DNA of 64,000 nucleotides. Origin: an uncultured cyanobacterium (GTDB taxonomy: Bacteria > Cyanobacteriota > Cyanobacteriia > Cyanobacteriales > CAWCAG01). The translations under genes were made by a program, and so were the position numbers. Where the stretch lies: contig CAWDOD010000011.1 in the NCBI GenBank assembly GCA_963803805.1, forward strand, positions 256,001-320,000, given 5' to 3'. This document shows, piece by piece, positions 1-64,000 of this stretch; within the stretch, counting starts at the first letter, position 1, and each line of letters starts with the position of its first letter. The notes below the pieces were generated by a model. It was not told where the DNA came from. It ran no database searches and saw only the letters and a list, made by a program, of their open reading frames with translations.

Positions 1-1
1 A

Positions 2-439
2 GAGAAAAACTTTAATTTATATATTGATTTAGGAATTTGGAATCGTCAGACCAAATCAGGAAAAGCTTTTGATTCTTCAACTATTTTTATTTTACCTAAT
101 GGCGCGAGAAGAAGTCCTGATGTTAGCTGGATTAGATTAGAAAGATGGAATGTACTAACCCGGAAACAAAAGCAAGGTTTTCCTCCTATCGCTCCTGATT
201 TTGTGATTGAATTAGTAAGTCCAAGCGATCTCAAAAATCAGAGATACGAAGACTTACAGGCAAAAATGCAGGAATATTTAGATAACGGGGTTAAGCTGGG
301 TTGGTTAATCGAACCCCAAGGGAAAACAGTAGAAATATATAGACTTGGGCAACCAGTAGAAGTTTTAAATAATCCTCAAACTCTCTCAGGAGAAGATATT
401 TTACCGGGATTTATTCTAGATTTAAGTCAGATTTTTTGA
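2..439 (+). CDS. Uma2/DUF820 family PD-(D/E)XK endonuclease, array copy 1 (5'-truncated by window edge)
   Basis: The frame is open from base 2 (EKNFNLYIDLGIWNRQTKSGKAFDSST...SPDVSW...PDFVIELVSPSD...GVKLGWLI) to TGA 437-439; the 3' half is nearly identical to the next three copies. Confidence 0.9.
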   Translation, partial: EKNFNLYIDLGIWNRQTKSGKAFDSSTIFILPNGARRSPDVSWIRLERWNVLTRKQKQGFPPIAPDFVIELVSPSDLKNQRYEDLQAKMQEYLDNGVKLGWLIEPQGKTVEIYRLGQPVEVLNNPQTLSGEDILPGFILDLSQIF

Positions 440-450
440 TAGTAAAGAAT

Positions 451-1032
451 ATGGAAGCGATCGCTATTCCTAAAGGATTTAAAGTAACTCCAGAACAATT
501 TGAGCAACTAGCATTCACCGAACAACTGGCACGAATGGAGTTAACTAAAAATGGAGAATTAATTATTATGAGTCCCACTGGAGGAACAGCAGGTAGAAAA
601 AATAGCCGTTTAACCCAGCAACTAAGAAATTGGGCAGATCAAGACGGTACAGGAGAAGTATTTGATTCTTCTACAGTGTTTGTTTTACCTAATAATGCCA
701 GAAAAAGTCCTGATGTTAGTTGGATTAAACTAGAGCGATGGCATCAACTGACTCAAAAACAACAAGATGGCTTTCCTCCTATCGCTCCTGATTTTGTGAT
801 TGAATTAGTAAGTCCAAGTGATCTTAAAAATCAGAGATATGAAGACTTACAGGCAAAAATGCAGGAATATTTAGATAACGGGGTTAAGCTGGGTTGGTTA
901 ATCGAACCCCAAGGGAAAACAGTAGAAATATATAGACTTGGGCAACCAGTAGAAGTTTTAAATAATCCTCAAACTCTCTCAGGAGAAGATATTTTACCGG
1001 GATTTATTCTAGATTTAAGTCAGATTTTTTGA
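451..1032 (+). CDS. Uma2/DUF820 family endonuclease, array copy 2
   Basis: ELTKNGELIIMSP, SPDVSW, PDFVIELVSPSD, KMQEY and LGWLI motifs; ATG 451 preferred over TTG 436. Confidence 0.92.
   Translation: MEAIAIPKGFKVTPEQFEQLAFTEQLARMELTKNGELIIMSPTGGTAGRKNSRLTQQLRNWADQDGTGEVFDSSTVFVLPNNARKSPDVSWIKLERWHQLTQKQQDGFPPIAPDFVIELVSPSDLKNQRYEDLQAKMQEYLDNGVKLGWLIEPQGKTVEIYRLGQPVEVLNNPQTLSGEDILPGFILDLSQIF
457..464. repeat. HIP1 octamer GCGATCGC (example; roughly 40 copies by eye across the window)
   Basis: Also at 1050, 1643, 5263, 11878, 17473, 34095, 46446, 57189 and elsewhere; a hallmark of cyanobacterial genomes. Confidence 0.95.
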
Positions 1033-1043
1033 TAGTAAAGAAT

Positions 1044-1625
1044 ATGGAAGCGATCGCTATTCCTAAAGGATTTAAAGTAACTCCAGAACAATTTGAGCAA
1101 CTAGCATTCGCTGAACAACTGGCACGAATGGAGTTAACTAAAAATGGAGAATTAATTATTATGAGTCCCACTGGAGGAACAGCAGGTAGAAAAAACTTCA
1201 ACCTATATCTAGATTTAGGAATTTGGAATCGTCAAACAAAGCTAGGAGAAGCTTTTGATTCTTCGACTACTTTTGTTTTACCTAACGGTGCGAGAAGAAG
1301 TCCTGATGTTAGCTGGATTAAACTAGAGCGATGGCATCAACTGACTCAAAAACAACAAGATGGCTTTCCTCCTATCGCTCCTGATTTCGTGATTGAATTA
1401 GTAAGTCCAAGCGATCTCAAAAATCAGAGATACGAAGACTTACAGGCAAAAATGCAGGAATATTTAGATAACGGGGTTAAGCTGGGTTGGTTAATCGAAC
1501 CTCAAGGGAAAACAGTAGAAATATATAGACTTGGGCAACCAGTAGAAGTTTTAAATAATCCTCAAACTCTCTCAGGAGAAGATATTTTACCGGGATTTAT
1601 TCTAGATTTAAGTCAGATTTTTTGA
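1044..1625 (+). CDS. Uma2/DUF820 family endonuclease, array copy 3
   Basis: Same motifs; offset 593 bp from copy 2. Confidence 0.92.
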   Translation: MEAIAIPKGFKVTPEQFEQLAFAEQLARMELTKNGELIIMSPTGGTAGRKNFNLYLDLGIWNRQTKLGEAFDSSTTFVLPNGARRSPDVSWIKLERWHQLTQKQQDGFPPIAPDFVIELVSPSDLKNQRYEDLQAKMQEYLDNGVKLGWLIEPQGKTVEIYRLGQPVEVLNNPQTLSGEDILPGFILDLSQIF

Positions 1626-1636
1626 TAGTAAAGAAT

Positions 1637-2218
1637 ATGGAAGCGATCGCCATTCCTAAAGGATTTAAAGTAACTCCAGAACAATTTGAGCAACTAGCAT
1701 TCGCTGAACAACTGGCACGAATGGAGTTAACTAAAAATGGAGAATTAATTATTATGAGTCCCACTGGAGGAACAGCAGGTAGAAAAAATCGCCGTTTGAC
1801 ACAGCGAATTGGCATTTGGACAGATCGAGACGGTACAGGAGAAGCTTTTGATTCTTCGACTACTTTTGTTTTACCTAACGGTGCGAGAAGAAGTCCTGAT
1901 GTTAGCTGGATTAAACTAGAAAGATGGCATCAACTGACTCAAAAACAACAAGATGGCTTTCCTCCTATCGCTCCTGATTTCGTGATTGAATTAGTAAGTC
2001 CAAGCGATCTCAAAAATCAGAGATACGAAGACTTACAGGCAAAAATGCAGGAATATTTAGATAACGGGGTTAAGCTGGGTTGGTTAATCGAACCTCAAGG
2101 GAAAACAGTAGAAATATATAGACTTGGGCAACCAGTAGAAGTTTTAAATAATCCTCAAACTCTCTCAGGAGAAGATATTTTACCGGGATTTATTCTAGAC
2201 TTAAGTGATATTTTTTGA
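1637..2218 (+). CDS. Uma2/DUF820 family endonuclease, array copy 4
   Basis: Same motifs; offset 593 bp; ends LSDIF instead of LSQIF. Confidence 0.92.
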   Translation: MEAIAIPKGFKVTPEQFEQLAFAEQLARMELTKNGELIIMSPTGGTAGRKNRRLTQRIGIWTDRDGTGEAFDSSTTFVLPNGARRSPDVSWIKLERWHQLTQKQQDGFPPIAPDFVIELVSPSDLKNQRYEDLQAKMQEYLDNGVKLGWLIEPQGKTVEIYRLGQPVEVLNNPQTLSGEDILPGFILDLSDIF

Positions 2219-2295
2219 TTATCAAGTATTTCTGGTCTTACAGTCTCCTAAGATAGACTACTAACAGCAACTTGTTAAGAATCTAAGAAAATCTT

Positions 2296-3285
2296 ATGAG
2301 CAGCTCTTTAGATACTTCATCAGGGTCTAATAAGCTTTTGAGTAGTCAAAACATTATCTATGCTGGTATTACTTGGTCAGTATTAGCGCTGGTTTCCTTC
2401 GTCTTATTTGCCCTGATTCCCTCAGAACAAGATAGTCCTACTGTCTATTTAATAGATACCTATATCCTGGAATGTCTGCCTTTTCTTGGGGCAGCACTTT
2501 TGTGTTTTCGTAATGCTAACAGCCCTAAAATTGCTAGTGGACGTAATGTCTGGCTAGGAATTGGTTTAGGGGCCCTTAGTTATTTTACTGCTAACCTGAT
2601 TTTCGGCTGGTGGGAACTGTATTGGGAACTAGATCCTGATGTTTCCCCGGCAGATTTATTTTATGTCGCTTTTTATCTCCTGTTAAGCTGGGGAATGATT
2701 TTAGCTATCATACCCAGGCGCTTGAATTTGGAGAAGTGGCAATGGATTGTTTTGGGTTCCATTGCTGTTATTGGTACAGCCTTAGCTGTTTGGATTGCTA
2801 TTTCCCCTCCCCCTTTAGAGGAGGAGCTAGAATTTTTAGCCAATGAACAACCTGTTACAGAACAAATAGAGGTAGCTACTCCCTCCTCTCAAGCCCTAGC
2901 AGAAACAGAGGCGATCGCAATCCGCAAAGCCCCTCAATGGGTGATGTCTCTAGAAGATACCTTGAGTCCCTTAGCTCGCCCAATTAATTTCTTTTACATT
3001 ATTGGTGACTTAGCTTTAGTAATTATTGCTACAACTTTACTACTAGCCTATTGGGGAGGAGCCTATTCTTGGTCTTGGCGGATGATTGGTGCAGCTACCT
3101 TTGCTTTATATATTGCTGATATGTGGTTTAAGTATGCTGCCACTCTACCAACAGAATACCAAAGTGGCGCTTTACTAGAAGTATTTTTTGTTTTTAGTGG
3201 AGTATTTTTTGCTGTTGGCGCAATATTAGAATACGAAATCTCCCATCGTCCTCGTCAGAGGAGTCGTGGTAGACGTAAGAAATAA
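2296..3285 (+). CDS. Multi-pass membrane protein, hypothetical
   Basis: 329-aa ORF with many hydrophobic helices, PDVSPADLFY motif and a basic C-terminal tail. Confidence 0.7.
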   Translation: MSSSLDTSSGSNKLLSSQNIIYAGITWSVLALVSFVLFALIPSEQDSPTVYLIDTYILECLPFLGAALLCFRNANSPKIASGRNVWLGIGLGALSYFTANLIFGWWELYWELDPDVSPADLFYVAFYLLLSWGMILAIIPRRLNLEKWQWIVLGSIAVIGTALAVWIAISPPPLEEELEFLANEQPVTEQIEVATPSSQALAETEAIAIRKAPQWVMSLEDTLSPLARPINFFYIIGDLALVIIATTLLLAYWGGAYSWSWRMIGAATFALYIADMWFKYAATLPTEYQSGALLEVFFVFSGVFFAVGAILEYEISHRPRQRSRGRRKK

Positions 3286-3290
3286 GGGAG

Positions 3291-3356
3291 TAGGGGTGAT
3301 GGTCATCGCCCCTAAAACATTTGTAAGCAGGGGTAGAGCATCAATGCTCTACCCCT
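3291..3356. repeat. Two REP-like GC-rich palindromes (possible terminators)
   Basis: TAGGGGTGATG-GT-CATCGCCCCTA (3291-3314) and perfect AGGGGTAGAGCAT-CA-ATGCTCTACCCCT (3329-3356). Confidence 0.7.
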
Positions 3357-3514
3357 AAATTTTTCTTTACGCAATCTAGTGTGACGCATCTTAATATATA
3401 TTTAGATATCTAGATAAACTAAAAATCAAATAACTCTTGACCCTTTAACCTTTACCCCTTCCCTATAGCTATTGCCCATCAATCAAAAATTGACAGCTAA
3501 AAAAAGTATTAACC

Positions 3515-4903
3515 TTGAGTGAACCAACAACTTCCACCTCCAACGTCTCCCATAGCGAACTGCGTCAACTGGTTCGTACCCAGTTGCAATTATTGCTGGA
3601 AGAAGGAAACTTAGCAGGGGCAAAAACTCTTTTGGTTCCTGTACAACCAGTGGATATTGCCGAAGCTATTGAAGGATTACCAGAAAAGTTGCACGCTATT
3701 GGTTTTCGTTTAATCTCTAAAGAAAAGGCGATCGCCGTTTATGAATATCTTGATTCTTCTGTACAGCAGGCTTTGATTCAAGAGTTTAAGCGTCAGGAGG
3801 TGATTGAGATTGTTGATAAAATGTCCCCTGATGATCGAGCGAGATTATTCGATGAACTGCCAGCTAAAGTTGTGGGACAGTTTTTAGATCAATTAAGTCC
3901 TAAAGAACGCATCGCTACAGCGTTACTCCTGGGTTACGAAGAAGATACGGCGGGGCGAATTATGACCCCGGAGTATATTTCCCTCAAAGAGAATTTAACC
4001 GTTGCCGATGCCTTAGCCAGAATCCGCCGTTTAGCTAATGCTTCAGAAATTATCTACTATCTCTACGTCACCGATGCTTCTCGGCATTTATTAGGGATTG
4101 TTTCGCTGCGAGATTTAGTAACATCTTCTCCTGAAAACAGTTTAGGAGAAATTATGACCTCTGATCTTGTCCGCGCCCCCACAAGTATGGATCAAGAAGA
4201 AGTCGCCCGGTTAATTCAACGCTACGATCTTTTTGCTTTGCCCATTGTGGATAAAGAAGAACGTTTAGTAGGGGTGGTGACAGTAGATGATGTCATCGAT
4301 ATCTTGGAGCAAGAAGCTACAGAAGATATTTATGCTTTAGGTGGAGTTCAAGCCGATGGAGATAACTATTTTCAAACCAACTTAGTAACCGTCGCCCGTA
4401 AGCGGGTAGTTTGGTTATTTATTCTTCTTTTAACTAATACCGTTACCGGAACTATTATTCGTTCCCAAGAAGATATTTTGCAACAAGTCGTCACCTTAGC
4501 AGCTTTCATCCCCCTCTTAACTGGTACAGGAGGAAACGTGGGCGCACAATCTTCTACCGTAGTGATTAGAGGCTTAAACACCGACGAAATGAATGATTTG
4601 GGAGCAAGGCAAGTCATCTTCCGAGAAGCCCTGGCAGGAGCCTTATTGGGGAGCATATTGGGAACAGTCGCTACCTTCTGGGCATATTGGTTACAAGGAA
4701 ACTTCTCCGTCGCTATTTCTGTGGGCATCAGCTTAGTTGCGATCGCAATTTTAGCTTCTGTAGCCGGTTCTGCTTTACCCTTTTTATTCCGTTATTTAAA
4801 ATTAGATCCTGCCCTCATGTCTGCACCATTTATCACCACAGCCGTAGACGTTTTGGGGGTACTAATTTACTTTAATATTGCCCGTACAGTTTTGGGACTA
4901 TGA
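3515..4903 (+). CDS. mgtE: Magnesium transporter MgtE
   Basis: N-domain, two CBS domains (AGRIMTPEY, LPIVD...GVVTVDD) and TM motifs GGNVGAQS and DPALMSAPFITTAVD. Confidence 0.95.
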   Translation: MSEPTTSTSNVSHSELRQLVRTQLQLLLEEGNLAGAKTLLVPVQPVDIAEAIEGLPEKLHAIGFRLISKEKAIAVYEYLDSSVQQALIQEFKRQEVIEIVDKMSPDDRARLFDELPAKVVGQFLDQLSPKERIATALLLGYEEDTAGRIMTPEYISLKENLTVADALARIRRLANASEIIYYLYVTDASRHLLGIVSLRDLVTSSPENSLGEIMTSDLVRAPTSMDQEEVARLIQRYDLFALPIVDKEERLVGVVTVDDVIDILEQEATEDIYALGGVQADGDNYFQTNLVTVARKRVVWLFILLLTNTVTGTIIRSQEDILQQVVTLAAFIPLLTGTGGNVGAQSSTVVIRGLNTDEMNDLGARQVIFREALAGALLGSILGTVATFWAYWLQGNFSVAISVGISLVAIAILASVAGSALPFLFRYLKLDPALMSAPFITTAVDVLGVLIYFNIARTVLGL

Positions 4904-5205
4904 AATTAATTAATAGATGTTTCCTATCGGTTCTGTAAAAATTCCTTTGAATGCTTTACTTTAGCTGCTATACCTTCTTCATAGAAAGAATACTAAAACT
5001 TCATCGTAACTTTAACCACTCACATCTAGAGAAAGTTTAAATAGATATAGGTTCAAGGTGAGATGGATTCAAACGGGCAATTCTAAAGGGTTTTAGGCTA
5101 GCTCACTTAAATATTTACCAGAAAATCTTGGCTGCGGAACTAATCAACATATAAACTCGAACTTCTAAAAATTTTAAACGGTAACGTTAGGTAGATTTTA
5201 AAGGT

Positions 5206-6057
5206 ATGAAGGGAACAATCAAGAAATTTTTATTAGGTGCTTCAGTTGTAGTAGGGGCAAGTGCGATCGCAGTTAACCCGTCTTTTGCTGGTAGTTTTAG
5301 TTCCAGCGGCCCAACAACAGTATATGAGTCTTTTGTTGATACTGACGGCAAGACCAAAACTAGAAAAGTAACAGGGGCAGACTTATCAACTATTTTAAGT
5401 GGTGACAGCAGCGCTCCTGGTGGTAACGTTGAGCTTTATGACCAGACAGATGGTTTAACCTTAGAGCAGTTCAAAGAAATCGGCTCAGCTACATTAACAG
5501 CCGATCTTGATGGTAAGATTGTTAACTTTAATAGTCTTACCTACGAAGACTGGTTTGGTACAGGCAGTGGTATCAACGAGAATTATGGGGCGAATAACTT
5601 TGCTAACCAATGGTTTGGTGAGGCTATGGCCAAATACGGCTCAGGCTACAATAGTATACAAAAAGAAGTGCTTTACGGTAAATTAAAATCTAATGGTTTC
5701 CAACGCTTCAGCGACCCTAATTTGGCTTATGTAGGTAAAGATGGGAATACTGTTACTTTCGGTTTAGCTGGCCATAGCAATGCAGGAAATGTACACCCTT
5801 TACTTCAGGGTATGTATGCTAGCGAAGTAGTTAAAGTAAGCTACAAAGGCAAAACAGAATTATTCTATAGCTTTGACAAACCTACAGACTCTGGGCAGTA
5901 CGAAGTTTCTGATGGGACATCCCACGACGGTAACTTTGAATTCTCTTTCCAGTGGGGCGAAGATGATGCAGAGAAAGTACCTGAACCCTCCGCAATTTTA
6001 GGTCTAATCGCTTTGAGTGGTGTTGTAGCAACTAAGCGTAAGCACAATAAAGCTTAA
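5206..6057 (+). CDS. PEP-CTERM (cyanoexosortase substrate) secreted protein
   Basis: Signal peptide; C-terminal VPEPSAILGLIAL...KRKH. Confidence 0.88.
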   Translation: MKGTIKKFLLGASVVVGASAIAVNPSFAGSFSSSGPTTVYESFVDTDGKTKTRKVTGADLSTILSGDSSAPGGNVELYDQTDGLTLEQFKEIGSATLTADLDGKIVNFNSLTYEDWFGTGSGINENYGANNFANQWFGEAMAKYGSGYNSIQKEVLYGKLKSNGFQRFSDPNLAYVGKDGNTVTFGLAGHSNAGNVHPLLQGMYASEVVKVSYKGKTELFYSFDKPTDSGQYEVSDGTSHDGNFEFSFQWGEDDAEKVPEPSAILGLIALSGVVATKRKHNKA

Positions 6058-6093
6058 GTTAACAATTTTTTAAAGATGTCCATGTCAAGGTCA

Positions 6094-6118
6094 GGGGGAG
6101 TATAAAAGCTCCCTTTTT
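6094..6118 (+). terminator. Probable intrinsic terminator
   Basis: GGGAG-TATAAAAG-CTCCC followed by a T run, just after the PEP-CTERM gene. Confidence 0.55.
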
Positions 6119-6198
6119 CTTCATTATTATTAGGATTTATAAGTCCTGATTACGTAAAGCTTTCCTGGAGAAAAAAGCGAATAAAAAAACTGCTTAGC

Positions 6199-7374
6199 CT
6201 AAGCCCGCCGTAGGTGTCGCAACGCTAAAGTACCTAGAGTGAGTAAGCTAATGGCAACAACGCGGAGTTGATTGTTCCAGGTTAGGTTGAATTCTCCTAG
6301 GTAGTGAGAACCAAGAAAGATAGTGTGGAGAGTGGCGAAGATCAAAGCAGGAACGGTTAAAAGATGAATTTGTCGCCAACGCTTACCTAAAATTTGCTGC
6401 CAGTGATCAAAGCTAGTACAGGCAGCAGGGAGCATTAATAATAAAGCTACTGCCCCAGCAATCATCCCTAAACGGTGTTGGAGTAAAAGGAATGAAAAGC
6501 TTTGTAGTTGCCAGTTTAAACTATGAGCGAGCATATGGGCTGTATGGGCGATCGCTAGGATGAAAGCCCCCACACCAATGGCTCTACGGTATTGTAGGGG
6601 CTGTTTCCAGAGGTTACTAAGGGGGCGGGCTATTAAGGCTAAGATCAACAGTATTAGGGAACTATGACCTGTATAATCCACCATGGCATCGGTACGCAAC
6701 AGAGTTAAAATACCAATAGTGAGGGTTAGCCAGCCCCCAAGACGAAATAACTGACTACGATGGGAGGCACTAAGGCGAGATGCTGATATGCCTACACCAA
6801 GCATTACTGGGGTGGTTCCTAAACCAAAACAAACCATGGTAGTTGCCCCTAACCAAAGATTTCCTGTTTGTGCGGCTTTGATTTGTGCTGCATAAAGGAA
6901 ACCACAGGGAATTAAACCCCAAAAGCTACCTAATAATCCAGGAATCCACCATTGAGTTTGCGAGGAAAGTTTGCTCATGATGCGGCTTAAACCGTTATGC
7001 AAACTTCCTTGTAAAGGATGTAAGACAGGTAGTTTGGGTAGAAAGTCTGGTTTGATTTGTCCTAAGCCAAACCAAATTAATAACAAACCTGTAAAAATCA
7101 CTATGCCTTGACGCAGTTCACTACCAATACCAACTAATTGTCCACTAGCAATGGCCACTGAACCAACTGTTCCTAATATTGCACCAACGCAACCATAGCT
7201 CAATATGCGCCCTAAGTTAAGCAAAAGGTGAAAAGCAAAGCTAGAAAGCCAATTACTTTGTTTTTCTTTTTGAGAAAGAGAAAATGCCACACTCAAAGGG
7301 CCACACATTCCAGCACAATGGCCAAAACTACCCAAAAATCCTAAAGAGGCAATTAGCAGTAAGTCTAACGACAT
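6199..7374 (-). CDS. DsbD_2/UreH-like (TauE/SafE-type) membrane protein fused to a ferric-reductase-like TM domain
   Basis: GSFGHCAGMCGP and GLIPCGFLY motifs; C-terminal RRAIGVGAF...HTAH...WRQIH...LH. Start taken as MSLDLL. Confidence 0.8.
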   Translation of the reverse strand: MSLDLLLIASLGFLGSFGHCAGMCGPLSVAFSLSQKEKQSNWLSSFAFHLLLNLGRILSYGCVGAILGTVGSVAIASGQLVGIGSELRQGIVIFTGLLLIWFGLGQIKPDFLPKLPVLHPLQGSLHNGLSRIMSKLSSQTQWWIPGLLGSFWGLIPCGFLYAAQIKAAQTGNLWLGATTMVCFGLGTTPVMLGVGISASRLSASHRSQLFRLGGWLTLTIGILTLLRTDAMVDYTGHSSLILLILALIARPLSNLWKQPLQYRRAIGVGAFILAIAHTAHMLAHSLNWQLQSFSFLLLQHRLGMIAGAVALLLMLPAACTSFDHWQQILGKRWRQIHLLTVPALIFATLHTIFLGSHYLGEFNLTWNNQLRVVAISLLTLGTLALRHLRRA

Positions 7375-7455
7375 TTTAAAAGTAAGGGATGTAGTTATCA
7401 TTAAAATACATGACTTTGACTTGATGATTTACTCTAGCTGAGGAGGCTTGCACCA

Positions 7456-8022
7456 ATGACTTTTAACTTCTTCATGCCTCCTGTACTTGCCCATAATGTC
7501 AAAACCGATGCTGATGTCGGGGCAACTTTTCATATTGAGCCTAATCATAATCCTCGTGCGGGAGAACCTACCAAAGCTTGGTTTGCCCTAACTCGTGCTG
7601 GGGGGGAGATTATTCCTTTAGCAGAATGTGATTGTCAATTAGCAGTATATTCTCAAACCGCACCAGAAGGAGAAAAACCGATTCTGGAGCCAACCCTAGA
7701 AGGCATTACCGCAGAACAATATCAAGGCATTCCCGGAGCAGATTTAGTTTTCCCTAAAGCTGGAAGCTATGAATTGCGATTAACCGGGAGTTCTAAGTCT
7801 GGGGATGCTTTCCAACCCTTCCAATTATCCTACACTGTGAATGTGAGTAATGGTCAAGTTGCTTCGCCATCTCCTACAGAAATTGCTTCTTCTCCAAGAG
7901 AAGCTGAAACAGTATCTTCTCATGCTTCTATTACTCAATGGTTGATTCCTGGGGTAATTATTGCTCTTATTTTAGGTGTAGGTATTTGGTGGTGGCGAAA
8001 TAAAGGAACAAAACTATCTTGA
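7456..8022 (+). CDS. Conserved hypothetical exported protein with C-terminal TM anchor (possible metal-binding)
   Basis: AGGAGG RBS at 7441-7446; LAH..., HIEPNHNPRAGEP and CDC motifs; C-terminal TM plus WWWRNK. Confidence 0.7.
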   Translation: MTFNFFMPPVLAHNVKTDADVGATFHIEPNHNPRAGEPTKAWFALTRAGGEIIPLAECDCQLAVYSQTAPEGEKPILEPTLEGITAEQYQGIPGADLVFPKAGSYELRLTGSSKSGDAFQPFQLSYTVNVSNGQVASPSPTEIASSPREAETVSSHASITQWLIPGVIIALILGVGIWWWRNKGTKLS

Positions 8023-8078
8023 AATTAATCCTATAAAATAGGATTTAGCCTTTATTATTTAAGCCGGAGAATTTTTTA

Positions 8079-8333
8079 ATGAATAAATTCATTTTCACCC
8101 TATTTGTTTGTGGCAGCAGTTTAGCAGCAGTTATTTTATTCGCTAATACCGCTTTTGCTACTCCTTTAGTTACAGAAAATTTTCATCCCACATTTCCTAT
8201 TGCGCCTACTCAATTAGTTAATATTAACCAAGCAAATCCTCACCTAATTTCAGTGTTTAAACAAAGCGATCCTCTACAAGAGCATTTGGGTTGTAGCTGC
8301 GCTATTTGTAGTGGAATACAGCAATTTAACTAA
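8079..8333 (+). CDS. Small secreted protein with C-terminal HLGCSCAIC motif
   Basis: GGAG RBS, signal peptide ending AFA, Cys-rich tail. Confidence 0.65.
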   Translation: MNKFIFTLFVCGSSLAAVILFANTAFATPLVTENFHPTFPIAPTQLVNINQANPHLISVFKQSDPLQEHLGCSCAICSGIQQFN

Positions 8334-8376
8334 TATCATTTACTATTAAAGATTAATTATTCTAGGACTACTATAG

Positions 8377-8534
8377 GGGAGCATCTCAAATTGGTAAATA
8401 CAGGCTTTAGCCGTCAACTTGATATTAGCTTCACTGAAGCAGCAAGAAATGTATTCTTAAAGCTAACAGCTAACAGCTAACAGCTAATAGCTAACTTCAC
8501 AGACAAACTATTTCTGCAAAACTGAGATGCTCCC
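8377..8534. mobile_element. MITE (158 bp) with 12-bp TIRs and 8-bp target-site duplication
   Basis: GGGAGCATCTCA (8377-8388) and TGAGATGCTCCC (8523-8534), flanked by TACTATAG at 8369-8376 and 8535-8542; internal AGCTAAC heptamers. Confidence 0.85.
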
Positions 8535-8616
8535 TACTATAGTGAAGACCTGTTGATTTACGGGTCTATTTTTATTTGCTTTTTTATATGATAATTTAAA
8601 GTTGGGAAAAAATATT

Positions 8617-9270
8617 ATGTATCAACAACTAAGCCTTCTTGATAATCAGAAAAATAAAGAAGGCAAACTAGAAGAAGCCCCAGATAAATATCAATTAATT
8701 TCTATACCTGATGGCGAGATATTTCTTGTCCCTCACTTTTTTAATCAAGAAGAAAGTGACTCTTTATTTGCTACTTTGCATCAGGAAATTCAATGGAGAC
8801 AAGATTTTATTAAAATGTATGGTAAATCTATTCCTCTGCCTAGATTAACGGCTTGGTATGGAGAGGAAGGCAAGTCTTATACCTACTCAAAAATACAAAT
8901 GAATCCTACCCCTTGGACAAATAGTTTGTTGAAGATTAAATCCCGAATTGAAAAGCTGGTTGAAGTAGAGTTGAATAGTGTTTTAATTAATCTTTATCGT
9001 GATGGTAAAGATAGTGTCGCTTGGCATAGCGATGATGAACCAGAATTAGGAAATATGCCAGTTATTGTCTCTGTAAGTTTTGGTGGAGCCAGACGTTTTG
9101 TACTTAAGCATAAACATAACAAAAACCTCGGAAAAGTTGCTCTCAAGCTAAGTCATGGTAGCTTGTTAGTTATGAAAGGAAACACACAAGCAGCTTGGCA
9201 GCATCAAGTTCCTAAAACTGCTAAAAAAGTTGCTCCCAGAATTAACTTAACTTATAGAAAAATTAATTAA
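8617..9270 (+). CDS. AlkB-family 2OG-Fe(II) dioxygenase (ALKBH2/3-like)
   Basis: PRLTAWYG, NLYRDGKDSVAWHSDDE, HQVPK and RINLTYR motifs. Confidence 0.9.
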   Translation: MYQQLSLLDNQKNKEGKLEEAPDKYQLISIPDGEIFLVPHFFNQEESDSLFATLHQEIQWRQDFIKMYGKSIPLPRLTAWYGEEGKSYTYSKIQMNPTPWTNSLLKIKSRIEKLVEVELNSVLINLYRDGKDSVAWHSDDEPELGNMPVIVSVSFGGARRFVLKHKHNKNLGKVALKLSHGSLLVMKGNTQAAWQHQVPKTAKKVAPRINLTYRKIN

Positions 9271-9376
9271 GAGGGAAAAAGTTTTTCTTGCCTTTGACTC
9301 TTTTATCTAACTATATTTAGATCAGATTCTGTTTTGGGAATAATAACTTCAAACCTTTAACCTGCAAGCTATAAGT

Positions 9377-10342
9377 ATGAAGCAGACTATCTATTTGGGT
9401 GTAACTATTGCTTTACTAGGATTAACTACTCCTTTAGTTAAGGCACAAACAACAGAAAAACTTGCTAGTAGAAATACCATCAACCTTCTAGAAAGGGGGC
9501 AAGAAAAATATGCTGGAGGAGATTATGGAGGGGCGATCGCCAATTTTAGTAATGTCATTAATTTATCTCCAAAACTAGCCACAGCTTACTACAATCGAGG
9601 CTTGGCGAGATATAAATTAGGGGATAGTAGGGGGGCTTTTATTGATTTTAATCAATCAATTCAATTAGACAGCAATCAAGCAGACTTCTATATTAATCGG
9701 GGTTTGGTTTATGCTGAGTTGCAAAGCTATCAACAAGCCATTTTAGATTATGATCGCGGCTTAGAACTAGAAGCAGAAAACCCTTCAGCTTATAATTATC
9801 GTGGGGAAACTAAAGAGCAATTGGCAGACTTTCCGGGAGCGATCGCTGATTATACTATTGCTATTTCTTTACAGCCTCAATATACCAAAGCTTATTTAAA
9901 CCGAGGCTTACTTTATAGCAAGCTAGGTAATAATCAACTTGCCTTAGAAGATTTTAACCAGCTACAAAATCTTAATCCCCAATCAGCAGAAACTTATCGC
10001 CATCGAGGTATTGTCTTGCGACAAATGGGCGATTATGAGGGAGCAATCATTGATTATGAAATGGCTCTTGCCCTTGAACCAAGGGATTCTCTGACTTATT
10101 ATAATCGCGCGATCGCCTTAGCTAATCAAGGAGAATACTTCGCCGCTATCCAAGACTACACCGAAGCTATCAACCTCAATTCTAACTTAGCGATCGCCTA
10201 CGGTAATAGAGGGCTATTGTACCAGGAAATAGGAAATTTTTCTAAGGCTAACGAAGATTTGCGCCAAGCAGCAAAACTCTTTTTGGCTCAAAGTCAAATG
10301 GAAGATTATCTTAAAGTATTAGCTGTTTTGAGAAATTTTTAA
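9377..10342 (+). CDS. Secreted TPR-repeat protein
   Basis: Signal peptide; repeated AYYNRG...AI.DY..AI units. Confidence 0.9.
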   Translation: MKQTIYLGVTIALLGLTTPLVKAQTTEKLASRNTINLLERGQEKYAGGDYGGAIANFSNVINLSPKLATAYYNRGLARYKLGDSRGAFIDFNQSIQLDSNQADFYINRGLVYAELQSYQQAILDYDRGLELEAENPSAYNYRGETKEQLADFPGAIADYTIAISLQPQYTKAYLNRGLLYSKLGNNQLALEDFNQLQNLNPQSAETYRHRGIVLRQMGDYEGAIIDYEMALALEPRDSLTYYNRAIALANQGEYFAAIQDYTEAINLNSNLAIAYGNRGLLYQEIGNFSKANEDLRQAAKLFLAQSQMEDYLKVLAVLRNF

Positions 10343-10421
10343 GGGAGAAATAAACTTATTTAATAGCTTACCTAAGTGATTTTTATTGGTATTAAGTGTT
10401 TAAAAAATTACCACGAAAAAT

Positions 10422-10437
10422 TGTGATTGAAGTCACA
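10422..10437. promoter_or_regulatory. CRP (SyCRP1)-type binding site
   Basis: Perfect TGTGA-TTGAAG-TCACA with A/T-rich flanks. Confidence 0.6.
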
Positions 10438-10669
10438 AAAATTTCTTTAAAAAATCACTTTATACCAAGACTATTCTCACAGGTAGCCAGAGATTAAAAC
10501 AGGATAATAGTAACTGTGAGGCAAGCGCCAAAGCTTTAGGTCAAATCCTTAAGGCTTTATTTAACTCCCAAGTCATCAGGGGAATTTGCAACCTCTAATT
10601 GTAATACATTGATAGTATATAAACTTTAATTTTTTCAAATTTCCTGTGTAATCTATGTGCTGAATAACG

Positions 10670-10703
10670 AGAGACATTCTTGTGGGGATGTCTCTTTTTT
10701 TTT
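10670..10703 (+). terminator. Intrinsic terminator
   Basis: 11-bp stem AGAGACATTCT/GGGATGTCTCT followed by T9. Confidence 0.8.
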
Positions 10704-10725
10704 GCTTGTTATTCGCAATCAACAA

Positions 10726-11025
10726 TCAACTCCAGTCTTCTTTATCCTCTCCTGAATTACCTTTTTGGTAGACTTTACCAAGAGCGTGAATTTCGCGAGT
10801 TTTAGCAAAAAGCTTTTCTTCTGTTAGTTGCCAGTTTTGTAGTACATTAGCTAAGTCGCTTTGAATATCCCTCGCACCAGGAAAATTCTTATAGCGAATG
10901 CACAATCTAGCTAGTTCAGTTAAATTATAATCATTGGCTTCCCCCCTTAACAGACGATTAACAATAATGCGATCTCGACTTTCTTGGGGATGTTTTTGAT
11001 CTCTGGTTTTGGTTTCTTTATTCAT
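10726..11025 (-). CDS. DUF3288-family conserved cyanobacterial protein
   Basis: DQKHPQ...DR, NLTELARL.IRY.NFPGARDIQ and terminal EDWS. Confidence 0.8.
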   Translation of the reverse strand: MNKETKTRDQKHPQESRDRIIVNRLLRGEANDYNLTELARLCIRYKNFPGARDIQSDLANVLQNWQLTEEKLFAKTREIHALGKVYQKGNSGEDKEDWS

Positions 11026-11070
11026 AAGTTTCACTCTTTTTGGTAGTAAGCGTGATTATACAAAAGTTAG

Positions 11071-11631
11071 ATGAAAAATATTACTTTAGGAAAATACTTA
11101 AGCTTAGAAGATTTTTGTACTTGTACCAGTACTTATAAGAAATATCAAGAACAGATTAAACCTTACCCTCAAAAATTAGAATCTATTACTGCTCTTAAAA
11201 AACTTAATCAGCTTATTATTGACCCGATCATTGATAATTTTGGGAGAGACAAATTTCAATTAACCTATGGATTTTGTTCTAGAGATTTAAAGAGATTCTT
11301 AAATAAAAAAGACCCTATAACCGGAATCAAAAATGGTCGTGTTGAGCCTTCTATTGACCAGCATATGGCTTGGGAAACGAACAGTAAAGGTAATTACTAT
11401 TGTCCCCGTTTGGGAGCTGCTTGTGACTTTTCAATCAAAGAAACAAGCAGCGCTCACGTAGTAGATTGGATTGTAACAACTAAACTTCCTTTTGATTCGG
11501 TCTATTTTTACAGTTCCCATAAACCCATTCATATCAGCTATGGGCCTCAACACAAACGAGTAATTTGGGCATTTAATGCTACAGGACAACCGACGAAGAA
11601 AGGAACAGAAAAATGGCAAACCACAAATTAA
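11071..11631 (+). CDS. Peptidase M15-like (zinc, HxxxxD...H) hypothetical protein
   Basis: LTYGFCS, DQHMA, GAACDF and PIHISY resemble M15A motifs. Confidence 0.55.
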   Translation: MKNITLGKYLSLEDFCTCTSTYKKYQEQIKPYPQKLESITALKKLNQLIIDPIIDNFGRDKFQLTYGFCSRDLKRFLNKKDPITGIKNGRVEPSIDQHMAWETNSKGNYYCPRLGAACDFSIKETSSAHVVDWIVTTKLPFDSVYFYSSHKPIHISYGPQHKRVIWAFNATGQPTKKGTEKWQTTN

Positions 11632-11768
11632 ACAAATGCCTTACTTTACTATTATTCAAGGCTTCTGGGTAACAGGTAATGGTTAATAGGTAGAAACTAC
11701 AGCTTATTTTAATTGACTTGATGAGATGTCGTTTAGAAGCAGATCAGCTTACCTCTCGTTTGCAAGTA

Positions 11769-11781
11769 TGACAGCCTGTCT
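11769..11781. promoter_or_regulatory. Candidate PetR box upstream of petJ
   Basis: TGAC-AGCCT-GTCT (GAC-N5-GTC) about 70 bp before the petJ start. Confidence 0.55.
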
Positions 11782-11847
11782 TTTGACTCTCATATCCACT
11801 TTGGCAAAAATGAATATATCACCTATACCAAAGAGAGGAAAGCACTT

Positions 11848-12180
11848 TTGAAGAGATTTTTATCATTGATTTGGCTAGCGATCGCCCTATTTTGCCTAAC
11901 CTGGGCTAATCCTGCTTATGCTGGGGATGCAGCTAAGGGCGCTCCAATATTCAGTGCCAACTGTGCAGCTTGTCATATGGGCGGTAATAACGTCATTAAC
12001 GGCGCTAAAACCCTCAAAAAAGATGCCTTAGAAAAATACGGTATGTTTTCTCAAGAGGCTATTGTTACCCAAGTTACCAATGGCAAGATGGCAATGCCTG
12101 CTTTTCGGGGTAAGTTGAGTGCAGAACAAATTGAAGACGTTGCAGCTTATGTTTTAGATAAAGCTGAGGCAGGTTGGTAA
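11848..12180 (+). CDS. petJ: Cytochrome c6
   Basis: Signal peptide, [25 protein letters not shown] and terminal GW; AGAGGA RBS. Confidence 0.93.
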
Positions 12181-12318
12181 TCAATTAGGCTCAAGATTGA
12201 CAGATTGAATTGAAGAAAATTTGATCTGTCAATTTGCCTTTGCTCATTCTCCTCAAAACATCGAATCAGCAACTTACTGCTTGCTGTGTTCACTCAAGGG
12301 GTTTTCTTGGTTAAAGAG

Positions 12319-12762
12319 TCAGGGAGCTAACCAAGAAAAAGGCCACATAGGTAAATTTCTTAATACCCAATAGCTCAAAACCACAACTAACAAGCCCCAA
12401 ATCCATTTGCCCTTGATATAAGGCTGAGGCAACCTATAACCGGTAATAACTGGGGCGCTGTAGGCACAGAAGGCATAAATTAAATATGGCAGGAATAGCA
12501 CCATCAAAGGATTCAAATCCATTGCTGCTACAATGTTGCCGTGTAAGATTTGGTGCAAGCCGCGCATAGTGCCACACCCTGGGCAATACAAGTTTGTTAA
12601 ACTCCGAAAAGGGCTAGGGGGGAAAAAAGTGTCTGGTGCAGCAGGATCAAAGTTGTATAGTAATACAATAGCTGTTGTAATTACACCACATAACAGCGCT
12701 ACTTTGAGGCGTTTGGGAAGTAAGTCTCCCCCTTGTATAGTATCTAATCTTTGTTTCATCAT
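12319..12762 (-). CDS. DUF2752-family membrane protein
   Basis: CPGCGTMRG...HG...NPL and terminal RNLP motifs. Confidence 0.8.
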   Translation of the reverse strand: MMKQRLDTIQGGDLLPKRLKVALLCGVITTAIVLLYNFDPAAPDTFFPPSPFRSLTNLYCPGCGTMRGLHQILHGNIVAAMDLNPLMVLFLPYLIYAFCAYSAPVITGYRLPQPYIKGKWIWGLLVVVLSYWVLRNLPMWPFSWLAP

Positions 12763-12836
12763 CGATTTAATTGTTAAGAGTGGCTTTAGCTGAATTTCCC
12801 AATTTCAAGGCAACTATTTAAAGTTTATTCACTTAA

Positions 12837-15269
12837 TCAACTCCGCAAAGTTACCCTAAATTCATCTGTCAAAGCTTCTCTAACTTTTTGATGAATAGAT
12901 TCAATATCTTGTTCTTTTAAAGTGCGATCGCTGGCTCTGTAAGCAAGACTAAAAGCCAAACTGCGCTCCCCTTCCGGCACATTTTCACCCCGATACTCAT
13001 CAAACAATTCTACCTTGTCGAGAAGTTTACCCCCGGCTTTTTTCATACCTTGAACTAATTGGGCTACAGAAATCTCTATAGGTGCAAAAAAGGCAATATC
13101 CCTCGCTGCCGCCGGATAGGTAGAAAAAGTTTGGAAGTTGCTACTTTTGCTTTCTTGTTGTTCCAAACTTTCTAAAAGTACTGGAGCAGAAAGAATAAAA
13201 ATATAAACCTCATCAGGTAAGTCTTTTTCTTTCCTTAATTGAGGATGAATTTGCCCAAAAGTTCCTAAACGTTTACCATTTATCCATAAAGAAGCAGTAC
13301 GGCCAGGATGTAATCTTTGATCTTGGTTACTAGGTTGATATTCTACTTGCAAACCCAACAAATTAAAAGCACTTTCTAAGCAACCTTTAGCCTCAAACCA
13401 ACCCATAGCATCACCTTTGCCCCCTTTTGTCCAACTTCCTTGGGGATGCAAATCTCCTCCCAAAATCCCGGCTACAGAATCAGCTTCCCCTAAACCCTCT
13501 TCCCCACGCCAAAAAATGCGCCCAAATTCAAAGGCATTAAGAGAACCATTACCCCGTGAGTAATTGTATTGGAAAGCATTAATTAAACCACCTAGTAAAT
13601 CTGTACGCAGAGATGAATACTCGCTGAATAAAGGGTTATCTAAAACAACTTCCTCCCCTTCCGGTTTAACCAAAGAGTAATGGACAACTTCTGTCAATCC
13701 TACCCCTTGAAAAGCCCGACGTACTTTACGTTTAACCTTCTCGCTACTAGGAAGATACCCCGGTTGAGTTTTACTAGGTAGGGTATCGCAAAAATGATCA
13801 TAACCGTAGAGGCGAGCAACTTCTTCAATAAGATCAATTTCCCGCTCTAAATCTCGGTAGCGATAAGGGGGAACTTTTACCATCCAAGTCTGGGACTCTG
13901 TACTAGTTAGTTGACATCCTAAAGCAGTAAGAATTTTTTCTACATCTTCTGGGGTAATGTAACCTGTACCATCTTCTAGCTTAATTTGACCCAAAATCTG
14001 ATTAATTCTACTTAAGCGTAACTCAATAGAGGGACTCCAACTACTGGGATCTGGTCTGGCATCGGCAATTGCTTGCTTAACCGGATTGCCCCCAGCAAGC
14101 TCCTGTAAAAGGGCGATCGCTCTATTGCAAGCTACTGATAATTCTGCCTGGTTAACACTACGCTCGTAACGAGCAGAGGCTTCTGTACGCAGGTTTTGAC
14201 TCCGGGAGGAGCGGCGAATAACTACAGGGTCAAAAAGAGCGGCTTCGAGGAGAATTTCTTTAGTTGTGGAGTGAACTTCTGTGGCTTCTCCTCCCATCAC
14301 CCCTGCCAAGGCTACAGGTTTTTCGTTGGCTTTGATAAGTAGGTTAGAGGATTTTAGCTGACGCTCATTACCATCTAAGGTGTTTAAAGATTCCCCTTGG
14401 GCAGAAAAGTCCACGCTAATAGTTAAATCATTGCCTCCAGCCACAGCTTGTAAACGCTCTAGATCGAAGGCGTGGAGGGGCTGTCCCCATTCCAAAAGCA
14501 CATAATTGGTAATATCAACAATATTATTAATTGGTCGTACCCCAGCCGCTTCTAAACGCCACTTTAACCATTCTGGGGAGGGTGCAATTTGTAAGTCTTT
14601 AATTACTGTACCGATATAAGCTGGACAAGCTTTAGGATCAGCAATATCTAAATTAAGGTCATCTTGGCTAGGAATTTCTAACTCTGGAGATGGGGGCAAC
14701 TTTACTTTTGCCCCAGTTAAAGCGGCAACTTCCCGTGCCACTCCTACCATACTCAAAGCATCAGCACGGTTAGCGGTGGTAGCCAAATCCAAGACAATAT
14801 CATTTAACCCCAATAAAGGGGCCACTTCCTTTCCTGGTACTAAATCTTCCCCAGGAAAAATATAAATCCCTTCAGATTCCTTGGCTAAACCTAATTCTGC
14901 TAAAGAACAAATCATCCCGGCTGAGCTTTGACCCCGCAGTTTCGCTGCCTTGATTTTAATATCTACTGCGGGTAAATAAGCCCCAACCGTCGCCACAGGA
15001 ACATAAATATCTCCCTTCACATTGGCAGCCCCACAAACAATTTGGGAAAGCTCACTTTGACCAATATCAACTTGACAAACACTTAACTTATCAGCATTAG
15101 GATGACGCTGACATTCAACAACCTTACCCACCACTACTCCAGTTGCCCAAGTATGGCGATCTTCGATTTCTTCTACCTCAAAACCTGCTACTGTCAGGGT
15201 TTGGGCCAATTCTTCTGGGGAAAGATTAACATCTACTAATTCCCGCAGCCAGTTTAAAGAGATGCGCAT
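12837..15269 (-). CDS. pheT: Phenylalanine--tRNA ligase beta subunit
   Basis: [36 protein letters not shown] and FDX-ACB C-terminus. Confidence 0.98.
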
Positions 15270-15706
15270 TTACTACTAGCTTCTACCTATTCTTAATCAC
15301 TCGTGTCTTTTATCTTAAGGTAGTCTCGCCCAAGGGAGTAGTCATTGAGGCAATTTTATTGCTTACTAACACTTCAAGGCTAATTCTGGGCAAAATAGAT
15401 CTAAGTACAGCTACTTTGAAAAAAAGTAGTCTTAAGCAAGTTTGAATTAAATAAAATAAGATATCCTAGGTGGGCTAGGGAATTTTTGTGATTGATTACT
15501 ACTAACAAACAGGGTGTTCAACTCAGTCATTAGGTAAAACCACAAGGAATTATTCTTAATTTTGGTCAAATTTACTTCAAATAGTTGGCAGGAGAGTCTG
15601 TCAAAGGTTTACACTGAAAATATATCTACTTTCCCCCAAACTCTGTCAATTGAAGATTGACAAACTGCTAGTCCTAGCCCAGACAACGCAACATCGGTGA
15701 CGCTGA

Positions 15707-17332
15707 ATGAGCTACTGCCTTAACCCTTCCTGTCCTCAGCCCAAAAATCCAGACTCAGTTAAAGCCTGTAAATCTTGCGGCTCTTCTCTACTGCTGAAGA
15801 GTCGCTATTTGGGGCAAAGATGCCTTGGACAAGGAGGATTTGGTGCGACTTTTTTAGCCCGTGATCTCTCACTTCCAGGAAAGCCCAGTTGTGTGATCAA
15901 ACAACTACGACCTTCTAGTAGTTCCCCTCATATTCTACAAATGGCCCGGGAGTTATTTGAACGGGAAGCAGAAACATTGGGACGTATCGGTAATCATCCT
16001 CAAGTGCCGAGGTTACTAGACTATTTTGAGGAAAATGAGAATTTTTATTTAGTCCAAGAATACGTCAAAGGCAATAACCTACAACAAGAAATTAAACGCA
16101 ACGGCCCCCTCACTGAAGCCGGAGTGAAACAATTTCTGAGTGAGATTATGCCGATGATTCAATACATCCACTCCCAACAAGTTATTCACCGAGATATCAA
16201 ACCAGCTAACCTGATTCGTCGGGAACAAGATAAGAAACTAGTACTCATTGATTTTGGGGCCGTTAAAAATCAGATTACCCCAGAACAAACCTCCGACTCT
16301 GCCGATCAAACTGCCTTTACACAATTTGCCATTGGTACTCCCGGCTTCGCCCCCCCAGAGCAAATGGCTATGCGGCCAGTTTATGCCAGTGATATTTATG
16401 CTATTGGGGTAACTGCTATTTATCTTCTTACAGGAAAAGCGCCCAAAGACTTAGACTACAACCCGGCAACGGGAGAAATGGTTTGGCGCAAATATGTTGA
16501 TATTAGTGATCATCTAGCTCAAGTGCTGGGTAAAATGCTTGAGGTGGGGGTACGCCATCGCTATCAAAAAACAGATGATGTACTAAGGGCTTTGGATTTA
16601 GAGCCTTATTTAGAAGGATTAGCAGAAAGTTTAGTTACCAAAGTTAACCCCCCAAAAAAAGGGCAAATAGATACTTTCAACTTACCCAATAATTTTAATC
16701 GAGCTAGCAACACCGCTAATACTTTACCAAGTTCTACTTCCTCCAAAAGAATTAGCTCGATGGCCGAAAAAATTCGCGCCCGTAGAGAAAGACTCAAACA
16801 ACAAGATACATCAGCCGGGAATTCTATAGGGGGAATGAATAGTACTTCTGGGAGAATGGCTAGTGGCAAACTTACTTCTTCTGGACGTAGGAAAAATCTA
16901 ACCAGATTAGATAAAAGTTCCCTATTGGAAGGTTACAAAAAAGGTAGAAGGGATTTTACTAGCCAAAATTTAAGTAGTATAGATTTACAACAAGCAAGCC
17001 TTTGTGATAGCCACTTCAATGAATCTCGGTTAACTAGGGCTAACTTACAAGGGGCTAATTTAGCTAATACTAATTTTGGTAAGGCTAACTTAACCAATGC
17101 CAATTTAAAAGATGCTGTTTTGAGTCGGGCTTACTTTAATTATGCCAATTTAGCAAATGCTGATTTGCGAGGAGCTGATCTTAGTTATGCCCATCTTAGT
17201 AATGCTAACTTAAAAGGAGCAAATCTATCGGGGGCTGATCTTAGTAACGCGAGAGTAACAGAAGAACAATTAGCTCAGGCTAAAACTAATTGGAATACTA
17301 TTTTACCCAGCGGTAAGCGGGGATTTTGGTAA
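15707..17332 (+). CDS. Ser/Thr protein kinase with N-terminal zinc ribbon and C-terminal pentapeptide repeats (SpkB-like)
   Basis: CLNPSC...CKSCG, LGQGGFG, HRDIKPAN, DFG, GTPGFAPPEQ and A(N/D)L repeats. Confidence 0.92.
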   Translation: MSYCLNPSCPQPKNPDSVKACKSCGSSLLLKSRYLGQRCLGQGGFGATFLARDLSLPGKPSCVIKQLRPSSSSPHILQMARELFEREAETLGRIGNHPQVPRLLDYFEENENFYLVQEYVKGNNLQQEIKRNGPLTEAGVKQFLSEIMPMIQYIHSQQVIHRDIKPANLIRREQDKKLVLIDFGAVKNQITPEQTSDSADQTAFTQFAIGTPGFAPPEQMAMRPVYASDIYAIGVTAIYLLTGKAPKDLDYNPATGEMVWRKYVDISDHLAQVLGKMLEVGVRHRYQKTDDVLRALDLEPYLEGLAESLVTKVNPPKKGQIDTFNLPNNFNRASNTANTLPSSTSSKRISSMAEKIRARRERLKQQDTSAGNSIGGMNSTSGRMASGKLTSSGRRKNLTRLDKSSLLEGYKKGRRDFTSQNLSSIDLQQASLCDSHFNESRLTRANLQGANLANTNFGKANLTNANLKDAVLSRAYFNYANLANADLRGADLSYAHLSNANLKGANLSGADLSNARVTEEQLAQAKTNWNTILPSGKRGFW

Positions 17333-17362
17333 TAAACATTTATCATTAAACACTAAACATTT

Positions 17363-17797
17363 ATGAGTCCTTTACCTAATTATCGCCCCAAAAAAATCTC
17401 CCTCGGACCTTTAGAAAGAGAGGTTTTAGAAATTGTTTGGGAACTAAAATCAGCTAGTGTTAAAGAAGTTCGCGATCGCATTTTACAAGACCCCAATCGG
17501 GAATTAGCTTATACTTCTGTAACTACCGTACTGCGTCGCCTCACAGAAAAAGGCTGGTTAGCTTGTGACCGAGAAGAAAGAGCTTTTTGTTGGCAACCCC
17601 GTATCTCTCGCCAAGAAGCAGAAATGATTCATGCCCATGACCAGCTTAATCGCTTTTTAGAAGTGGGTAATCCTGATGTGGTGGCTGCCTTTGCTGATAG
17701 CCTTGACAAAGCTAGTGTAGAACAGATTGCTGCTATTGCTCAGCGTATTCAAAAAGCCCGTCAAGAAAGGGAAGATGATGGGGCAGTAGAGAAGTAG
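17363..17797 (+). CDS. petR: BlaI/CopY-family regulator PetR
   Basis: YRPKKISLGPLE...ELAYTSVTTVLRRL...NPDVVAAFADSLD; directly followed by a BlaR-type protease, as in Synechocystis slr0240-slr0241. Confidence 0.8.
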   Translation: MSPLPNYRPKKISLGPLEREVLEIVWELKSASVKEVRDRILQDPNRELAYTSVTTVLRRLTEKGWLACDREERAFCWQPRISRQEAEMIHAHDQLNRFLEVGNPDVVAAFADSLDKASVEQIAAIAQRIQKARQEREDDGAVEK

Positions 17798-17838
17798 GGG
17801 GAGTAGTAGATATTTTAGGAAATGGGGGATAAGGATAA

Positions 17839-18680
17839 ATGCACCTGATTATGATCCTTGGAGTAGTAAGTTTAGCTTGCTTATTGAGGCTATGTTGGTT
17901 TCCCAATCAAGGAAACTGGTTAGCACGTTGGCAACAAGCATTGTTCCTTTTTCTCTTACCTCCCCTTTTGATTTTGATGAGTGGAATAGCCATACTTTTT
18001 ATGGGGCCTCAAGGGGAAATGATTGGACTTAGCACTGATTGGTTTAGCTACTTAATCACTATTTGTTGGTTGATTTTGGCTGTTATAGTAGCGGTCAAAT
18101 TAGGAGGAGAAGGAAGACAATTTAAAAGGAAAATACATAGCTGCCCTAGCCAAAAATTAGCCGGATACTCAGTTAAACTTCTGGAAAATCCTCTGCTTTT
18201 TTGCGCTCAAATCGGCTTTTGGCAACCAGAATTAGTAATAAGTAAAGGTTTAATAGATTGTCTGCAACCAAAACATTTAGAAGCTGTTTTGGCCCATGAA
18301 CAAGCTCATTTATTTTATCGAGATACCTTTTGGTTCTTTTGGTTAGGGTGGCTACGTAAAATCACTTTTTGGTTACCTCATACAGAAGCATTATGGCAAG
18401 AAATCCTCACCTTACGAGAAATTCGGCCGATAGTTGGGCAGCCCAAACAGTTGATCCTTTAGTGTTAGCAGAAGCATTGTTAACGGTGATAAGTTCCCCT
18501 TTGATGGTGTCAGAAAGCTTTAGCGCTGCGTTTAGTACTCCGGTTCCTCAAAATCGCTTACAAGAAAGAGTTGATGCTTTACTTAATAATTACGAGTTAC
18601 CTTCTCAGTTTAATTTCTGGATTTATGCAGGGATAATTTTAAGTTTATTTCCTTTAGTAGCAATACCTTTTCATAGTTGA
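17839..18680 (+). pseudogene. petP: BlaR/M56-type membrane metalloprotease PetP, split by a 1-bp frameshift at about 18425
   Basis: HEQAH zinc motif and DTFWFFWLGWLR in the first frame; ADSWAA...LAEALL...RLQERVDALL continues in another frame. Adding one G to CGGCC restores LREIRADSWAA. Confidence 0.75.
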
Positions 18681-18732
18681 TTGAAACAGCGCAAATAAAA
18701 TTTGTTAGGACAACAATTAATTATCTATCAAT

Positions 18733-19047
18733 TTAATAATGAATTGCTAGCCATATTGTCTCAGTATTAGGCTCAGTCCACTCTACTTTATGTTTCCTAT
18801 ATGCTTCTATATTTAGATAATCACCTTCTCGCAGCTTAATAGATGATTCATCTGCAAATGATAAAATTGCTTCACCTTTTAAGACTATAACCCATTCATT
18901 TTGTTCTTGTTCATACCAACCAGATTTTGGTGATGTATGCCCCTTGGAGATAATGCGTTCTATGAGTACATTATCACTTTTAACTAATTGCTCAAATATC
19001 TCATTTTCTAAGTTTTTTGGTATTCTATTAAATAGATTGTTCACCAC
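18733..19047 (-). CDS. Cupin domain protein
   Basis: IERIISKG.TSP..GWY.QEQNEWV.VLKG and KHKVEWT motifs. Confidence 0.85.
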   Translation of the reverse strand: MVNNLFNRIPKNLENEIFEQLVKSDNVLIERIISKGHTSPKSGWYEQEQNEWVIVLKGEAILSFADESSIKLREGDYLNIEAYRKHKVEWTEPNTETIWLAIHY

Positions 19048-19079
19048 ATTTTCATCTCATACTAAATCCTAACTTAGCA

Positions 19080-19307
19080 TCATTTGGTAGAGCGATGTTT
19101 GGCTATCAAGCTTCGCATTTCATTGCGAACTTCACGCCAAATTTTAAAGTTGGCGTGAATCTGTTCTTGAAAATCATTTCCTTGAAGATAAGCATTCCCT
19201 TTGTTATCAAAGGCAACTTTCAAATCATCTACTTTTACAAATGGTTCAAGTTCCTGGGTTAAGTTAGAGAATGTGTTGAATATTTGACTGACGTTTTGAG
19301 TACTCAT
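19080..19307 (-). CDS. Small hypothetical protein
   Basis: 75-aa ORF from MSTQNV; this start avoids overlap with the upstream gene. Confidence 0.45.
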   Translation of the reverse strand: MSTQNVSQIFNTFSNLTQELEPFVKVDDLKVAFDNKGNAYLQGNDFQEQIHANFKIWREVRNEMRSLIAKHRSTK

Positions 19308-19347
19308 AAAATTAATTATAAATATAGCAAGTCTCATATTCAAAATA

Positions 19348-19911
19348 TTAACGAGACTTAATTTTATTGTTTTGGTGGCCAAGTCCTGCAAATAGCGAAA
19401 AAACAATCCAAACTATTGCTCCTTCCCAAATAATAAGATATATTCCTAAAGGCAACAACTTCCGACTCCAAAACCAACGAGTTTTATGTTCAACTATTAA
19501 TGATGGTTCGTTCGACTGGAGAAAGCTGTTGATTTGAGTAACCAACTCTCGCATTTCTGTAGCATTTCCTTTAAAAGTATCAACTTCTCCTTCTAAAGTG
19601 GTTAAGGTGACAAAGTTGCGCTCTTCTTTAGCACCACTGGGGGCTTTTGTTGTTTCTACTTTAAACTTGGCTTGAAAAACTTCTTTTAAAGAAGTAGGTG
19701 GTAATTTAATTAAGCTAAAAAATCTCGATTTGTTATTGTTACAGTTAACTTGGTTAGACTCTAAACGTTGGCAGGAGAGAGTTGTAGTTCCCAGGTCATA
19801 AAACACAAATAATAATGGCAATGTTCCCAAAGCAATTAGGAATAGGATAGAGAAAAGAGCAACAACTATTTTAGTTGTTAAAGTTGGTTGTGAAGAATTT
19901 TTATCAACCAT
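19348..19911 (-). CDS. Hypothetical two-TM protein
   Basis: TM - TTLSCQR...VNC domain - TM. Confidence 0.65.
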   Translation of the reverse strand: MVDKNSSQPTLTTKIVVALFSILFLIALGTLPLLFVFYDLGTTTLSCQRLESNQVNCNNNKSRFFSLIKLPPTSLKEVFQAKFKVETTKAPSGAKEERNFVTLTTLEGEVDTFKGNATEMRELVTQINSFLQSNEPSLIVEHKTRWFWSRKLLPLGIYLIIWEGAIVWIVFSLFAGLGHQNNKIKSR

Positions 19912-19923
19912 AGATAATAAATA

Positions 19924-20805
19924 TTAACGAATTTGCCCATAAATATCTTTGCTTTTACTCAAACGTAAACTAATAATAGAAAGCACGAAAATAATCACAA
20001 AAAGTACCAAGCCAATGGTACAAGCATAGCTAATATCAAAATCTCGAAATGAAGCTTCGTAGATATAGTAAACGACGGTTTTGGAACTATTTAAAGGGCC
20101 ACCTTTGGTCATCACGTAAATTTCTTCAAACACTTTTGTTGCTGAAATGGCCGAAATCACTGCTACCAAAATTAAATAGGGGCGCATTAAAGGTAAGGTA
20201 ATATCCCAATGTTTCTGCAATCCATCGGAACCATCAATAGCTGCCGCTTCGTATAATTCGCCATCAATAGATTGTAGTCCAGCTAAATAAATAACCATGT
20301 AATAACCTAAACCTTTCCAGATAGTTACTACCATGACACTCCAAATAGCTAAATTGGGACTGGTTAACCAAGGAATACCCTCTTCAAAACCCAATTGTTG
20401 CAAAAACTGATTGAAAATACCATTAGAATCATAAAGGGCCCGCCAAGCAATTCCGGCTACTACCATGGAAATAACTACAGGGGTGTAAAAAGAAGCGCGA
20501 AACCAACTGATTCCTCTGAGTTTTTGATTAACCAAAATAGCTAAACTAAGGGGGGCAAAAACTAAAAAAGGAACAACACCAATAATATAAAGTAAAGTGT
20601 TTCTCATGGTTTGCCAAAATACTTCATCTGCCCACAATCTTCTCAGGTTTTCCCATCCTTCTATTTGAGGCTGTTCCGTTAAATACAATTCGTAGTCAGT
20701 GAAACTTAAATAAAAAGCTTGTATAGCTGGCCAAAATACCGTCAAACCTAAAATAACTAAAGCCGGCAATAAAAACGAATAAGCGGTCAAATTCTTTTTA
20801 CTCAT
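19924..20805 (-). CDS. Carbohydrate ABC transporter permease (LacF/UgpA-like)
   Basis: YLAGLQSI..ELYEAAAIDG (EAA loop) and YVMTKGGP. Confidence 0.92.
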   Translation of the reverse strand: MSKKNLTAYSFLLPALVILGLTVFWPAIQAFYLSFTDYELYLTEQPQIEGWENLRRLWADEVFWQTMRNTLLYIIGVVPFLVFAPLSLAILVNQKLRGISWFRASFYTPVVISMVVAGIAWRALYDSNGIFNQFLQQLGFEEGIPWLTSPNLAIWSVMVVTIWKGLGYYMVIYLAGLQSIDGELYEAAAIDGSDGLQKHWDITLPLMRPYLILVAVISAISATKVFEEIYVMTKGGPLNSSKTVVYYIYEASFRDFDISYACTIGLVLFVIIFVLSIISLRLSKSKDIYGQIR

Positions 20806-20854
20806 TTATAATTTATAAGTTTGTAAATGATAATTTCACGGACGAAAGCAATTT

Positions 20855-21553
20855 ATGGTTCCTTTAAAGGATGAAAATCCGATTCAGATTACCCCTTTTG
20901 TTACCTATGCCCTGATCACTATTAATATAGTAGTTTTTTTCTATGAAATAAGCTTGACAGAACCTCAGTTAAATGCTTTTTTTGAGCTTTATGCTATTGT
21001 GCCAAAAGAGTTGACAGCCAGCTTTAATGGCTTAGCAATTAATCAATCAGTACCCGAACCTGCAACCTTAATTACCTCTCAGTTTTTACATGGTGGTTTC
21101 GCCCATGTGGGCTTTAATATGTTGTTTTTATGGATTTTTGGCAACAACATTGAAGAAGAATTAGGACATATCAAGTTCTTGTTTTTTTACCTAGCCTGCG
21201 GTAGTTTAGCAGCCCTTTCTCAGTGGTTTTTCTCTCCTTTATCCCTAACTCCTACTTTGGGGGCTAGTGGTGCGATCGCCGGGGTTATGGGTGCATACAT
21301 CCTTAAGTTTCCTGCTGCTAAGATTTTAACCTTAATTCCCCTTGGCTTCTTTTTCCCAACGGTAAGAGTACCTGCAATTTACTTCCTCGGTTTCTGGTTT
21401 GTCCAGCAAGCATTTAATGGCATAGCCTCTTTAGGAGTCAGGGCTGACATTGGCATGGAAAGCGGTGGTGTCGCTTATTGGGCCCATGCTGGGGGCTTTA
21501 TTTTTGGGGCAATCTTGGGGCCAATGTTGGGGTTATTTTCAGATTCTAAGTGA
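20855..21553 (+). CDS. Rhomboid intramembrane serine protease
   Basis: FLHGG..H...NM, GASGAIAG and AYWAHAGGF. Confidence 0.93.
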   Translation: MVPLKDENPIQITPFVTYALITINIVVFFYEISLTEPQLNAFFELYAIVPKELTASFNGLAINQSVPEPATLITSQFLHGGFAHVGFNMLFLWIFGNNIEEELGHIKFLFFYLACGSLAALSQWFFSPLSLTPTLGASGAIAGVMGAYILKFPAAKILTLIPLGFFFPTVRVPAIYFLGFWFVQQAFNGIASLGVRADIGMESGGVAYWAHAGGFIFGAILGPMLGLFSDSK

Positions 21554-21664
21554 AGAACTGAAATAGTAAATATCTAAATAATTTTGTGCGACCACTTAAC
21601 TATGAAGGAACAGTTTCCAGCTCTTTTTCTTCTTTTAAGATAAAATGAATCCAAGATAGCCATC

Positions 21665-22141
21665 ATGTTTAAATATAAGTTCAATCTTTGGCAAAATAGT
21701 ACTAGTCATTACTCATACTTACTAAGTGCTATTATTAGTTCCTTGGCAATTTTTTCTAGCACCTTAGCAGTTGCCTGTCCTGAAACAAATTCCGCGAGAA
21801 TAGATTATCAAAGCTTCAAGCAAAAATCAGTTTTAGAAACCAGTAATGGTAGAAGATATGGTTGTTGGTGGGATAAAAATGCTCAACCGATTTCTTTTGA
21901 AGAAAGTACTTATGATGTCGTAATTCGCTGTTCTGAGACTTTAACGGTGTATACCCATTTAGATAGCATTTATGAAGTGGTTATCGAGAATAATGGTGTG
22001 AGAAATGTTTACGAAGCTGACTTTTTAGGCGATCGCTATGAGTGTGATGCTGAAGGTCAAACTATGATCAAATCCTGGGTTTATAAACGGGGAAATGAGA
22101 TAGTACGACATACTAATTATCTTTATAATCGCTACAAATAA
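21665..22141 (+). CDS. Hypothetical exported protein
   Basis: 158-aa ORF with a hydrophobic N-terminal segment. Confidence 0.55.
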   Translation: MFKYKFNLWQNSTSHYSYLLSAIISSLAIFSSTLAVACPETNSARIDYQSFKQKSVLETSNGRRYGCWWDKNAQPISFEESTYDVVIRCSETLTVYTHLDSIYEVVIENNGVRNVYEADFLGDRYECDAEGQTMIKSWVYKRGNEIVRHTNYLYNRYK

Positions 22142-22277
22142 GCTGTCTGGGACGACTCACTTTACTTGATTATGACTTGATGGAGGATTTCTCTTTCTGT
22201 CTCTACCAAAATCCTGGAACAAAATTACCGGAAAATTCATCTAACGACTATGGTCGAACTATCAAATTATTTTTATT

Positions 22278-22946
22278 ATGTCTAACCTTAAATATGGTCG
22301 CTCTAGCCTTTCTTTACTAATTGCTTTCAGTACGATGTCTACGGCGGGCTTTGCCTACACCACAGCAATTCCTGTTTCTGCCCAACTGTTTCCTACCCAG
22401 GAAAATAACAATGTTACTCCCCAACCCATAGTTATTCCGGCTACAACCACTTTACCTGTGGAATATCAAGAAGCAGAAAAAATTGTTCTCACCAAAGAAG
22501 AAACAGTTCCTTTAACCCTAACAGTAGCAGCGAATATCAAAGACCGACAAGGTAATATTTTAATTCCCTATGGCAGCAAAATTATTGGTGAACTGCAACC
22601 AAAAGATGGCGGTTCTCAGTTTGTAGCCCAAGAATTAGTTATTAGTGCAGAAAAACGACAATCTTTACAAGCAACCTCCCAAGTTATTACTCGTACCGAA
22701 AAGATTAATGAAGGAACTGACACCGGAGATATTCTTCAAGGCGCTGCCATTGGTAGTGCCGCAGCAGCAATAATTGCCCTGATTACCGGAGATAATTCTA
22801 TTGATCTCCTCGAAGTCTTAGGAGGGGCTGGTTTAGGTGCATTAGGGGGGCTTCTCCTAGGTGGCAAGGAAACTGAAGTCATTTCCATTAACCCTAACGA
22901 AGATTTAGATGTGACTTTACTTGAAGATTTAACTTTGGAACAATAA
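22278..22946 (+). CDS. Conserved cyanobacterial exported protein with glycine-zipper C-terminus
   Basis: Signal peptide; LIPYGSKIIGELQP; GAAIGSAAAA...GGAGLGALGG. Confidence 0.7.
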   Translation: MSNLKYGRSSLSLLIAFSTMSTAGFAYTTAIPVSAQLFPTQENNNVTPQPIVIPATTTLPVEYQEAEKIVLTKEETVPLTLTVAANIKDRQGNILIPYGSKIIGELQPKDGGSQFVAQELVISAEKRQSLQATSQVITRTEKINEGTDTGDILQGAAIGSAAAAIIALITGDNSIDLLEVLGGAGLGALGGLLLGGKETEVISINPNEDLDVTLLEDLTLEQ

Positions 22947-23117
22947 CCCAAACTTAGTTAATTTTAAGTCTGGAATTTAGCCAACGATAATGTAGAAACT
23001 CAGAGAAAAGTATAGAGCAGTATAGCTACTTAACTGCCCCATACTTCCTGTTTCTGCAACAATTTTCTTGTTCCCCATCTCAAAATCTATTACAGTCCTT
23101 GATTACTGTTATTGAAA

Positions 23118-24521
23118 ATGCACAAGCGATTTTTCGGAAAACTATCTCTATTTATATTTATTTTTACAGCTACTCCAGGTTTATTACCTGCTGACCCTAA
23201 CTCGCCATTTTGCCCTCCTGCTGCTTGGGCTAGTAATAGGCATTTTGGTCAAGATGGTCGTGATGGCAGGGATGGCGAAACTGGTAGAAAGGGCCAGAAT
23301 GGTGAAAGTCGCGAGGTTTTTGTGGATGGTTCTCCTTTAAATATCGACATTTCCGGTTTAGAGGGAGAGGAAGGATATAACGGTGAAGATGGCTACCGTG
23401 GCAATTGTCACAATCAACCTAGAGATGTACGCTACGATTTAGAAGCTGCTGATGGTGGTGATGGTGGTGATGGTGGTGATGGCGGTGATGGTGGTGATGG
23501 CGGTATTCTCACTGTTTATTACAACAATATTGCCGACTTACGCCAAATTTATGTCCGTGCAGAAGGAGGAAGAGGAGGGGAAGCCGGGCTTTCTGGCTAT
23601 GGTGCAGCAGGTTGCAGTTGTCGGTGGCGACGTTGGGAGAAACGAACTTGTACTGGCAATCCAGGAGATCCTAATTATAGTTGCAAAACTGAAGAATTTG
23701 ACTGTGAAGATGGGGAAAATGGCAGAGATGGTAGACGAGGTAGAAGAGGTGATAAAGGTGAATTAGGCAGGTTAGCACTAGTTAAAGACAATCAAAGATT
23801 AGTAGCAGATCAACCAACAGCTAATGTTTCTCTCTCTTCAGTGGCAGGTAGAACTATCTCTCTTTCTAAAAATATCTGGCAAACTCGGCTGGGGGCAACT
23901 TCTCTTTTAGCCTCCGGTTCCATTATTAGCGATGAATATGATGAATTTGTTGAACGTGTTGAAGGGGAGTTTCAGGTGGCTTGGAATGCTTCACGCCCGA
24001 TTACAGACTTTTATAATCAAAATCTTAGCTTAACTCTTGAAGGTCGCAACGATGTTAATATTGTTTCCCCTGAAGCTGTTTGGTTAGAAAGTGAAACTTC
24101 CCAAAATAATGGCATCACTCAACTTAATGTCACCAAAGCTGTTTTACGAGAAGAAACAACTCAGTTAACCAGGGCTGATTTCGCTGGTAATCGTTCTGGC
24201 TTAACCTTTAGCCTCATTGATAAAGCGAGACAGTCTGATGTTCTTTCTACTCAATTCCGTATTAAGTATCGTACCGGGCAAGATAGAAGTGGGCCACGAC
24301 CTGATTCTGTATTTGATTATACTACCAGATACGAAGGGACGATTCCTGGGGAACTAGTTAGACTAGAAGGACAGCGTTTTACCCTAGATTTGGGTAAGCT
24401 TCCTATTGAAGATAAATATCTCAGACCAGGAGTTAATGTTGATATTGAAGTTACGGCTATCCGTTCTTTAGGAGGACGTTCGGCCGAACAAACTATTTCC
24501 TGGAAAGGAGAGATTGATTGA
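23118..24521 (+). CDS. Collagen-like (Gly-X-Y) secreted protein
   Basis: G-x-D/G-x-x triplet blocks interleaved with Cys-containing segments; GGTGATGGT repeats at 23452-23500. Confidence 0.8.
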   Translation: MHKRFFGKLSLFIFIFTATPGLLPADPNSPFCPPAAWASNRHFGQDGRDGRDGETGRKGQNGESREVFVDGSPLNIDISGLEGEEGYNGEDGYRGNCHNQPRDVRYDLEAADGGDGGDGGDGGDGGDGGILTVYYNNIADLRQIYVRAEGGRGGEAGLSGYGAAGCSCRWRRWEKRTCTGNPGDPNYSCKTEEFDCEDGENGRDGRRGRRGDKGELGRLALVKDNQRLVADQPTANVSLSSVAGRTISLSKNIWQTRLGATSLLASGSIISDEYDEFVERVEGEFQVAWNASRPITDFYNQNLSLTLEGRNDVNIVSPEAVWLESETSQNNGITQLNVTKAVLREETTQLTRADFAGNRSGLTFSLIDKARQSDVLSTQFRIKYRTGQDRSGPRPDSVFDYTTRYEGTIPGELVRLEGQRFTLDLGKLPIEDKYLRPGVNVDIEVTAIRSLGGRSAEQTISWKGEID

Positions 24522-24564
24522 GGCTGTATCCTTAGCTGCGTATAGAAATTTTTGGAGCAATTTA

Positions 24565-25548
24565 ATGAAAAAAGTCTTTTTAACAGGTTCTTTGGTGCTT
24601 CTTTTAGTAGGATGCGGTGGCAAGGATTCTGCTTCTAATAAGTCCGTTAATAGTGTTGGTACTCAAAAGTCTGAAGCGGCCGCTGAGTCTCAAGATTCTC
24701 AAGCAACAGCAAATACAAAAGTAGAATTAATTGATCCAGGTGCTAAGCCCAGACAAGAGTTGCGTTTTGCCCCCAAGGTGAATCAGGAACAAACTGTCAA
24801 AATGAATATGCAAATGGAGATGAGTATGTCTTTGGCAGGGCAAACTCAACCTGCTTTTAAGAGTCCGCAAATGCAGATGACGGTGGCAGCAAAGGTAACG
24901 GAGGTAGATAAAAATGGTGATATTCATGTTGATTTTTCCTACACCGATGCCGATGTTGTTGCAGATAGCAATACTTCCCCTCAAATGGCAGAAGCGATGC
25001 GTAACCAAATCAAACAAATGGTAGGCTTCAAAGGTTCCATGATTGTGGATTCTCAAGGCAACACCAAAGAGGTGAACTTTGACTTACCTGAAAGCGTTAA
25101 CCCCCAAAGCAAGCAGATGTTGGAACAGATGTTAAACTCCCTGAAACAGCTATCTTCTCCTGTGCCTACTCAAGCTGTGGGAGAAGGGGCAAAGTGGCAG
25201 GTTGATAATACTTTGACTACTAATGGCATTACTTTAGACCAAGTTTCTACCTACGAAGTAGAAAGTTTGCAAGGAGATACTGTTATCCTAAAAACCACTG
25301 TACAACAACAAGCAGACCCCCAAAAAGTCAGCCCTCCTGGTTTACCTCCCAATGCTTCTATTAACTTGCAATCTCTAAATTCCCAAGGTGAAGGTACATT
25401 CACTATTAAGTTAGACCAAATCTTGCCCAACAGCGCAACTATGGCCATAACTTCCGATACGCAAATGGCGGTTAAACAACCCGATAGTCAAGAGGAAATT
25501 CCTATGGGGATGAATATGGTGATGAATATGAGTTTGCAAGGGCAGTAA
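24565..25548 (+). CDS. DUF6263-like lipoprotein
   Basis: Lipobox LVGC; LIDPGAKPRQELRF; P.P..AVGEGAKW. Confidence 0.7.
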   Translation: MKKVFLTGSLVLLLVGCGGKDSASNKSVNSVGTQKSEAAAESQDSQATANTKVELIDPGAKPRQELRFAPKVNQEQTVKMNMQMEMSMSLAGQTQPAFKSPQMQMTVAAKVTEVDKNGDIHVDFSYTDADVVADSNTSPQMAEAMRNQIKQMVGFKGSMIVDSQGNTKEVNFDLPESVNPQSKQMLEQMLNSLKQLSSPVPTQAVGEGAKWQVDNTLTTNGITLDQVSTYEVESLQGDTVILKTTVQQQADPQKVSPPGLPPNASINLQSLNSQGEGTFTIKLDQILPNSATMAITSDTQMAVKQPDSQEEIPMGMNMVMNMSLQGQ

Positions 25549-25696
25549 AGTACTCTGTTTTATGAAGAGGTTTGTAAGGAAAGAGCAAAGAAAGAATAAA
25601 GTCCCCCATATTAGGGGATTTAGGGGCAATGCCAGTTTTTTCGTAGTAGTAACTTGATAATTTATGTTGCCCTGCGTAGGCAAAGCCCACCGTAGG

Positions 25697-25807
25697 TAAG
25701 CTGTCAGGCATTTAATTTACTTATTAGGTTTGATGGGGAGATAGGGGGAGGGTTTTAGGGCTTATTTCCTAGTTGAGTAATACACAGTTTAAATGCACAT
25801 CAGCTTA
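25697..25807. mobile_element. TA-flanked MITE, copy A (111 bp)
   Basis: Ends TAAGCTGTCAGGCATTTAA ... TTAAATGCACATCAGCTTA; near-identical copy at 56685-56787. Confidence 0.85.
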
Positions 25808-25865
25808 TCGCAAACTTTCATCTTAGATAAACAGAGCAATCCCTGACTTAAATAGGTGATCTGAA

Positions 25866-26450
25866 ATGGTTAAACAGTTTGTTGCAATCCAAAAACATTA
25901 TTACACTCCAGAAGAATATCTAGAATTAGAAGCTAAAGCTGAATATAAAAGTGAATATTTAGATGGGAAAATTATTCCTATAACAGGAGGCACTACCAAT
26001 CATAATAAAATCGCTGGTAACTTTTATCGTCAATTTCCTTTAACTATTGCTGGGCAAGATTACGATATTTACATAGGAGATGTGCGCCTCTGGATTCCTG
26101 AATATCGCCACTATACTTATCCAAATATTATGATAGTTGAAGGAGAGACTGTTTATGAAGGGAAAGGTACAACCACAATTACTAATCCCTTAATTATCAT
26201 GGAAGTTTTGTCAAAATCTACCCAACAAACCGATAAAACTTCTAAATTTCGTTACTATCGTTCTCTTCCTAGCTTTCAAGAATATATTTTAGTTGATCAA
26301 TACAGTTATTATGTAGAGCAATATGTAAAGCAAAAAGATGAACAATGGTTACTCCGTGATTATCAAGGAGAAGAGTCAACTTTAGCTTTGGCTAATCTAG
26401 AATTTGAAATTTCTTTTCTAGAGTTATACAGAAGGGTTAGTTTTACTTAA
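25866..26450 (+). CDS. Uma2/DUF820 family protein (different subfamily; PD motif reads PN)
   Basis: EEYLELE...KSEYLDG, GGTTNHN, YTYPN, EVLSKST...DK..KF..Y..LPSFQEYILVDQ. Confidence 0.88.
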   Translation: MVKQFVAIQKHYYTPEEYLELEAKAEYKSEYLDGKIIPITGGTTNHNKIAGNFYRQFPLTIAGQDYDIYIGDVRLWIPEYRHYTYPNIMIVEGETVYEGKGTTTITNPLIIMEVLSKSTQQTDKTSKFRYYRSLPSFQEYILVDQYSYYVEQYVKQKDEQWLLRDYQGEESTLALANLEFEISFLELYRRVSFT

Positions 26451-26584
26451 AAAGATTGATGTTTGAGGAAAGGGCGAGTACATTGAGTCTTCTTTGAGTT
26501 CTACTTTTGCTCTTGTGGAAGGGATTAAGCAGTTTGTGCAAAAGGTTTAACCCAAGATTCAAGTAGTGGGTTAGAAAGAGATAG
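26451..26584 (+). pseudogene. Probable relic of the 3' end of another Uma2 gene
   Basis: Broken translation KIDV*GKGEYIESSLSSTF.LVEGIKQFVQK...RFK*WVRKR resembles the C-terminus of one cyanobacterial Uma2 subfamily. Confidence 0.4.
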
Positions 26585-26724
26585 AGAGTTTATCACCTTA
26601 TTATTTCGGTAGGCTTGCGATATATTTGTGCCAGTTTTCTAAGTGAATATATTTACTTTGCCTAAGTAATAACCCTATAATGAGGACATTCAAACTTTTC
26701 TTCGATCTCAAGGAGCATAAAAAA

Positions 26725-27525
26725 ATGGCAAAGGGCGATCGTATTTATGTTAGTTTCTGGGTAGATAATGTGCCTGTTACTCATCACGCCATAGATTGTG
26801 GAGATAGTGTAATTGAATATCAAGGTTATAACCAAGGTGGTAAAGTAACTCGTATACCTAAGCATTCTTTCGGAAAGAGAAGGACTATTAAGATTAAAGA
26901 ATATGGCAAGTGTGACTTACCCGATGTTGTTGTAAAGAGGGCCGAAAGCAAGTTGGGACAGGCAGGTTACTGTCTATTTACAAACAACTGCGAACATTTT
27001 GCTTATTGGTGCAAGACTGGCAAAAAAAAGAGCGAACAAGTCAACAATGCTGCTGCGAGTATAATAGGTGGTGCAGTTAAAGCTGCTGCTGGTGTAGGGG
27101 CTAACGTTGCTACCAATACTGCTGCTAAAGCTGCTGGCCAAGCTGCAATCAAAAGTGCTAGCCCTGTGGCAAAAACGTTGATGAAAGTTGGTCTTAAACA
27201 AGCCCCCCAGGTTGCCAAGGTTGCTGGTAGGACTGCTGCGGGAATTGCAGGTGTAGGCGGTATTGTTACAGGCTTCGCTGCTGATGCTGTAGTTGGTCAA
27301 CTCCTCAAGGAGGACGAGCATTTGCCGAAATACGACAACGACGCAAGAAAAACAGGCAGAATAGCAGGACAGGTTGGCTCTGTTGTTGGTGGTCTAGGTG
27401 GTACTGCCGCAGCAGCCGTGCTTGGAGGGGGTGCAGCTATTGGTGTTGCTGTTGCTGCCCCCGCAGTATTAGGTATTGGTGTAGGCTTGGGTTCTTACCA
27501 TATTTTCAAGAAAAAGAAAAAGTAA
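26725..27525 (+). CDS. LRAT-family (permuted NlpC/P60) protein with glycine-rich membrane tail
   Basis: GDRIY...HHAIDCGD, RAESKLG...Y.LFTNNCEHFAYWCKTG; AAGGAG RBS before ATG 26725. Confidence 0.85.
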   Translation: MAKGDRIYVSFWVDNVPVTHHAIDCGDSVIEYQGYNQGGKVTRIPKHSFGKRRTIKIKEYGKCDLPDVVVKRAESKLGQAGYCLFTNNCEHFAYWCKTGKKKSEQVNNAAASIIGGAVKAAAGVGANVATNTAAKAAGQAAIKSASPVAKTLMKVGLKQAPQVAKVAGRTAAGIAGVGGIVTGFAADAVVGQLLKEDEHLPKYDNDARKTGRIAGQVGSVVGGLGGTAAAAVLGGGAAIGVAVAAPAVLGIGVGLGSYHIFKKKKK

Positions 27526-28047
27526 GTTAGGGAACTCCAGAAAATAAAACACCTATGAGAGGCAATTGAGCAAGTATTATAAGCAATAATATGTCTAAAT
27601 TAATTTTTAGATTAAATCTTTTGAATTTACATAAGTTCAACTTTAAATTTGTCAAGGCCAAAAAGTTGCTTCAAAAGACGCATTTGTGTGGTTTAATGAA
27701 ATAATTGAAAATTCACACTGCCCTTCTTGTATGCAAAATTTATATTTAATCCTTACAAGCACGCTAAACCGTTGATCAAGCTACTATTTTCCTCAAAATT
27801 ATAGTAATTAGAAGTGCTTTGTTAATCAAATATTGAGGGCGATTGCAAAAGTTTTTTTGACAAATATGACTCTTTGGCTTATAGTGCAAAAACTTTCAAA
27901 TTGTGACTCTCAACTCTGTCTGCTTTCAGCTATGATTGTAACTTCCCCAGAGATCACAATAAGAGACTCTGCAAAAAATCGATGAGGTTGCTCTGTTGCC
28001 GTTTTTTAAAGACCGGCAATTCCCAAGAACTGAATTTGCTATCAAAC

Positions 28048-28809
28048 TTAACTAGTTTTAACTGCCACAATACGCAGACGACGATAATCGGCATACCAAC
28101 TTCCCTCACGATATAAATCGGGTCTACATTTGCGTTCTATTTCTTGCAGAATCGCTTCTTTCTCTGCCTTCAAAACACCAGAAAAGAAAGAATATTCAGC
28201 GAACATCTTTAGCCAATTTTGTAACCCTTCCTCCCCTTGTAAAAGGGTCGGACGATTTAATAACCAAGCAAAAGTTAACTCAAAACCATTTTTTTCTAAC
28301 AAACTGCCATATTCCACAATGCCAGGAAAATACCAAGGGTTCTTCCCTTCCGTTTCATAACCAGCCCCTTCAAGGGTTTCATAAACTGCATTAACAATCG
28401 CCCTCACATTACCCTTGCCCCCAAATTCAGCCACAAAACGCCCTCCTGGTTGCAAGGCGCGATTAACTCCTTTAATCACCTCTTCGGCATTCTTCATCCA
28501 ATGCAATGCTGCATTAGAAAAAACCGCCGCAAATTCTTGGTTAAAATCCAACTTTTCCCCATCTTTCACCCTCAAATCTAACTGAGGATAGAGGCGTTTT
28601 CCCTCTTTAATCATCGTCAGGGAACTATCTACACCAACAACCTCTGTCCCTTGGTTCGCAATTTCTTTGGTTAAATGTCCCGTACCGCAACCGATATCAA
28701 GAATCTTTTCCCCTGGTTGTGGGGCAAGCAAATCCTTAATTCCTGCCCCCATTTGCGCCACAAAAGAATGTTTATTGTCATAAAGTTGAGGATTCCACTT
28801 CTGAGTCAT
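28048..28809 (-). CDS. Class I SAM-dependent methyltransferase
   Basis: ILDIGCGTGHL, VFSNAALHW and DYRRLR. Confidence 0.92.
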   Translation of the reverse strand: MTQKWNPQLYDNKHSFVAQMGAGIKDLLAPQPGEKILDIGCGTGHLTKEIANQGTEVVGVDSSLTMIKEGKRLYPQLDLRVKDGEKLDFNQEFAAVFSNAALHWMKNAEEVIKGVNRALQPGGRFVAEFGGKGNVRAIVNAVYETLEGAGYETEGKNPWYFPGIVEYGSLLEKNGFELTFAWLLNRPTLLQGEEGLQNWLKMFAEYSFFSGVLKAEKEAILQEIERKCRPDLYREGSWYADYRRLRIVAVKTS

Positions 28810-28906
28810 TATTTTTTCAATCTTGATTTATGCCCAAAATAGGATGTTATCGAATTATCCCTATGTTTAAACTCAATTAAAGAAATCACCCTCATCTACC
28901 CAGGAA

Positions 28907-29641
28907 ATGTTTAAAAAATTCTCCTTAGTATTGTGTCTTATCAATGGCATTATCTTGAGTGGTAGTGCAGTTGAAGCCCAAATTGCAGAACCTGCGACTC
29001 CCTCAACTTATGATGGAGATAATCTCTCTCCAGTTACGGAACCAGAAACTAAAACCGAGGAAGCAAAAGCTGTCTTAACCCCAGCAGATTTACCTCCTGG
29101 TTTCCAAAGTTTACCACCAGAATTTTCTGAGCAAATAGCTAGCCAGTTTCAACTTCTTAGCCAACAATTAGGACAAGGTAATCTTCAACCAGAGGACTAT
29201 TTTGTTTTAGTTAATCCTAATTTAGCCAATTTGCAAATAGTGATGGGTTTCACCGGAGAAATCTCTGAAGAAGCCCTCGATAATTTTGATGCTAACTTAG
29301 AAAATATGCAAAAGCCGGAAAACAGGGAGCAAACCCTAGCTTTGATGCAAAATACTCTCAAGGATTTTCCTGGGTTGGAAATTGTTGACTATGAAGAACT
29401 TCCTTTGGAAAAACAGATAGCTGATAGTTCCACCGCTATGACAACAACCATCAAGTTACAAGGACGATCTTTTAAAGTTGATATGGTTGCTTTCCGGCGC
29501 AATGATCAAGGAGTGCTAACAGGAGTAATGTATTTTAATAATCAAGAACCGCAAGTATCAGTAGCAGAAGTTGCTAATAAATTAGATGAGCGTATCCTAG
29601 AGTTATCCCTAGCCACCGACTCAATAATCATTAACAACTGA
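28907..29641 (+). CDS. Hypothetical exported protein
   Basis: Signal peptide ending VEA; LTPADLPPGF motif. Confidence 0.65.
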   Translation: MFKKFSLVLCLINGIILSGSAVEAQIAEPATPSTYDGDNLSPVTEPETKTEEAKAVLTPADLPPGFQSLPPEFSEQIASQFQLLSQQLGQGNLQPEDYFVLVNPNLANLQIVMGFTGEISEEALDNFDANLENMQKPENREQTLALMQNTLKDFPGLEIVDYEELPLEKQIADSSTAMTTTIKLQGRSFKVDMVAFRRNDQGVLTGVMYFNNQEPQVSVAEVANKLDERILELSLATDSIIINN

Positions 29642-29744
29642 TAACTAATGCCCAACAGCAACGGCAGCCCTACATTGATAACTGATCATTGAAAACAGAC
29701 TCCCCTTGCTAGAATTTAAGAAACATTACTTAATGATTATGGCC

Positions 29745-30005
29745 ATGGAGTCGAAAGTAGAAATCTATACCTGGAGTCGTTGCCCTTTTTGTATCAGGGC
29801 TAAGGGTTTGTTAGATAAGAAAGGAGTTCAATACACAGAATACTGTATTGACGGCAAGCCCCAAGAAAGAGAAGAAATGTCTCAAAGGGCAAATGGGCGT
29901 ACTTCTGTGCCGCAAATCTTTATTAACGATGAACATATTGGCGGTTGTGATGATCTCTATGCTTTGGAGTCGGCTAATAAGTTAGATGCTTTGTTAATTG
30001 CCTAA
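29745..30005 (+). CDS. grxC: Glutaredoxin 3
   Basis: VEIYTW..CPFC and SVPQIFI...HIGGCDDL; upstream of gshB. Confidence 0.92.
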   Translation: MESKVEIYTWSRCPFCIRAKGLLDKKGVQYTEYCIDGKPQEREEMSQRANGRTSVPQIFINDEHIGGCDDLYALESANKLDALLIA

Positions 30006-30121
30006 TGACTAGTTGGTAATAGTATCTTTCCTTGTTCCCTATAGCCTTACGGCAACGCTTACGTTAACTTGTAAGCGTCTCCGCAAGGAGAAACCTTACT
30101 TCTTCTTCTTCTGTTTCCTAT

Positions 30122-31084
30122 ATGAAATTTGCTTTTATAATAGACCCTTTAGCTAAGCTAGATCCTGGACATGATAGTAGTGTTGCCATAATGGAAGCGG
30201 CACAACAATTAGGACATGAAGTTTGGGTAACTCAAGCTGAAAAGTTAAGTGTGGTTGAGGGTAAGGCTTGGGCGCTTTTAGAAAAAGTGGAACTTACCCC
30301 GGTGGAATTAGTTGAGGGACGTTGGGTTCCTGTGGTTGATTGGTATCAGGTTTCCCAAGGGGTGTTTATGGCTTTGGAAGAAATGGATGCTGTATTTATG
30401 CGAACAGATCCTCCTGTAACTATTCCTTACCTCTACACCACCCAAATTCTCGATTTAATCAATCCAGAAAAAACCTTAGTTGTCAATAAACCAAGAGGGA
30501 TACAAGCAGCTAATGAAAAGCTTTATGCTTTAAATTTTCAATCAGTTATTCCCGAAACCATTGTTACCCAAGATAAACAAGTAATTAAGGAGTTTGTCGC
30601 TGAAAAAGAAGCCGGAGTCCTCAAACCTCTAGCCGGAAAAGCTGGGGAAGGAATTTTATTTCTTGCTGATGGCGATCGCAACTTAAATTCTTTGATTGAA
30701 ATTAGTACCAAATGGGGAAAAGAACCTGTGATGGTACAAGCTTATTTACCTGCTGCTAAAGAAGGGGATAAAAGGATTATTTTACTCGACGGCAAACCCC
30801 TTGGGGCAGTTAACCGTATTCCCACAGGTAAGGAGTTTCGCGGCAACATGGCGGTAGGAGGCAGAGTTGCCGCAGTAGAGATCACTCCAAGGGAAGAAGA
30901 AATTTGTGAGTTGGTTGCCCCGAAGTTAGTTGAAGATGGTTTATACTTCGTTGGTATTGATGTTATCGGCGGTTACTTGACGGAAGTAAATGTTACTAGC
31001 CCCACAGGTATTAGGGAAATAGATCGTCTGAATAATGTTTCTTTAGGCAAAGAAATAATTCAATGGCTAGAAAATCGTTCCTAA
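30122..31084 (+). CDS. gshB: Glutathione synthetase
   Basis: FIIDP, MRTDPP, GDKRI, FRGNMAVGG and EVNVTSPTG. Confidence 0.96.
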   Translation: MKFAFIIDPLAKLDPGHDSSVAIMEAAQQLGHEVWVTQAEKLSVVEGKAWALLEKVELTPVELVEGRWVPVVDWYQVSQGVFMALEEMDAVFMRTDPPVTIPYLYTTQILDLINPEKTLVVNKPRGIQAANEKLYALNFQSVIPETIVTQDKQVIKEFVAEKEAGVLKPLAGKAGEGILFLADGDRNLNSLIEISTKWGKEPVMVQAYLPAAKEGDKRIILLDGKPLGAVNRIPTGKEFRGNMAVGGRVAAVEITPREEEICELVAPKLVEDGLYFVGIDVIGGYLTEVNVTSPTGIREIDRLNNVSLGKEIIQWLENRS

Positions 31085-31121
31085 TCAGCAACTAGCCATT
31101 AGCCCTTAGCAAATAACAAAA

Positions 31122-31916
31122 TCACTTAATTGCTGCTTTAACCCTAAAACAAAACTCTTCGATCGCTTGTAAACCCTCTTCTGGAGTTCCGGTGGCTAGA
31201 CGCTTAACTATGGCACTACCCACAATTGCTGCATCTGCCCCCCATTCTTTTACTTGTTTGGCTTGTTCGGGTTGAGAAATACCAAAACCAACACCAATGG
31301 GTTTATCGGTAACTTTATGTAAGCTTTGTAATAAATCTTTAACCCTAGTTTCCAATTCCGAACGTACTCCTGTTACCCCAGTCACACTTACCAAATAAAC
31401 AAAACCTTGAGATTGAGAGGCGATCGCCTCTATCCTTTCAATAGGGGAAGTTGGGGCAACCAGTAAGATAACTTCAATTCCTTTCTCTGCGGCGGGTTTG
31501 AGGAGGGTTTCTGCTTCTTCTAAGGGTAAATCTGGCACAACCAAACCTTTTACCCCAGCAGCGACAATTTGGTCAAGAAATGCTTCAATGCCCCGATAAA
31601 AAATGGGGTTGTAATAGGTGAAAAGAATAATTGGTGCAGCAATTTCCCCAGAAATATCCCGAACAATTTGCAAAACATCCTCTAACTTGACTCCCTTTGC
31701 CAAAGCCCTCGTCGCTGCGGCTTGAATAGTTGGTCCATCTGCGAGAGGATCAGAATAGGGAACTCCCAATTCAATTATATCTGCCCCTGAGCGATCAAGA
31801 ACCTTGAGGGCGCGGGCAGTAGTAGCCAGATCCGGATCTCCAGCAGTTATAAAAGGAATGAAAGCACACTGAGAACGATTACGAAGGGCTTCAAAACAAG
31901 CGGAAACTGATGTCAT
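31122..31916 (-). CDS. trpA: Tryptophan synthase alpha chain
   Basis: [28 protein letters not shown] and VGFGIS. Confidence 0.97.
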
Positions 31917-31923
31917 TTAGAAT

Positions 31924-32037
31924 TAAGTAATAAGTAATAAGTAATAAGTAATAAGTAATAAGTAATAAGTAATAACAGTTGTCACTATTTATTACCACTA
32001 GCAAATAGCAAATAGCAATTAGCAAATAGCAATTAGC
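31924..32037. repeat. Heptamer tandem repeats (STRR-like)
   Basis: Seven perfect TAAGTAA units at 31924-31972, then TAGCAA(A/T) units at about 32000-32037. Confidence 0.9.
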
Positions 32038-32341
32038 CTTTTAATTTCTCTTCTTCAACTTCTGCTTGCAGTTTTGCTAGTTCTTCTGGGGACATTTCTT
32101 CTAAACGCTTTTGCAAGACGGCATCTTCGTAGTCCTTGATCTGTTGGTTATAAGTCATATTTTTTGTTCCTACCCGAAACAAATAGGTAGAAATCCAACC
32201 AAGCAAACCCATCACCAATAATACCTGACTCCAAACTCCTGCCGAGAGGCTATCAAGTCCAGCTATTTGCAAAACCAAGTAAGCTAAACCTCCAGCGATA
32301 AAGACACCAAAGGCAATGGCGATCGCATCAATTCTTCGCAT
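32033..32341 (-). CDS. DUF3007-family protein
   Basis: MRRIDAI, SAGVWSQ, MTYNQQ..DYE; lies in the ndhL-DUF3007-trpA context. Confidence 0.85.
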   Translation of the reverse strand: MRRIDAIAIAFGVFIAGGLAYLVLQIAGLDSLSAGVWSQVLLVMGLLGWISTYLFRVGTKNMTYNQQIKDYEDAVLQKRLEEMSPEELAKLQAEVEEEKLKG

Positions 32342-32355
32342 ACTGAATAAGGCGT

Positions 32356-32592
32356 TTATTGCCTACTAAATCTAGGTTTTGGTCGCAAATTTAAAAAGGG
32401 ACTAAGTAGCAGTAATCCTGGGAAGAAGAAGAAGACTAAGAAGTACATAAAAGCCCGCTCAAAAGAAGAGGCTACATACCAGCGTTTTTGCAGGTAAAAG
32501 TAAAGCAAACCAGGAAGTACAACTAGATATGCACCGCTTAAGGCTAGGTACAACAATCCAACTAAGAGAGTTTGAGCTTCGGTAAATTCCAT
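32356..32592 (-). CDS. ndhL: NAD(P)H-quinone oxidoreductase subunit L
   Basis: [13 protein letters not shown]...Y...[31 protein letters not shown]. Confidence 0.93.
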
Positions 32593-32659
32593 AGGCTTTT
32601 TATAATAATTACCAATCAATAATTTCTAATCACCATACCAGCTTTGATTGTACTACTTT

Positions 32660-33808
32660 TCAATTACCATCACAAACTTGCGGGTTATAGGGATATGTAA
32701 CCTCAACCAAATAAGGGGTAGGTTGAGGATTCTTAGCAAATAGATCTGGAGCCTTCAAGTCTGCTTTGGCTTGTTCATCTAAAATATGATAACCAGAACT
32801 CCCTATCAAAAATGGCTCACCACTAATTTTACCTTCAGCATTAACTATAACTCCATAAGTAGCAGCGCCTTGGAGTTGCTCTCCATTAACTTTTTCTCCG
32901 AAGCAAGCCTCTTTAGGGTAATTACCACCTGTAGACAAATCTGGTTTTGAGATGTCTGGAGTTATACCTATTTGTTGTTGGACTGATTCTGCCCATTTTA
33001 AGGCTTTCACGTTAGCTTGATTATCTGCGGTGAAAGGTTCTACACGAGCAAGTCGTTCTCTTAATTGTGACGAAACTTCTTGAGTTTCGGGTGCTTCGCT
33101 ACCTGAAATAGCTTCAGGTATGCTCTGCCCATTGTCAAATCCTTGATCCTTTTCTCGATCATTATTACTCGCAACTGGTGTTGTATTTTCAGCAGTGTTA
33201 TCAGTTTTGCTGTCTTGGTTGGGAGTAGAATTAGAGTCTTTACTATCGTTTGGATTTTGTTCAGCCAGCCTTAGTTCTTTCTTTTTATACTCTTCTTGTA
33301 ATCGCTGTTTTTCTGCTTCTAATTCCTGTACATCTTGTTTGCGTAGCTGATTAAAGGTTTTGTTTATATTTTGCTCATGCTTTTTCACTTGCTGACTTGC
33401 TAGTTTCTCAATCTCCTTTATGCTTAATTGCCTCTGTTGCTGTTGCTTTTGAGCCTGAGCAGGATTCTTACTTATTTTTGTCCCTGTAGAACCGCTATCA
33501 CGACTACGGCGAGGAATTCCAGGAACAGTTCTTCCTTGTATCACACCAGGCTTTTTTTGACCAGTTAATTGGTCAGGATCAAGTAAAGCAAGTTCTGGAG
33601 GTCTTTCTAAATTTGGTAAACCACTTTGATTTATTTCAGAAGCATTGAGCAAACCTACAGGTTGAGACTCTTCTACTTCGGGGCTAGAATAAAAGCTAGG
33701 AACCGCCAATGCTGCAATGCCATGAACCCCAACCGAAGCGAGTACAGCAATACTGAAAGGCTGAGCTAAGGCGTTGGGAATACCTTTGATAAAATCAGAA
33801 AAAGACAT
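32660..33808 (-). CDS. TonB-like protein (N-terminal anchor, low-complexity linker, TonB_C-like domain)
   Basis: ASVGVHG anchor; YPKEAC...QG......VNAEG...IGSSGYHILD. Confidence 0.65.
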   Translation of the reverse strand: MSFSDFIKGIPNALAQPFSIAVLASVGVHGIAALAVPSFYSSPEVEESQPVGLLNASEINQSGLPNLERPPELALLDPDQLTGQKKPGVIQGRTVPGIPRRSRDSGSTGTKISKNPAQAQKQQQQRQLSIKEIEKLASQQVKKHEQNINKTFNQLRKQDVQELEAEKQRLQEEYKKKELRLAEQNPNDSKDSNSTPNQDSKTDNTAENTTPVASNNDREKDQGFDNGQSIPEAISGSEAPETQEVSSQLRERLARVEPFTADNQANVKALKWAESVQQQIGITPDISKPDLSTGGNYPKEACFGEKVNGEQLQGAATYGVIVNAEGKISGEPFLIGSSGYHILDEQAKADLKAPDLFAKNPQPTPYLVEVTYPYNPQVCDGN

Positions 33809-34058
33809 AATAGTTAATTTTTAGTTAGCCGAGGTTAGGTTTTAACGGAATAAGTTTAAGTAGTAATTTATTAAACTCCGTTCTCATTCTAGTAATTGCT
33901 GAGGCTACTGTGTTATTTGGTCGCCATAAATTTAAGATATTTTTCCATTATCTAGCTGATAACTAGCAAAGTTTTGGCCTCGCCACAACCTTGATTCATG
34001 ACGGATAAGTAAGCTTTATGTTGCTTTCAGGTTGACATTTGAGTAACCCCTTGAGTTT

Positions 34059-34308
34059 ATGATTAAACAGACTGCCAGTGCGGATATTTTTGCGGCGATC
34101 GCAAGATCCTCTACACGGCGAGCTTTGTTAGAAAAGTTGCGGCAGGAAGAACAATCTGTCAAGTAATTGGCTAAACCTTCTGCTATTTTGATTACCGGGA
34201 ATTTCCCAATACCTACGCATACTAAAAAATGTCGGCCCAGTGAAGCAGCAACATTTAGGCAAACAACGTAATTTATCTCCTGAATTCTCAACCCTTAAAA
34301 AAATATTA
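34059..34308 (+). pseudogene. ArsR/SmtB-family regulator pseudogene
   Basis: MIKQTASADIFAAIA..TRRALLEKLRQEEQSVK*LAKP.../LPGISQYLRILKNVG.VKQQ..GKQR/IYLLNSQPL, with TAA at 34164 and small indels. Confidence 0.75.
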
Positions 34309-34324
34309 CCTAATTATCTAAAAA

Positions 34325-34987
34325 ATGCTAAAACTTTACCATCAACCCATTTCTGCTAACTCCCGTCGAGTTTGGATTGCACTATTAGAAAAAGGTCTTG
34401 CTTTTGAAGAAGTTATCGTCAAATTAGATGGAGATCAATTTGCACCAGATTTCCTTAAAATTAGTCCTTTTCATCGTATTCCTGTATTGATAGATGGTGA
34501 TTTGATTGTAGTTGAATCTTTGGCAATTCTTGATTATTTAGAAGCTAAATATCCTACCCCAGCTTTGTTACCGAAAGAACCTGAATCTTTAGCTAAAGTA
34601 AGTATGGTACAAATGGTGACTATTAATGAATTGTTGCCAGCGATAACAAGGTTAAGCACCGAAGCTATCGGTATTACTCAAGAACCAGAAAAAAAGGAAA
34701 AGGCTGAACATAAAGCAATAGATGTGTTGAACTTTTTTGAGAATTTGCTAGGTGAAAATGAATATTTTAGTGGCGATAGTTTGACTTTTGCCGATATTAC
34801 CGCCGGCACAGTGATACCAAGTTTACCTATGGTTGGTGTACCTTTAGATAATCATCCTAAGTTAGCTATCTGGTGCAATAAACTTTCAAGTCGTGATAGT
34901 TGGCAAAAAACGCAGTTTACAAAAGAAGAAATAGAAGCTTTTATCCCTCGTATGAAGGTTTTAACTAAGGCTTATTGGGATAAGTGA
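34325..34987 (+). CDS. Glutathione S-transferase family protein
   Basis: SANSRRVWIALLEKG, PFHRIPVL.DG, ESLAILDYLE and TFADI. Confidence 0.92.
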   Translation: MLKLYHQPISANSRRVWIALLEKGLAFEEVIVKLDGDQFAPDFLKISPFHRIPVLIDGDLIVVESLAILDYLEAKYPTPALLPKEPESLAKVSMVQMVTINELLPAITRLSTEAIGITQEPEKKEKAEHKAIDVLNFFENLLGENEYFSGDSLTFADITAGTVIPSLPMVGVPLDNHPKLAIWCNKLSSRDSWQKTQFTKEEIEAFIPRMKVLTKAYWDK

Positions 34988-35061
34988 AAACATTGAGCAT
35001 TTATCGTTTATCATTTATCATTTATCGAAATAAGCTTCTTATCTTAATTCTAAGACTTGTT

Positions 35062-35130
35062 TAGCAATTAGCAACTAGCGATTAGCAAATAGCAACTAGC
35101 AGTTAGCAACTAGCAACTAGCAACTAGCAA
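35062..35130. repeat. TAGCAA(C/T/A) heptamer tandem repeat
   Basis: About ten degenerate units upstream of proA. Confidence 0.85.
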
Positions 35131-35171
35131 TTTGATATAATACACTTCTTTAAATTAAGCAGAATAAAACT

Positions 35172-36482
35172 ATGGTTGCCTCACAAACCACCTCTGTTTC
35201 TTTAACAGAAATAGCTAAGAAAACTCGCCAAGCAGCAAGTCAATTAAGTACATTATCCACCGCCGAACGTAATGAAGCTATTGAAGCGATCGCACAATCT
35301 TTAGAAGAGTATACCCCAGAAATTATTGCTGCCAATGAAGAAGATTGTCAGCAAGGGAAAATAGCCGCTATTCCTCAAGCTTTGTTTGCCCGGTTGAAGA
35401 TGGATGCAACTAAATTGCAAGGTGCGATCGCTGGGGTAAGAAATGTGGGCAAGTTAAGCGATCCTGTAGGTGATATTCAAATTAAACGAGAGTTAGATGA
35501 AGGATTAGTTTTGCAGCGTGTTACTTGCCCTTTAGGAGTGTTAGGAATTATCTTTGAAGCCCGTCCTGATGCTTTAATTCAGATTACTAGTTTAGCAATA
35601 AAATCAGGTAACGGAGTTATTTTAAAAGGTGGCAAAGAAGCCCTCAATTCTTGTCAAGAATTAGTTAAAGCAATTCAAAAGGGCTTAAGGAAAACGAAAG
35701 TTAACCCTGATGCGGTACAACTCCTCACTACTAGAGAAGAAATTCGGGCTTTATTAGATTTAGACGAATATGTAGATTTAATTATTCCTAGAGGTTCTAA
35801 TTCTTTTGTTCGCTACGTTCAAGATAATACTCGCATTCCTGTTTTAGGTCATGCTGAGGGAATTTGTCATTTATATGTTGATCAAGCAGCAGATTTAACT
35901 AAAGCAATTGCCATTACCGTAGATTCAAAAACACAGTATCCTGCTGCTTGTAATGCCGTAGAAACTCTTTTAGTTCATCAGGAAATAGCAGCTAATTTTC
36001 TACCACAACTAGCTAAAACTTTGCAAGCTGAAAAAGTAGAATTGCGAGGAGATAAAGCAACTCAAGAAATAATTGATGTGCAACCTGCTACTGTAGAAGA
36101 TTGGAGTACAGAATATAGCGACTTGATTCTAGCTATTAAAATAGTTGATTCTTTAGAAAGTGCGATCGCCCATATTAATACCTACGGTTCTAAACATACC
36201 GATGCCATCGTCACCGAAGATCAAAAAGCTGCTACAAACTTCCAAAACCAAGTTGACGCAGCAGGAGTCTTCCACAACTGTTCTACACGCTTTTCTGATG
36301 GGTTTCGCTATGGTTTTGGAGCAGAAGTTGGCATCAGCACTCAACAAATGCCTCCTCGTGGTCCTGTGGGGTTAGAAGGCTTAATTACCTATAAGTACAA
36401 ATTAACAGGAAATGGTCATCTTGCCGCTACTTATTCTGGACTCGAAGCTAAATCTTTTACTCACAAAGAGTTAGAATTATAG
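35172..36482 (+). CDS. proA: Gamma-glutamyl phosphate reductase
   Basis: [36 protein letters not shown] and RGPVGL. Confidence 0.96.
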
Positions 36483-36569
36483 ACAAAAAAATGCGATCGC
36501 AACATTTTTTCCTAAGAAAAGTACATCAGGTTGCTTTCCTTCAAAAAAAGTAAATATAATAAATATTTA

Positions 36570-37388
36570 ATGGTGAATAATAAATTCCCTAGCACCTACT
36601 CTATCTTGTCTCAGACTCAATGCTTGCGAGTTAGCGATGGAAAGACGAGTTCTATCTTTGATAGTTGTTTCCAAGGAAGGCCATTCTCTGTAGGAGATAC
36701 TTCGCGATCGCTGATTCTAATTTGGTCACAACTAGGGGACTTCGACAACCTTGAATATGCTTGGTGGCTACAGAAAGCCCAAGCTAAGCTAGAGGCAGAA
36801 AACATCAATGTTCGTGCTGTTGGTATTGGTGATCGCCCGGCAGGGGAAAAATTTTGTGACTATACTGGATTTCCCCCAACCCAGTTATTTGTAGATCCTC
36901 AAGCAGAGATTCATCATGCTTTGGGGCTGTATCGTGGCTTAACCAGAAAATTCCCCCTCCTCTCAACAGGGCAAAATGCTTGGTTTAACTTAATGTTGAT
37001 GTGTGCAGGAATTGGTAGCCCTGGAACCCTTAAAGAAGTTTTGCGAGGTTACAAAGGCGATCGTCAAGCCCCCCAACTATTTAGTGATGATGAAATCATT
37101 CGTGGTACACCATTACCATCCTTCAAAGCCTCATCTTTTAAGCTAGCAGGGGGAAAAGGCTTTCAACGTCCTTTTGAACTAGCGACTCTGCGTTTACAAA
37201 ATATGACTGAAGTTCTTAGTAACTGGAAAACCTATGTTCCAAACTCAACTTACTTAACCCAAAGGGGAGGAACTTTTCTTTTTGATGGGGAAGGAAATTT
37301 GTTGTATGAACATCGCGATCGCGGTATTCTCGGCTTTGCAGAGAATATGAGTGAGCCTCTCTCTTTTTTATTCAAAGCTAATGGCTAA
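36570..37388 (+). CDS. Peroxiredoxin-like (AhpC/TSA-2) family protein
   Basis: QLGDFD..EYA, MCAGIGSPGTL.EV.RGY, QRPFELATLRL and TQRGGTF. Confidence 0.8.
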   Translation: MVNNKFPSTYSILSQTQCLRVSDGKTSSIFDSCFQGRPFSVGDTSRSLILIWSQLGDFDNLEYAWWLQKAQAKLEAENINVRAVGIGDRPAGEKFCDYTGFPPTQLFVDPQAEIHHALGLYRGLTRKFPLLSTGQNAWFNLMLMCAGIGSPGTLKEVLRGYKGDRQAPQLFSDDEIIRGTPLPSFKASSFKLAGGKGFQRPFELATLRLQNMTEVLSNWKTYVPNSTYLTQRGGTFLFDGEGNLLYEHRDRGILGFAENMSEPLSFLFKANG

Positions 37389-37457
37389 TAGCTAATTGCC
37401 AAAAGTTAAGGGTAAACGAAGCAGTATATTCAAAGCCTACTCCCAAATCCCTGTCTA

Positions 37458-38192
37458 TTACTTACTACGACGGCGCGTAGAAGCAAAAGCACCACCTAAT
37501 AAAGTTAAAGAAATTAAAGAAATTGAGCTGGGTTCAGGTACAGAATGTGATGGTGGCATTGCCATCGTACCAACCTTAAACTGATAAGCCAACTCCGAAC
37601 GTCTAGGACGGTTGCCATCAACCCAAGCAAAATTAGATGTACCTGTGATCAGAAAGTTGTTACCAATATCGGTAATTTTCAAATAGTCAACTGTATCGCT
37701 ATCATCAGAACTGACTGTACCGTCGTAAGCCATACCATCAACTACCAAATTACTAATCTCTGTAATGCTACCGTCTCCATTAGAGCGAGTACGAAGAAAA
37801 ATGCTGTCAATATTGGCTAAATCTTGAACATCTTCTTTCATTAATTCTATACCAGCAACGGTATAGATAACCTTAGACCCATCATATTCTAAACGAAAAT
37901 CAACTGGTTGATTATTGCCCCATTCCAATTCAGCAGTAGGCTTAGGTATTCCTCCTGGGCCGGGAGGCTCTACTTCTTGAATATCGATTTCAAAGTCTCC
38001 GTTACCAGAAATACCAATACGGCTTTCGGCAATAAAATCTTCGGCAAACTTACCTTCTCCTAGAAGCTGATTAAATTCTCCGTCTGTTAAATCAGTTAAG
38101 GGAGTAAAAGTAGCAGCATTAGCTGCCATTGTGCTTGTGACTATCCCTAATGTTGCTAGGGATAATGTAGAAACAACCTTAGTAGTTTTCAT
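37458..38192 (-). CDS. PEP-CTERM secreted protein
   Basis: Signal peptide ending ANA; VPEPSSISLI...RRRSK. Confidence 0.87.
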   Translation of the reverse strand: MKTTKVVSTLSLATLGIVTSTMAANAATFTPLTDLTDGEFNQLLGEGKFAEDFIAESRIGISGNGDFEIDIQEVEPPGPGGIPKPTAELEWGNNQPVDFRLEYDGSKVIYTVAGIELMKEDVQDLANIDSIFLRTRSNGDGSITEISNLVVDGMAYDGTVSSDDSDTVDYLKITDIGNNFLITGTSNFAWVDGNRPRRSELAYQFKVGTMAMPPSHSVPEPSSISLISLTLLGGAFASTRRRSK

Positions 38193-38317
38193 GGTTGTCG
38201 GCTCCTGAAATCTTTACTTGCTTATCTTGAGCTTAAGCCGACTTTTTTCTTTTTTCAATAAAAAACAAACAACTTCACACAAAAAAACCACGAATAATAC
38301 TACACAAACTAATTTAT

Positions 38318-38707
38318 CTAGAAGCTAAAAAAGTTACCGAATGCAGCCAGGGTTCGATATTTTTTGCCTGATAATTCTGTAGTATAGAGACTCAAGAAAA
38401 TTAAGTTTTGACGTTCTGTTACTTGAAAGATAAAGTCCTGTAAAGATTCACTTTCCGTCTTTTTTGTTTTGGCCAGGTTGTTCATTTTTTGGCATTGATT
38501 ATCAGTATTTAATGTAGCAGTAGTATGGTGACAATTTCCAGCTTTAATTACTGCTGCTAACTTAGTTGAAGCATATTCAAGATAAGCTGGTCGATTGGGA
38601 TTAGTTACTACCATCGCAGCAGCAAAAATAGTTATGGCGATCGCACCTTGACTAATCTTCCTTTTTGGCAAGTCGCTACTCAAACCGTAGGGCATATAGG
38701 TTTTCAT
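38318..38707 (-). CDS. DUF4359-family protein
   Basis: TNP...AY..YA, TERQNLIFLSLYTT and AFGNF. Confidence 0.78.
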   Translation of the reverse strand: MKTYMPYGLSSDLPKRKISQGAIAITIFAAAMVVTNPNRPAYLEYASTKLAAVIKAGNCHHTTATLNTDNQCQKMNNLAKTKKTESESLQDFIFQVTERQNLIFLSLYTTELSGKKYRTLAAFGNFFSF

Positions 38708-39130
38708 TTTGTTTAGCTAGCTCTAATTAAATAGTCCTCAAGTAAAAATGTTCGATTCAGGGTAAACTGTTCCGGAAATAATTACTGACCACAGCTAATC
38801 AATGACTTAAGCGAGACAGCCGATTTTCGTTTGTCAGTAGTTATGGCCTTTAGTATTCCCTTATTTTGGGTTTTAGTAGTGCATCCTAACGGAGGCCATC
38901 ATCGGGCGACCTTATAATCTTTATAGTTTGTTTTTTGTTCTTTAAATGTAGTATTGGTGACAGCTATTACAATAGGCAATTCTGCAATAGAGGTAAGAAA
39001 TCGCCATTTTTTCTCAACACAACGACAACCTATTTTCACAACTTTGATAACTCATTAGAGTCACTATCTAGTTGCTATAAAACTAAGTATAGGAAGCACA
39101 AAAGTTGTAACTAAAACTCTTCACCTTATT

Positions 39131-39144
39131 GTATCACTTGATAC
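39131..39144. promoter_or_regulatory. NtcA-consensus site
   Basis: GTA-TCACTTGA-TAC; no canonical -10 element at the 22-nt spacing. Confidence 0.35.
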
Positions 39145-39173
39145 TGAAATTCGATTTATATCCCTCACCTCAG

Positions 39174-39575
39174 TCATTCCCCATGGAGCCATTCCCGAAT
39201 ATTTTCCGGTAGAGGAGTTCTCCTTCTGTTAGAAGGATTAATACAAACGTGTCTGGTTAGTGCTTCAGCCAATAGTTTCTCCGCTTCTGTAGCGAAGATT
39301 TGATAAGCGACTTCAAACTCACTTTCCTTTAATTGTTTAGGGGTTAGTTGAACTAATAATCTATCACCACAAAACATCGGGAAGAAAAAGTCTACAGAAC
39401 TATGGACAATAGGAAGTACTGTAGTAGAACTATTAACTAATTCTTGGAAGTTAATTCCTGCATTAACTAAAGACTGTTCGTAAGCTTCATGACACATTAC
39501 CAGGACATTAGCGAAATAGACAACACCCGCTGCATCTGTATCTGATAGACGTACTGTGCGAGGGAGTTTGTTCAC
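39174..39575 (-). CDS. 1,4-dihydroxy-2-naphthoyl-CoA hydrolase (4HBT thioesterase)
   Basis: DTDAAGVVYFA....CHEAYE, PIVH...DF and TRHVCI. Confidence 0.87.
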   Translation of the reverse strand: MNKLPRTVRLSDTDAAGVVYFANVLVMCHEAYEQSLVNAGINFQELVNSSTTVLPIVHSSVDFFFPMFCGDRLLVQLTPKQLKESEFEVAYQIFATEAEKLLAEALTRHVCINPSNRRRTPLPENIREWLHGE

Positions 39576-39619
39576 TTTAGATGTTGATTTCCTATTCCAA
39601 AATAATAGCAGCTTTTGGA

Positions 39620-40693
39620 TTAGTTTTGCATCTCCACAGGTTGATAAATTTTACCAAGACTACGGTCTTGATTAATTTCAATAACTATATCTACAAGATG
39701 GGGATTTTTAGTTAACGGAGTAATGAATAGTTCAGGATGAAGAGATTTCCAAAAATATTCCACAAACTGGTTAATTTCCTCATCTCCCATGCCAGCCTTT
39801 CCCGTAGCAATCATTTTGTGTTCTGCTTCTAAGCGCCACTTTTGGCTAAGACGATAATCCACAGGATAAAGAACAATCAAGCGGTCTAGTTTTGCCCAGA
39901 GGGGTAAATATTCCTGTAAGCGAGTATTACTAGCGATGGCAAAATCTCGATCTAGGTTGGTCAAAATAGGATGAGGTGCATTGTTAAACATTTCCTCATC
40001 TATAGGTCTAGCTCCCACAAACCAACCTTCAAATAAAATAATATCTGCTTTCTGGATCTGCTCAGGTTCAGTCCTATCTCCTGCCCCTTGCCACTGAGAT
40101 TTATCAAAACGAGGTACACAAATAGTCTCAGTTGCGTTTCCTTGACGCAATTTATCTAATAATTCCATACCCAAAGCTACATCGTGAGTTCCCGGAGGGC
40201 CACGCCAAATTAAGCGAGGATCTTCTTGCTGCAAGAGTTTTCTATCTGCGTAGGTTTTATAAATATCATCAATAGATACCCCTAAAGTAGAGTAACCTAA
40301 CTTGCCCAAAATTAAATAAATAATGGTGGTAAGAGTTGTTTTACCTGTTCCCTGGCCTCCTAAAATGCCCTGTATTAAAGGACGACCTAGCTTTTCTTTT
40401 TCTGAAGCTAACCATAGGGCTAAAGGCAACCACAAATCCCAGAGAGTTGCGATCGCCGCTTCTTGATTCTGGAAACCTAAATTTTGACAAAGTAGCCAAA
40501 CCTCAGCATATACTTCCTGGAAAAGTTCTACTCTGGTATCAATCTTTTCTTGAGCATTATTAGCATCAAGACCAAAAGCCTGGGCTTTTTGTGGTTGGTT
40601 TAATTCTGTTTGCAAAAGTTCTTGATAAGCTGATTCACTTAACTTTTGCCCCGTAACTAACTGCTGTAATAATTTCTCTACTCGCAAAACCAT
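39620..40693 (-). CDS. Plant-type D-glycerate 3-kinase (GLYK-like)
   Basis: GGQGTGKT, SIDDIY, RGPPGTHD, PRFDKS...GAGDR and FEGWFVG. Confidence 0.85.
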   Translation of the reverse strand: MVLRVEKLLQQLVTGQKLSESAYQELLQTELNQPQKAQAFGLDANNAQEKIDTRVELFQEVYAEVWLLCQNLGFQNQEAAIATLWDLWLPLALWLASEKEKLGRPLIQGILGGQGTGKTTLTTIIYLILGKLGYSTLGVSIDDIYKTYADRKLLQQEDPRLIWRGPPGTHDVALGMELLDKLRQGNATETICVPRFDKSQWQGAGDRTEPEQIQKADIILFEGWFVGARPIDEEMFNNAPHPILTNLDRDFAIASNTRLQEYLPLWAKLDRLIVLYPVDYRLSQKWRLEAEHKMIATGKAGMGDEEINQFVEYFWKSLHPELFITPLTKNPHLVDIVIEINQDRSLGKIYQPVEMQN

Positions 40694-40704
40694 TCACCCA
40701 ATAA

Positions 40705-41055
40705 CTAGGAATTTAGTTTAAATGCTTCCACAAATAAACCATAGGTTATACCAATCTTCAAGTTATTAATTACTTCTACCAACAAAGATGGTTTAGCTAC
40801 TCCATTAACAAGACCCTTTTTAGTACGGCCATAAACAGTTCTGCTAACTATTTCTGTAAACAAAAGTACAAAACCAGCAGCAATAATATCCCAATCAGAA
40901 GTTTGTCCTGCGGTACTAGTAATAGCTGTACCAAGAAAGAAACCTAATAGTAAGCTAATTAAAATCAGAGCGATGCGCCGCCAAGGATTACTGAAAAACT
41001 GACCAATCTGAGTGCTGGTCAAAACTAAGAGATTGTTTAAACGAGTATTTTGCAT
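40705..41055 (-). CDS. ycf20: DUF565 / Ycf20-like protein
   Basis: MQNTRL...NPWRR...GQ...WD...KIG..YGLFVEAFKL.S. Confidence 0.85.
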   Translation of the reverse strand: MQNTRLNNLLVLTSTQIGQFFSNPWRRIALILISLLLGFFLGTAITSTAGQTSDWDIIAAGFVLLFTEIVSRTVYGRTKKGLVNGVAKPSLLVEVINNLKIGITYGLFVEAFKLNS

Positions 41056-41208
41056 ATTGATTGAGAATATTTTCGACCACAGTTATATCGTACAATTATT
41101 AACTATTTACCTCTTGCTCATAGCTAAAAAGTTGTAAGTCTAGCCACGGTACGATTCTTTGGTTTTCTCTATTAAAGTGGAAAAGGACTAAATAATAAAA
41201 GACTGATT

Positions 41209-41748
41209 GTGAAATATATCTGCGTATTTTGTGGTTCTAGAACTGGTACTAATCCTAGCTACGAGCAAACAGCCCGGAATTTAGGTGAAATTATAGCCCA
41301 AAAAGGTTTTGGTATCGTGTATGGTGCTGGTAAAAGTGGCTTGATGGGGGCTGTAGCGGAAGCCGCCTTAACCGCAGGGGGTAACGTAATTGGGGTAATT
41401 CCTGATTTTCTCTCTACCAGAGAACCTACCCACCCTGGATTAAGCAAACTCCATATCGTTAATTCTATGCACGAACGCAAAGCACTAATGGCTAAATTAG
41501 CTGATGCTTTCGTAATACTTCCTGGGGGTTATGGAACCTTAGAGGAATTTTGTGAAATGCTGACTTGGGCGCAACTAGCTTTGCACCAAAAACCGATAAT
41601 TCTGCTTAATATCAACGGTTATTATGACTCACTGCTCAAATTCTTTGAGCAAGCAGTTCAAGAAAAGTTCTTACTTCCCCAATACCGTTCTTTAGTCCAA
41701 GAAGTTAACTCTCTAGAAGAATTACTGCCCCTAATTGCCCATAGCTAG
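41209..41748 (+). CDS. LOG-family (TIGR00730) nucleotide phosphoribohydrolase
   Basis: CVFCGS, GLMG, MHERK and LPGGYGTLEE. Confidence 0.92.
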   Translation: MKYICVFCGSRTGTNPSYEQTARNLGEIIAQKGFGIVYGAGKSGLMGAVAEAALTAGGNVIGVIPDFLSTREPTHPGLSKLHIVNSMHERKALMAKLADAFVILPGGYGTLEEFCEMLTWAQLALHQKPIILLNINGYYDSLLKFFEQAVQEKFLLPQYRSLVQEVNSLEELLPLIAHS

Positions 41749-41773
41749 TTTTCATTTCTACTTATCTATTAGA

Positions 41774-42790
41774 TCAATTGACAAAGCTATTGCTATAACG
41801 ACGGCTAGCAACTGTGTATTCAACATTATTTAAAACTGATTGCCAAACTTGATAACCTTGGGAACTTAAGTGAATACCATCAGTAGTTAAATCTCTACGC
41901 ATCTGACCTTGAGAATCCGTAAAATAGGGATGAAGATCAAGATAACTAGCCCCTTCTTCTTGAGCAATATCACGAACTTGTTGATTAAGATAAAGAATGC
42001 GAGAGTTAGGAATAGCCTCAAGGCGAGTAGGCAAAATTGACTGGACAACCACTTCTGCCTGGGGGTGATTTTGCTTAATGCGACGGACAATTAAACGAGT
42101 ATTGTTGAGAATTGTCCAATTAGTTGCTCCTTGCCGCAAATCATTAATCCCCGCCATCACATAAATGGTTTCAGGATTAGTTTGAGCGAAAGTAGAAACT
42201 CGTTGCAGAATTTGAGTAGAATTTTCTCCTGAAATACCTTGATTGAGCCATAACTTCCCCCCAGGTAAAAGCTGACTGGGGAACCAAAGACTCAAAGAAT
42301 CTCCCACCAAAACCCCTAAACGATTAGAACCTTGACCTTTAGATAAAGCCCTAGCTTCTTGCCCTAAAAGTTGTTTCCATTGTTGGTGAGTTGGTTGTTT
42401 TGTTGCCCTAGCCCAATCTGAATAGAAGCTATTGCCATTCAAGCGAGTATAAAGTTTTCCTGCTTTCAAAGCTGCCAGTCTTAACTGATATAACTGCGAA
42501 CCAGAAGTTGGACTAACTTCTGAGAGCAGGGAAGACTGAGAAGGATTTAGTTGCGGTTTCATTAGTAGCTGCGACCTTGATGAGCTAAACTCCGGCTGAC
42601 TATTTTCAATACTAGGAATAGTTTGTTGTTGAGCTAGAGAAAGAGAGACACTAGCTTCACTGACATCAAAAGCGCTCAAAAAGTTGCTTAGGGGGTTTTC
42701 TGGGAGAGGGGGAGGAGGAGGAACCTGTCCTGTGGCTAACAAAGTGATGGCTAGCAAAGAAGGATCGCTCATTTGATGACTCCATGACAA
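41774..42790 (-). CDS. SGNH/GDSL hydrolase
   Basis: GDSL, NQGISG, GINDL and DGIHL. Confidence 0.9.
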   Translation of the reverse strand: MSWSHQMSDPSLLAITLLATGQVPPPPPLPENPLSNFLSAFDVSEASVSLSLAQQQTIPSIENSQPEFSSSRSQLLMKPQLNPSQSSLLSEVSPTSGSQLYQLRLAALKAGKLYTRLNGNSFYSDWARATKQPTHQQWKQLLGQEARALSKGQGSNRLGVLVGDSLSLWFPSQLLPGGKLWLNQGISGENSTQILQRVSTFAQTNPETIYVMAGINDLRQGATNWTILNNTRLIVRRIKQNHPQAEVVVQSILPTRLEAIPNSRILYLNQQVRDIAQEEGASYLDLHPYFTDSQGQMRRDLTTDGIHLSSQGYQVWQSVLNNVEYTVASRRYSNSFVN

Positions 42791-42965
42791 TATCCTTTTA
42801 CTTTGACAGCGACTTGAAGATGATTTCAGGAATTTTTGTCTGATTAAAATCCGTCAGGAGATGACTTGCACCTAGGGCAGTGTTACTTGATTTCTGTAAA
42901 AAAATTGTAAAGTAATGAGGAAACAGATAAATTTTGCCCAACAAACGGCTTATCTAACTGCCTAA

Positions 42966-44360
42966 ATGAACTTAATTACTTCAAACCCTTACGAACTTTT
43001 CAACCATCACCCTGTTTATACCCTAGCTACAGCAACAGAATCCCCAGAAGCAAATGGAACTCTTGTATTAGCGGGGGTATTGCTTAGTTTAGTGATAATT
43101 TACTTCGCTAGTAAATTAGGGGGGGAAATTTGCGATCGCATCAACTTACCGCCTGTTCTAGGAGAATTAGTTGGCGGTGTTTTAGTTGGTATTTCCGTCT
43201 TTAAGTTACTTGTGTTCCCAGAAGGCGGCACAGAAGCTGGTGACTCCCTACTAATGATCTTCTTGCAGAAAACCGCAGGCATGACCCTAGAAGAAACTCC
43301 TGCTGTCTTTGCTAGTCAGAGTGAAGTGATTTCTGTTTTATCAGAATTAGGGGTAATCATTCTTCTGTTTGAGATTGGCTTAGAATCTGATCTCAAAGAC
43401 TTGATTGAAGCTGGAACCCAAGCGGCTATTGTGGCTGTAGTCGGGGTTGTTGCCCCTTTCACCCTGGGTACAGCCGGTTTAATTTACCTTTTCAATGTTC
43501 CTATCGTACCAGCCATCTTCGCCGGAGCAGCCCTAACAGCAACCAGTATTGGTATCACCGCTAAAGTCCTAGCAGAAATTGGCCGCCTCTCCACCAAAGA
43601 AGGACAAATTATTATTGGGGCTGCGGTTCTAGATGATGTTCTTGGTATCATTATCCTCGCAGTAGTTACTAGTTTGGCCAAAACCGGAGAAGTTCAAGTT
43701 AGTAACATTATCTATTTAATCCTTAGTGCCGGAGCTTTTCTCATTGGAGCAATTTTCATTGGTCGCTTCCTTAATCCTTTTTTCGTCGGACTAGTGAACG
43801 GCATGAAAACCCGTGGCCAATTACTCCTGGTATCCCTGATTTTCGCATTCAGCTTGTCTTACATAGCCACAGCCATTCATCTAGAAGCTATCTTGGGTGC
43901 TTTTGCGGCAGGCTTAGTGTTAGCAGAAACAGAGAAACGCAGGGAATTAGAGGAACAAGTAATTCCTATTGCTGATCTTTTTGTACCAATTTTCTTTGTT
44001 TGTGTAGGAGCCAAAACAGATTTAAGTGTCCTCAACCCCGCCGTACCTAGTAACCGCGAAGGATTAATTATTGCTGCTTTCCTGATCGTTGTTGCCATCT
44101 TCGGCAAAGTTATTACAGGTTTTACCGTAATCGGGCCCGAAAAACTTAATAAGCTGGCTATTGGTGTTGGTATGATTCCGAGAGGAGAAGTAGGGCTAGT
44201 GTTTGCTGGGGTTGGCTCTGCTAGTGGGGCTTTATCTGAATCTACCGAAGCCGCAATTATCATGATGGTTATTTTAACCACTTTTGTGGCACCTCCTTTT
44301 TTAAGATTGGTATTTAAAGAACCATCAACAGAGGAAGCCGTCAGCAAAGAAAAAGCTTAA
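42966..44360 (+). CDS. nhaS3: CPA2 Na+/H+ antiporter (NhaS3-like)
   Basis: LFEIGLE, ATSIGIT, AAVLDD and GMIPRGEVG. Confidence 0.8.
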   Translation: MNLITSNPYELFNHHPVYTLATATESPEANGTLVLAGVLLSLVIIYFASKLGGEICDRINLPPVLGELVGGVLVGISVFKLLVFPEGGTEAGDSLLMIFLQKTAGMTLEETPAVFASQSEVISVLSELGVIILLFEIGLESDLKDLIEAGTQAAIVAVVGVVAPFTLGTAGLIYLFNVPIVPAIFAGAALTATSIGITAKVLAEIGRLSTKEGQIIIGAAVLDDVLGIIILAVVTSLAKTGEVQVSNIIYLILSAGAFLIGAIFIGRFLNPFFVGLVNGMKTRGQLLLVSLIFAFSLSYIATAIHLEAILGAFAAGLVLAETEKRRELEEQVIPIADLFVPIFFVCVGAKTDLSVLNPAVPSNREGLIIAAFLIVVAIFGKVITGFTVIGPEKLNKLAIGVGMIPRGEVGLVFAGVGSASGALSESTEAAIIMMVILTTFVAPPFLRLVFKEPSTEEAVSKEKA

Positions 44361-44666
44361 ATCACCTCTGGTTAACAAATGCCAGGGAGATATTTCCCTG
44401 GCTCTTAATCAAAACATTGAAACTTGATTATTTTTTCCACGTCCGGTGATCTTACACCCTCAAACCCATAGTCACAGGTTGTATGATATCTTTCACAGAA
44501 TAATCCCCCCTACTCCCTGAAATAAGGGCGAGTTTATGAGTATTTCTGATTATCTCTTAGATTGACCTCGAACCCGCCCCCACATTGCCCTAACCTAACC
44601 GATAACTTTTGCAACTAAACACCGATCTGGATATTTAGATACATTTCTATTGAGGAAAGATTAATT

Positions 44667-46493
44667 GTGAGACTTCGCTGGCTAGCACTAACTATTCTGA
44701 GTATTTTAATTTACTGTACTCCTGCTGAAGCAGGAAGACTATTACGTGCAAATTTCGATGCTCGGACAAGACAACTAAATTTTATTACTAACGAAGGGGT
44801 TCAACCTACTGCTAAGCTTATTTCCAATCCGACTCGTTTAATTATTGACTTACCCGGTACAAGTTTAGGAGGAACAACTAAAAACGAGAATTTAGGTGGT
44901 GCAATCCGCAGTTGGCGTATAGGTCAATTTGATGAGGGAACTACTCGTATCGTTATTGAACTGGCTCCTGGCTACACTATGGACCCAGAACAGATTAAAA
45001 TTCGAGGCGCTTCACCAACTCAATGGTCAGCCGAGTTACCAACACCTCAAAGGGAACAAACCCCAACGACACCACCACCAACGACTAATAACCCTAATCC
45101 TCCTGATAATCTACCTCCCAATCCCCCTCCTTCTGACAATGGCACAGCAGGATGGCAAATTTATAATTTTCAAGAAACAGAAAATGGCTTTTTCCTCCGG
45201 GCTAGGGGCAACGAAAAACCCCAAAGACCTCGGATTCTACGCAGTCGTGACCAGCGTAGAATTGAGATTGAAATAGAAGGGGCAACCCTTGATGCTCGCC
45301 TCAAAGACCAAACTTTAAATGTTGGTCGCTTTGGAGTCAATCAAATTCGCTTCACCCAAGAGAATGACAAAGTTCGCTTGACTTTAAATGTAGATCGAGA
45401 TGCTCCAGATTGGATAGCCGTTTATAGCGATTTAGGGGGAGTTGTTCTCGTTCCTAGGGGGGTTTCTTTTTCCGAATCGGAACCAGTTTCTGCCATAGAA
45501 ATTTCTACCTCCGAATCAGAAGTTATTCCTGTTAGGGAAATTCCGACGCAAATTCCTGAAACTCCTACCCAAGAAAAATTAACTACTATTCAAGGACTAG
45601 AACTCAATCTCAGCAACACTCAACTCCTAGTTCTCGCTGATGGCCCTGTACAAGCTAGCAGTCGCTGGAATAGCAGTGCCGGGGTTTATGAAATTACTAT
45701 ACCCAATGCTCAAGTTGCCTCCCAGCCTAATGCTCCTCAATTAGGTTCTAATAGTCCCATCGCTCGCATACGACTGCGTAATAAAGACGAAAAAACCGTC
45801 GTCATTTTAATCCAACCGGCTTCTGACACTCAAATTGGCGAACTTAATCAGCTTAGCGAACAAGTATTAGCTTTAGAGCTACGTTCTGCCCCTATTCGTC
45901 CTCCTAGTAATACTCAACCCCAAATTCCTCTACCCACAGTTCCCCAAGGCACAACTCTGGTTGCTGTCGATCCTGGCCATGGAGGTAAAGATCCTGGCGC
46001 AATTGGTATTAGCGGTTTGCGAGAAAAAGAGGTGATTTTACCTATTGCGAGGGAAATTGCTCAATACTTAGAACAGCAAGGTGTCCGTACGTTAATGACC
46101 CGCTCCGATGATACCTTTGTTAGTCTCCAAGGAAGGACTGATTTAGCTAACCGGGCTGGGGCTGACCTATTTGTCAGTATTCACGCTAACTCCATCAGTC
46201 TAGACCGCCCCGATGTTAATGGTTTAGAAACCTATTACTACAGTAGCGGTCAGCAATTGGCCCAAACTATCCATCGCAGCATACTCCAAAATGTTGATAT
46301 TGCAGATCGCGGAGTTCGTTCCGCCAGATTTTATGTTCTCCGTAATTCTGCCATGCCTTCAGTACTAGTAGAAGTAGGCTTTGTTACCGGTAGAGTCGAT
46401 GCTGACAACCTTTCTAACCCAAACTTTCGTAGTCAAATGGCGGCGGCGATCGCTCGCGGTGTTTTAGAGTACATTCAACAATATCGGCTTTAG
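44667..46493 (+). CDS. amiC: N-acetylmuramoyl-L-alanine amidase with AMIN domains
   Basis: PTRLIIDL (AMIN); DPGHGGKDPGA, SIHAN and LVEVGF; upstream of murI. Confidence 0.9.
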   Translation: MRLRWLALTILSILIYCTPAEAGRLLRANFDARTRQLNFITNEGVQPTAKLISNPTRLIIDLPGTSLGGTTKNENLGGAIRSWRIGQFDEGTTRIVIELAPGYTMDPEQIKIRGASPTQWSAELPTPQREQTPTTPPPTTNNPNPPDNLPPNPPPSDNGTAGWQIYNFQETENGFFLRARGNEKPQRPRILRSRDQRRIEIEIEGATLDARLKDQTLNVGRFGVNQIRFTQENDKVRLTLNVDRDAPDWIAVYSDLGGVVLVPRGVSFSESEPVSAIEISTSESEVIPVREIPTQIPETPTQEKLTTIQGLELNLSNTQLLVLADGPVQASSRWNSSAGVYEITIPNAQVASQPNAPQLGSNSPIARIRLRNKDEKTVVILIQPASDTQIGELNQLSEQVLALELRSAPIRPPSNTQPQIPLPTVPQGTTLVAVDPGHGGKDPGAIGISGLREKEVILPIAREIAQYLEQQGVRTLMTRSDDTFVSLQGRTDLANRAGADLFVSIHANSISLDRPDVNGLETYYYSSGQQLAQTIHRSILQNVDIADRGVRSARFYVLRNSAMPSVLVEVGFVTGRVDADNLSNPNFRSQMAAAIARGVLEYIQQYRL

Positions 46494-46560
46494 GTATATT
46501 TTCTTTACTCCCATGCTAGTGTAGCTCTTATCAGTTTTTTACGACCTAAATCCTTATTTT

Positions 46561-47403
46561 ATGAATCAATTGAAACCTAGTCCCATTGGTGTTTTTGACA
46601 GTGGAGTCGGCGGATTGACTGTGTTACGAGAACTTAATCGCCAACTACCTAATGAATCAATTCTTTATTTTGGCGATACTGCCAGATTGCCTTATGGCAC
46701 ACGTTCCCAAGCAGAAATTTTGCAATTTGTGCGGGAGATTCTCACTTGGATGAAGGATGAAGGAGCAAAAATGGTGATTATGGCTTGTAACACTAGTTCT
46801 GCTCTTGCTCTAAATACAGTACGTTCTGAGTTTGAGCTACCAATTTTAGGTATTGTCTTACCAGGTGCCAGAGCCGCTATTGAACAGCAAGGGAAACGTA
46901 TCGGTGTTATTGCTACTCCTGCGACTGCTGCTAGTAACGCCTACCGTAATGCGATTTTAGAAGCTGCTCCTACTACTCAAGTTTGGCAGATGGGTTGTCC
47001 GGAATTTGTGCCGATTGTTGAACAAGGGCGCATCAATGAGCCTTATACCAAAGAAGTGGCAAGAAAATATTTAGCACCTTTATTAGAACAGCAAATTGAT
47101 ACTTTAGTCTACGGTTGTACCCACTATCCTCATTTAGCCCCCATTTTGAGTTCGCTCCTACCTCCTTCAGTTCGATTAATAAATCCTGCTATCTCTGTAG
47201 TTAAAGCGGCTGAACAAGAACTGGAACTCTTAGGTTTAAAAAGCACTCTAACTTCTCCCCCCACTCAATTTTGCGTGAGTGGGGAACCTCAACAGTTTGC
47301 TCAACTTTCTCACCGCTTACTGGGCTATACTCCCTTTGTCAAACAAATCTACCTTACTAAGCAGGCATCAACTATAGCAATGCCTTTAGAAAAGGTAGAT
47401 TAG
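46561..47403 (+). CDS. murI: Glutamate racemase
   Basis: GVFDSGVGGLTV, ACNTS and GCTHYP. Confidence 0.97.
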   Translation: MNQLKPSPIGVFDSGVGGLTVLRELNRQLPNESILYFGDTARLPYGTRSQAEILQFVREILTWMKDEGAKMVIMACNTSSALALNTVRSEFELPILGIVLPGARAAIEQQGKRIGVIATPATAASNAYRNAILEAAPTTQVWQMGCPEFVPIVEQGRINEPYTKEVARKYLAPLLEQQIDTLVYGCTHYPHLAPILSSLLPPSVRLINPAISVVKAAEQELELLGLKSTLTSPPTQFCVSGEPQQFAQLSHRLLGYTPFVKQIYLTKQASTIAMPLEKVD

Positions 47404-48245
47404 GTTTTAATTTATTTGGTGAGTAGTTTAGTTGATTAATTAACTAAATTTCGTATCACGAGATGGTGCAGGCGTTCCTTTTAAGGGACGCTGCGCCAAT
47501 GTCAACAGTAAATAAACTGTTAGCAAGTAACCAGATGCAACAACTAGAATCATCACTTATATATCTCCGTAACTCATAGAAGGTGGAACTTTAGATAACA
47601 CAAAATAAGGTAAGTATTTACCTGATATCAGCTCAAATTTAGGTACAACAGCGCTGGCCTGAAAGTATTACTGCTTGCAGGTAACTAAAAAGGTATATAA
47701 GGTTTGAGCTGAAAAACCTGCTGCTATTGCTGAGCTAGCAGATATTAAGAGTTTTGGTATGACTTAATCTAGAACTCCCTAAGAAATGATATTTGAGTTG
47801 TTCCAGTTACTAATTAAACTCAAGGTGTAGAAAAACAACAGCTACTCATCAATGATAAGATTCATAGCAATCTACTCCTGTAGCACAACCAAGATCATTT
47901 TTAGTTCGTCCTGAAGTCTTTTGATCGTAAGCTTATAGACTCACTCTAGCTAAACCCCAAATCTCATAAAACCTATTTTAAGAATTATCAGATATGGGAA
48001 ACATAACTTCAACTTGACTTAGCTTATTTGCGCCAGGTAAAAATACTGACTGCTTTTCTTCTAAATCGCTAATCTATAAACGAACAAAACCCTTACTATT
48101 AAACTAACACAATATTGCTTAGTATTAAAGGGTTTTTGCCAATTAATTTTCTAGATCCATACAATTACTTATGAGATGTTTAGCACTCTATTTCTAGACT
48201 AAGGCTTCCCTCTCAGGAAACCATGGCTTAGAATAAATTAAAGGA

Positions 48246-48263
48246 TATGTAAACTTTCGTAAA
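48246..48263. promoter_or_regulatory. HLR1 (RpaB)-like direct repeat upstream of sds
   Basis: Minus strand TTTACGAA-AG-TTTACATA, just downstream of a TAGAAT -10 candidate at 48229-48234. Confidence 0.5.
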
Positions 48264-48287
48264 TACTGCGCCCAATTTGGCTAACCC

Positions 48288-49259
48288 ATGACCTCAGTTA
48301 CCTCTCTTTTTGCCCCTGTTGATGCAGACCTGTGTATCCTGACAGAGAACCTTAAAAAATTAGTGGGTGCGCGACACCCCATTCTCTACGCCGCAGCAGA
48401 ACATTTATTTGGGGCGGGAGGGAAACGAGTCAGGCCAGCAATTGTTTTGTTAGTGTCGCGAGCTACTTTATTGGAGGGCGAACTCACCCAACGCCACCGA
48501 CGATTGGCCGAAATCACTGAAATGATTCACACAGCTAGTCTAGTCCATGATGATGTAGTAGATAGATCAGATATTCGTCGCAGTGTACCTACGGTTAATA
48601 GTTTGTTTGATAACCGCATTGCAGTCTTAGCCGGAGATTTCTTATTTGCTCAATCTTCGTGGTACTTAGCTAACTTAGATAACCTAGCTGTAGTAAAACT
48701 ACTCTCAGAAGTGATTAAGAATTTTGCGGAAGGAGAAATTCAACAAAGTTTGAGTCGCTTTGATATTGGCTTATCCTTAGAAGCTTATTTAGAAAAAAGC
48801 TATTACAAAACCGCTTCCTTAATTGCCAACAGTGCTAAAGCGGCTGGACTTTTGAGCGGGGTATCTGAAGAAATGGCTGATAGTATTTATAACTACGGCA
48901 AGCATTTTGGTTTAGCCTTCCAAATAGTTGACGATATTTTAGATTTCACCGCTTCAACAGAAGTACTGGGTAAGCCAGTAGGTTCGGATTTAATTAGTGG
49001 CAATATTACGGCTCCGGTATTATATGCTATAGAAGAAAAACCTTACTTAAAAGTCCTAATTGAGCGAGAGTTTAGCCAAGATGGAGATATAGAACAAGCC
49101 CTTTCCTTAGTTAAAGAAAGCCAAGGTATAGAACGTTCTCGCGAACTAGCGGCCCATCATGCTTGTTCAGCAGCCCAGTGTATTGCGACTTTAAAACCTT
49201 CGCCATCTCGTGAAACCCTGATCGAAATAACTGATTATATTTTGAGTAGGATGTATTAG
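48288..49259 (+). CDS. sds: Solanesyl diphosphate synthase
   Basis: GGKRVRP, LVHDDVVD, KSYYKTASL and FQIVDDILD. Confidence 0.93.
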   Translation: MTSVTSLFAPVDADLCILTENLKKLVGARHPILYAAAEHLFGAGGKRVRPAIVLLVSRATLLEGELTQRHRRLAEITEMIHTASLVHDDVVDRSDIRRSVPTVNSLFDNRIAVLAGDFLFAQSSWYLANLDNLAVVKLLSEVIKNFAEGEIQQSLSRFDIGLSLEAYLEKSYYKTASLIANSAKAAGLLSGVSEEMADSIYNYGKHFGLAFQIVDDILDFTASTEVLGKPVGSDLISGNITAPVLYAIEEKPYLKVLIEREFSQDGDIEQALSLVKESQGIERSRELAAHHACSAAQCIATLKPSPSRETLIEITDYILSRMY

Positions 49260-49318
49260 AGTAGACCTTTAATTTTCACAACTTAAAATTGTGACTCTTT
49301 TCTGCTCCCTTTACTAAA

Positions 49319-49795
49319 TCAAGCAATATCTGGTGGTAAACTATTAGGATTTGCCCTGAATTGCTTTAACTGGGCTTGTATTAGTTTTTGTAGGTCTGTA
49401 CGACGAACCTCAACTCCAGCAGATAAATTACTTGGTGTTTCTACAAAAACCGTACTATCTGCCTTCTCAATAGCAAACATTTGGAACAAAATGTGAGTAA
49501 CCGGTACTGGGGAAGCTATAACTTGAGGATCACAAGTTCCTTGAAAACTAGCAGCATCTTTGAGGGTTGCAAAAGCATAGATGACGTTTTTTTCCAATGA
49601 TTGTTGGGCGCGATTACTCAAAGTAGTTAATACCCACTCTCCATCTATGGTCTGGAGAACGTAATATTCTAAATGTTTGAGTTGACTAGCAAAAGCTTTG
49701 AGAATGGGAGCAATAGCCACTTCCATAACCTGGGGAGTCAAACCATCAGCGGGGGCATTTTCGACTAAAAGGGCAATTTGTTGTTCTAACTCCAT
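49319..49795 (-). CDS. Conserved cyanobacterial hypothetical protein
   Basis: 158-aa ORF with AP.DG.TP, YYVLQ and YAF motifs, ending PPDIA. Confidence 0.75.
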   Translation of the reverse strand: MELEQQIALLVENAPADGLTPQVMEVAIAPILKAFASQLKHLEYYVLQTIDGEWVLTTLSNRAQQSLEKNVIYAFATLKDAASFQGTCDPQVIASPVPVTHILFQMFAIEKADSTVFVETPSNLSAGVEVRRTDLQKLIQAQLKQFRANPNSLPPDIA

Positions 49796-49919
49796 TGTTT
49801 TTCTCTTTTATTAGTTATTGGGACTAAATTTATTGTGAGCCTAAACCAGGTTAAAAGGTTAACCTTCTGTGCTAGTGTCGTTGTTGAACATTAATCCTTA
49901 GAAGGAAATCTGCCAGCGC

Positions 49920-51061
49920 GTGGAGGTAATTTTTCAACTGCTATTCAGTAAATTCCGGCAATCGACTAAAGCTTCAGAGCAAAACTGTCGATCTGTTGCC
50001 GAACGTATTGCCAATGAAGTAGCGAGAATTTGTCAGCAAAGCTCTCGCATTCAAGCTTCTGGCGAAATAGAAAACTGGGCCAAAAATTAGCTAACCATCG
50101 CTTAGAACAGTGCCTGCATTACTATGGCTTAGGTTCTAATCGAGGCAGAATCGAATTACAGAGTACCTTGAGTGCCATTATCTACCGCTACATTTCTCCT
50201 CCAGGTGCGATCGCCAGCTATCAAGCGAGATTGACTTTAATTGAAGACTTTTTACAAGGTTTTTATGCAGAAGCTTTGAATGCTTTTAGGCGAGAGGCAG
50301 AACTTCAAGAACAATACTCTCCTCGTACTCTTTTGGAACTTGGGGAATATATGGCCTTTTGCGAACGCTATGGCAAAAGGCGTATTCCTTTACCAGGGAA
50401 ACGCTCTCAACAGTTAATTATCCTACGGGCCCAAACCTTTTCTCAACAACAACCTAGCGAAGCATCAGTGGATATTGATGCGGCTGGGGATGGAGGGAGT
50501 TTAGACTCTAATCGAGGTTGGAATGACCCCACAGTCCAGCAACTAAGGGAAGTCATGGTAGAACAAGAATCTACCCCTTTAGAGGCGAATTTGCGGGAAA
50601 AGATTATTGAGGAGTTAATTGCTTACCTAGAAGAAAAGCAACAAAACGAGTGTATAAACTACTTTGTTTTGCGCTTGCAAGACCTTAGTGCCAATGAAAT
50701 TGAGCAAATTTTAGGGCTAACTCCCAGAAAAAGGGATTACTTACAGCAGCGCTTTAAGTACCATCTTATTCGTTTTGCCCTTTCCCATCGCTGGGAACTA
50801 GTGCATCAATGGTTAGAAGCTGATTTAGAACGTAATTTGGGTTTAACCCCCCAAAAGTGGGAAATTCTCACCGAGAAACTAAGCCCTACTCAAACTGAGC
50901 TATTGCGACTTAAACAATTAGAAACCCCTACAGCAGAAATTGCCAAGGAACTATCCTTAACAGTAAATCAAGCTGAGAAACAGTGGTTCAAATTACTCGA
51001 ACTCGCTTGGGACATTCGTAATCGTTCAGTATCCGGATCGGACGCATCTCCAGATGAATAG
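49920..51061 (+). pseudogene. hetZ: HetZ, split by a 1-bp frameshift in an A5 run (50082-50086)
   Basis: GTG 49920 opens VEVIFQLLF...STKASEQNC..VA.RI..EV.RIC..S.RIQASG; a second frame continues LANHRLEQCL.YY.LGSNRGRIEL...ERYGKRRIPLPG...LIILRAQTFSQQQP. Confidence 0.75.
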
Positions 51062-52097
51062 TGACATGAATGAAAACTCGGATTTTCTGTATAACCAAAT
51101 ACTAAGCTGGTTAACTGAAGAATCTAATTCAGACCAATCGTCACCTCAAGGTGGCGAACCAAATCAAGTTGATTCTGCCGAAGAATCAATTGCAGACGGG
51201 GAAATTGAGCAGTTAAATGACCTAGACAGAGGACAAAATAAAGAGCAATCTTTACCTTCTGGTTCCAAAAAACCAACTCAATCCTCTCAAAAACTCGACA
51301 TGGGAGATACAACACAAGTGAAAAACCGTTTCCAATCGCTTTTAAAGCGCAAATTACTAGCCGAAATAGAAAGTCACCCACCTTTGTTTCCTTGGGAGAC
51401 AGAAAATTCTAGCTATGAATCCGAAAGTAGTGACTCTGTGATCAATAACTTAGTTCCTTTCCAAAGATTGTGGATGCCCCAACTAAGTAATTTAGGATTA
51501 CCTAAAAAGATCCTTGTTCAGTTGTTAGATGCTTGTTCAACTGCTATGCAATCCCACAGGCCTGAAGGGGCTAAAATGGTACAAGCTGTTAGTGCTTTAT
51601 TTCCTAAGCAGTTTCAGTCCCTTAACCAAATGGCTGGAATTGTCTTACTAAGCAGCCCTGCTCGCGGTACAGAATTGGATTTACCTTCAAGGGATTATGA
51701 TACAGCGACAACTCAGCAACAAATGGCCATGTCTTTAATTGCTGCTAGGGAAATTATTAATAATCTCACCATTAATCTTTCTCCTAATCAGCCCTCAGTG
51801 GAACGTCAGTGGCAAACTACAGTTGGTTTAGTTGGTTTGGAAGCTGAGTATCAATCTGCAAAAGAAGAGGGTTCTGTCTCTTCTAAGGCATCTTTGAGGG
51901 TTAATGTTAGGCTTCCTAAAGGAGGTAGTGTGACTTTACAGACACCCCAAGAATCGGCCAAGGCTGAACGTACCTACCCTGGACATCTCAGTGTAGAGTT
52001 GTTTGACTGGCAACCAGGACAAATCTACTCCTTAGAAATTCGTTTGTTTGATCCAGACCAAACTCCTTTAAACTTTGTTTTAGCAATTAGTGAATAG
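51054..52097 (+). CDS. patU: PatU-family protein
   Basis: MNSD start overlaps the hetZ stop; V..RFQ.LLKRKL..EI..HPPLFPWE motif. Confidence 0.72.
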   Translation: MNSDMNENSDFLYNQILSWLTEESNSDQSSPQGGEPNQVDSAEESIADGEIEQLNDLDRGQNKEQSLPSGSKKPTQSSQKLDMGDTTQVKNRFQSLLKRKLLAEIESHPPLFPWETENSSYESESSDSVINNLVPFQRLWMPQLSNLGLPKKILVQLLDACSTAMQSHRPEGAKMVQAVSALFPKQFQSLNQMAGIVLLSSPARGTELDLPSRDYDTATTQQQMAMSLIAAREIINNLTINLSPNQPSVERQWQTTVGLVGLEAEYQSAKEEGSVSSKASLRVNVRLPKGGSVTLQTPQESAKAERTYPGHLSVELFDWQPGQIYSLEIRLFDPDQTPLNFVLAISE

Positions 52098-52199
52098 TTT
52101 TCTGGGCAGTTACAGGTTAAAAATAGGGAAGGTTGAAAGGTACGAAGAATAATTTGTACCCTGTAACTTATAGACCTTTTAAAGCTGCAACTGCGACCT

Positions 52200-54530
52200 G
52201 TGAAAACTTTGCGACTACAACATCTACCTCTAGTTAGGAAAATCTGGCAGCGTCTGGAGACAATGCCTTTACCACCAACAGAGGAATCTATCCTGCTACG
52301 GATATTAGTCCAGGGATTGGTAGCTGTAGGCATTGTCGCTACAGATGTGGCTGCGGGTACTCAATTAAGCTTGTGGGCTATACCTTTAAGCTGTGTCGGT
52401 GCTATTTGGAGTTGGTATCGACGGCGTAAGCGCAATGTTATGGTGAAGTTTCTTCTTGCCATAGGTATGTTACTAGCTATGGCTAGTTTTTTTGGGAATT
52501 TATTTTCTAGTTTGAATGATACTCGCCTTGTCCTAGCTGAGTTATTAATTCAACTACAAGTTCTTCACAGTTTTGATTTACCTCGGCGTAAAGATTTAGG
52601 CTACTCCATGATTATTGGGTTAATCCTTTTGGGGGTAGCTGGTACGGTTTCGCAAACTTTAGCTTTTGCACCCCTGTTATTTCTGTTCTTAGTTTTTGCT
52701 CTACCTGTTTTAGTTTTAGATTATCGTTCCCGTTTGGGGTTAGTTGAAGAAAAAAGGAGGAGAAAAAACTCTAGTGAACAGGATTTAAGGGAAGGGGATA
52801 GAAAACTGTCTCTTTCTAGTCTTAAGTCTTCCCTTTTTGTTATTCTTTCTCCCCAACGTTGGCTTTTTTTGCTAGGAACTATTTTGGTTTTAGGGTTGAC
52901 TATTTTTCTTCTGATGCCTCGTTTTCCTGGTTATCAACTCCAAAGTTTTCCTGTTAGTGCGCCAATAGATTTAGATAACAAAAGTTTTGAGCAACAAAAT
53001 CAGGGTATTGTTAATCCTGGTTATGGCAACCAAGAAAATGGTGACGGAGAAGGTAGCGGTAGTGGCGAAACAGAAGCCCCAGGAGAGATAGATGATACCT
53101 TTTACTATGGCTTTAATAGTCAGATTAACCAAAATCTCCGGGGAGAAATGACTCCCAAGGTGGTTTTGCGGATACGCTCCCAAGCACCAGGTTTTTGGCG
53201 GGTAATGGCATTTGATCGCTACACTGGCAAAGGGTGGAAAGTTTCTCGTGAAGATAAGTTAATTCAAATTGAGCGCCCTAGCTGGTCTTATCAATTTTAT
53301 CTTTCTCCTCCCCGTACCACAGCACCAACTAAGCGAGTAATTCAAAGTTATACAACAGTTACTGAGTTACCTAATATTATTCCGGCTTTAACTTATCCTA
53401 AGCAACTTTATTTTCCTGCCAAACAAGTTGCTATAGATTTAGAAGGGAGTTTGCGATCGCCCCTTGGTTTAGTAGAAGGATTGACCTATACAGTAATTTC
53501 AGAAGTACCTATTCGCGATCGCAGTTTATTGAGGAAGGCTTCAGAGGAATATCCAGAGAAGATCGAAGAGTATTATTTACAAATTCCTCCAGAAATCCTA
53601 ACTAAGGTGAAGCAGCGAACAGAAGAACTTTTAGCTAAATCCCCTAATCCCCTAACTTCCAGTTACGAAAAAGCCCTTTATCTTGCCCAAGCTATCAAGC
53701 AAAGTTATGAAGTTAAAACTGATTTACCCTTTTTTGAGAAAGATGAGGATTTAGTAGAGGCTTTTCTATTTCGCCATCAAGGAGGCTACCCAGATCATTT
53801 TGCTACCGCCTATACTATGATGCTTCGTTCGGTAGGTATACCTGCCCGGTTAGAAGTCGGTTTCGCCACTGGACAGTTTAACCCTTTTACTGGACTTTAT
53901 GTGGTTAAAAATACAGATGCCCATGCTTTAACAGAAGTTTATTTTGGTGATTACGGTTGGTATGCTTTTGATCCTATTCCTGGCCATGAAATAGTCCCTC
54001 CTTCTATTGAAGAAGTGGAAACCTTCAGTGCATTACAACAATTTTGGCGTTTGATTGCTGGTTGGTTGCCTTCCCCTGTGACTAGCTTTTTGGGGGAAGT
54101 TTGGCAGCAAGTTATTGTGAGGATAATTCGCTCTATTGCTTGGTTGTGGAGATTTTTCTCTAGTACTTGGCTTGGCTTGTTTACAGGTATTATGGCCGCT
54201 ATTGGCTTTAGTTTTCTGACTTGGTTAGGTTGGAATCAACTGCAAGCTTGGGCCCGTCGTCGTTGGCTAGCTAAGTTAGCGCCTATGGAAAGATTGTATC
54301 AACAAATGCTCAAATTATCTGCTGAGCAAGGATATCCTAAAAACCCTGCCCAAACCCCTTTGGAATATGCCCAAAGTGTACGGGGAAATTTGCAAAGTGT
54401 TAGGGCTGATATCATTGAAGAGATTTGTCAAGGATATGTAGGCTGGCGTTATGGGGATAAGACACAAAATGTTTCCTATTTGCAAGGGCAGCTACAAGCA
54501 TTACGGCGTAGTCTCAGAAGAATCAATTAA
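52200..54530 (+). CDS. TgpA-like transglutaminase-domain membrane protein (DUF3488 / TGc / DUF4129)
   Basis: FWRVMAFDRYTG, DHFATA...LRSVGIPARL..GF, AHALTEVYF..YGW..FDP and QTPLEYA. Confidence 0.85.
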   Translation: MKTLRLQHLPLVRKIWQRLETMPLPPTEESILLRILVQGLVAVGIVATDVAAGTQLSLWAIPLSCVGAIWSWYRRRKRNVMVKFLLAIGMLLAMASFFGNLFSSLNDTRLVLAELLIQLQVLHSFDLPRRKDLGYSMIIGLILLGVAGTVSQTLAFAPLLFLFLVFALPVLVLDYRSRLGLVEEKRRRKNSSEQDLREGDRKLSLSSLKSSLFVILSPQRWLFLLGTILVLGLTIFLLMPRFPGYQLQSFPVSAPIDLDNKSFEQQNQGIVNPGYGNQENGDGEGSGSGETEAPGEIDDTFYYGFNSQINQNLRGEMTPKVVLRIRSQAPGFWRVMAFDRYTGKGWKVSREDKLIQIERPSWSYQFYLSPPRTTAPTKRVIQSYTTVTELPNIIPALTYPKQLYFPAKQVAIDLEGSLRSPLGLVEGLTYTVISEVPIRDRSLLRKASEEYPEKIEEYYLQIPPEILTKVKQRTEELLAKSPNPLTSSYEKALYLAQAIKQSYEVKTDLPFFEKDEDLVEAFLFRHQGGYPDHFATAYTMMLRSVGIPARLEVGFATGQFNPFTGLYVVKNTDAHALTEVYFGDYGWYAFDPIPGHEIVPPSIEEVETFSALQQFWRLIAGWLPSPVTSFLGEVWQQVIVRIIRSIAWLWRFFSSTWLGLFTGIMAAIGFSFLTWLGWNQLQAWARRRWLAKLAPMERLYQQMLKLSAEQGYPKNPAQTPLEYAQSVRGNLQSVRADIIEEICQGYVGWRYGDKTQNVSYLQGQLQALRRSLRRIN

Positions 54531-55453
54531 TCAGGTACATTGACAGCACCATTTTTCTGCAAATATTGTTTCTGTTCTTCTGTCAATCCTTTAGCATCAG
54601 TAAAGATTGCTTCTCTTACCTCAGCATCTGTTAAATCTACTTCAGCTAAAACACTATTTTCAAAGTTAGCATTCTGTAAATTAGCACTTCTGAAATTAAT
54701 TTGTGATAAAGTTGCTCTTTCTAATTTAGCATCAAATAAAGAGGCAGAGGTAAAGTCAATTTGTGTTAAAGTGCTGCCTTGTAACATGGCTTCTGATAAT
54801 TCTGCTTGTTGTAAAATTACCGCTCTCAAATTAGCTTCAGCTAAGTTAGCAGCAAAAAGATTTGCTTGAGTTAAATCAGCTTCAGCTAAGTAAGCATGAA
54901 TAAAGGTAGCCGCTTCTAAATTAGCTTCGCGCCAAATTGTTGCCAATAAATTTGCTCCCTCAAACCGAGCTTTTCTTAAGTTAGCATGGCTAAAATTAGC
55001 TTGGGGAAAGTTAGACATACTCAAATTTGCTTTGCTTAACTCAGCATTACTAAAGTTAGCGGCTTTTCCTTTTGCTTCACGAAAATCTGCTCTTTCTAAA
55101 ACCGCAGCCGTTGCCGCAATATTATCTAAAATAGCGCCGTAAAAGTTAGCAGATTTTGCTTGAATATGGTTCATAATAGCGCCACTAAAATCAGCATTGG
55201 TTAAAGTAGCTTCGTTAAAGTTAGCACCAGCTAAGGAAGCCTGACTAAAGTTAGCAAAAATCAAAGTAGCTTCAGAGAAATTAGTTTCTTGACAAGAGGT
55301 TTTAGTGAAGTTAGATCGACGCAAGTAAGCTTTACTAAAATCGCCTCGGTCTAGGTTTTTACCTTCAAGATCAACTTTACTTAGTTCTGCTTTAGCTAAG
55401 GATTCTCCTTTTTGGATTTTGGCAACTATTTCACTGGCAGTAAATAGAGTCAT
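54527..55453 (-). CDS. Pentapeptide repeat protein
   Basis: Continuous A(N/D/E)(L/F)xx repeats. Confidence 0.9.
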   Translation of the reverse strand: MTLFTASEIVAKIQKGESLAKAELSKVDLEGKNLDRGDFSKAYLRRSNFTKTSCQETNFSEATLIFANFSQASLAGANFNEATLTNADFSGAIMNHIQAKSANFYGAILDNIAATAAVLERADFREAKGKAANFSNAELSKANLSMSNFPQANFSHANLRKARFEGANLLATIWREANLEAATFIHAYLAEADLTQANLFAANLAEANLRAVILQQAELSEAMLQGSTLTQIDFTSASLFDAKLERATLSQINFRSANLQNANFENSVLAEVDLTDAEVREAIFTDAKGLTEEQKQYLQKNGAVNVPD

Positions 55454-55477
55454 AATGATGCTTTTGAAAAGACAAAT

Positions 55478-56557
55478 TTATTTATTTAACTTATAGTAAT
55501 CTTGCAACCACTGAGTTAAGTCGCTATTAGTTTGAAAATTCCACATAGCTTCTCCTAAATCTTCTAATTCTTGAGCTTCTAAGGCTTCAATAGAAGTAAT
55601 AGCTTCTGAGGTTAATTCTCCAAAACGGCGCTCAATTTGCCGTAATAACAAGCTTCTTTCGCCTTCGATTTTTCCTTCTTCTAAACCTTGTTGCAATCCC
55701 TGTTGTAACCCTTCTTCTAAACCTTGTTGTAACCCTTCTTCTAATCCCTGTTGTAACCCTTCTTCTAATCCCTGTTGTAACCCTTCTTCTAATCCCTGTT
55801 GTAACCCTTCTTCTAATCCCTGTTGTAACCCTTCTTCTAAACCTTGTTTTTTAGCAAAAATCATTGCACCTTGACGATCAGCAATGAACATTTCCTGTTT
55901 ATGTAATTTCTCTAATTCTTCTACACTCAAGCTAGCTTGATTAGCAATGTTCAAGGCTTTTTCTATTTGTGGTATCTGTCCCATTTTTTCTGGTATTACT
56001 TCTAAGTTTTGCGCTTCTTTAATAAAGTAGATCCATTTATCCGTAACACTTTCTAAATCTTCTAGTTTTTTGTTAAACTTAGGCAATTCTACAAATACTA
56101 GCTTTAATTCCTCTTCCTGATAAGCAATTTTTTCTTCTTCTTCTTGAAAATGGAAACGAGTAATTACTTTCTGGCTTGAAGAAAATAAAGTAAAGTCAGT
56201 GATAGTTAAAGCAATTACTGGTGCAAGATCAGAATATCCCTGTCCAGATTTAAGTTGATTACCGTAGGTTTTGCAGAGGTTGTAAACTACTCGTTTTTTA
56301 AAAGCCTCTACGTTCCAGATTTGCATCTCGATGATGACGCTTGTGCCATCATTTAATACTGCTTTAACGTCAAGATAACTATCTTTTAAATCAACGATAT
56401 CACTAGGGTTATAGGGGTCAATAATTTTCAAATCTTCAATGACAGCATCACCGGAGTAAATGGTGGCATTGAGGAAGGAAATGAGAATATCTTTACTTTC
56501 ATCGGAACTAAATATTTTTTTGAAAGCAAAGTCAGTTTTAGGTGAGATGAATCTCAT
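55478..56557 (-). CDS. Rpn-family PD-(D/E)XK nuclease (putative transposase) with repeat linker and DUF4351-like tail
   Basis: MRFISPKTDFAFKKIF, LDVKA, IIEMQ, FVELPKF and DKWIYF; tail LLLRQIERRFG...LE.LGEA...F....DL..WL. Confidence 0.9.
   Translation of the reverse strand: MRFISPKTDFAFKKIFSSDESKDILISFLNATIYSGDAVIEDLKIIDPYNPSDIVDLKDSYLDVKAVLNDGTSVIIEMQIWNVEAFKKRVVYNLCKTYGNQLKSGQGYSDLAPVIALTITDFTLFSSSQKVITRFHFQEEEEKIAYQEEELKLVFVELPKFNKKLEDLESVTDKWIYFIKEAQNLEVIPEKMGQIPQIEKALNIANQASLSVEELEKLHKQEMFIADRQGAMIFAKKQGLEEGLQQGLEEGLQQGLEEGLQQGLEEGLQQGLEEGLQQGLEEGLQQGLQQGLEEGKIEGERSLLLRQIERRFGELTSEAITSIEALEAQELEDLGEAMWNFQTNSDLTQWLQDYYKLNK
55673..55846 (-). repeat. 24-bp coding tandem repeat (GLEEGLQQ x6 plus partial units)
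   Basis: Plus-strand unit CCCTGTTGTAACCCTTCTTCTAAT. Confidence 0.92.
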
Positions 56558-56684
56558 TGGGGTGAGGATAATATAGCTAGTTGTTATACACTTATTTTAA
56601 GCCAGCTAGCTTCTGAAACCTGAAGCAGTTGCTTGATAGTTATTGCCCTGCATTTATGGGATAGAAAGACTGGGCAACCACTAC

Positions 56685-56787
56685 TAAGCTGTCAGGCATT
56701 TAATTTACTTATTAGGTTTGATGGGGAGAGGGTTTTAGGGCTTATTTCCTAGTTGAGTAATACACAGTTTAAATGCACATCAGCTTA
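56685..56787. mobile_element. TA-flanked MITE, copy B (103 bp)
   Basis: Matches 25697-25807 except for an 8-bp indel (ATAGGGGG). Confidence 0.85.
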
Positions 56788-56809
56788 GCAGGAAACACTA
56801 TCCTTAAGT

Positions 56810-57259
56810 TTAAGTTGTTTTGACTAAGACAGAACCCTCTTCTTCTTTCACTTCATAGGTTGCTAAAGGTTCTTGGGCAGGGCCTTTCAGTACTTCTCCA
56901 TCGGGGGCAAACTGGGAACCATGACAAGGGCAAACTAAATTTTTAGCCTCAGCATTCCACTCTACAGTACAACCTTGATGGGTACACATTGGGCTAACAG
57001 CAGCTAGACTGTTATCTTCGTTGCGGACTACGATTAAGTCGTTTTTCTTTTGTAAAAGGTAGCCTGCTTCATCTAATTCAGTGGTTGTACCAGCGACAAT
57101 AAAGCCATCTTCGCGAGGGCCTTCAGCAGCAGGAGTTTCTTCCGGGGAGGTTTCCGTTTCTGCTTCTTCGGCTTCAGGACTACAAGCTGCGATCGCAACG
57201 GGTAAAGAACTAGCTAAAATACCAACACTAACCCAACCTAAAAATTTACGACGTTCCAT
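56810..57259 (-). CDS. Small Rieske [2Fe-2S] protein, Tat-exported lipoprotein (PetC3-like)
   Basis: MERRKFL Tat motif, IAAC lipobox, CTHQGC and CPCHGS. Confidence 0.88.
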   Translation of the reverse strand: MERRKFLGWVSVGILASSLPVAIAACSPEAEEAETETSPEETPAAEGPREDGFIVAGTTTELDEAGYLLQKKNDLIVVRNEDNSLAAVSPMCTHQGCTVEWNAEAKNLVCPCHGSQFAPDGEVLKGPAQEPLATYEVKEEEGSVLVKTT

Positions 57260-57285
57260 AAGTGTTTCTCCTCAATTTTAAGTTA

Positions 57286-59004
57286 TTAATTATCAACCTT
57301 CAACTTTAACTGTCCCATCATATCTGTTTCTGCTGGTTTTTTACGATTGAACCAACCCTTATGACGTACTGTTGCTGCCAAGACAAAGAGTAAATCTAAA
57401 CCCACTAAACCAGCTACCATTAACTCCGAACCCCCCGTACTGAAACCGTAGCTGTGCAAACCAGTACCCAGAAAAAAGTTTACTCCATACCAGGCCATTA
57501 ATACAGCATTGAAACATACTACACTAGCTACTGCCATACCAAAGTTAGTTAGCCAACCAATGAGACGGCCATGTAAGGGGACAATGTAGGAGATTAAGGC
57601 AATTAAGGCCCAGGTTTCTTTTGGGTCCCAACCCCAGAAACGTCCCCAGGAGAAATGCGCCCAGATGCCGCCGAGAATTACCCCTGCGGTGAGAAGTAGG
57701 ACTCCTACTTGTAAAACGCCATAATTCCATTTAGAGAGGTTTTTAATTTTTTCTGTAGCTTGGGGGGCGAAGAGATAGTAGCCCAGGATGATGTGACCTA
57801 AGCCTAAAGCGAGGGCAAAGCTGGCATAGCTTAGGGTGATAGTGGGGACGTGGATGCTTAACCAGAAGTTATCCCGCAAAACCGGAACTAAGGGTTTGAT
57901 GCTAGGATCAAGGACAGCAGGGAGACTGTCGGCTAAAACTAAGCAAACAACGGATAGGGGGGCTGCTGCCAGGAGGTAGTATTTGGCACGATAAATTAGT
58001 TCAAAAACTAAAGCGATCGCCGCTAAACCAAAACCGACCCAAATTACCGACTCGTACATATTGGTAACAGGAGGCCGGCCGGCAATTTGCATTCTTTCCC
58101 AAAAACCGTAGCTATGAATGGCAATACCAACTACAAAGATGCCTATTGTTCCCCAGTAGAAGTTGAATTTCTCTACCCCTACTACTAATAGCATGATTGC
58201 AAAGGCGATCGCATATAGTCGCCAAGCTTTGGCAAAGGGATGTAAGCCGTAGAAGTTAACTTCCCGTTGCAGGAGGGCGTGATTAGGATAAATTTCTGGA
58301 CTAAGGGCGCGGAGTTTATCTTGTAATTTGCCACCAAGTTCACCCAAAACTTGGTAATGTTCAGGGCTAGAGAGATAAACTTGTTTCAACATTTCATAGT
58401 CAGCAAGTACCGGGGCAACCTGTTGGGCTTGGTAATATTGGGTTGCTTGCTTCAAACCTACCCACTTTCCTTTAATATCGCTGGGGTGGGGTACTAAAGG
58501 TAATTTGTTTACCCCCACTGTGTCAACCAGCAAAGCCAATCTATCTTCAATGGTTAAAGCTTCCCTCTCATCCCTAGTTAAGTCGAGGTTGTCAGCTTCC
58601 TTTTGCCTTGCATCGAGGATAACGGAACCTAAACTGGAACTAATTAACTCTTGGAAAGTAAAATACTTACGTTCAGGATCTAGTCCTACTTTCTCTTTGA
58701 GGGGACGGTAGCTAAAGAGAATAAAGGGTTCTTGATTCCAATCTCGGTCATTAAACCACAAAGAAAGGTAGGTTTGCAGATAACCTAATGTTTCCCCATT
58801 TTTGGGGCGATAGTTGGCACGACCATGAATTTGCGCTACAGTTTCCTGGGCTACTGTGGCTAAAGGCTTTTTACGTCCATCTAGTTGCACTGCCATAGTT
58901 TCTAGGGATTCCCAAGAGGAGGCTTGAAACTGGCTAAAGGGAATCAGGATTAAGAAGATGCCTAAACAGAGTCCGATGATGAATTTGAGTGGTTTGTTAA
59001 TCAT
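57286..59004 (-). CDS. ccsA: Large cytochrome c synthase CcsA (system II)
   Basis: WGRFWGWDPKETW (WWD motif), WLSIHV, GLHSYG and N-terminal DGRKKP; start taken as MINKP. Confidence 0.85.
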   Translation of the reverse strand: MINKPLKFIIGLCLGIFLILIPFSQFQASSWESLETMAVQLDGRKKPLATVAQETVAQIHGRANYRPKNGETLGYLQTYLSLWFNDRDWNQEPFILFSYRPLKEKVGLDPERKYFTFQELISSSLGSVILDARQKEADNLDLTRDEREALTIEDRLALLVDTVGVNKLPLVPHPSDIKGKWVGLKQATQYYQAQQVAPVLADYEMLKQVYLSSPEHYQVLGELGGKLQDKLRALSPEIYPNHALLQREVNFYGLHPFAKAWRLYAIAFAIMLLVVGVEKFNFYWGTIGIFVVGIAIHSYGFWERMQIAGRPPVTNMYESVIWVGFGLAAIALVFELIYRAKYYLLAAAPLSVVCLVLADSLPAVLDPSIKPLVPVLRDNFWLSIHVPTITLSYASFALALGLGHIILGYYLFAPQATEKIKNLSKWNYGVLQVGVLLLTAGVILGGIWAHFSWGRFWGWDPKETWALIALISYIVPLHGRLIGWLTNFGMAVASVVCFNAVLMAWYGVNFFLGTGLHSYGFSTGGSELMVAGLVGLDLLFVLAATVRHKGWFNRKKPAETDMMGQLKLKVDN

Positions 59005-59070
59005 ATTTATTGTAGGTTGCAGGTATTTGGAATTGGGGGAATAGCGTCTAGCAAAAGTAATAAGTTGTAG

Positions 59071-59125
59071 GGGCGATCCGTTTCCCAAATATTGTTGATA
59101 AATCAAGGTTTGAATTGGATCGCCC
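59071..59125. repeat. REP-like inverted repeat between ccsB and ccsA
   Basis: GGGCGATCC ... GGATCGCCC, preceded by GTAG; a similar element lies at 44526-44579. Confidence 0.55.
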
Positions 59126-59140
59126 TTAATCTCCAGTCCC

Positions 59141-60922
59141 TCAATTGACGGTTAGCAATGGCTTGGTTTGTGCTTCTGTTGGAGTTGGGTTTGGCTGTTC
59201 GGTTAGGGCAGGTTTGGGTTTTAGTTTTTTAACTAATACTGGGCCGTAGAACATTACGGCAATGCCTATAACTACTAAGGCTGAACCTATCCAAGTTAAA
59301 GCTGTTACCCAAGCAGGTTCTCGCTTTACCTGTAGGGTTGACTGGCGTAAATCTCCGGGATTCCAGGAGGCTTGGGCAATTTTCCAGCCTTGATACCAAG
59401 TGGGATGATTCATCCAGACTTTGCGTTGTTGAGTTAAGCCAGTTTGAGGATCTTGCAGGCGGATTTGACTTGTCCACATGGCTACAGATTCGCTGCCTTC
59501 ATTCCGTTCCACAATAAAGTCTTCAAGCTGAATATTAAAGGGAAGTTGCAAGACTTTCGGGCTAAAGGCTGCAAAAATATCCCCTGCTGTATCATTGATA
59601 GTGGTTGCTTCTCCCCAAGGCAACCAGGTTTGCGTTCCAGTTTCCGTTCCTACCAACAGGGCAGGAACCCCTTCAAAGTTAGGATTATCAACAGGTACAA
59701 CTTGACGCTTAAGCTGGGCTTGAGGCATAAATTCTTCTAAGGTGATTTGGAAATCTGCCCAACCGGGAGTGATAACTTGACCAACTTCTAAGGAACCAGA
59801 TTTGAAACCACGGGAAGATTGCGCACTGTAAAAAAGTTGCTTGTCTGGGGTGGTTATGACACGGAAATAGTCTTCTGGGGTGGGAGGTTGAACGGTGTAG
59901 CTGATTTTAATTCCTTGGATTGCTTCCCCGGAAACTAAGCTACGAATCGGTTCAAAGTTATTGCCAAAAACAAACCAACGTTCTGTTCCCGTTGCGGTAG
60001 TTAGTTCTAACTGTACAGCAGGGTTGTTGAAGTTTTGGGAAGCGGTGGCTGGTTGGTTGTTGCTATTTAATCTAAAGTCTGGCCAGAAGTCAACCACTTT
60101 AACTTTGAGGTTGTTAGCAAGTTTGCTTGTGTTGCCAATACTTGTTTTAACATCTAAATCTAATTCTTTATCCCCTGCAACTATTTGTAAGTCACCCCAG
60201 GGGCTAGAATCTTTATTTTGGGGTGTGTTTAAATACTTTTGTAGTTCTGCTTCACTAGCAACAGCAATAATCTCTAACTGGGCTGGGCCAATTGTCATCT
60301 GACTGTAACTAGCGGGGGCAACGGCTAAGGAACGTTCTACCGTTTGTCCCATGCGATCGCTAGTTAAACTCAATCTTACTCCAGGATTAACAACCGTTGC
60401 TCCTGGGATAAAGCTAGCGGTTTGCATGGTATTTTCACTATAACTAAGTAAGGAAAGACCTGCAAAGCTTTGAGGATAAACTTTACCGCTAGCTTTAACA
60501 AATACATCGGTTTGTTGTATTTGCCCTTGGGGATTCATTACTTCCAGTAATTCCCCTTCAACACGAATCTGATTATTGGGGCCACTGTCAGTCCGCAACA
60601 GAGTTAAACCTTCTAGTCCTAAATGAATTACGGCTGCTGAACCAGCGATGATAACAATTAAGCCTAAATGAGTTAAAGCAAAACCTACTTTGCGCGGTCC
60701 TCGCCAGGGATAGCGACTTAAAGCAGAAACTCCTAAGTTTATGGCTAAAAGAAACATCAAAGCCCCAAACCAAGGACTTTTATAAACGGCTTGTTGTACG
60801 GTAGCAGAACCAACTTCTGATTCATAAAATGTTGCACCAATCAAAATAGCAGTAATGGCACATAAGAGAGGAACTGCTAACTTAATAGAACCAAGAAAAC
60901 TAAAAGATTTTTTATTCATCAC
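59141..60922 (-). CDS. ccsB: ResB/CcsB-like cytochrome c biogenesis protein
   Basis: S.KLA..L, Y.SPWF...NL, GFALTHLG, MNHP..YQGW...Q.SW and C-terminal TM. Confidence 0.75.
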   Translation of the reverse strand: MMNKKSFSFLGSIKLAVPLLCAITAILIGATFYESEVGSATVQQAVYKSPWFGALMFLLAINLGVSALSRYPWRGPRKVGFALTHLGLIVIIAGSAAVIHLGLEGLTLLRTDSGPNNQIRVEGELLEVMNPQGQIQQTDVFVKASGKVYPQSFAGLSLLSYSENTMQTASFIPGATVVNPGVRLSLTSDRMGQTVERSLAVAPASYSQMTIGPAQLEIIAVASEAELQKYLNTPQNKDSSPWGDLQIVAGDKELDLDVKTSIGNTSKLANNLKVKVVDFWPDFRLNSNNQPATASQNFNNPAVQLELTTATGTERWFVFGNNFEPIRSLVSGEAIQGIKISYTVQPPTPEDYFRVITTPDKQLFYSAQSSRGFKSGSLEVGQVITPGWADFQITLEEFMPQAQLKRQVVPVDNPNFEGVPALLVGTETGTQTWLPWGEATTINDTAGDIFAAFSPKVLQLPFNIQLEDFIVERNEGSESVAMWTSQIRLQDPQTGLTQQRKVWMNHPTWYQGWKIAQASWNPGDLRQSTLQVKREPAWVTALTWIGSALVVIGIAVMFYGPVLVKKLKPKPALTEQPNPTPTEAQTKPLLTVN

Positions 60923-60925
60923 TTA

Positions 60926-61465
60926 TTACCTATTACCTGCCGTTTTCCTATATCTAAAGTGAGTAACATTAGCAATTGTTTCCCGTAAAGATTGGCTAGA
61001 TTCACCATATAAATCCAACCATTCATAAAAAGTTAGTTCTCCCCCTAAATAGGTATCAGGATTTTCTGCACCTTGTAACATGATTTTACATATTAAAGTG
61101 TAAGCATCTAACCAATTTTGTTCTAATTCTTGTGTCCATTGTGAACCTAAATAAGTAGCGAAAGTTTCTAATAAGGCTTTACCAACTAAAGGATAATGTT
61201 CTGCTACTGTACCAACGGTAACGTGGTGCGCTCCTAAACTTTTTAAAGCTAAAGTTAGTTCTTCAAGGTTACGGAGATTTTCCACAATTAAACCTAAAGA
61301 AGCAACTAGTTTCTTCTCTTGGGCTTCAATACTAACATTTTTAAACATAGGTTCTAGTTCTGGATTGTTGCGAAAGAGATTTTCATAGAAGCTAGCAGAG
61401 AATTGTTGCATTTGAGGTTTAATTGCCTCAAAGGATTTTTCTAGAATTTGAGAATTTAAGGCCAT
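60926..61465 (-). CDS. Single-domain globin (flavohemoglobin-like) with C-terminal extension
   Basis: FYENLF..NPEL.PMF, Q.KKL, LGAHH...G....HYPLVG.ALL and W..AY. Confidence 0.88.
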   Translation of the reverse strand: MALNSQILEKSFEAIKPQMQQFSASFYENLFRNNPELEPMFKNVSIEAQEKKLVASLGLIVENLRNLEELTLALKSLGAHHVTVGTVAEHYPLVGKALLETFATYLGSQWTQELEQNWLDAYTLICKIMLQGAENPDTYLGGELTFYEWLDLYGESSQSLRETIANVTHFRYRKTAGNR

Positions 61466-61548
61466 TTTTAGTTATTAATTTATAAAAATGAAGATAGATT
61501 TTTAATAAGCTAAACAATTGAAACTATTAGCTAATCACCTATTACTTT

Positions 61549-62163
61549 TTACTGATAATAATAAGCCAGAAAAATATGAAATAACAACATCACCAGAAAA
61601 ACACTAACTAAAAGAATGTGAGTAGAAAGCCAAATTGCTCTTAGTTGGCGAATTAAAGTACCTTTAGGAACTCCCGGTAACTTTTTACCACTCTTGCTAA
61701 CAGGAACAGAAACCCAAGCAAAGTATTGGCGAGAAGATTCTAACACCCCAGTTTCGGCCACAACTCCCACTAAAGCAGAAAGAGTTACAGCAAAAAATAC
61801 CCATAAGAAAATAGCATTAAAATTGATTCCTGTCATACCAAAAGTGTGAATTAAAGTAACTCCTAAAAGAGCAACTCCTAAAAAAATATGTAGTCTACGC
61901 CATAACTGTATGGAACCAGGAACCTTTAACTTAACTACCCAACTTCTCCCTCTTTTTCTGGCTGTAAAAACCATTTCCAAAATGACAAAAACTAGGGCCG
62001 CATAACCCGTAATTTGTTTGTATAACTCTCCCTGTAAAACTTGCAAAAATTCAAAGGCTTGTTCCCGCAAAATTTCTACATAAATAGGACTCAAAGCGAA
62101 AGGTGCTAAAAGTGCTGCGGCAACTAAAGTGAGGATAATTAAGGTAATAAATTTAGGTTTCAT
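61549..62163 (-). CDS. Membrane protein with four TM histidines (cytochrome b-like)
   Basis: WRRLHIFLG, LIHT, WLSTHIL and LFHIF. Confidence 0.6.
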   Translation of the reverse strand: MKPKFITLIILTLVAAALLAPFALSPIYVEILREQAFEFLQVLQGELYKQITGYAALVFVILEMVFTARKRGRSWVVKLKVPGSIQLWRRLHIFLGVALLGVTLIHTFGMTGINFNAIFLWVFFAVTLSALVGVVAETGVLESSRQYFAWVSVPVSKSGKKLPGVPKGTLIRQLRAIWLSTHILLVSVFLVMLLFHIFLAYYYQ

Positions 62164-62345
62164 TGGTTTGTAGATTAGCTATTAGTTTCTCTACAAGGTT
62201 AGGAAATCAATGCTTTTATAATTAAGACAGGGGGCAAATTTGCCCCCTTTCCGGGTATCGGCGATCGCACTTTCGTCCTTGGCAGAGGATTATTTAATTA
62301 GCTGCAATAAGCCTACGGCAACGCTTTGCGAAGGCTGATTTTTGT

Positions 62346-63005
62346 TTAAGCATCTCCTAAAGGCAGGTTGATCATAATACCACCCATTACATCATCCATT
62401 TCAAAGGTTTTGTCAGGATAGCGCTCTTTATGAACCGGATGTTCGTTGTGACAGCTAACGCAAGCTTCTGCTACAGCTTTGTCAGGATAAAGGGCAGAGT
62501 AGTATTTTTGGCCAGCAATTTCTTGTTCTGCTTTGAAAGGTTCACCGGTTTCAACCACTTCATCCATGGCTTCTTTTTCAAAGTCGGACTTGGGTGCATG
62601 GTTGTCGTTGATATTCCAGGGAGAAATCAAACCATAGGTGAAATTCCCTTCTTCTGAAGCTATTTCTGCCCCTAAACGAAACATTTGCGCTGGTAAAGGT
62701 ATACCATCAGTTTGCTGCCAAGATTCTGTTGCTTCAGTGGTAACTACACCGTCAGCCTTTTCTTTACCCTCCAATGTCTTTAATCTATTCACAACGTGCT
62801 TTGTATAAGCAGTACGATCAGCTAATAGGACAGTGTGAATGTAGTCAACTACGGCTTCTGGGGCAATGCCACCAGCAGCCCCGGCAGTAGGCGTACCGCC
62901 ACCACCACTACAGGCAATAGCTGTGATACAAATACTTGCTGCTAAGGCAAATAGGGCCATGGTTTTGGCTTTCATTCTCGGTAGCCAAGAATTGGCTGTT
63001 AACAT
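62346..63005 (-). CDS. DUF3365/Tll0287-like monoheme c lipoprotein
   Basis: AIAC lipobox; LPAQMFR, N.P..DFE, ACVSCH and GGI.I. Confidence 0.8.
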   Translation of the reverse strand: MLTANSWLPRMKAKTMALFALAASICITAIACSGGGGTPTAGAAGGIAPEAVVDYIHTVLLADRTAYTKHVVNRLKTLEGKEKADGVVTTEATESWQQTDGIPLPAQMFRLGAEIASEEGNFTYGLISPWNINDNHAPKSDFEKEAMDEVVETGEPFKAEQEIAGQKYYSALYPDKAVAEACVSCHNEHPVHKERYPDKTFEMDDVMGGIMINLPLGDA

Positions 63006-63062
63006 TTTGTGTTCTCCTTGTTGTAAATTGAAATAGTCAAATAAGTTTCAGCTTGTAAATTC

Positions 63063-63857
63063 TTACTTTGCTGAGGTTTCACTCGAACCTTGATCCCCCA
63101 AAGCGCGAACCATATCTAGGGTTTCTAATTCTTGATTCGGTGGTCGAGCAAAATTTTCTTCTACTAACTCATCGTCGAAGATGCTGTTGTAGGAATATTC
63201 CATACCGTGACAGTTCATACAAACCTCCTTAACTGCGCGATCACGAGGTAAAAGAGTATAGGTATTGTTGTGGTTGACATGGAAGGTTGTACCAAACTCC
63301 TGGCGCGGTAAATGGCAGGTGGCACAGGTGACTGACTCGGTACTAGGCCTTGCTAAATCACCTTCGGCAACGAATAATTTAGCGTGTTGAGAGTTTTTGT
63401 AGTTGAGGGAGTGAGTGTCATTGTGGCAAGTTAAACAAGAATCTACTGCTGCTGTGTAGGTATCAACAGAATGAACATTGTGACAAGTGTTGCAGTTCAT
63501 TTCCTTATCCAAGGCTGACTCCTTCATCGGTAAGTTAGCCATAGCTGGGGTTAAAGGTGAAAGTCCTTCCCCTAAACGAATGCCATGTTTGCCTAACAAA
63601 AAAGTTTCTACTTGGTTTTCATGGCAACTAGTGCAACTTTCATAGTTAGGTTGTGCCACAAATGCTTTGGTTTTGTCATCTTGGTGACAACTAGAACAGT
63701 TAACGTCTGCTAAAGCATGGGCGCTATCTGCCCAAAGTTCATTAATCTCCTTTAGTTCAGCCTGAGATACATTCTGCGCGGTAGCTGCAAAGGGTAGCAG
63801 CAACAAACTAACAACAAACAAGCAAACAACTAACCAAACTCTCTTCTGACTTTGCAT
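63063..63857 (-). CDS. Exported hexaheme cytochrome c
   Basis: Signal peptide; six CxxCH motifs: CSSCH, CTSCH, CNTCH, CLTCH, CATCH, CMNCH. Confidence 0.9.
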   Translation of the reverse strand: MQSQKRVWLVVCLFVVSLLLLPFAATAQNVSQAELKEINELWADSAHALADVNCSSCHQDDKTKAFVAQPNYESCTSCHENQVETFLLGKHGIRLGEGLSPLTPAMANLPMKESALDKEMNCNTCHNVHSVDTYTAAVDSCLTCHNDTHSLNYKNSQHAKLFVAEGDLARPSTESVTCATCHLPRQEFGTTFHVNHNNTYTLLPRDRAVKEVCMNCHGMEYSYNSIFDDELVEENFARPPNQELETLDMVRALGDQGSSETSAK

Positions 63858-64000
63858 TACCCACCTCCCAAAAACTCTTGACTTAAATCCGGAGTGGGGG
63901 CTTTATCTAGCTTAGTTTCCACTTCTAATTTAGGTAATGCAGGTTTAGGTAACATTGCCGGCTGACCTAAATTATCCTTCAAGAAACCAGTAGAAATTGA
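63857..64000 (-). CDS. 3' end of an upstream gene, translationally coupled (TAATG) to the hexaheme gene
   Basis: Open frame from the window edge: SISTGFLKDNLGQPAMLPKPALPKL...EFLGGG*; its stop overlaps ATG 63857. Confidence 0.65.
   Translation of the reverse strand, partial: SISTGFLKDNLGQPAMLPKPALPKLEVETKLDKAPTPDLSQEFLGGG

Follow-up and report, generated by a model that had tools for sequence, protein, structure and literature searches.

Tandem Uma2 genes of a cyanobacterium combine homogenised flanks with discrete types of one core helix

Introduction

Uma2 proteins (PF05685, COG4636, DUF820) are among the largest cyanobacterial protein families of unknown function, and tandem cassettes of Uma2/COG4636/DUF820 paralogs have been described in cyanobacteria and Thermus (Feder and Bujnicki, 2005, PMC551604; Makarova, Wolf and Koonin, 2009, PMC2701414). 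The available parts of these two papers mention neither gene conversion among the copies, nor a protected helix, nor discrete helix types, and no nuclease activity, target or partner of Uma2 proteins is reported in PMC551604, PMC3424549, PMC1274311 or PMC2701414. Printed hints at a role in defence are indirect: according to the accessible text of the respective sources, two type III CRISPR clusters of Microcystis contain Uma2 genes (PMC11855584), COG4636 is counted among the restriction endonucleases in Tn7 cargo (PMC8649781), and a resistance-linked indel lies upstream of a Uma2 gene, at a distance of 259 bp (bioRxiv 10.64898/2026.07.12.738045). A literature search for work that connects Uma2 to gene conversion, to concerted evolution or to mosaic structure returned nothing relevant, both co-occurrences being unrelated items in reference lists.

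Outside this family, gene conversion that spares a functional segment is a well-known process. Neighboring PD-(D/E)XK paralogs with products of differing recognition are likewise familiar from BbvCI, a heterodimeric type IIT restriction endonuclease; in type IIT systems, a cognate methyltransferase accompanies the two subunit genes. In MHC class I genes, the peptide-binding part keeps its orthology and the rest is homogenised (PMC1403747, accessible text). In the following, we describe four Uma2 genes that show this same pattern. Unlike MHC class I, they form a bacterial tandem operon and are nuclease-like, and their protected part is the face of a single helix of 16 residues.

Results

The window, i.e. 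the whole analysed stretch of 64,000 nucleotides, corresponds to C11:256001-320000, where C11 is a contig of 791 kb. An open reading frame listing and a repeat search revealed four head-to-tail Uma2 genes on the same strand with a period of 593 bp, which Tandem Repeats Finder, with a longest period of 500, leaves unreported. Each gene comprises 582 nt including the stop codon, and neighbors are separated by an 11-nt spacer, TAGTAAAGAAT; the array therefore has the make-up of the described paralog cassettes (at least two adjacent paralogs on the same strand), and the four genes, preceded by a promoter-like site, are probably co-transcribed. The window edge cuts through copy 1, but extending the contig leftwards completed this gene at C11:255858 and placed the start codons (ATG) of copies 1-4 at C11 255858, 256451, 257044 and 257637. 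Where the first-pass annotation had counted at least four copies, whole-genome blastn yields exactly four, the next best match being 68% identical. The features are as follows, with the helix types A, B1 and B2 defined further below.

1..439, + strand: Uma2 copy 1, type A, 3' 439 nt (open reading frame and PF05685 match; gene start 142 nt left of the window, C11:255858)
451..1032, + strand: Uma2 copy 2, type B2, 193 aa plus stop (open reading frame and PF05685)
1044..1625, + strand: Uma2 copy 3, type A, 193 aa plus stop (open reading frame, PF05685 and structure model)
1637..2218, + strand: Uma2 copy 4, type B1, 193 aa plus stop (open reading frame and PF05685)
11..58, + strand: cassette of copy 1, codons 52-67, type A, FNLYIDLGIWNRQTKS (type-linked columns, split sites)
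604..651, + strand: cassette of copy 2, type B2, SRLTQQLRNWADQDGT (type-linked columns, split sites)
1197..1244, + strand: cassette of copy 3, type A, FNLYLDLGIWNRQTKL (type-linked columns, split sites)
1790..1837, + strand: cassette of copy 4, type B1, RRLTQRIGIWTDRDGT (type-linked columns, split sites)
440..450, 1033-1043 and 1626-1636, + strand: 11-nt spacer TAGTAAAGAAT, from stop to next ATG (copy alignment)
457..464, 1050-1057 and 1643-1650, + strand: HIP1 palindrome GCGATCGC, codons 3-5 of each unit (that of copy 1 lies left of the window)

All four copies match PF05685 above its gathering score of 27 bits (157.7 bits for copy 1 and 159-162 bits for copies 2-4, E about 1e-47); the source genome contains 62 Uma2 (PF05685, COG4636, DUF820) matches, and in NCBIfam no family was matched at E <=0.001. 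A model of copy 3 built from a diverse alignment (pLDDT 94.4) supersedes an earlier one from 65 near-identical homologs, for which the pLDDT was 65.8 and fell below 50 over residues 51-87. It displays the TT1808-type PD-(D/E)XK fold with its N-terminal subdomain (TM 0.86/0.89, Z 27.1 and rmsd 2.0 over 183 residues against 1wdj_A), and the array resembles the described cassettes and TT1808 (PDB 1wdj) in Pfam match, fold (Z 27) and PD-EXX-K residues alike. Characterised PD-(D/E)XK cores align with the model from residue 41-46 onwards. Every copy of the array has the residues D88, E118 and K136 (PD-EXX-K), which show at least 90% conservation over 118 diverse relatives, in line with the H-PD-EXX-K motif that Feder and Bujnicki described (2005, PMC551604). 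The conserved histidine that opens the first core helix in this motif is absent from this clade, which has Asn51 instead; since S/T and Q variants are listed in the accessible text of the same paper, this is a known kind of departure. We infer the equivalence of N51 and the motif histidine from the spacing to conserved L/L/W positions. In the model, a helix spans residues 45-65 and the PD lies at 87-88, in agreement with the first-pass annotation, which had put one helix before the catalytic PD. Mapped on this predicted monomer, the cassette (residues 52-67) falls on the first core helix of the fold (pLDDT 94), where it makes up the C-terminal two-thirds and the following turn, right after the putative active-site residue N51.

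Over their 582 nt, the four genes differ at 77 (copies 1 and 2), 51 (1 and 3), 74 (1 and 4), 50 (2 and 3), 37 (2 and 4) and 38 (3 and 4) positions, and these differences are distributed as a mosaic. Copies 3 and 4 are near-isogenic: 32 of their 38 differences are found within gene nt 151-200, and the proteins differ only in the helix and in two C-terminal residues. All 17 sites that join copies 1 and 3 against copies 2 and 4 lie inside nt 153-197, whereas the six sites that join copies 1 and 2 against copies 3 and 4 lie outside it. In addition, each copy has private differences (35, 16, 4 and 9 in copies 1-4). The 5' 150 nt, visible to the first-pass annotation in copies 2-4, are near-identical in these three copies only; copy 1, whose 5' part is situated left of the window, deviates there with a dS of 0.25-0.35. 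Between copies 1 and 3, which share type A, the cassette has a dS of 1.13 (7.5 of 12.8 synonymous sites) and a dN of 0.07, compared to a dS of 0.04 in the 3' part, and between copies 3 and 4, the cassette dS is 1.31 against 0.02-0.08 in the flanks; with only about 13 synonymous sites, these cassette values are rough and saturated. By this sequence measure, the cassettes are older than the flanks, even within the same class, just as had been proposed.

The divergent segment falls into discrete types. Among 233 homologs with at least 81% identity, 116 carry type A, 104 type B1 and 13 type B2, and each of these is conserved across many cyanobacterial genera. The types differ by 12-13 changes in 16 residues (e.g. 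F to R, Y to T, L to Q) on the same scaffold, and only columns 52-67 are linked to type, with no other column above 0.34 bit. The array order is A-B2-A-B1; the A-B-A-B order and the peptides given in the first-pass annotation are thus correct, its B copies are of two subtypes (B2 in copy 2, B1 in copy 4), and its variable window of about 17 codons narrows to a type-linked stretch of 16 (residues 52-67). The term 'hypervariable' does not hold: within one type, no part of the protein is more conserved than the cassette, whose within-type pN/pS is 0.129 against 0.19-0.23 in the flanks (648 pairs), i.e. three discrete types are under stronger purifying selection than the rest.

The flanks, by contrast, carry no type signal. 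Their identity is nearly the same for A-A (0.846), A-B (0.847) and B-B (0.855) comparisons, and a flank-only tree of 65 genes requires 25 type changes, against a minimum of 2 and a shuffled expectation of 28.9 (sd 2.1), while a cassette-only tree requires 2. Instead, the flank tree clusters by genome, uniting the adjacent pairs at loci L022 (100), L020 (95) and L040 (94) as well as the four copies of the window (100). In adjacent pairs, pS is 0.18-0.20 in the flanks, compared to about 0.55 for unlinked genes, but still 0.62 in the cassette. Conversion is stronger at shorter distances: at L022, with a gap of 34 nt, there are zero differences over nt 210-570, and at L014, with a gap of 1052 nt, the genes are 81% identical. 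Across many genomes, 28 of 30 adjacent same-strand pairs combine differing cassettes with flanks that are mostly 85-99% identical, three of these 28 coming from other Uma2 subfamilies in the source genome. Because adjacent genes of one genome cluster regardless of type and the flanks have lost the type signal, these comparisons show that the 5' and 3' parts of neighbors have been made uniform by repeated rounds of interlocus gene conversion, with one segment protected. This is the signature of concerted evolution, in which paralogs of the same genome cluster against their orthologs and phylogenies conflict along the gene. It also sustains the earlier suggestion that recombination or gene conversion maintains the scaffold around one distinct helix, given the 17 versus 6 conflicting split sites and the 100% support for the four copies in the flank tree.

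Unlike types tend to occur together, both in neighboring genes and within genomes. Among the adjacent pairs of the A/B subfamily outside the window, none of 14 is homotypic, and A+B1, A+B2 and B1+B2 combinations all occur in both orders; within 14 assemblies, two of 18 gene pairs share a type, compared to a shuffled mean of 6.3 (77 of 5000 shuffles were as low). All of these counts come from MAG and metagenome contigs that are related and in part redundant, and short-read assemblies may drop near-identical tandem duplicates, which would bias against homotypic pairs. An A-B2-A run is found on one metagenome contig (L097). On the other side, one genome has homotypic neighbors with identical cassettes (L181 and L182), and another has two type-A genes (G035).

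The array neighbors encode a ROCO GTPase, an ankyrin protein, a membrane protein and MgtE. Among their open reading frames, with Pfam searches of the larger ones, we found no recombinase, which the first-pass annotation had suggested looking for, and no reverse transcriptase, nor did the open reading frames within about 8 kb on either side (Pfam on the larger neighbors only) include a methyltransferase. PDC-S03, a PADLOC candidate defence system, is built on Uma2-like proteins, as three of its models recognise copies 3 and 4 (best E 1e-12 to 2e-13), a weak, family-level similarity; a literature search yielded no paper on it. For the candidate role as a defence sensor put forward in the first-pass annotation, this similarity is the single hint from the array, around which no defence-island context is seen.

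Discussion

We consider it likely that the array reflects the concerted evolution of four paralogous Uma2 genes, in which a protected helix segment sets the recognition of each copy. Conversion homogenises the flanks of neighbors, while a 48-nt segment (residues 52-67) escapes and persists in three ancient forms. The type-specific side chains would be located on the protein surface, because one scaffold accommodates 12-13 changes in 16 residues without compensating change elsewhere, and they may constitute a binding patch, so that the helix probably determines what each copy recognises: most likely a nucleic-acid target or another ligand near the catalytic center, less likely an oligomer partner. 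Selection would then retain non-redundant types, and the strong local divergence could itself block conversion tracts and thereby produce the sharp borders. The mechanism is ordinary; its value lies in pointing to the specificity determinant of the family. The mosaic amounts to a natural mutagenesis screen, in which residues 52-67 tell the paralogs apart, and in the near-isogenic copies 3 and 4, swapping the helix becomes a direct test of family function.

Alternatively, the segment could be a passive island, where an old divergence persists merely because DNA that is 60% diverged is a barrier to recombination, the types being equivalent and several of them not selected for. The unconverted borders indeed coincide with the onset of high divergence, so that sharp borders alone could be passive, and the stronger conversion across shorter gaps (L022 versus L014) would be expected as well. 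However, the types are more strongly conserved across genera than the flanks, and three of them persist despite the many flank exchanges recorded in the flank tree. Furthermore, tandem duplication yields homotypic pairs at birth, yet all 14 neighbor pairs outside the window are heterotypic, and genomes share types less often than expected. We therefore regard this explanation as unlikely.

A hetero-oligomer code, in which the helix is a subunit interface and unlike neighbors are partners in a heteromeric nuclease, as in the type IIT enzyme BbvCI, appears rather improbable. It would account for the heterotypic neighbors, for the 11-nt spacers, which suggest coupled, equimolar expression, and for a hydrophobic stripe of F52, Y55 and L56 in type A, and BbvCI subunit structures are among the fold neighbors of the model (6eg7, Z 5.3; 6maf, Z 4.0). 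This similarity is at the superfamily level only (Z 4-5.3), and the methyltransferase typical of type IIT systems is not seen among the open reading frames within about 8 kb of the array. Against the proposal, all three type combinations occur as neighbors in both orders, the subfamily genes stand alone at 73 of 80 loci in other genomes, and no other protein column co-varies with type. Some relatives even carry one type only (A-like genes in G003, G040 and G035, B1 in G026, at >=62% identity to the query), which argues against an obligate A:B partnership. A complex prediction for copies 3 and 4 (118-row alignment each) scored 0.15 relative to a mark of 0.32 and gave no contacts, which speaks neither for nor against the code.

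It is very improbable that the array is an assembly artefact, made of dispersed or fewer paralogs joined or mis-ordered via their identical 3' 240 nt. While stretches of about 240 nt or more are near-identical between copies and public reads (four runs of one study, short contigs) provided no contig bridging the array, every copy has its private differences, neither the period nor the spacers vary, the array sits within a 791-kb contig, and comparable runs appear in independent assemblies (A-B2-A at L097 and 13 further adjacent pairs). Finally, we give almost no credence to an active diversity generator or switch (a DGR, a shufflon or programmed switching of cassettes) by which the helix would be rewritten in place, since despite a superficial likeness to variable regions framed by constant sequence, the types are discrete and conserved and blastn found no silent donor, i.e. 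no fifth copy, in the genome. As a DGR candidate, the array has adenine sites in only 14 of the 32 differences between copies 3 and 4, no reverse transcriptase among its neighbors and no template repeat copy. Inverted repeats framing the cassette were likewise absent, apart from one chance-level 12-nt pair in copy 1, and the 'swappable' cassette of the first-pass annotation thus lacks a nearby recombinase or reverse transcriptase, adenine-specific differences and border repeats.

A broader idea can tentatively be raised, although we think it more doubtful than not by a wide measure: across the Uma2 family as a whole, the exposed side of the first core helix may serve as a portable module of specificity, with a limited, ancient helix library on freely recombining scaffolds providing genomes and arrays with a recognition repertoire, for instance nucleases that each attack another target and serve defence or genome maintenance. 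Conversion among the copies might even be driven by breaks made by the putative nucleases themselves, which would match the 'selfish element' idea in the accessible text of the 2005 paper (PMC551604). In neighboring Uma2 clades, at least five further helix types are found.

Anatomy of the array

The window opens inside the first of four same-strand open reading frames (ORFs), which repeat at a spacing of 593 bp and each match the whole Pfam Uma2 model (PF05685) with an E-value of ~1e-47. The genome that holds it comprises 5.3 Mb in 11 contigs; the window corresponds to positions 256001–320000 of its contig CAWDOD010000011.1 (C11), and reading this contig leftwards yields the complete set.

Features of the array
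C11 255858, start codon (ATG) of copy 1
C11 256451, same strand, ATG of copy 2
C11 257044, same strand, ATG of copy 3
C11 257637, same strand, ATG of copy 4
Window 457–464, 1050–1057 and 1643–1650, HIP1 palindrome GCGATCGC, in codons 3–5 of every Uma2 unit

Each copy consists of 193 codons and a stop, with an identical 11-nt spacer between neighbours. A whole-genome blastn search with one unit recovered these four at 91–100% identity and, beyond them, nothing above 68%; the 'at least four' copies of the first-pass annotation are thus exactly four, with no silent donor elsewhere in the genome. Uma2 matches number 62 genome-wide, 60 of them exceeding the Pfam cut-off, and include an unrelated one outside the array at window 25908–26393 (C11:281908–282393; E 1.8e-26). 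In the whole genome, HIP1 is present 2648 times, where base composition alone would predict ~30.

Upstream of the array, a gene for an LRR-Roc-COR GTPase is found together with an ankyrin-repeat gene of the opposite strand; downstream follow a membrane protein without Pfam family and MgtE. The best promoter-like site stands ~28 nt before copy 1 (10 of 12 matches), and no terminator-like site was detected on the + strand within the array; both signals are weak, and would be compatible with one operon. Further along, window 5206–6057 encodes a 283-aa ORF without Pfam family, the translation of which ends in VPEPS, a hydrophobic stretch and basic residues, resembling a PEP-CTERM sorting signal.

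A mosaic within the four copies

Over 582 nt, any two copies differ at 37–77 sites, and these differences are unevenly distributed. The 3' 240 nt are near-identical in all four, copy 1 departs from the others in the 5' third and at nt 280–340, and 32 of the 38 sites that distinguish copies 3 and 4 fall within nt 151–200. Parsimony-informative sites conflict along the gene: all 17 that group copies 1 and 3 against 2 and 4 lie at nt 153–197, while outside this interval six sites group 1 with 2 against 3 with 4, and two group 1 with 4 against 2 with 3. Synonymous divergence agrees with this mosaic. In the cassette (codons 52–67), copies 1 and 3, both of type A, have a dS of 1.13 (7.5 of 12.8 sites) and a dN of 0.07, as opposed to a dS of 0.04 in the 3' part; for copies 3 and 4, the dS is 1.31 in the cassette versus 0.02–0.08 in the flanks. 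The mosaic seen at first pass, and the greater age of its cassettes relative to their flanks, are therefore borne out.

Three old cassette types in a shared scaffold

Two database searches, with copies 3 and 4 as queries, yielded 233 proteins of 81–100% identity, the window's four included. Their residues 51–70 fall into three classes.

Cassette types among the 233 proteins
Type A: NFNLY[LI]D[LF]G.WNRQTKLG, 116 proteins
Type B1: NRRLTQQIG.WTDRDGTG, 104 proteins, including copy 4
Type B2: NSRLTQQLRNWADQDGTG, 13 proteins, including copy 2

Type and alignment column share ~1 bit of mutual information at positions 52, 53, 55–57 and 62–67 and none at L54, W61 and G68, which make up a conserved skeleton; the rest of the protein stays at or below 0.34 bit. 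For nucleotide comparisons, we retained 61 genes from other genomes, namely all tblastn hits in 80 fetched loci that reached at least 73% identity and covered the full length without gaps or N. No other segment of the gene is as conserved within a type as the cassette, where the pN/pS is 0.129 versus 0.19–0.23 in the flanks (648 pairs). The cassette is hence not hypervariable, as had been proposed, but comes in three old types. Two genes with 68–70% identity to copy 3 (L176:498–1076 in genome G038, and L075:4001–4579) carry a hybrid-looking helix, with the F52 of type A followed by B-like RL(C/S)QQLANWAE...TG, possibly an intermediate or a fourth type.

The flanks carry no such signal. Among the 229 non-window proteins, identity over residues 1–44 and 75–193 is 0.846 for A-A, 0.847 for A-B and 0.855 for B-B comparisons. 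When nt 133–222 are left out, the maximum-likelihood tree of these 61 genes together with the window's four requires 25 type changes (minimum possible 2), against 28.9 (sd 2.1) with shuffled labels, where 14 of 200 shuffles were as low; a tree from nt 145–213 alone requires 2. In the flank tree, the window's copies form one clade with 100% support, and the adjacent pairs of loci L022, L020 and L040 group together with support of 100, 95 and 94. Adjacent pairs have a flank pS of 0.18–0.20, compared to ~0.55 for unlinked genes; their cassette pS of 0.62 equals the value for unlinked genes. The family undergoes concerted evolution through gene conversion, from which one segment is exempt; recombination with retention of a single helix had been correctly anticipated.

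Adjacent pairs in other genomes

Of the 80 loci, which come from species-representative genomes, seven carry two adjacent genes of this subfamily. The combinations are A+B1 (four), A+B2 (one) and B1+B2 (two); either order occurs, and the gaps measure 34–1052 nt. All seven difference profiles peak at nt 140–210, and the L022 pair is free of differences from nt 210 to 570. Metagenome contigs contributed seven additional pairs. One of 2186 nt (L097:356–2186) holds a three-gene run, A-B2-A, with gaps of 91 and 102 nt, ended by the contig edge. This is the order of the window's first three genes, so the alternating arrangement also exists outside the window's genome.

Our table of adjacent same-strand pairs has 30 entries. 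Fourteen belong to this subfamily and 10 to more distant clades in the genomes of relatives; of the other six, three come from the array itself and three from other Uma2 subfamilies of the genome that contains it. In 28, the cassettes differ at 3–15 of 16 residues between flanks that are mostly 85–99% identical (62% in one exception, L187); L008 and L012 provide further pairs with the same difference profile. Differing cassettes in similar flanks are a general pattern. The sole homotypic neighbours among the 30 are two pairs in genome G024 (L181:501–1639 and L182:489–1777), which, with identical cassettes and 97–99% identical flanks, are plain recent duplicates.

The 14 A/B-subfamily pairs outside the window are heterotypic without exception. 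The type frequencies of the gene set put the chance of this at ~2 in 1000, assuming an independence that relatives and overlapping metagenomes violate; near-identical duplicates may also be under-represented in short-read assemblies. Fourteen assemblies contain at least two subfamily genes, which form 18 gene pairs; the type is the same in 2 of these, against a shuffled mean of 6.3 (77 of 5000 shuffles as low). Counter to non-redundant types, G035 has two type-A genes, and, at ≥62% identity to the query, G003 and G040 have A-like genes only and G026 B1 only.

Position in the fold and possible function

A first structural model, with near-identical homologues as input, failed precisely in the cassette region. 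A model from 118 diverse relatives (pLDDT 94.4, pTM 0.90) places residues 45–65 in a single long helix, followed by strand 68–71; PD (87–88) precedes strand 89–93, E118 lies in strand 115–119 and K136 in helix 130–142. It superimposes on TT1808 (1wdj) with a TM-score of 0.86–0.89 (Z 27.1); the remaining close matches are uncharacterised entries from structural genomics. Characterised PD-(D/E)XK nucleases (DrdV, BpuSI, Can2, NucC, BbvCI, NgoMIV, Hjc; Z 4–7) align from residue 41–46 on, which makes the cassette helix the predicted first core helix of the fold. Judged by its distance from the conserved L54, L58 and W61, N51 would correspond to the H of the H-PD-EXX-K motif defined by Feder and Bujnicki (PMC551604).

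Positions 51, 54, 58 and 61 form an i, i+3, i+7, i+10 stripe, the buried helix face, and type-specific positions occupy the remaining helix and turn. In copies 3 and 4, an identical scaffold accommodates changes at 12 of 16 cassette positions, F to R, Y to T and L to Q among them, and mutual information across the protein revealed no column outside the cassette that co-varies with type, which suggests that the type-specific side chains are exposed. An exposed patch next to the catalytic centre, with stronger within-type conservation than the remainder of the protein, is best read as a putative binding surface.

We favour recognition of a target or ligand over an obligate A:B subunit code, because all three type combinations are found as neighbours, most subfamily genes are solitary (73 of 80 loci), a single type seems to be present in some genomes and no second interface column follows the type. 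A purely passive recombination barrier accounts for the sharp borders of the cassettes, but leaves unexplained why conservation within types is so strong, how three types outlasted many exchanges of their flanks and why homotypic neighbours are lacking. An active diversifier, the swapping device of the first-pass annotation, is excluded as far as sequence data allow.

Tandem Uma2 duplications and one four-gene run were listed in 2005 (PMC551604), and Makarova et al. (2009; PMC2701414), in their treatment of COG4636, counted 114 COG4636-COG4636 pairs and termed it a 'likely solo toxin', mostly forming 'cassettes of paralogous genes'. Within CC-licensed PubMed Central and bioRxiv, we found no publication that discusses gene conversion, mosaic structure or helix types in connection with this family. 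The underlying mechanism is ordinary; the mosaic is of value in that it pinpoints the family's likely specificity determinant and offers a near-isogenic natural pair for experiments.

Origin of the array

In a same-genus genome, nothing exceeds 58% identity to the array genes. Homology with it ends at C11:255748, 14 nt short of the stop codon of the GTPase gene, and restarts at C11:258248, 30 nt past the stop of copy 4, so that exactly C11:255749–258247 (window to ~2247) is missing between the two blocks. There, the array's two flanks lie on separate contigs, adjoining unrelated housekeeping-type genes. The array is thus an accessory segment, situated at a rearrangement junction.

Immediately to the left of the window, the GTPase gene (L001:5366–7762; C11:253366–255762) encodes an intact LRR-Roc-COR-A-COR-B (ROCO) protein of 798 aa with an N-terminal extension of ~120 aa; all that is left of it in the same-genus genome is an in-frame remnant of 221 aa, in which residues 1–102 are fused to 678–795.

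Follow-up and report, generated by a model that had tools for sequence, protein, structure and literature searches.

Multihaem cytochromes are typical of anaerobic respirers and not of oxygenic phototrophs, and haem cores of the HAO/NrfA type belong to dissimilatory nitrogen metabolism. Cytochrome b561 and the ferric-reductase-type dihaem membrane domains are helical bundles with two H-x13-H pairs. One stand-alone sCache_heme protein that has been characterised showed weak NO binding and carrier-like behaviour, and another Cache-fold protein, Tll0287, was earlier proposed to be a micro-aerobic sensor or a subunit for H2S oxidation. In Bradyrhizobium (PMC4724949), Bjgb and Flp belong to the NasS-NasT regulon and deal with the NO that arises from nitrate use. 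Our literature search found no paper describing the cluster reported here.

The DNA analyzed (the window) is a stretch of 64,000 nt from the uncultured cyanobacterium CAWCAG01 (GCA_963803805.1, contig CAWDOD010000011.1, positions 256,001-320,000 of the forward strand). The eight ORFs listed by a first-pass annotation were all found, all on the minus strand and in the order given there (Table 1), as was the TAATG coupling: the stop codon (TAA) of the upstream ORF and the start codon (ATG) of the hexahaem gene overlap. The cluster is not self-contained within the window, as had been claimed: the upstream ORF encodes a pentahaem cytochrome and is preceded by a gene for a membrane-anchored globin. 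The expectation that the cluster runs off the window was thus borne out by two further genes, after which it ends just beyond the edge, but the catalytic subunit that had been suggested as possible upstream is absent: no such gene, and no NOS, molybdoenzyme or Crp/Fnr gene, lies within ~20 kb upstream. Next comes an 81-aa ORF without Pfam match, followed by genes that, to judge from their translations, are probably housekeeping genes. Since the hexahaem homologues are 58-74% identical and show the same synteny, the cluster is not a chance assembly.

Table 1. Features of the cluster and its flanks (window positions unless prefixed)
Feature	Position	Strand	Remark
glbA, 186-aa globin	L001:9512-10072		beyond window end, upstream of pentahaem gene
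Pentahaem cytochrome c, 3' end	63857..64000	-	whole gene G000:C11:319857-320501 = L001:8858-9502
Hexahaem cytochrome c, 264 aa	63063..63857	-	
Tll0287-like monohaem lipoprotein	62346..63005	-	sCache_heme PF11845
GC-rich stem-loop, 8-bp stem	62229..62248	-	between Tll0287-like and membrane genes
Four-His membrane protein	61549..62163	-	
glbB, soluble single-domain globin	60926..61465	-	PF00042
ResB/CcsB-type cytochrome c synthase subunit	59141..60922	-	cluster-linked copy
CcsA/ResC-type cytochrome c synthase, long, 572 aa	57286..59004	-	WWD motif
Rieske [2Fe-2S] protein	56810..57259	-	Tat/lipoprotein
PD-(D/E)XK gene	55478-56557		between pentapeptide-repeat and Rieske genes
Pentapeptide-repeat protein, 308 aa	54527..55453	-	

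The pentahaem cytochrome (214 aa) has an N-terminal membrane segment, four CXXCH motifs and one CX4CH motif; the hexahaem cytochrome has a signal peptide-like N-terminus and the six CXXCH motifs annotated previously. They correspond to the N- and C-terminal halves of an 11-haem protein of other bacteria, and an internal duplication lies behind the 5 + 6 arrangement (HHalign probability 97.7). Across 150-152 sequences, all 11 haem motifs end in His, 11 other His are invariant (five in the pentahaem and six in the hexahaem protein), and the CXXCK motif (or an equivalent) that marks the five-coordinate catalytic haem of NrfA and the octahaem nitrite reductases (ONR), from which these proteins differ in this respect, is absent. 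Because 11 haems are matched by 11 invariant non-motif His and CXXCK is missing, the multihaem proteins have no evident open site.

The NrfA model did not match the hexahaem protein, whose best matches, in sequence as in fold, belong to the HAO family, with Kuenenia Kustc0458 (6h5l) at the top. Indeed, residues 46-171 align with residues 121-265 of 6h5l (E 2e-4) with collinear haem motifs; 6h5l was also the best, albeit weak, match of the fold search (E 3e-3, TM 0.32), and the top ten were without exception HAO-family proteins or the 4qo5 multihaem protein. The D-x-H and Y-x-x-S-x-H segments of Kustc0458 and Nitrosomonas HAO are recognizable as well, the HAO-like Asp147-x-His149 pair being invariant. 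By contrast, the haems are split 5 + 6 instead of being eight on one chain, the C-terminus is much shorter than the long C-terminal helical domain of HAO (the chain stops ~45 aa past the last haem), and the catalytic-haem CXXCH, located between the third and fifth haems of HAO, is absent, the 6h5l motif facing non-Cys residues. We take the missing haem to be haem 4. As judged from its sequence, the hexahaem protein is an HAO-family haem core minus the catalytic-haem motif.

The best candidate for the terminal site of the chain would be the Tll0287-like subunit. As annotated, it is a monohaem lipoprotein with one CXXCH and a lipobox-like IAC, and it scores 70.9 bits against PF11845 (cut-off 24.1). 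It thereby resembles the sCache_heme family, described as stand-alone PF11845 domains with CXXCH in the available portion of bioRxiv 10.64898/2026.02.01.703092, a portion that does not mention the operon. Its relation to Tll0287 itself is remote (5b82, E 0.31), and it forms a distinct subfamily: C182/C185/H186, His189 and many polar residues are invariant, as is Met108 (61/61), whereas no Cys is conserved outside the lipobox and CXXCH that might act as the distal ligand of a Tll0287-type His/Cys haem.

The four invariant His of the membrane protein, which had been noticed before (H92, H106, H182 and H196), form two H-x13-H pairs within predicted helices, as in the cytochrome b561 and ferric-reductase-type domains, and there are weak Pfam matches to DUF4405 (23/63) and Ni_hydr_CYTB (7/63). 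It differs from them in that no significant Pfam or Foldseek assignment was found (nothing at E<=1e-3, the top row being cytochrome b561 at E 0.47), haem binding being a prediction here; we infer a putative dihaem-b trans-membrane conduit. A patch, R69-K70-R71, is near-invariant. Outside cyanobacteria, homologous membrane domains are joined in one chain with the electron-input half (NADH/FAD/[2Fe-2S]) of the nitrite reductase NirB, and both H-x13-H pairs are kept in 56/56 fusions. The FAD module covers positions 1-467 of the 794 of NirB (E 1e-136), i.e. the FAD/NADH and BFD [2Fe-2S] parts of the NADH-dependent assimilatory enzyme, the membrane domain standing in place of the sirohaem-[4Fe-4S] half. 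Since the fused half is NADH-oxidizing, electrons probably flow outward, and the fusion speaks against the quinol-linked chain proposed earlier. The cyanobacterial clusters contain no such electron-input module, nor does the source genome encode a close FAD partner (best identity 24%).

GlbA has a single globin domain and ends in a membrane anchor, relatives having 1-5 tandem globin domains; GlbB, correctly annotated as a globin, has a C-terminal extension of ~45 aa and is accessory (14/80 loci). Both are closest to the single-domain flavohaemoglobin-type globins (PDB matches with E 1e-23 to 1e-11), i.e. to 3/3 globins of the Vgb/Cgb/Bjgb kind. The four aligned globins have FY, LF/MF, Q and G-x-x-H, presumably TyrB10, PheCD1, GlnE7 and HisF8. 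An Hmp-type fusion to an FAD/NAD reductase is absent, the globin part alone matching (to position 135/399), below the cut-off. With Bradyrhizobium narK-bjgb-flp-nasC (PMC4724949), the cluster shares a single-domain globin, a separate reductase module and a nitrate-assimilation regulon. Bjgb-Flp is, however, wholly cytoplasmic, whereas the cluster adds the four-His trans-membrane protein, twelve exported c-haems, CcsBA and the Rieske protein; moreover, the cyanobacterial clusters lack the flavoprotein and have NtcA/NtcB boxes.

The ResB/CcsB gene starts 3 bp past the globin gene, as stated in the first-pass annotation, and the ResB domain together with a CcsA carrying the WWD motif (WGRFWGWDPKE) is the combination that characterizes System II cytochrome c synthases. 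The cluster does therefore have a linked CcsBA pair, but this maturation system is a second copy, since contig C3 carries a housekeeping CcsA of which the present one is a paralogue. The Rieske protein has the motifs RRKF, IAAC, CTHQGC and CPCHGS, and its gene is linked to the cluster in 24/40 full-length loci.

A survey across cyanobacteria showed the genes to be co-conserved, with the core order globin–5-haem–6-haem–Tll0287-like–4-His membrane protein in 64 of 66 loci. Elsewhere among bacteria, a single 11-haem protein takes the place of both cytochromes, often near nitrate-assimilation genes. Among 80 metagenome loci encoding the fused protein, 75 have the FAD protein, 71 the Tll0287-like protein, 48 a globin and 24 a NasT-type ANTAR regulator. 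Nitrate-assimilation genes are present in 34/80, and in 27 of the 37 loci that span 12 kb or more; none was seen in the other 10 long loci. The presence of narB barely discriminates (49/50 carriers versus 272/301 in the background).

Upstream of glbA lie an NtcB-type box, ATGC-N7-GCAT (L001:10496-10482), and an NtcA box, GTA-N8-TAC (L001:10443-10430), with TATATT 22 nt further down. An exact GTA-N8-TAC occurs within 500 bp of glbA in 48/62 leaders (shuffles: mean 6.2, maximum 14) and in 29 of 42 sequence-independent ones (shuffle mean 3.7); ATGC-N7-GCAT, with at most one mismatch, lies 36-39 nt before the NtcA box in 28/42 (shuffles: 0.02, maximum 1). Center-to-center distances are most frequent at 51.5/52.5 and 29.5/30.5 bp, in agreement with the NtcB box as published, whose halves lie at -93 and -71; the arrangement is thus that of an ATGC-N7-GCAT centered near -93 and a GTA-N8-TAC centered at -41.5. 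The strict composite occurs four times in the 5.3 Mb genome: one site belongs to nirA-nrtP-narB, one is next to a HEAT-porin-LysR-TrpD-like operon, one precedes an ABC1-like kinase gene and one is that of the cluster; when a -10 element is required, nirA and the cluster remain and nothing else. The LysR protein, which no model named, is by the same composite box a candidate NtcB, and the operon is presumably nirB/ntcB/cnaT. On sequence grounds, the cluster carries a nitrate-assimilation (NtcA + NtcB) promoter signature. This promoter in cyanobacteria and the NasT/nitrate context elsewhere are unrelated systems that point to one and the same cluster.

The genes present, their synteny and fusions, the motifs for haems and their ligands, the promoter boxes and the oxygen response of the Acaryochloris orthologues (see below) are best explained, we hold with moderate confidence, by a nitrate/nitrite-induced trans-membrane electron conduit that would act as an accessory module for nitrogen-oxide handling. 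Electrons would pass from the cytoplasm through the predicted dihaem-b protein, in the plasma membrane, and the 11-haem HAO-derived chain to the Cache-fold haem, which would reduce nitrite or NO outside, presumably in the periplasm; the globins, as putative NO dioxygenases, would convert NO reaching the cytoplasm into nitrate. In cyanobacteria the input may be ferredoxin, as for NarB and NirA, with R69-K70-R71 as a possible [2Fe-2S] docking site; CcsBA would provide the twelve c-haems and the Rieske lipoprotein might be an optional carrier. The earlier proposal is supported in so far as the genes are conserved together and make up an uncharacterized extracytoplasmic chain for electron transfer that has its own CcsBA and is most likely connected with nitrogen oxides. 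In cyanobacteria, an HAO-type core stands under an assimilatory-nitrate promoter signature; in other phyla, such a core has NasT and nitrate transporters as neighbors. The predicted NtcB regulon thereby extends past the nir operon, and stand-alone sCache_heme proteins would acquire a physiological setting. The module is a testable candidate for nitrite/NO handling in nitrate-using benthic cyanobacteria, and a cultured carrier, Acaryochloris marina MBIC11017, expresses the cluster, which is AM1_4402-4410 there.

In that organism, the orthologues of the globin and the Tll0287-like protein change by log2 -1.4 and -2.6 in microoxia and by +1.0 and +1.9 in hyperoxia (calls by fold change only). True low-oxygen genes rise by 4-7 log2 in the same data, while the cluster tracks glnN (-1.9/+1.1); many photosynthesis genes also go down in microoxia, and neither nirA nor nrtP is called as changed.

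This rise with oxygen would suit a wire running inward, in which periplasmic electrons, from the oxidation of NO or hydroxylamine or from the Rieske lipoprotein, pass from the haems to the membrane protein and re-reduce tethered globins; the whole would be an NO dioxygenase built from modules and free of flavin. We consider it unlikely, even though the HAO family includes oxidases and the cyanobacterial clusters have no flavin module and begin with a gene for a membrane-anchored, often tandem globin: the fused NADH module could reduce a globin directly, which would make the 12-haem arm superfluous, and the visible 21 kb of four loci (L083, L084, L086 and L130) include the wire but no globin. 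Conversely, the haem wire is absent from a same-genus genome (G401) in which the Rieske gene and a di-globin with an NtcA box are retained, so the globin can do without the wire.

A doubtful extension of the outward reading is a previously undescribed branch of nitrate assimilation, in which the NirB input half, or ferredoxin, would feed the 11-haem chain and a catalytic Cache haem, a sirohaem-free periplasmic nitrite reductase, with NO caught as nitrate by membrane-tethered tandem globins or ammonium taken up directly. A periplasmic, sirohaem-free assimilatory step as such, which would turn nitrite either into ammonium that is then taken up or into NO that enters by diffusion and is trapped as nitrate by anchored globins, seems to us improbable. 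It would account for the retention of the NirB input half with a membrane domain in place of the sirohaem half, the NtcB/NasT control, the invariant Asp147-x-His149 and the tandem globins predicted at the inner membrane face, but the catalytic HAO haem motif is absent and each N that went by way of NO would require additional electrons. Furthermore, canonical NirA is intact in the source genome and NirA-like genes lie inside 7/80 metagenome loci, which argues that the module is not a nitrite reductase replacement.

A redox valve or a route of extracellular electron export (to reduce iron, for instance) that simply shares its regulation with nitrate use is very improbable: the His-to-haem count suits an all-bis-His wire, nitrate assimilation raises iron demand and 12 loci have ChaN-like haem-binding genes, but the cyanobacterial loci have no recurrent outer-membrane porin-cytochrome partner, and the globin and conserved Cache pocket would be left unexplained. 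Least probable of all is the quinol-linked low-oxygen respiratory or sulfur-oxidizing chain of the first-pass annotation, which fits the many mat, sediment and symbiotic carriers (judged from record titles) and the proposals made for Tll0287 but conflicts with the lower expression of the Acaryochloris orthologues in microoxia, the NADH-module fusion, the nitrogen-type promoter (ChlR and FNR patterns are not enriched: 0/62 and 2/62 leaders), the invariant Met without Cys ligand and the lack of a recurrent sulfur-oxidation gene among the annotated neighbor clusters.

For CcsA, ATG 59004 is the more likely start over TTG 59106. The stem-loop could possibly be an mRNA stabilizer or a partial terminator. 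A pentapeptide protein of ~307 aa is a recurrent neighbor of the cluster in many relatives.

All the ORFs named in the first-pass annotation were recovered on the minus strand of the window, which spans G000:C11:256001-320000, with Pfam matches as expected (Rieske, CcsA, ResB, globin, Tll0287-like and multihaem); the four-His protein had no match in the Pfam search of the cluster ORFs. The sequence past the window end identifies the TAATG-coupled ORF as a pentahaem cytochrome of 214 aa (four CXXCH and one CX4CH), preceded by a gene for a globin of 186 aa that has a membrane segment at its C-terminus (GlbA; GlbB is the soluble globin inside the window). Further out, ~570 bp without coding sequence are followed by an 81-aa ORF and then by housekeeping genes: this adjoining sequence does not contain the catalytic subunit suggested to lie upstream. 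Genome-wide, no ORF apart from the two cytochromes exceeds two CXXCH motifs (one other has two), and a housekeeping CcsA on contig C3 makes the cluster CcsA a second copy.

Hexahaem relatives were collected by a scan with one genome per species, the best 80 of 98 being taken. The neighbourhood proved to be co-conserved in cyanobacteria: of the 66 loci whose flanks suffice for the comparison, 64 keep the order glbA–pentahaem–hexahaem–Tll0287-like–four-His. At the 40 full-length cyanobacterial loci, CcsB or CcsA lies within the examined flanks in 32 and the Rieske gene is linked in 24, while among the best 80 glbB is present in 14. A thioredoxin-like gene (absent at the present locus) occurs in 55 loci, mostly directly behind the core; ChaN-like and pentapeptide genes are repeated neighbours. 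GlbA carries one, two, three or five tandem globin domains in 37, 35, 7 and 1 of 83 proteins (3 are partial), and a hydrophobic anchor forms the C-terminal end of most of those listed. The cluster is uncommon and patchy (3/400 sampled genomes of the phylum; 3/30 relatives). In the same slot, the same-genus genome G401 (98% complete), in which multihaems and CcsBA were not found, has an NtcA-boxed di-globin gene, two other genes and a Rieske gene; this cassette lacks an NtcB box. The cluster is real, conserved and uncharacterised, and no published description of it was found in the open-access literature.

Its promoter points to nitrogen control. Among 62 usable leaders (this genome and 61 of the 80 loci), 48 contain GTA-N8-TAC (shuffle mean 6.2), 25 of them with a -10 element at 21–23 nt (0.5). 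An unbiased dyad search of the leaders, collapsed into 42 sequence-independent groups, recovered, besides the NtcA dyad, another palindrome, whose centre precedes that of the NtcA dyad by 50.5–53.5 bp in 27/42, with a further peak at 29.5–30.5. In Anabaena (bioRxiv 2022.10.10.511513), ATGC-N7-GCAT-N7-ATGC-N7-GCAT forms the NtcB box, spanning -100 to -64, and the NtcA centre is at -41.5, a geometry that gives spacings of exactly 51.5 and 29.5. This published NtcB motif was matched in 28/42 leaders (shuffle 0.02), and the strict NtcB+NtcA composite occurs at four sites in this genome (see table). In 7 of the best 80 loci, an orthologue of the HEAT gene is upstream of and divergent from glbA, presumably the position that nirA has in model strains. 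The cluster is very probably linked to nitrate/nitrite regulation, and strongly so.

Coordinates and descriptions of individual features
Feature	Location	Strand	Remarks
Composite site 1			nirA-nrtP-narB promoter
Composite site 2			Divergent from HEAT-porin-LysR-TrpD-like operon, which we take to be nirB...ntcB-cnaT
Composite site 3	G000:C3:103474 (contig C3 of this genome)	minus	Perfect NtcB+NtcA before a 566-aa gene, presumably an ABC1/UbiB-like kinase; possibly a further NtcB target, or chance
Composite site 4			Promoter of present cluster
G401 alternative cassette	L170:5784-9418		Di-globin with membrane segments (tandem; pentapeptide tail apparently frameshifted), 109-aa protein (resembles a protein adjoining the cluster in 5 loci), 303-aa membrane protein (presumably bestrophin-like), Rieske gene
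PD-(D/E)XK / DUF4351 gene	window 55478-56557		Long GLEEGLQQ tandem repeat; between Rieske and pentapeptide genes; scattered paralogues in G401
7-bp tandem repeat TCAATTA	L001:10555-10610 (this locus, past window end)		Between 81-aa ORF and promoter; similar repeats dispersed in G401
Third globin gene of genome	L164:6074-7523 (region of contig C3)		297-aa di-globin without anchor; pentapeptide protein next; divergent gene presumably GAF-GGDEF-EAL-like
Hexahaem residue 208	window 63234-63236	minus	Ala
AM1_4405 region transcript	L044:7860-8054 (A. marina locus)		~200 nt; between NtcA promoter and globin gene
Two intact multihaem ORFs	L044:9222-10711

Longer homologues (463–569 aa) occur in other bacteria, including planctomycetes and gammaproteobacteria, and all 20 aligned are two-cytochrome fusions with 11 haems. 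In metagenomes, 451 loci were confirmed; in the best 80 of these (several share a study of origin and are hence not independent), genes for an FAD protein (75/80), a Tll0287-like protein (71/80) and a globin (48/80) stand beside the 11-haem gene. The FAD protein is the NirB NADH/FAD + BFD [2Fe-2S] half (1-467 of 794, E 1e-136) fused to the four-His membrane domain, with two H-x13-H pairs in 56/56 full-length cases. Nitrate-assimilation genes (NasT-type regulators, nitrate ABC components, nitrate/nitrite reductases and NrtP) are present in 34 of these 80 loci and in 27 of the 37 of at least 12 kb; tandem ANTAR-like hairpins, scored with an assumed pattern, precede 10/51 FAD genes (0.96 expected).

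In the 78 pentahaems, 80 hexahaems and 72 fusions compared, each of the 11 haem motifs has His as its last residue, and exactly 11 additional His are invariant in both cyanobacterial and fused groups. The penta- and hexahaem halves are mutually homologous (HHalign probability 97.7). The best PDB match of the hexahaem is the HAO-like Kustc0458 (6h5l, E 2e-4): the two are collinear and share D-x-H and Y-x-x-S-x-H segments, but the motif of what we take to be the Kustc0458 catalytic haem lies opposite non-Cys residues. HAO-family structures were also the top fold matches of a fused-homologue model (pLDDT 86), with weak scores (E 3e-3, TM 0.32). A collinear HAO-like core without the catalytic-haem motif indicates that the multihaem is HAO-derived and neither HAO nor NrfA. 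As regards the haem ligands, His149 of the hexahaem may be free, and Met208 (95% of cyanobacterial and 100% of fused homologues, replaced here) may matter.

The Tll0287-like protein, only remotely related to Tll0287, has an invariant Met and many invariant polar residues; the distal Cys was not found in the alignment of homologues. We infer that it is the best candidate for a terminal site, against which counts the carrier-like behaviour of a characterised stand-alone family member. The four-His protein is predicted to be a helical bundle (pLDDT 89), for which the fold search gave no significant match, and the globins belong to the single-domain flavohaemoglobin type. The cluster was also considered as a case of HAO, NrfA or flavohaemoglobin and fits none of these.

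The reading we put first, at about an even chance, is an outward electron flow to nitrite or NO, with substrate, direction and catalytic site as we infer them. Electrons from cytoplasmic NADH via the NirB half, or from ferredoxin in cyanobacteria, would cross the membrane on two predicted b-haems of the four-His protein, pass along the 11 c-haems and reduce nitrite or NO on the outer side. The globins would convert cytoplasmic NO to nitrate for re-assimilation, by analogy with Bjgb, for which this is proposed in the part of PMC4724949 consulted. The cluster resembles such a nitrate-linked NO module and adds an undescribed trans-membrane multihaem arm. An inward flow recharging the globins is a good deal less probable. 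A true periplasmic assimilatory step is unlikelier still: NirA-like genes in 7/80 metagenome loci imply that the module works alongside nitrite reductase rather than in its place. A redox valve is improbable, and low-oxygen or sulfur respiration, raised in the first-pass annotation, slightly more so, the cluster being expressed in Acaryochloris marina MBIC11017 at lower values under microoxia and thus forming no low-oxygen operon there.

In the portions of that oxygen study consulted (PMC5295598, Tables S1, S3 and S4), control/microoxic/hyperoxic values are 109/42/215 for the globin gene AM1_4406, 416/70/1567 for the Tll-like gene AM1_4409 and 10120/1755/8134 for the AM1_4405 leader transcript, with changes called by fold change only and photosynthesis genes broadly lower under microoxia. 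There, glnN shows a like pattern (251/67/532), acsF, hemN and a low-O2 Rieske gene behave oppositely (up 4–7 log2), and nirA and nrtP are not among the genes listed as changed by oxygen. In white versus far-red light, AM1_4402, 4403, 4405, 4406 and 4409 are up with nrtP and nirA, and glnA is down (PMC11633204, as far as consulted). In a published table, AM1_4406 and AM1_4409 bear consecutive protein accessions, so the two intact multihaem ORFs seemingly lack a protein record in that annotation, which may be why they were overlooked. The AM1_4405 transcript exceeds the globin mRNA ~90-fold under control conditions, which suggests attenuation or an sRNA; its folding is moderate (z -2.05), and it is conserved in close kin only.
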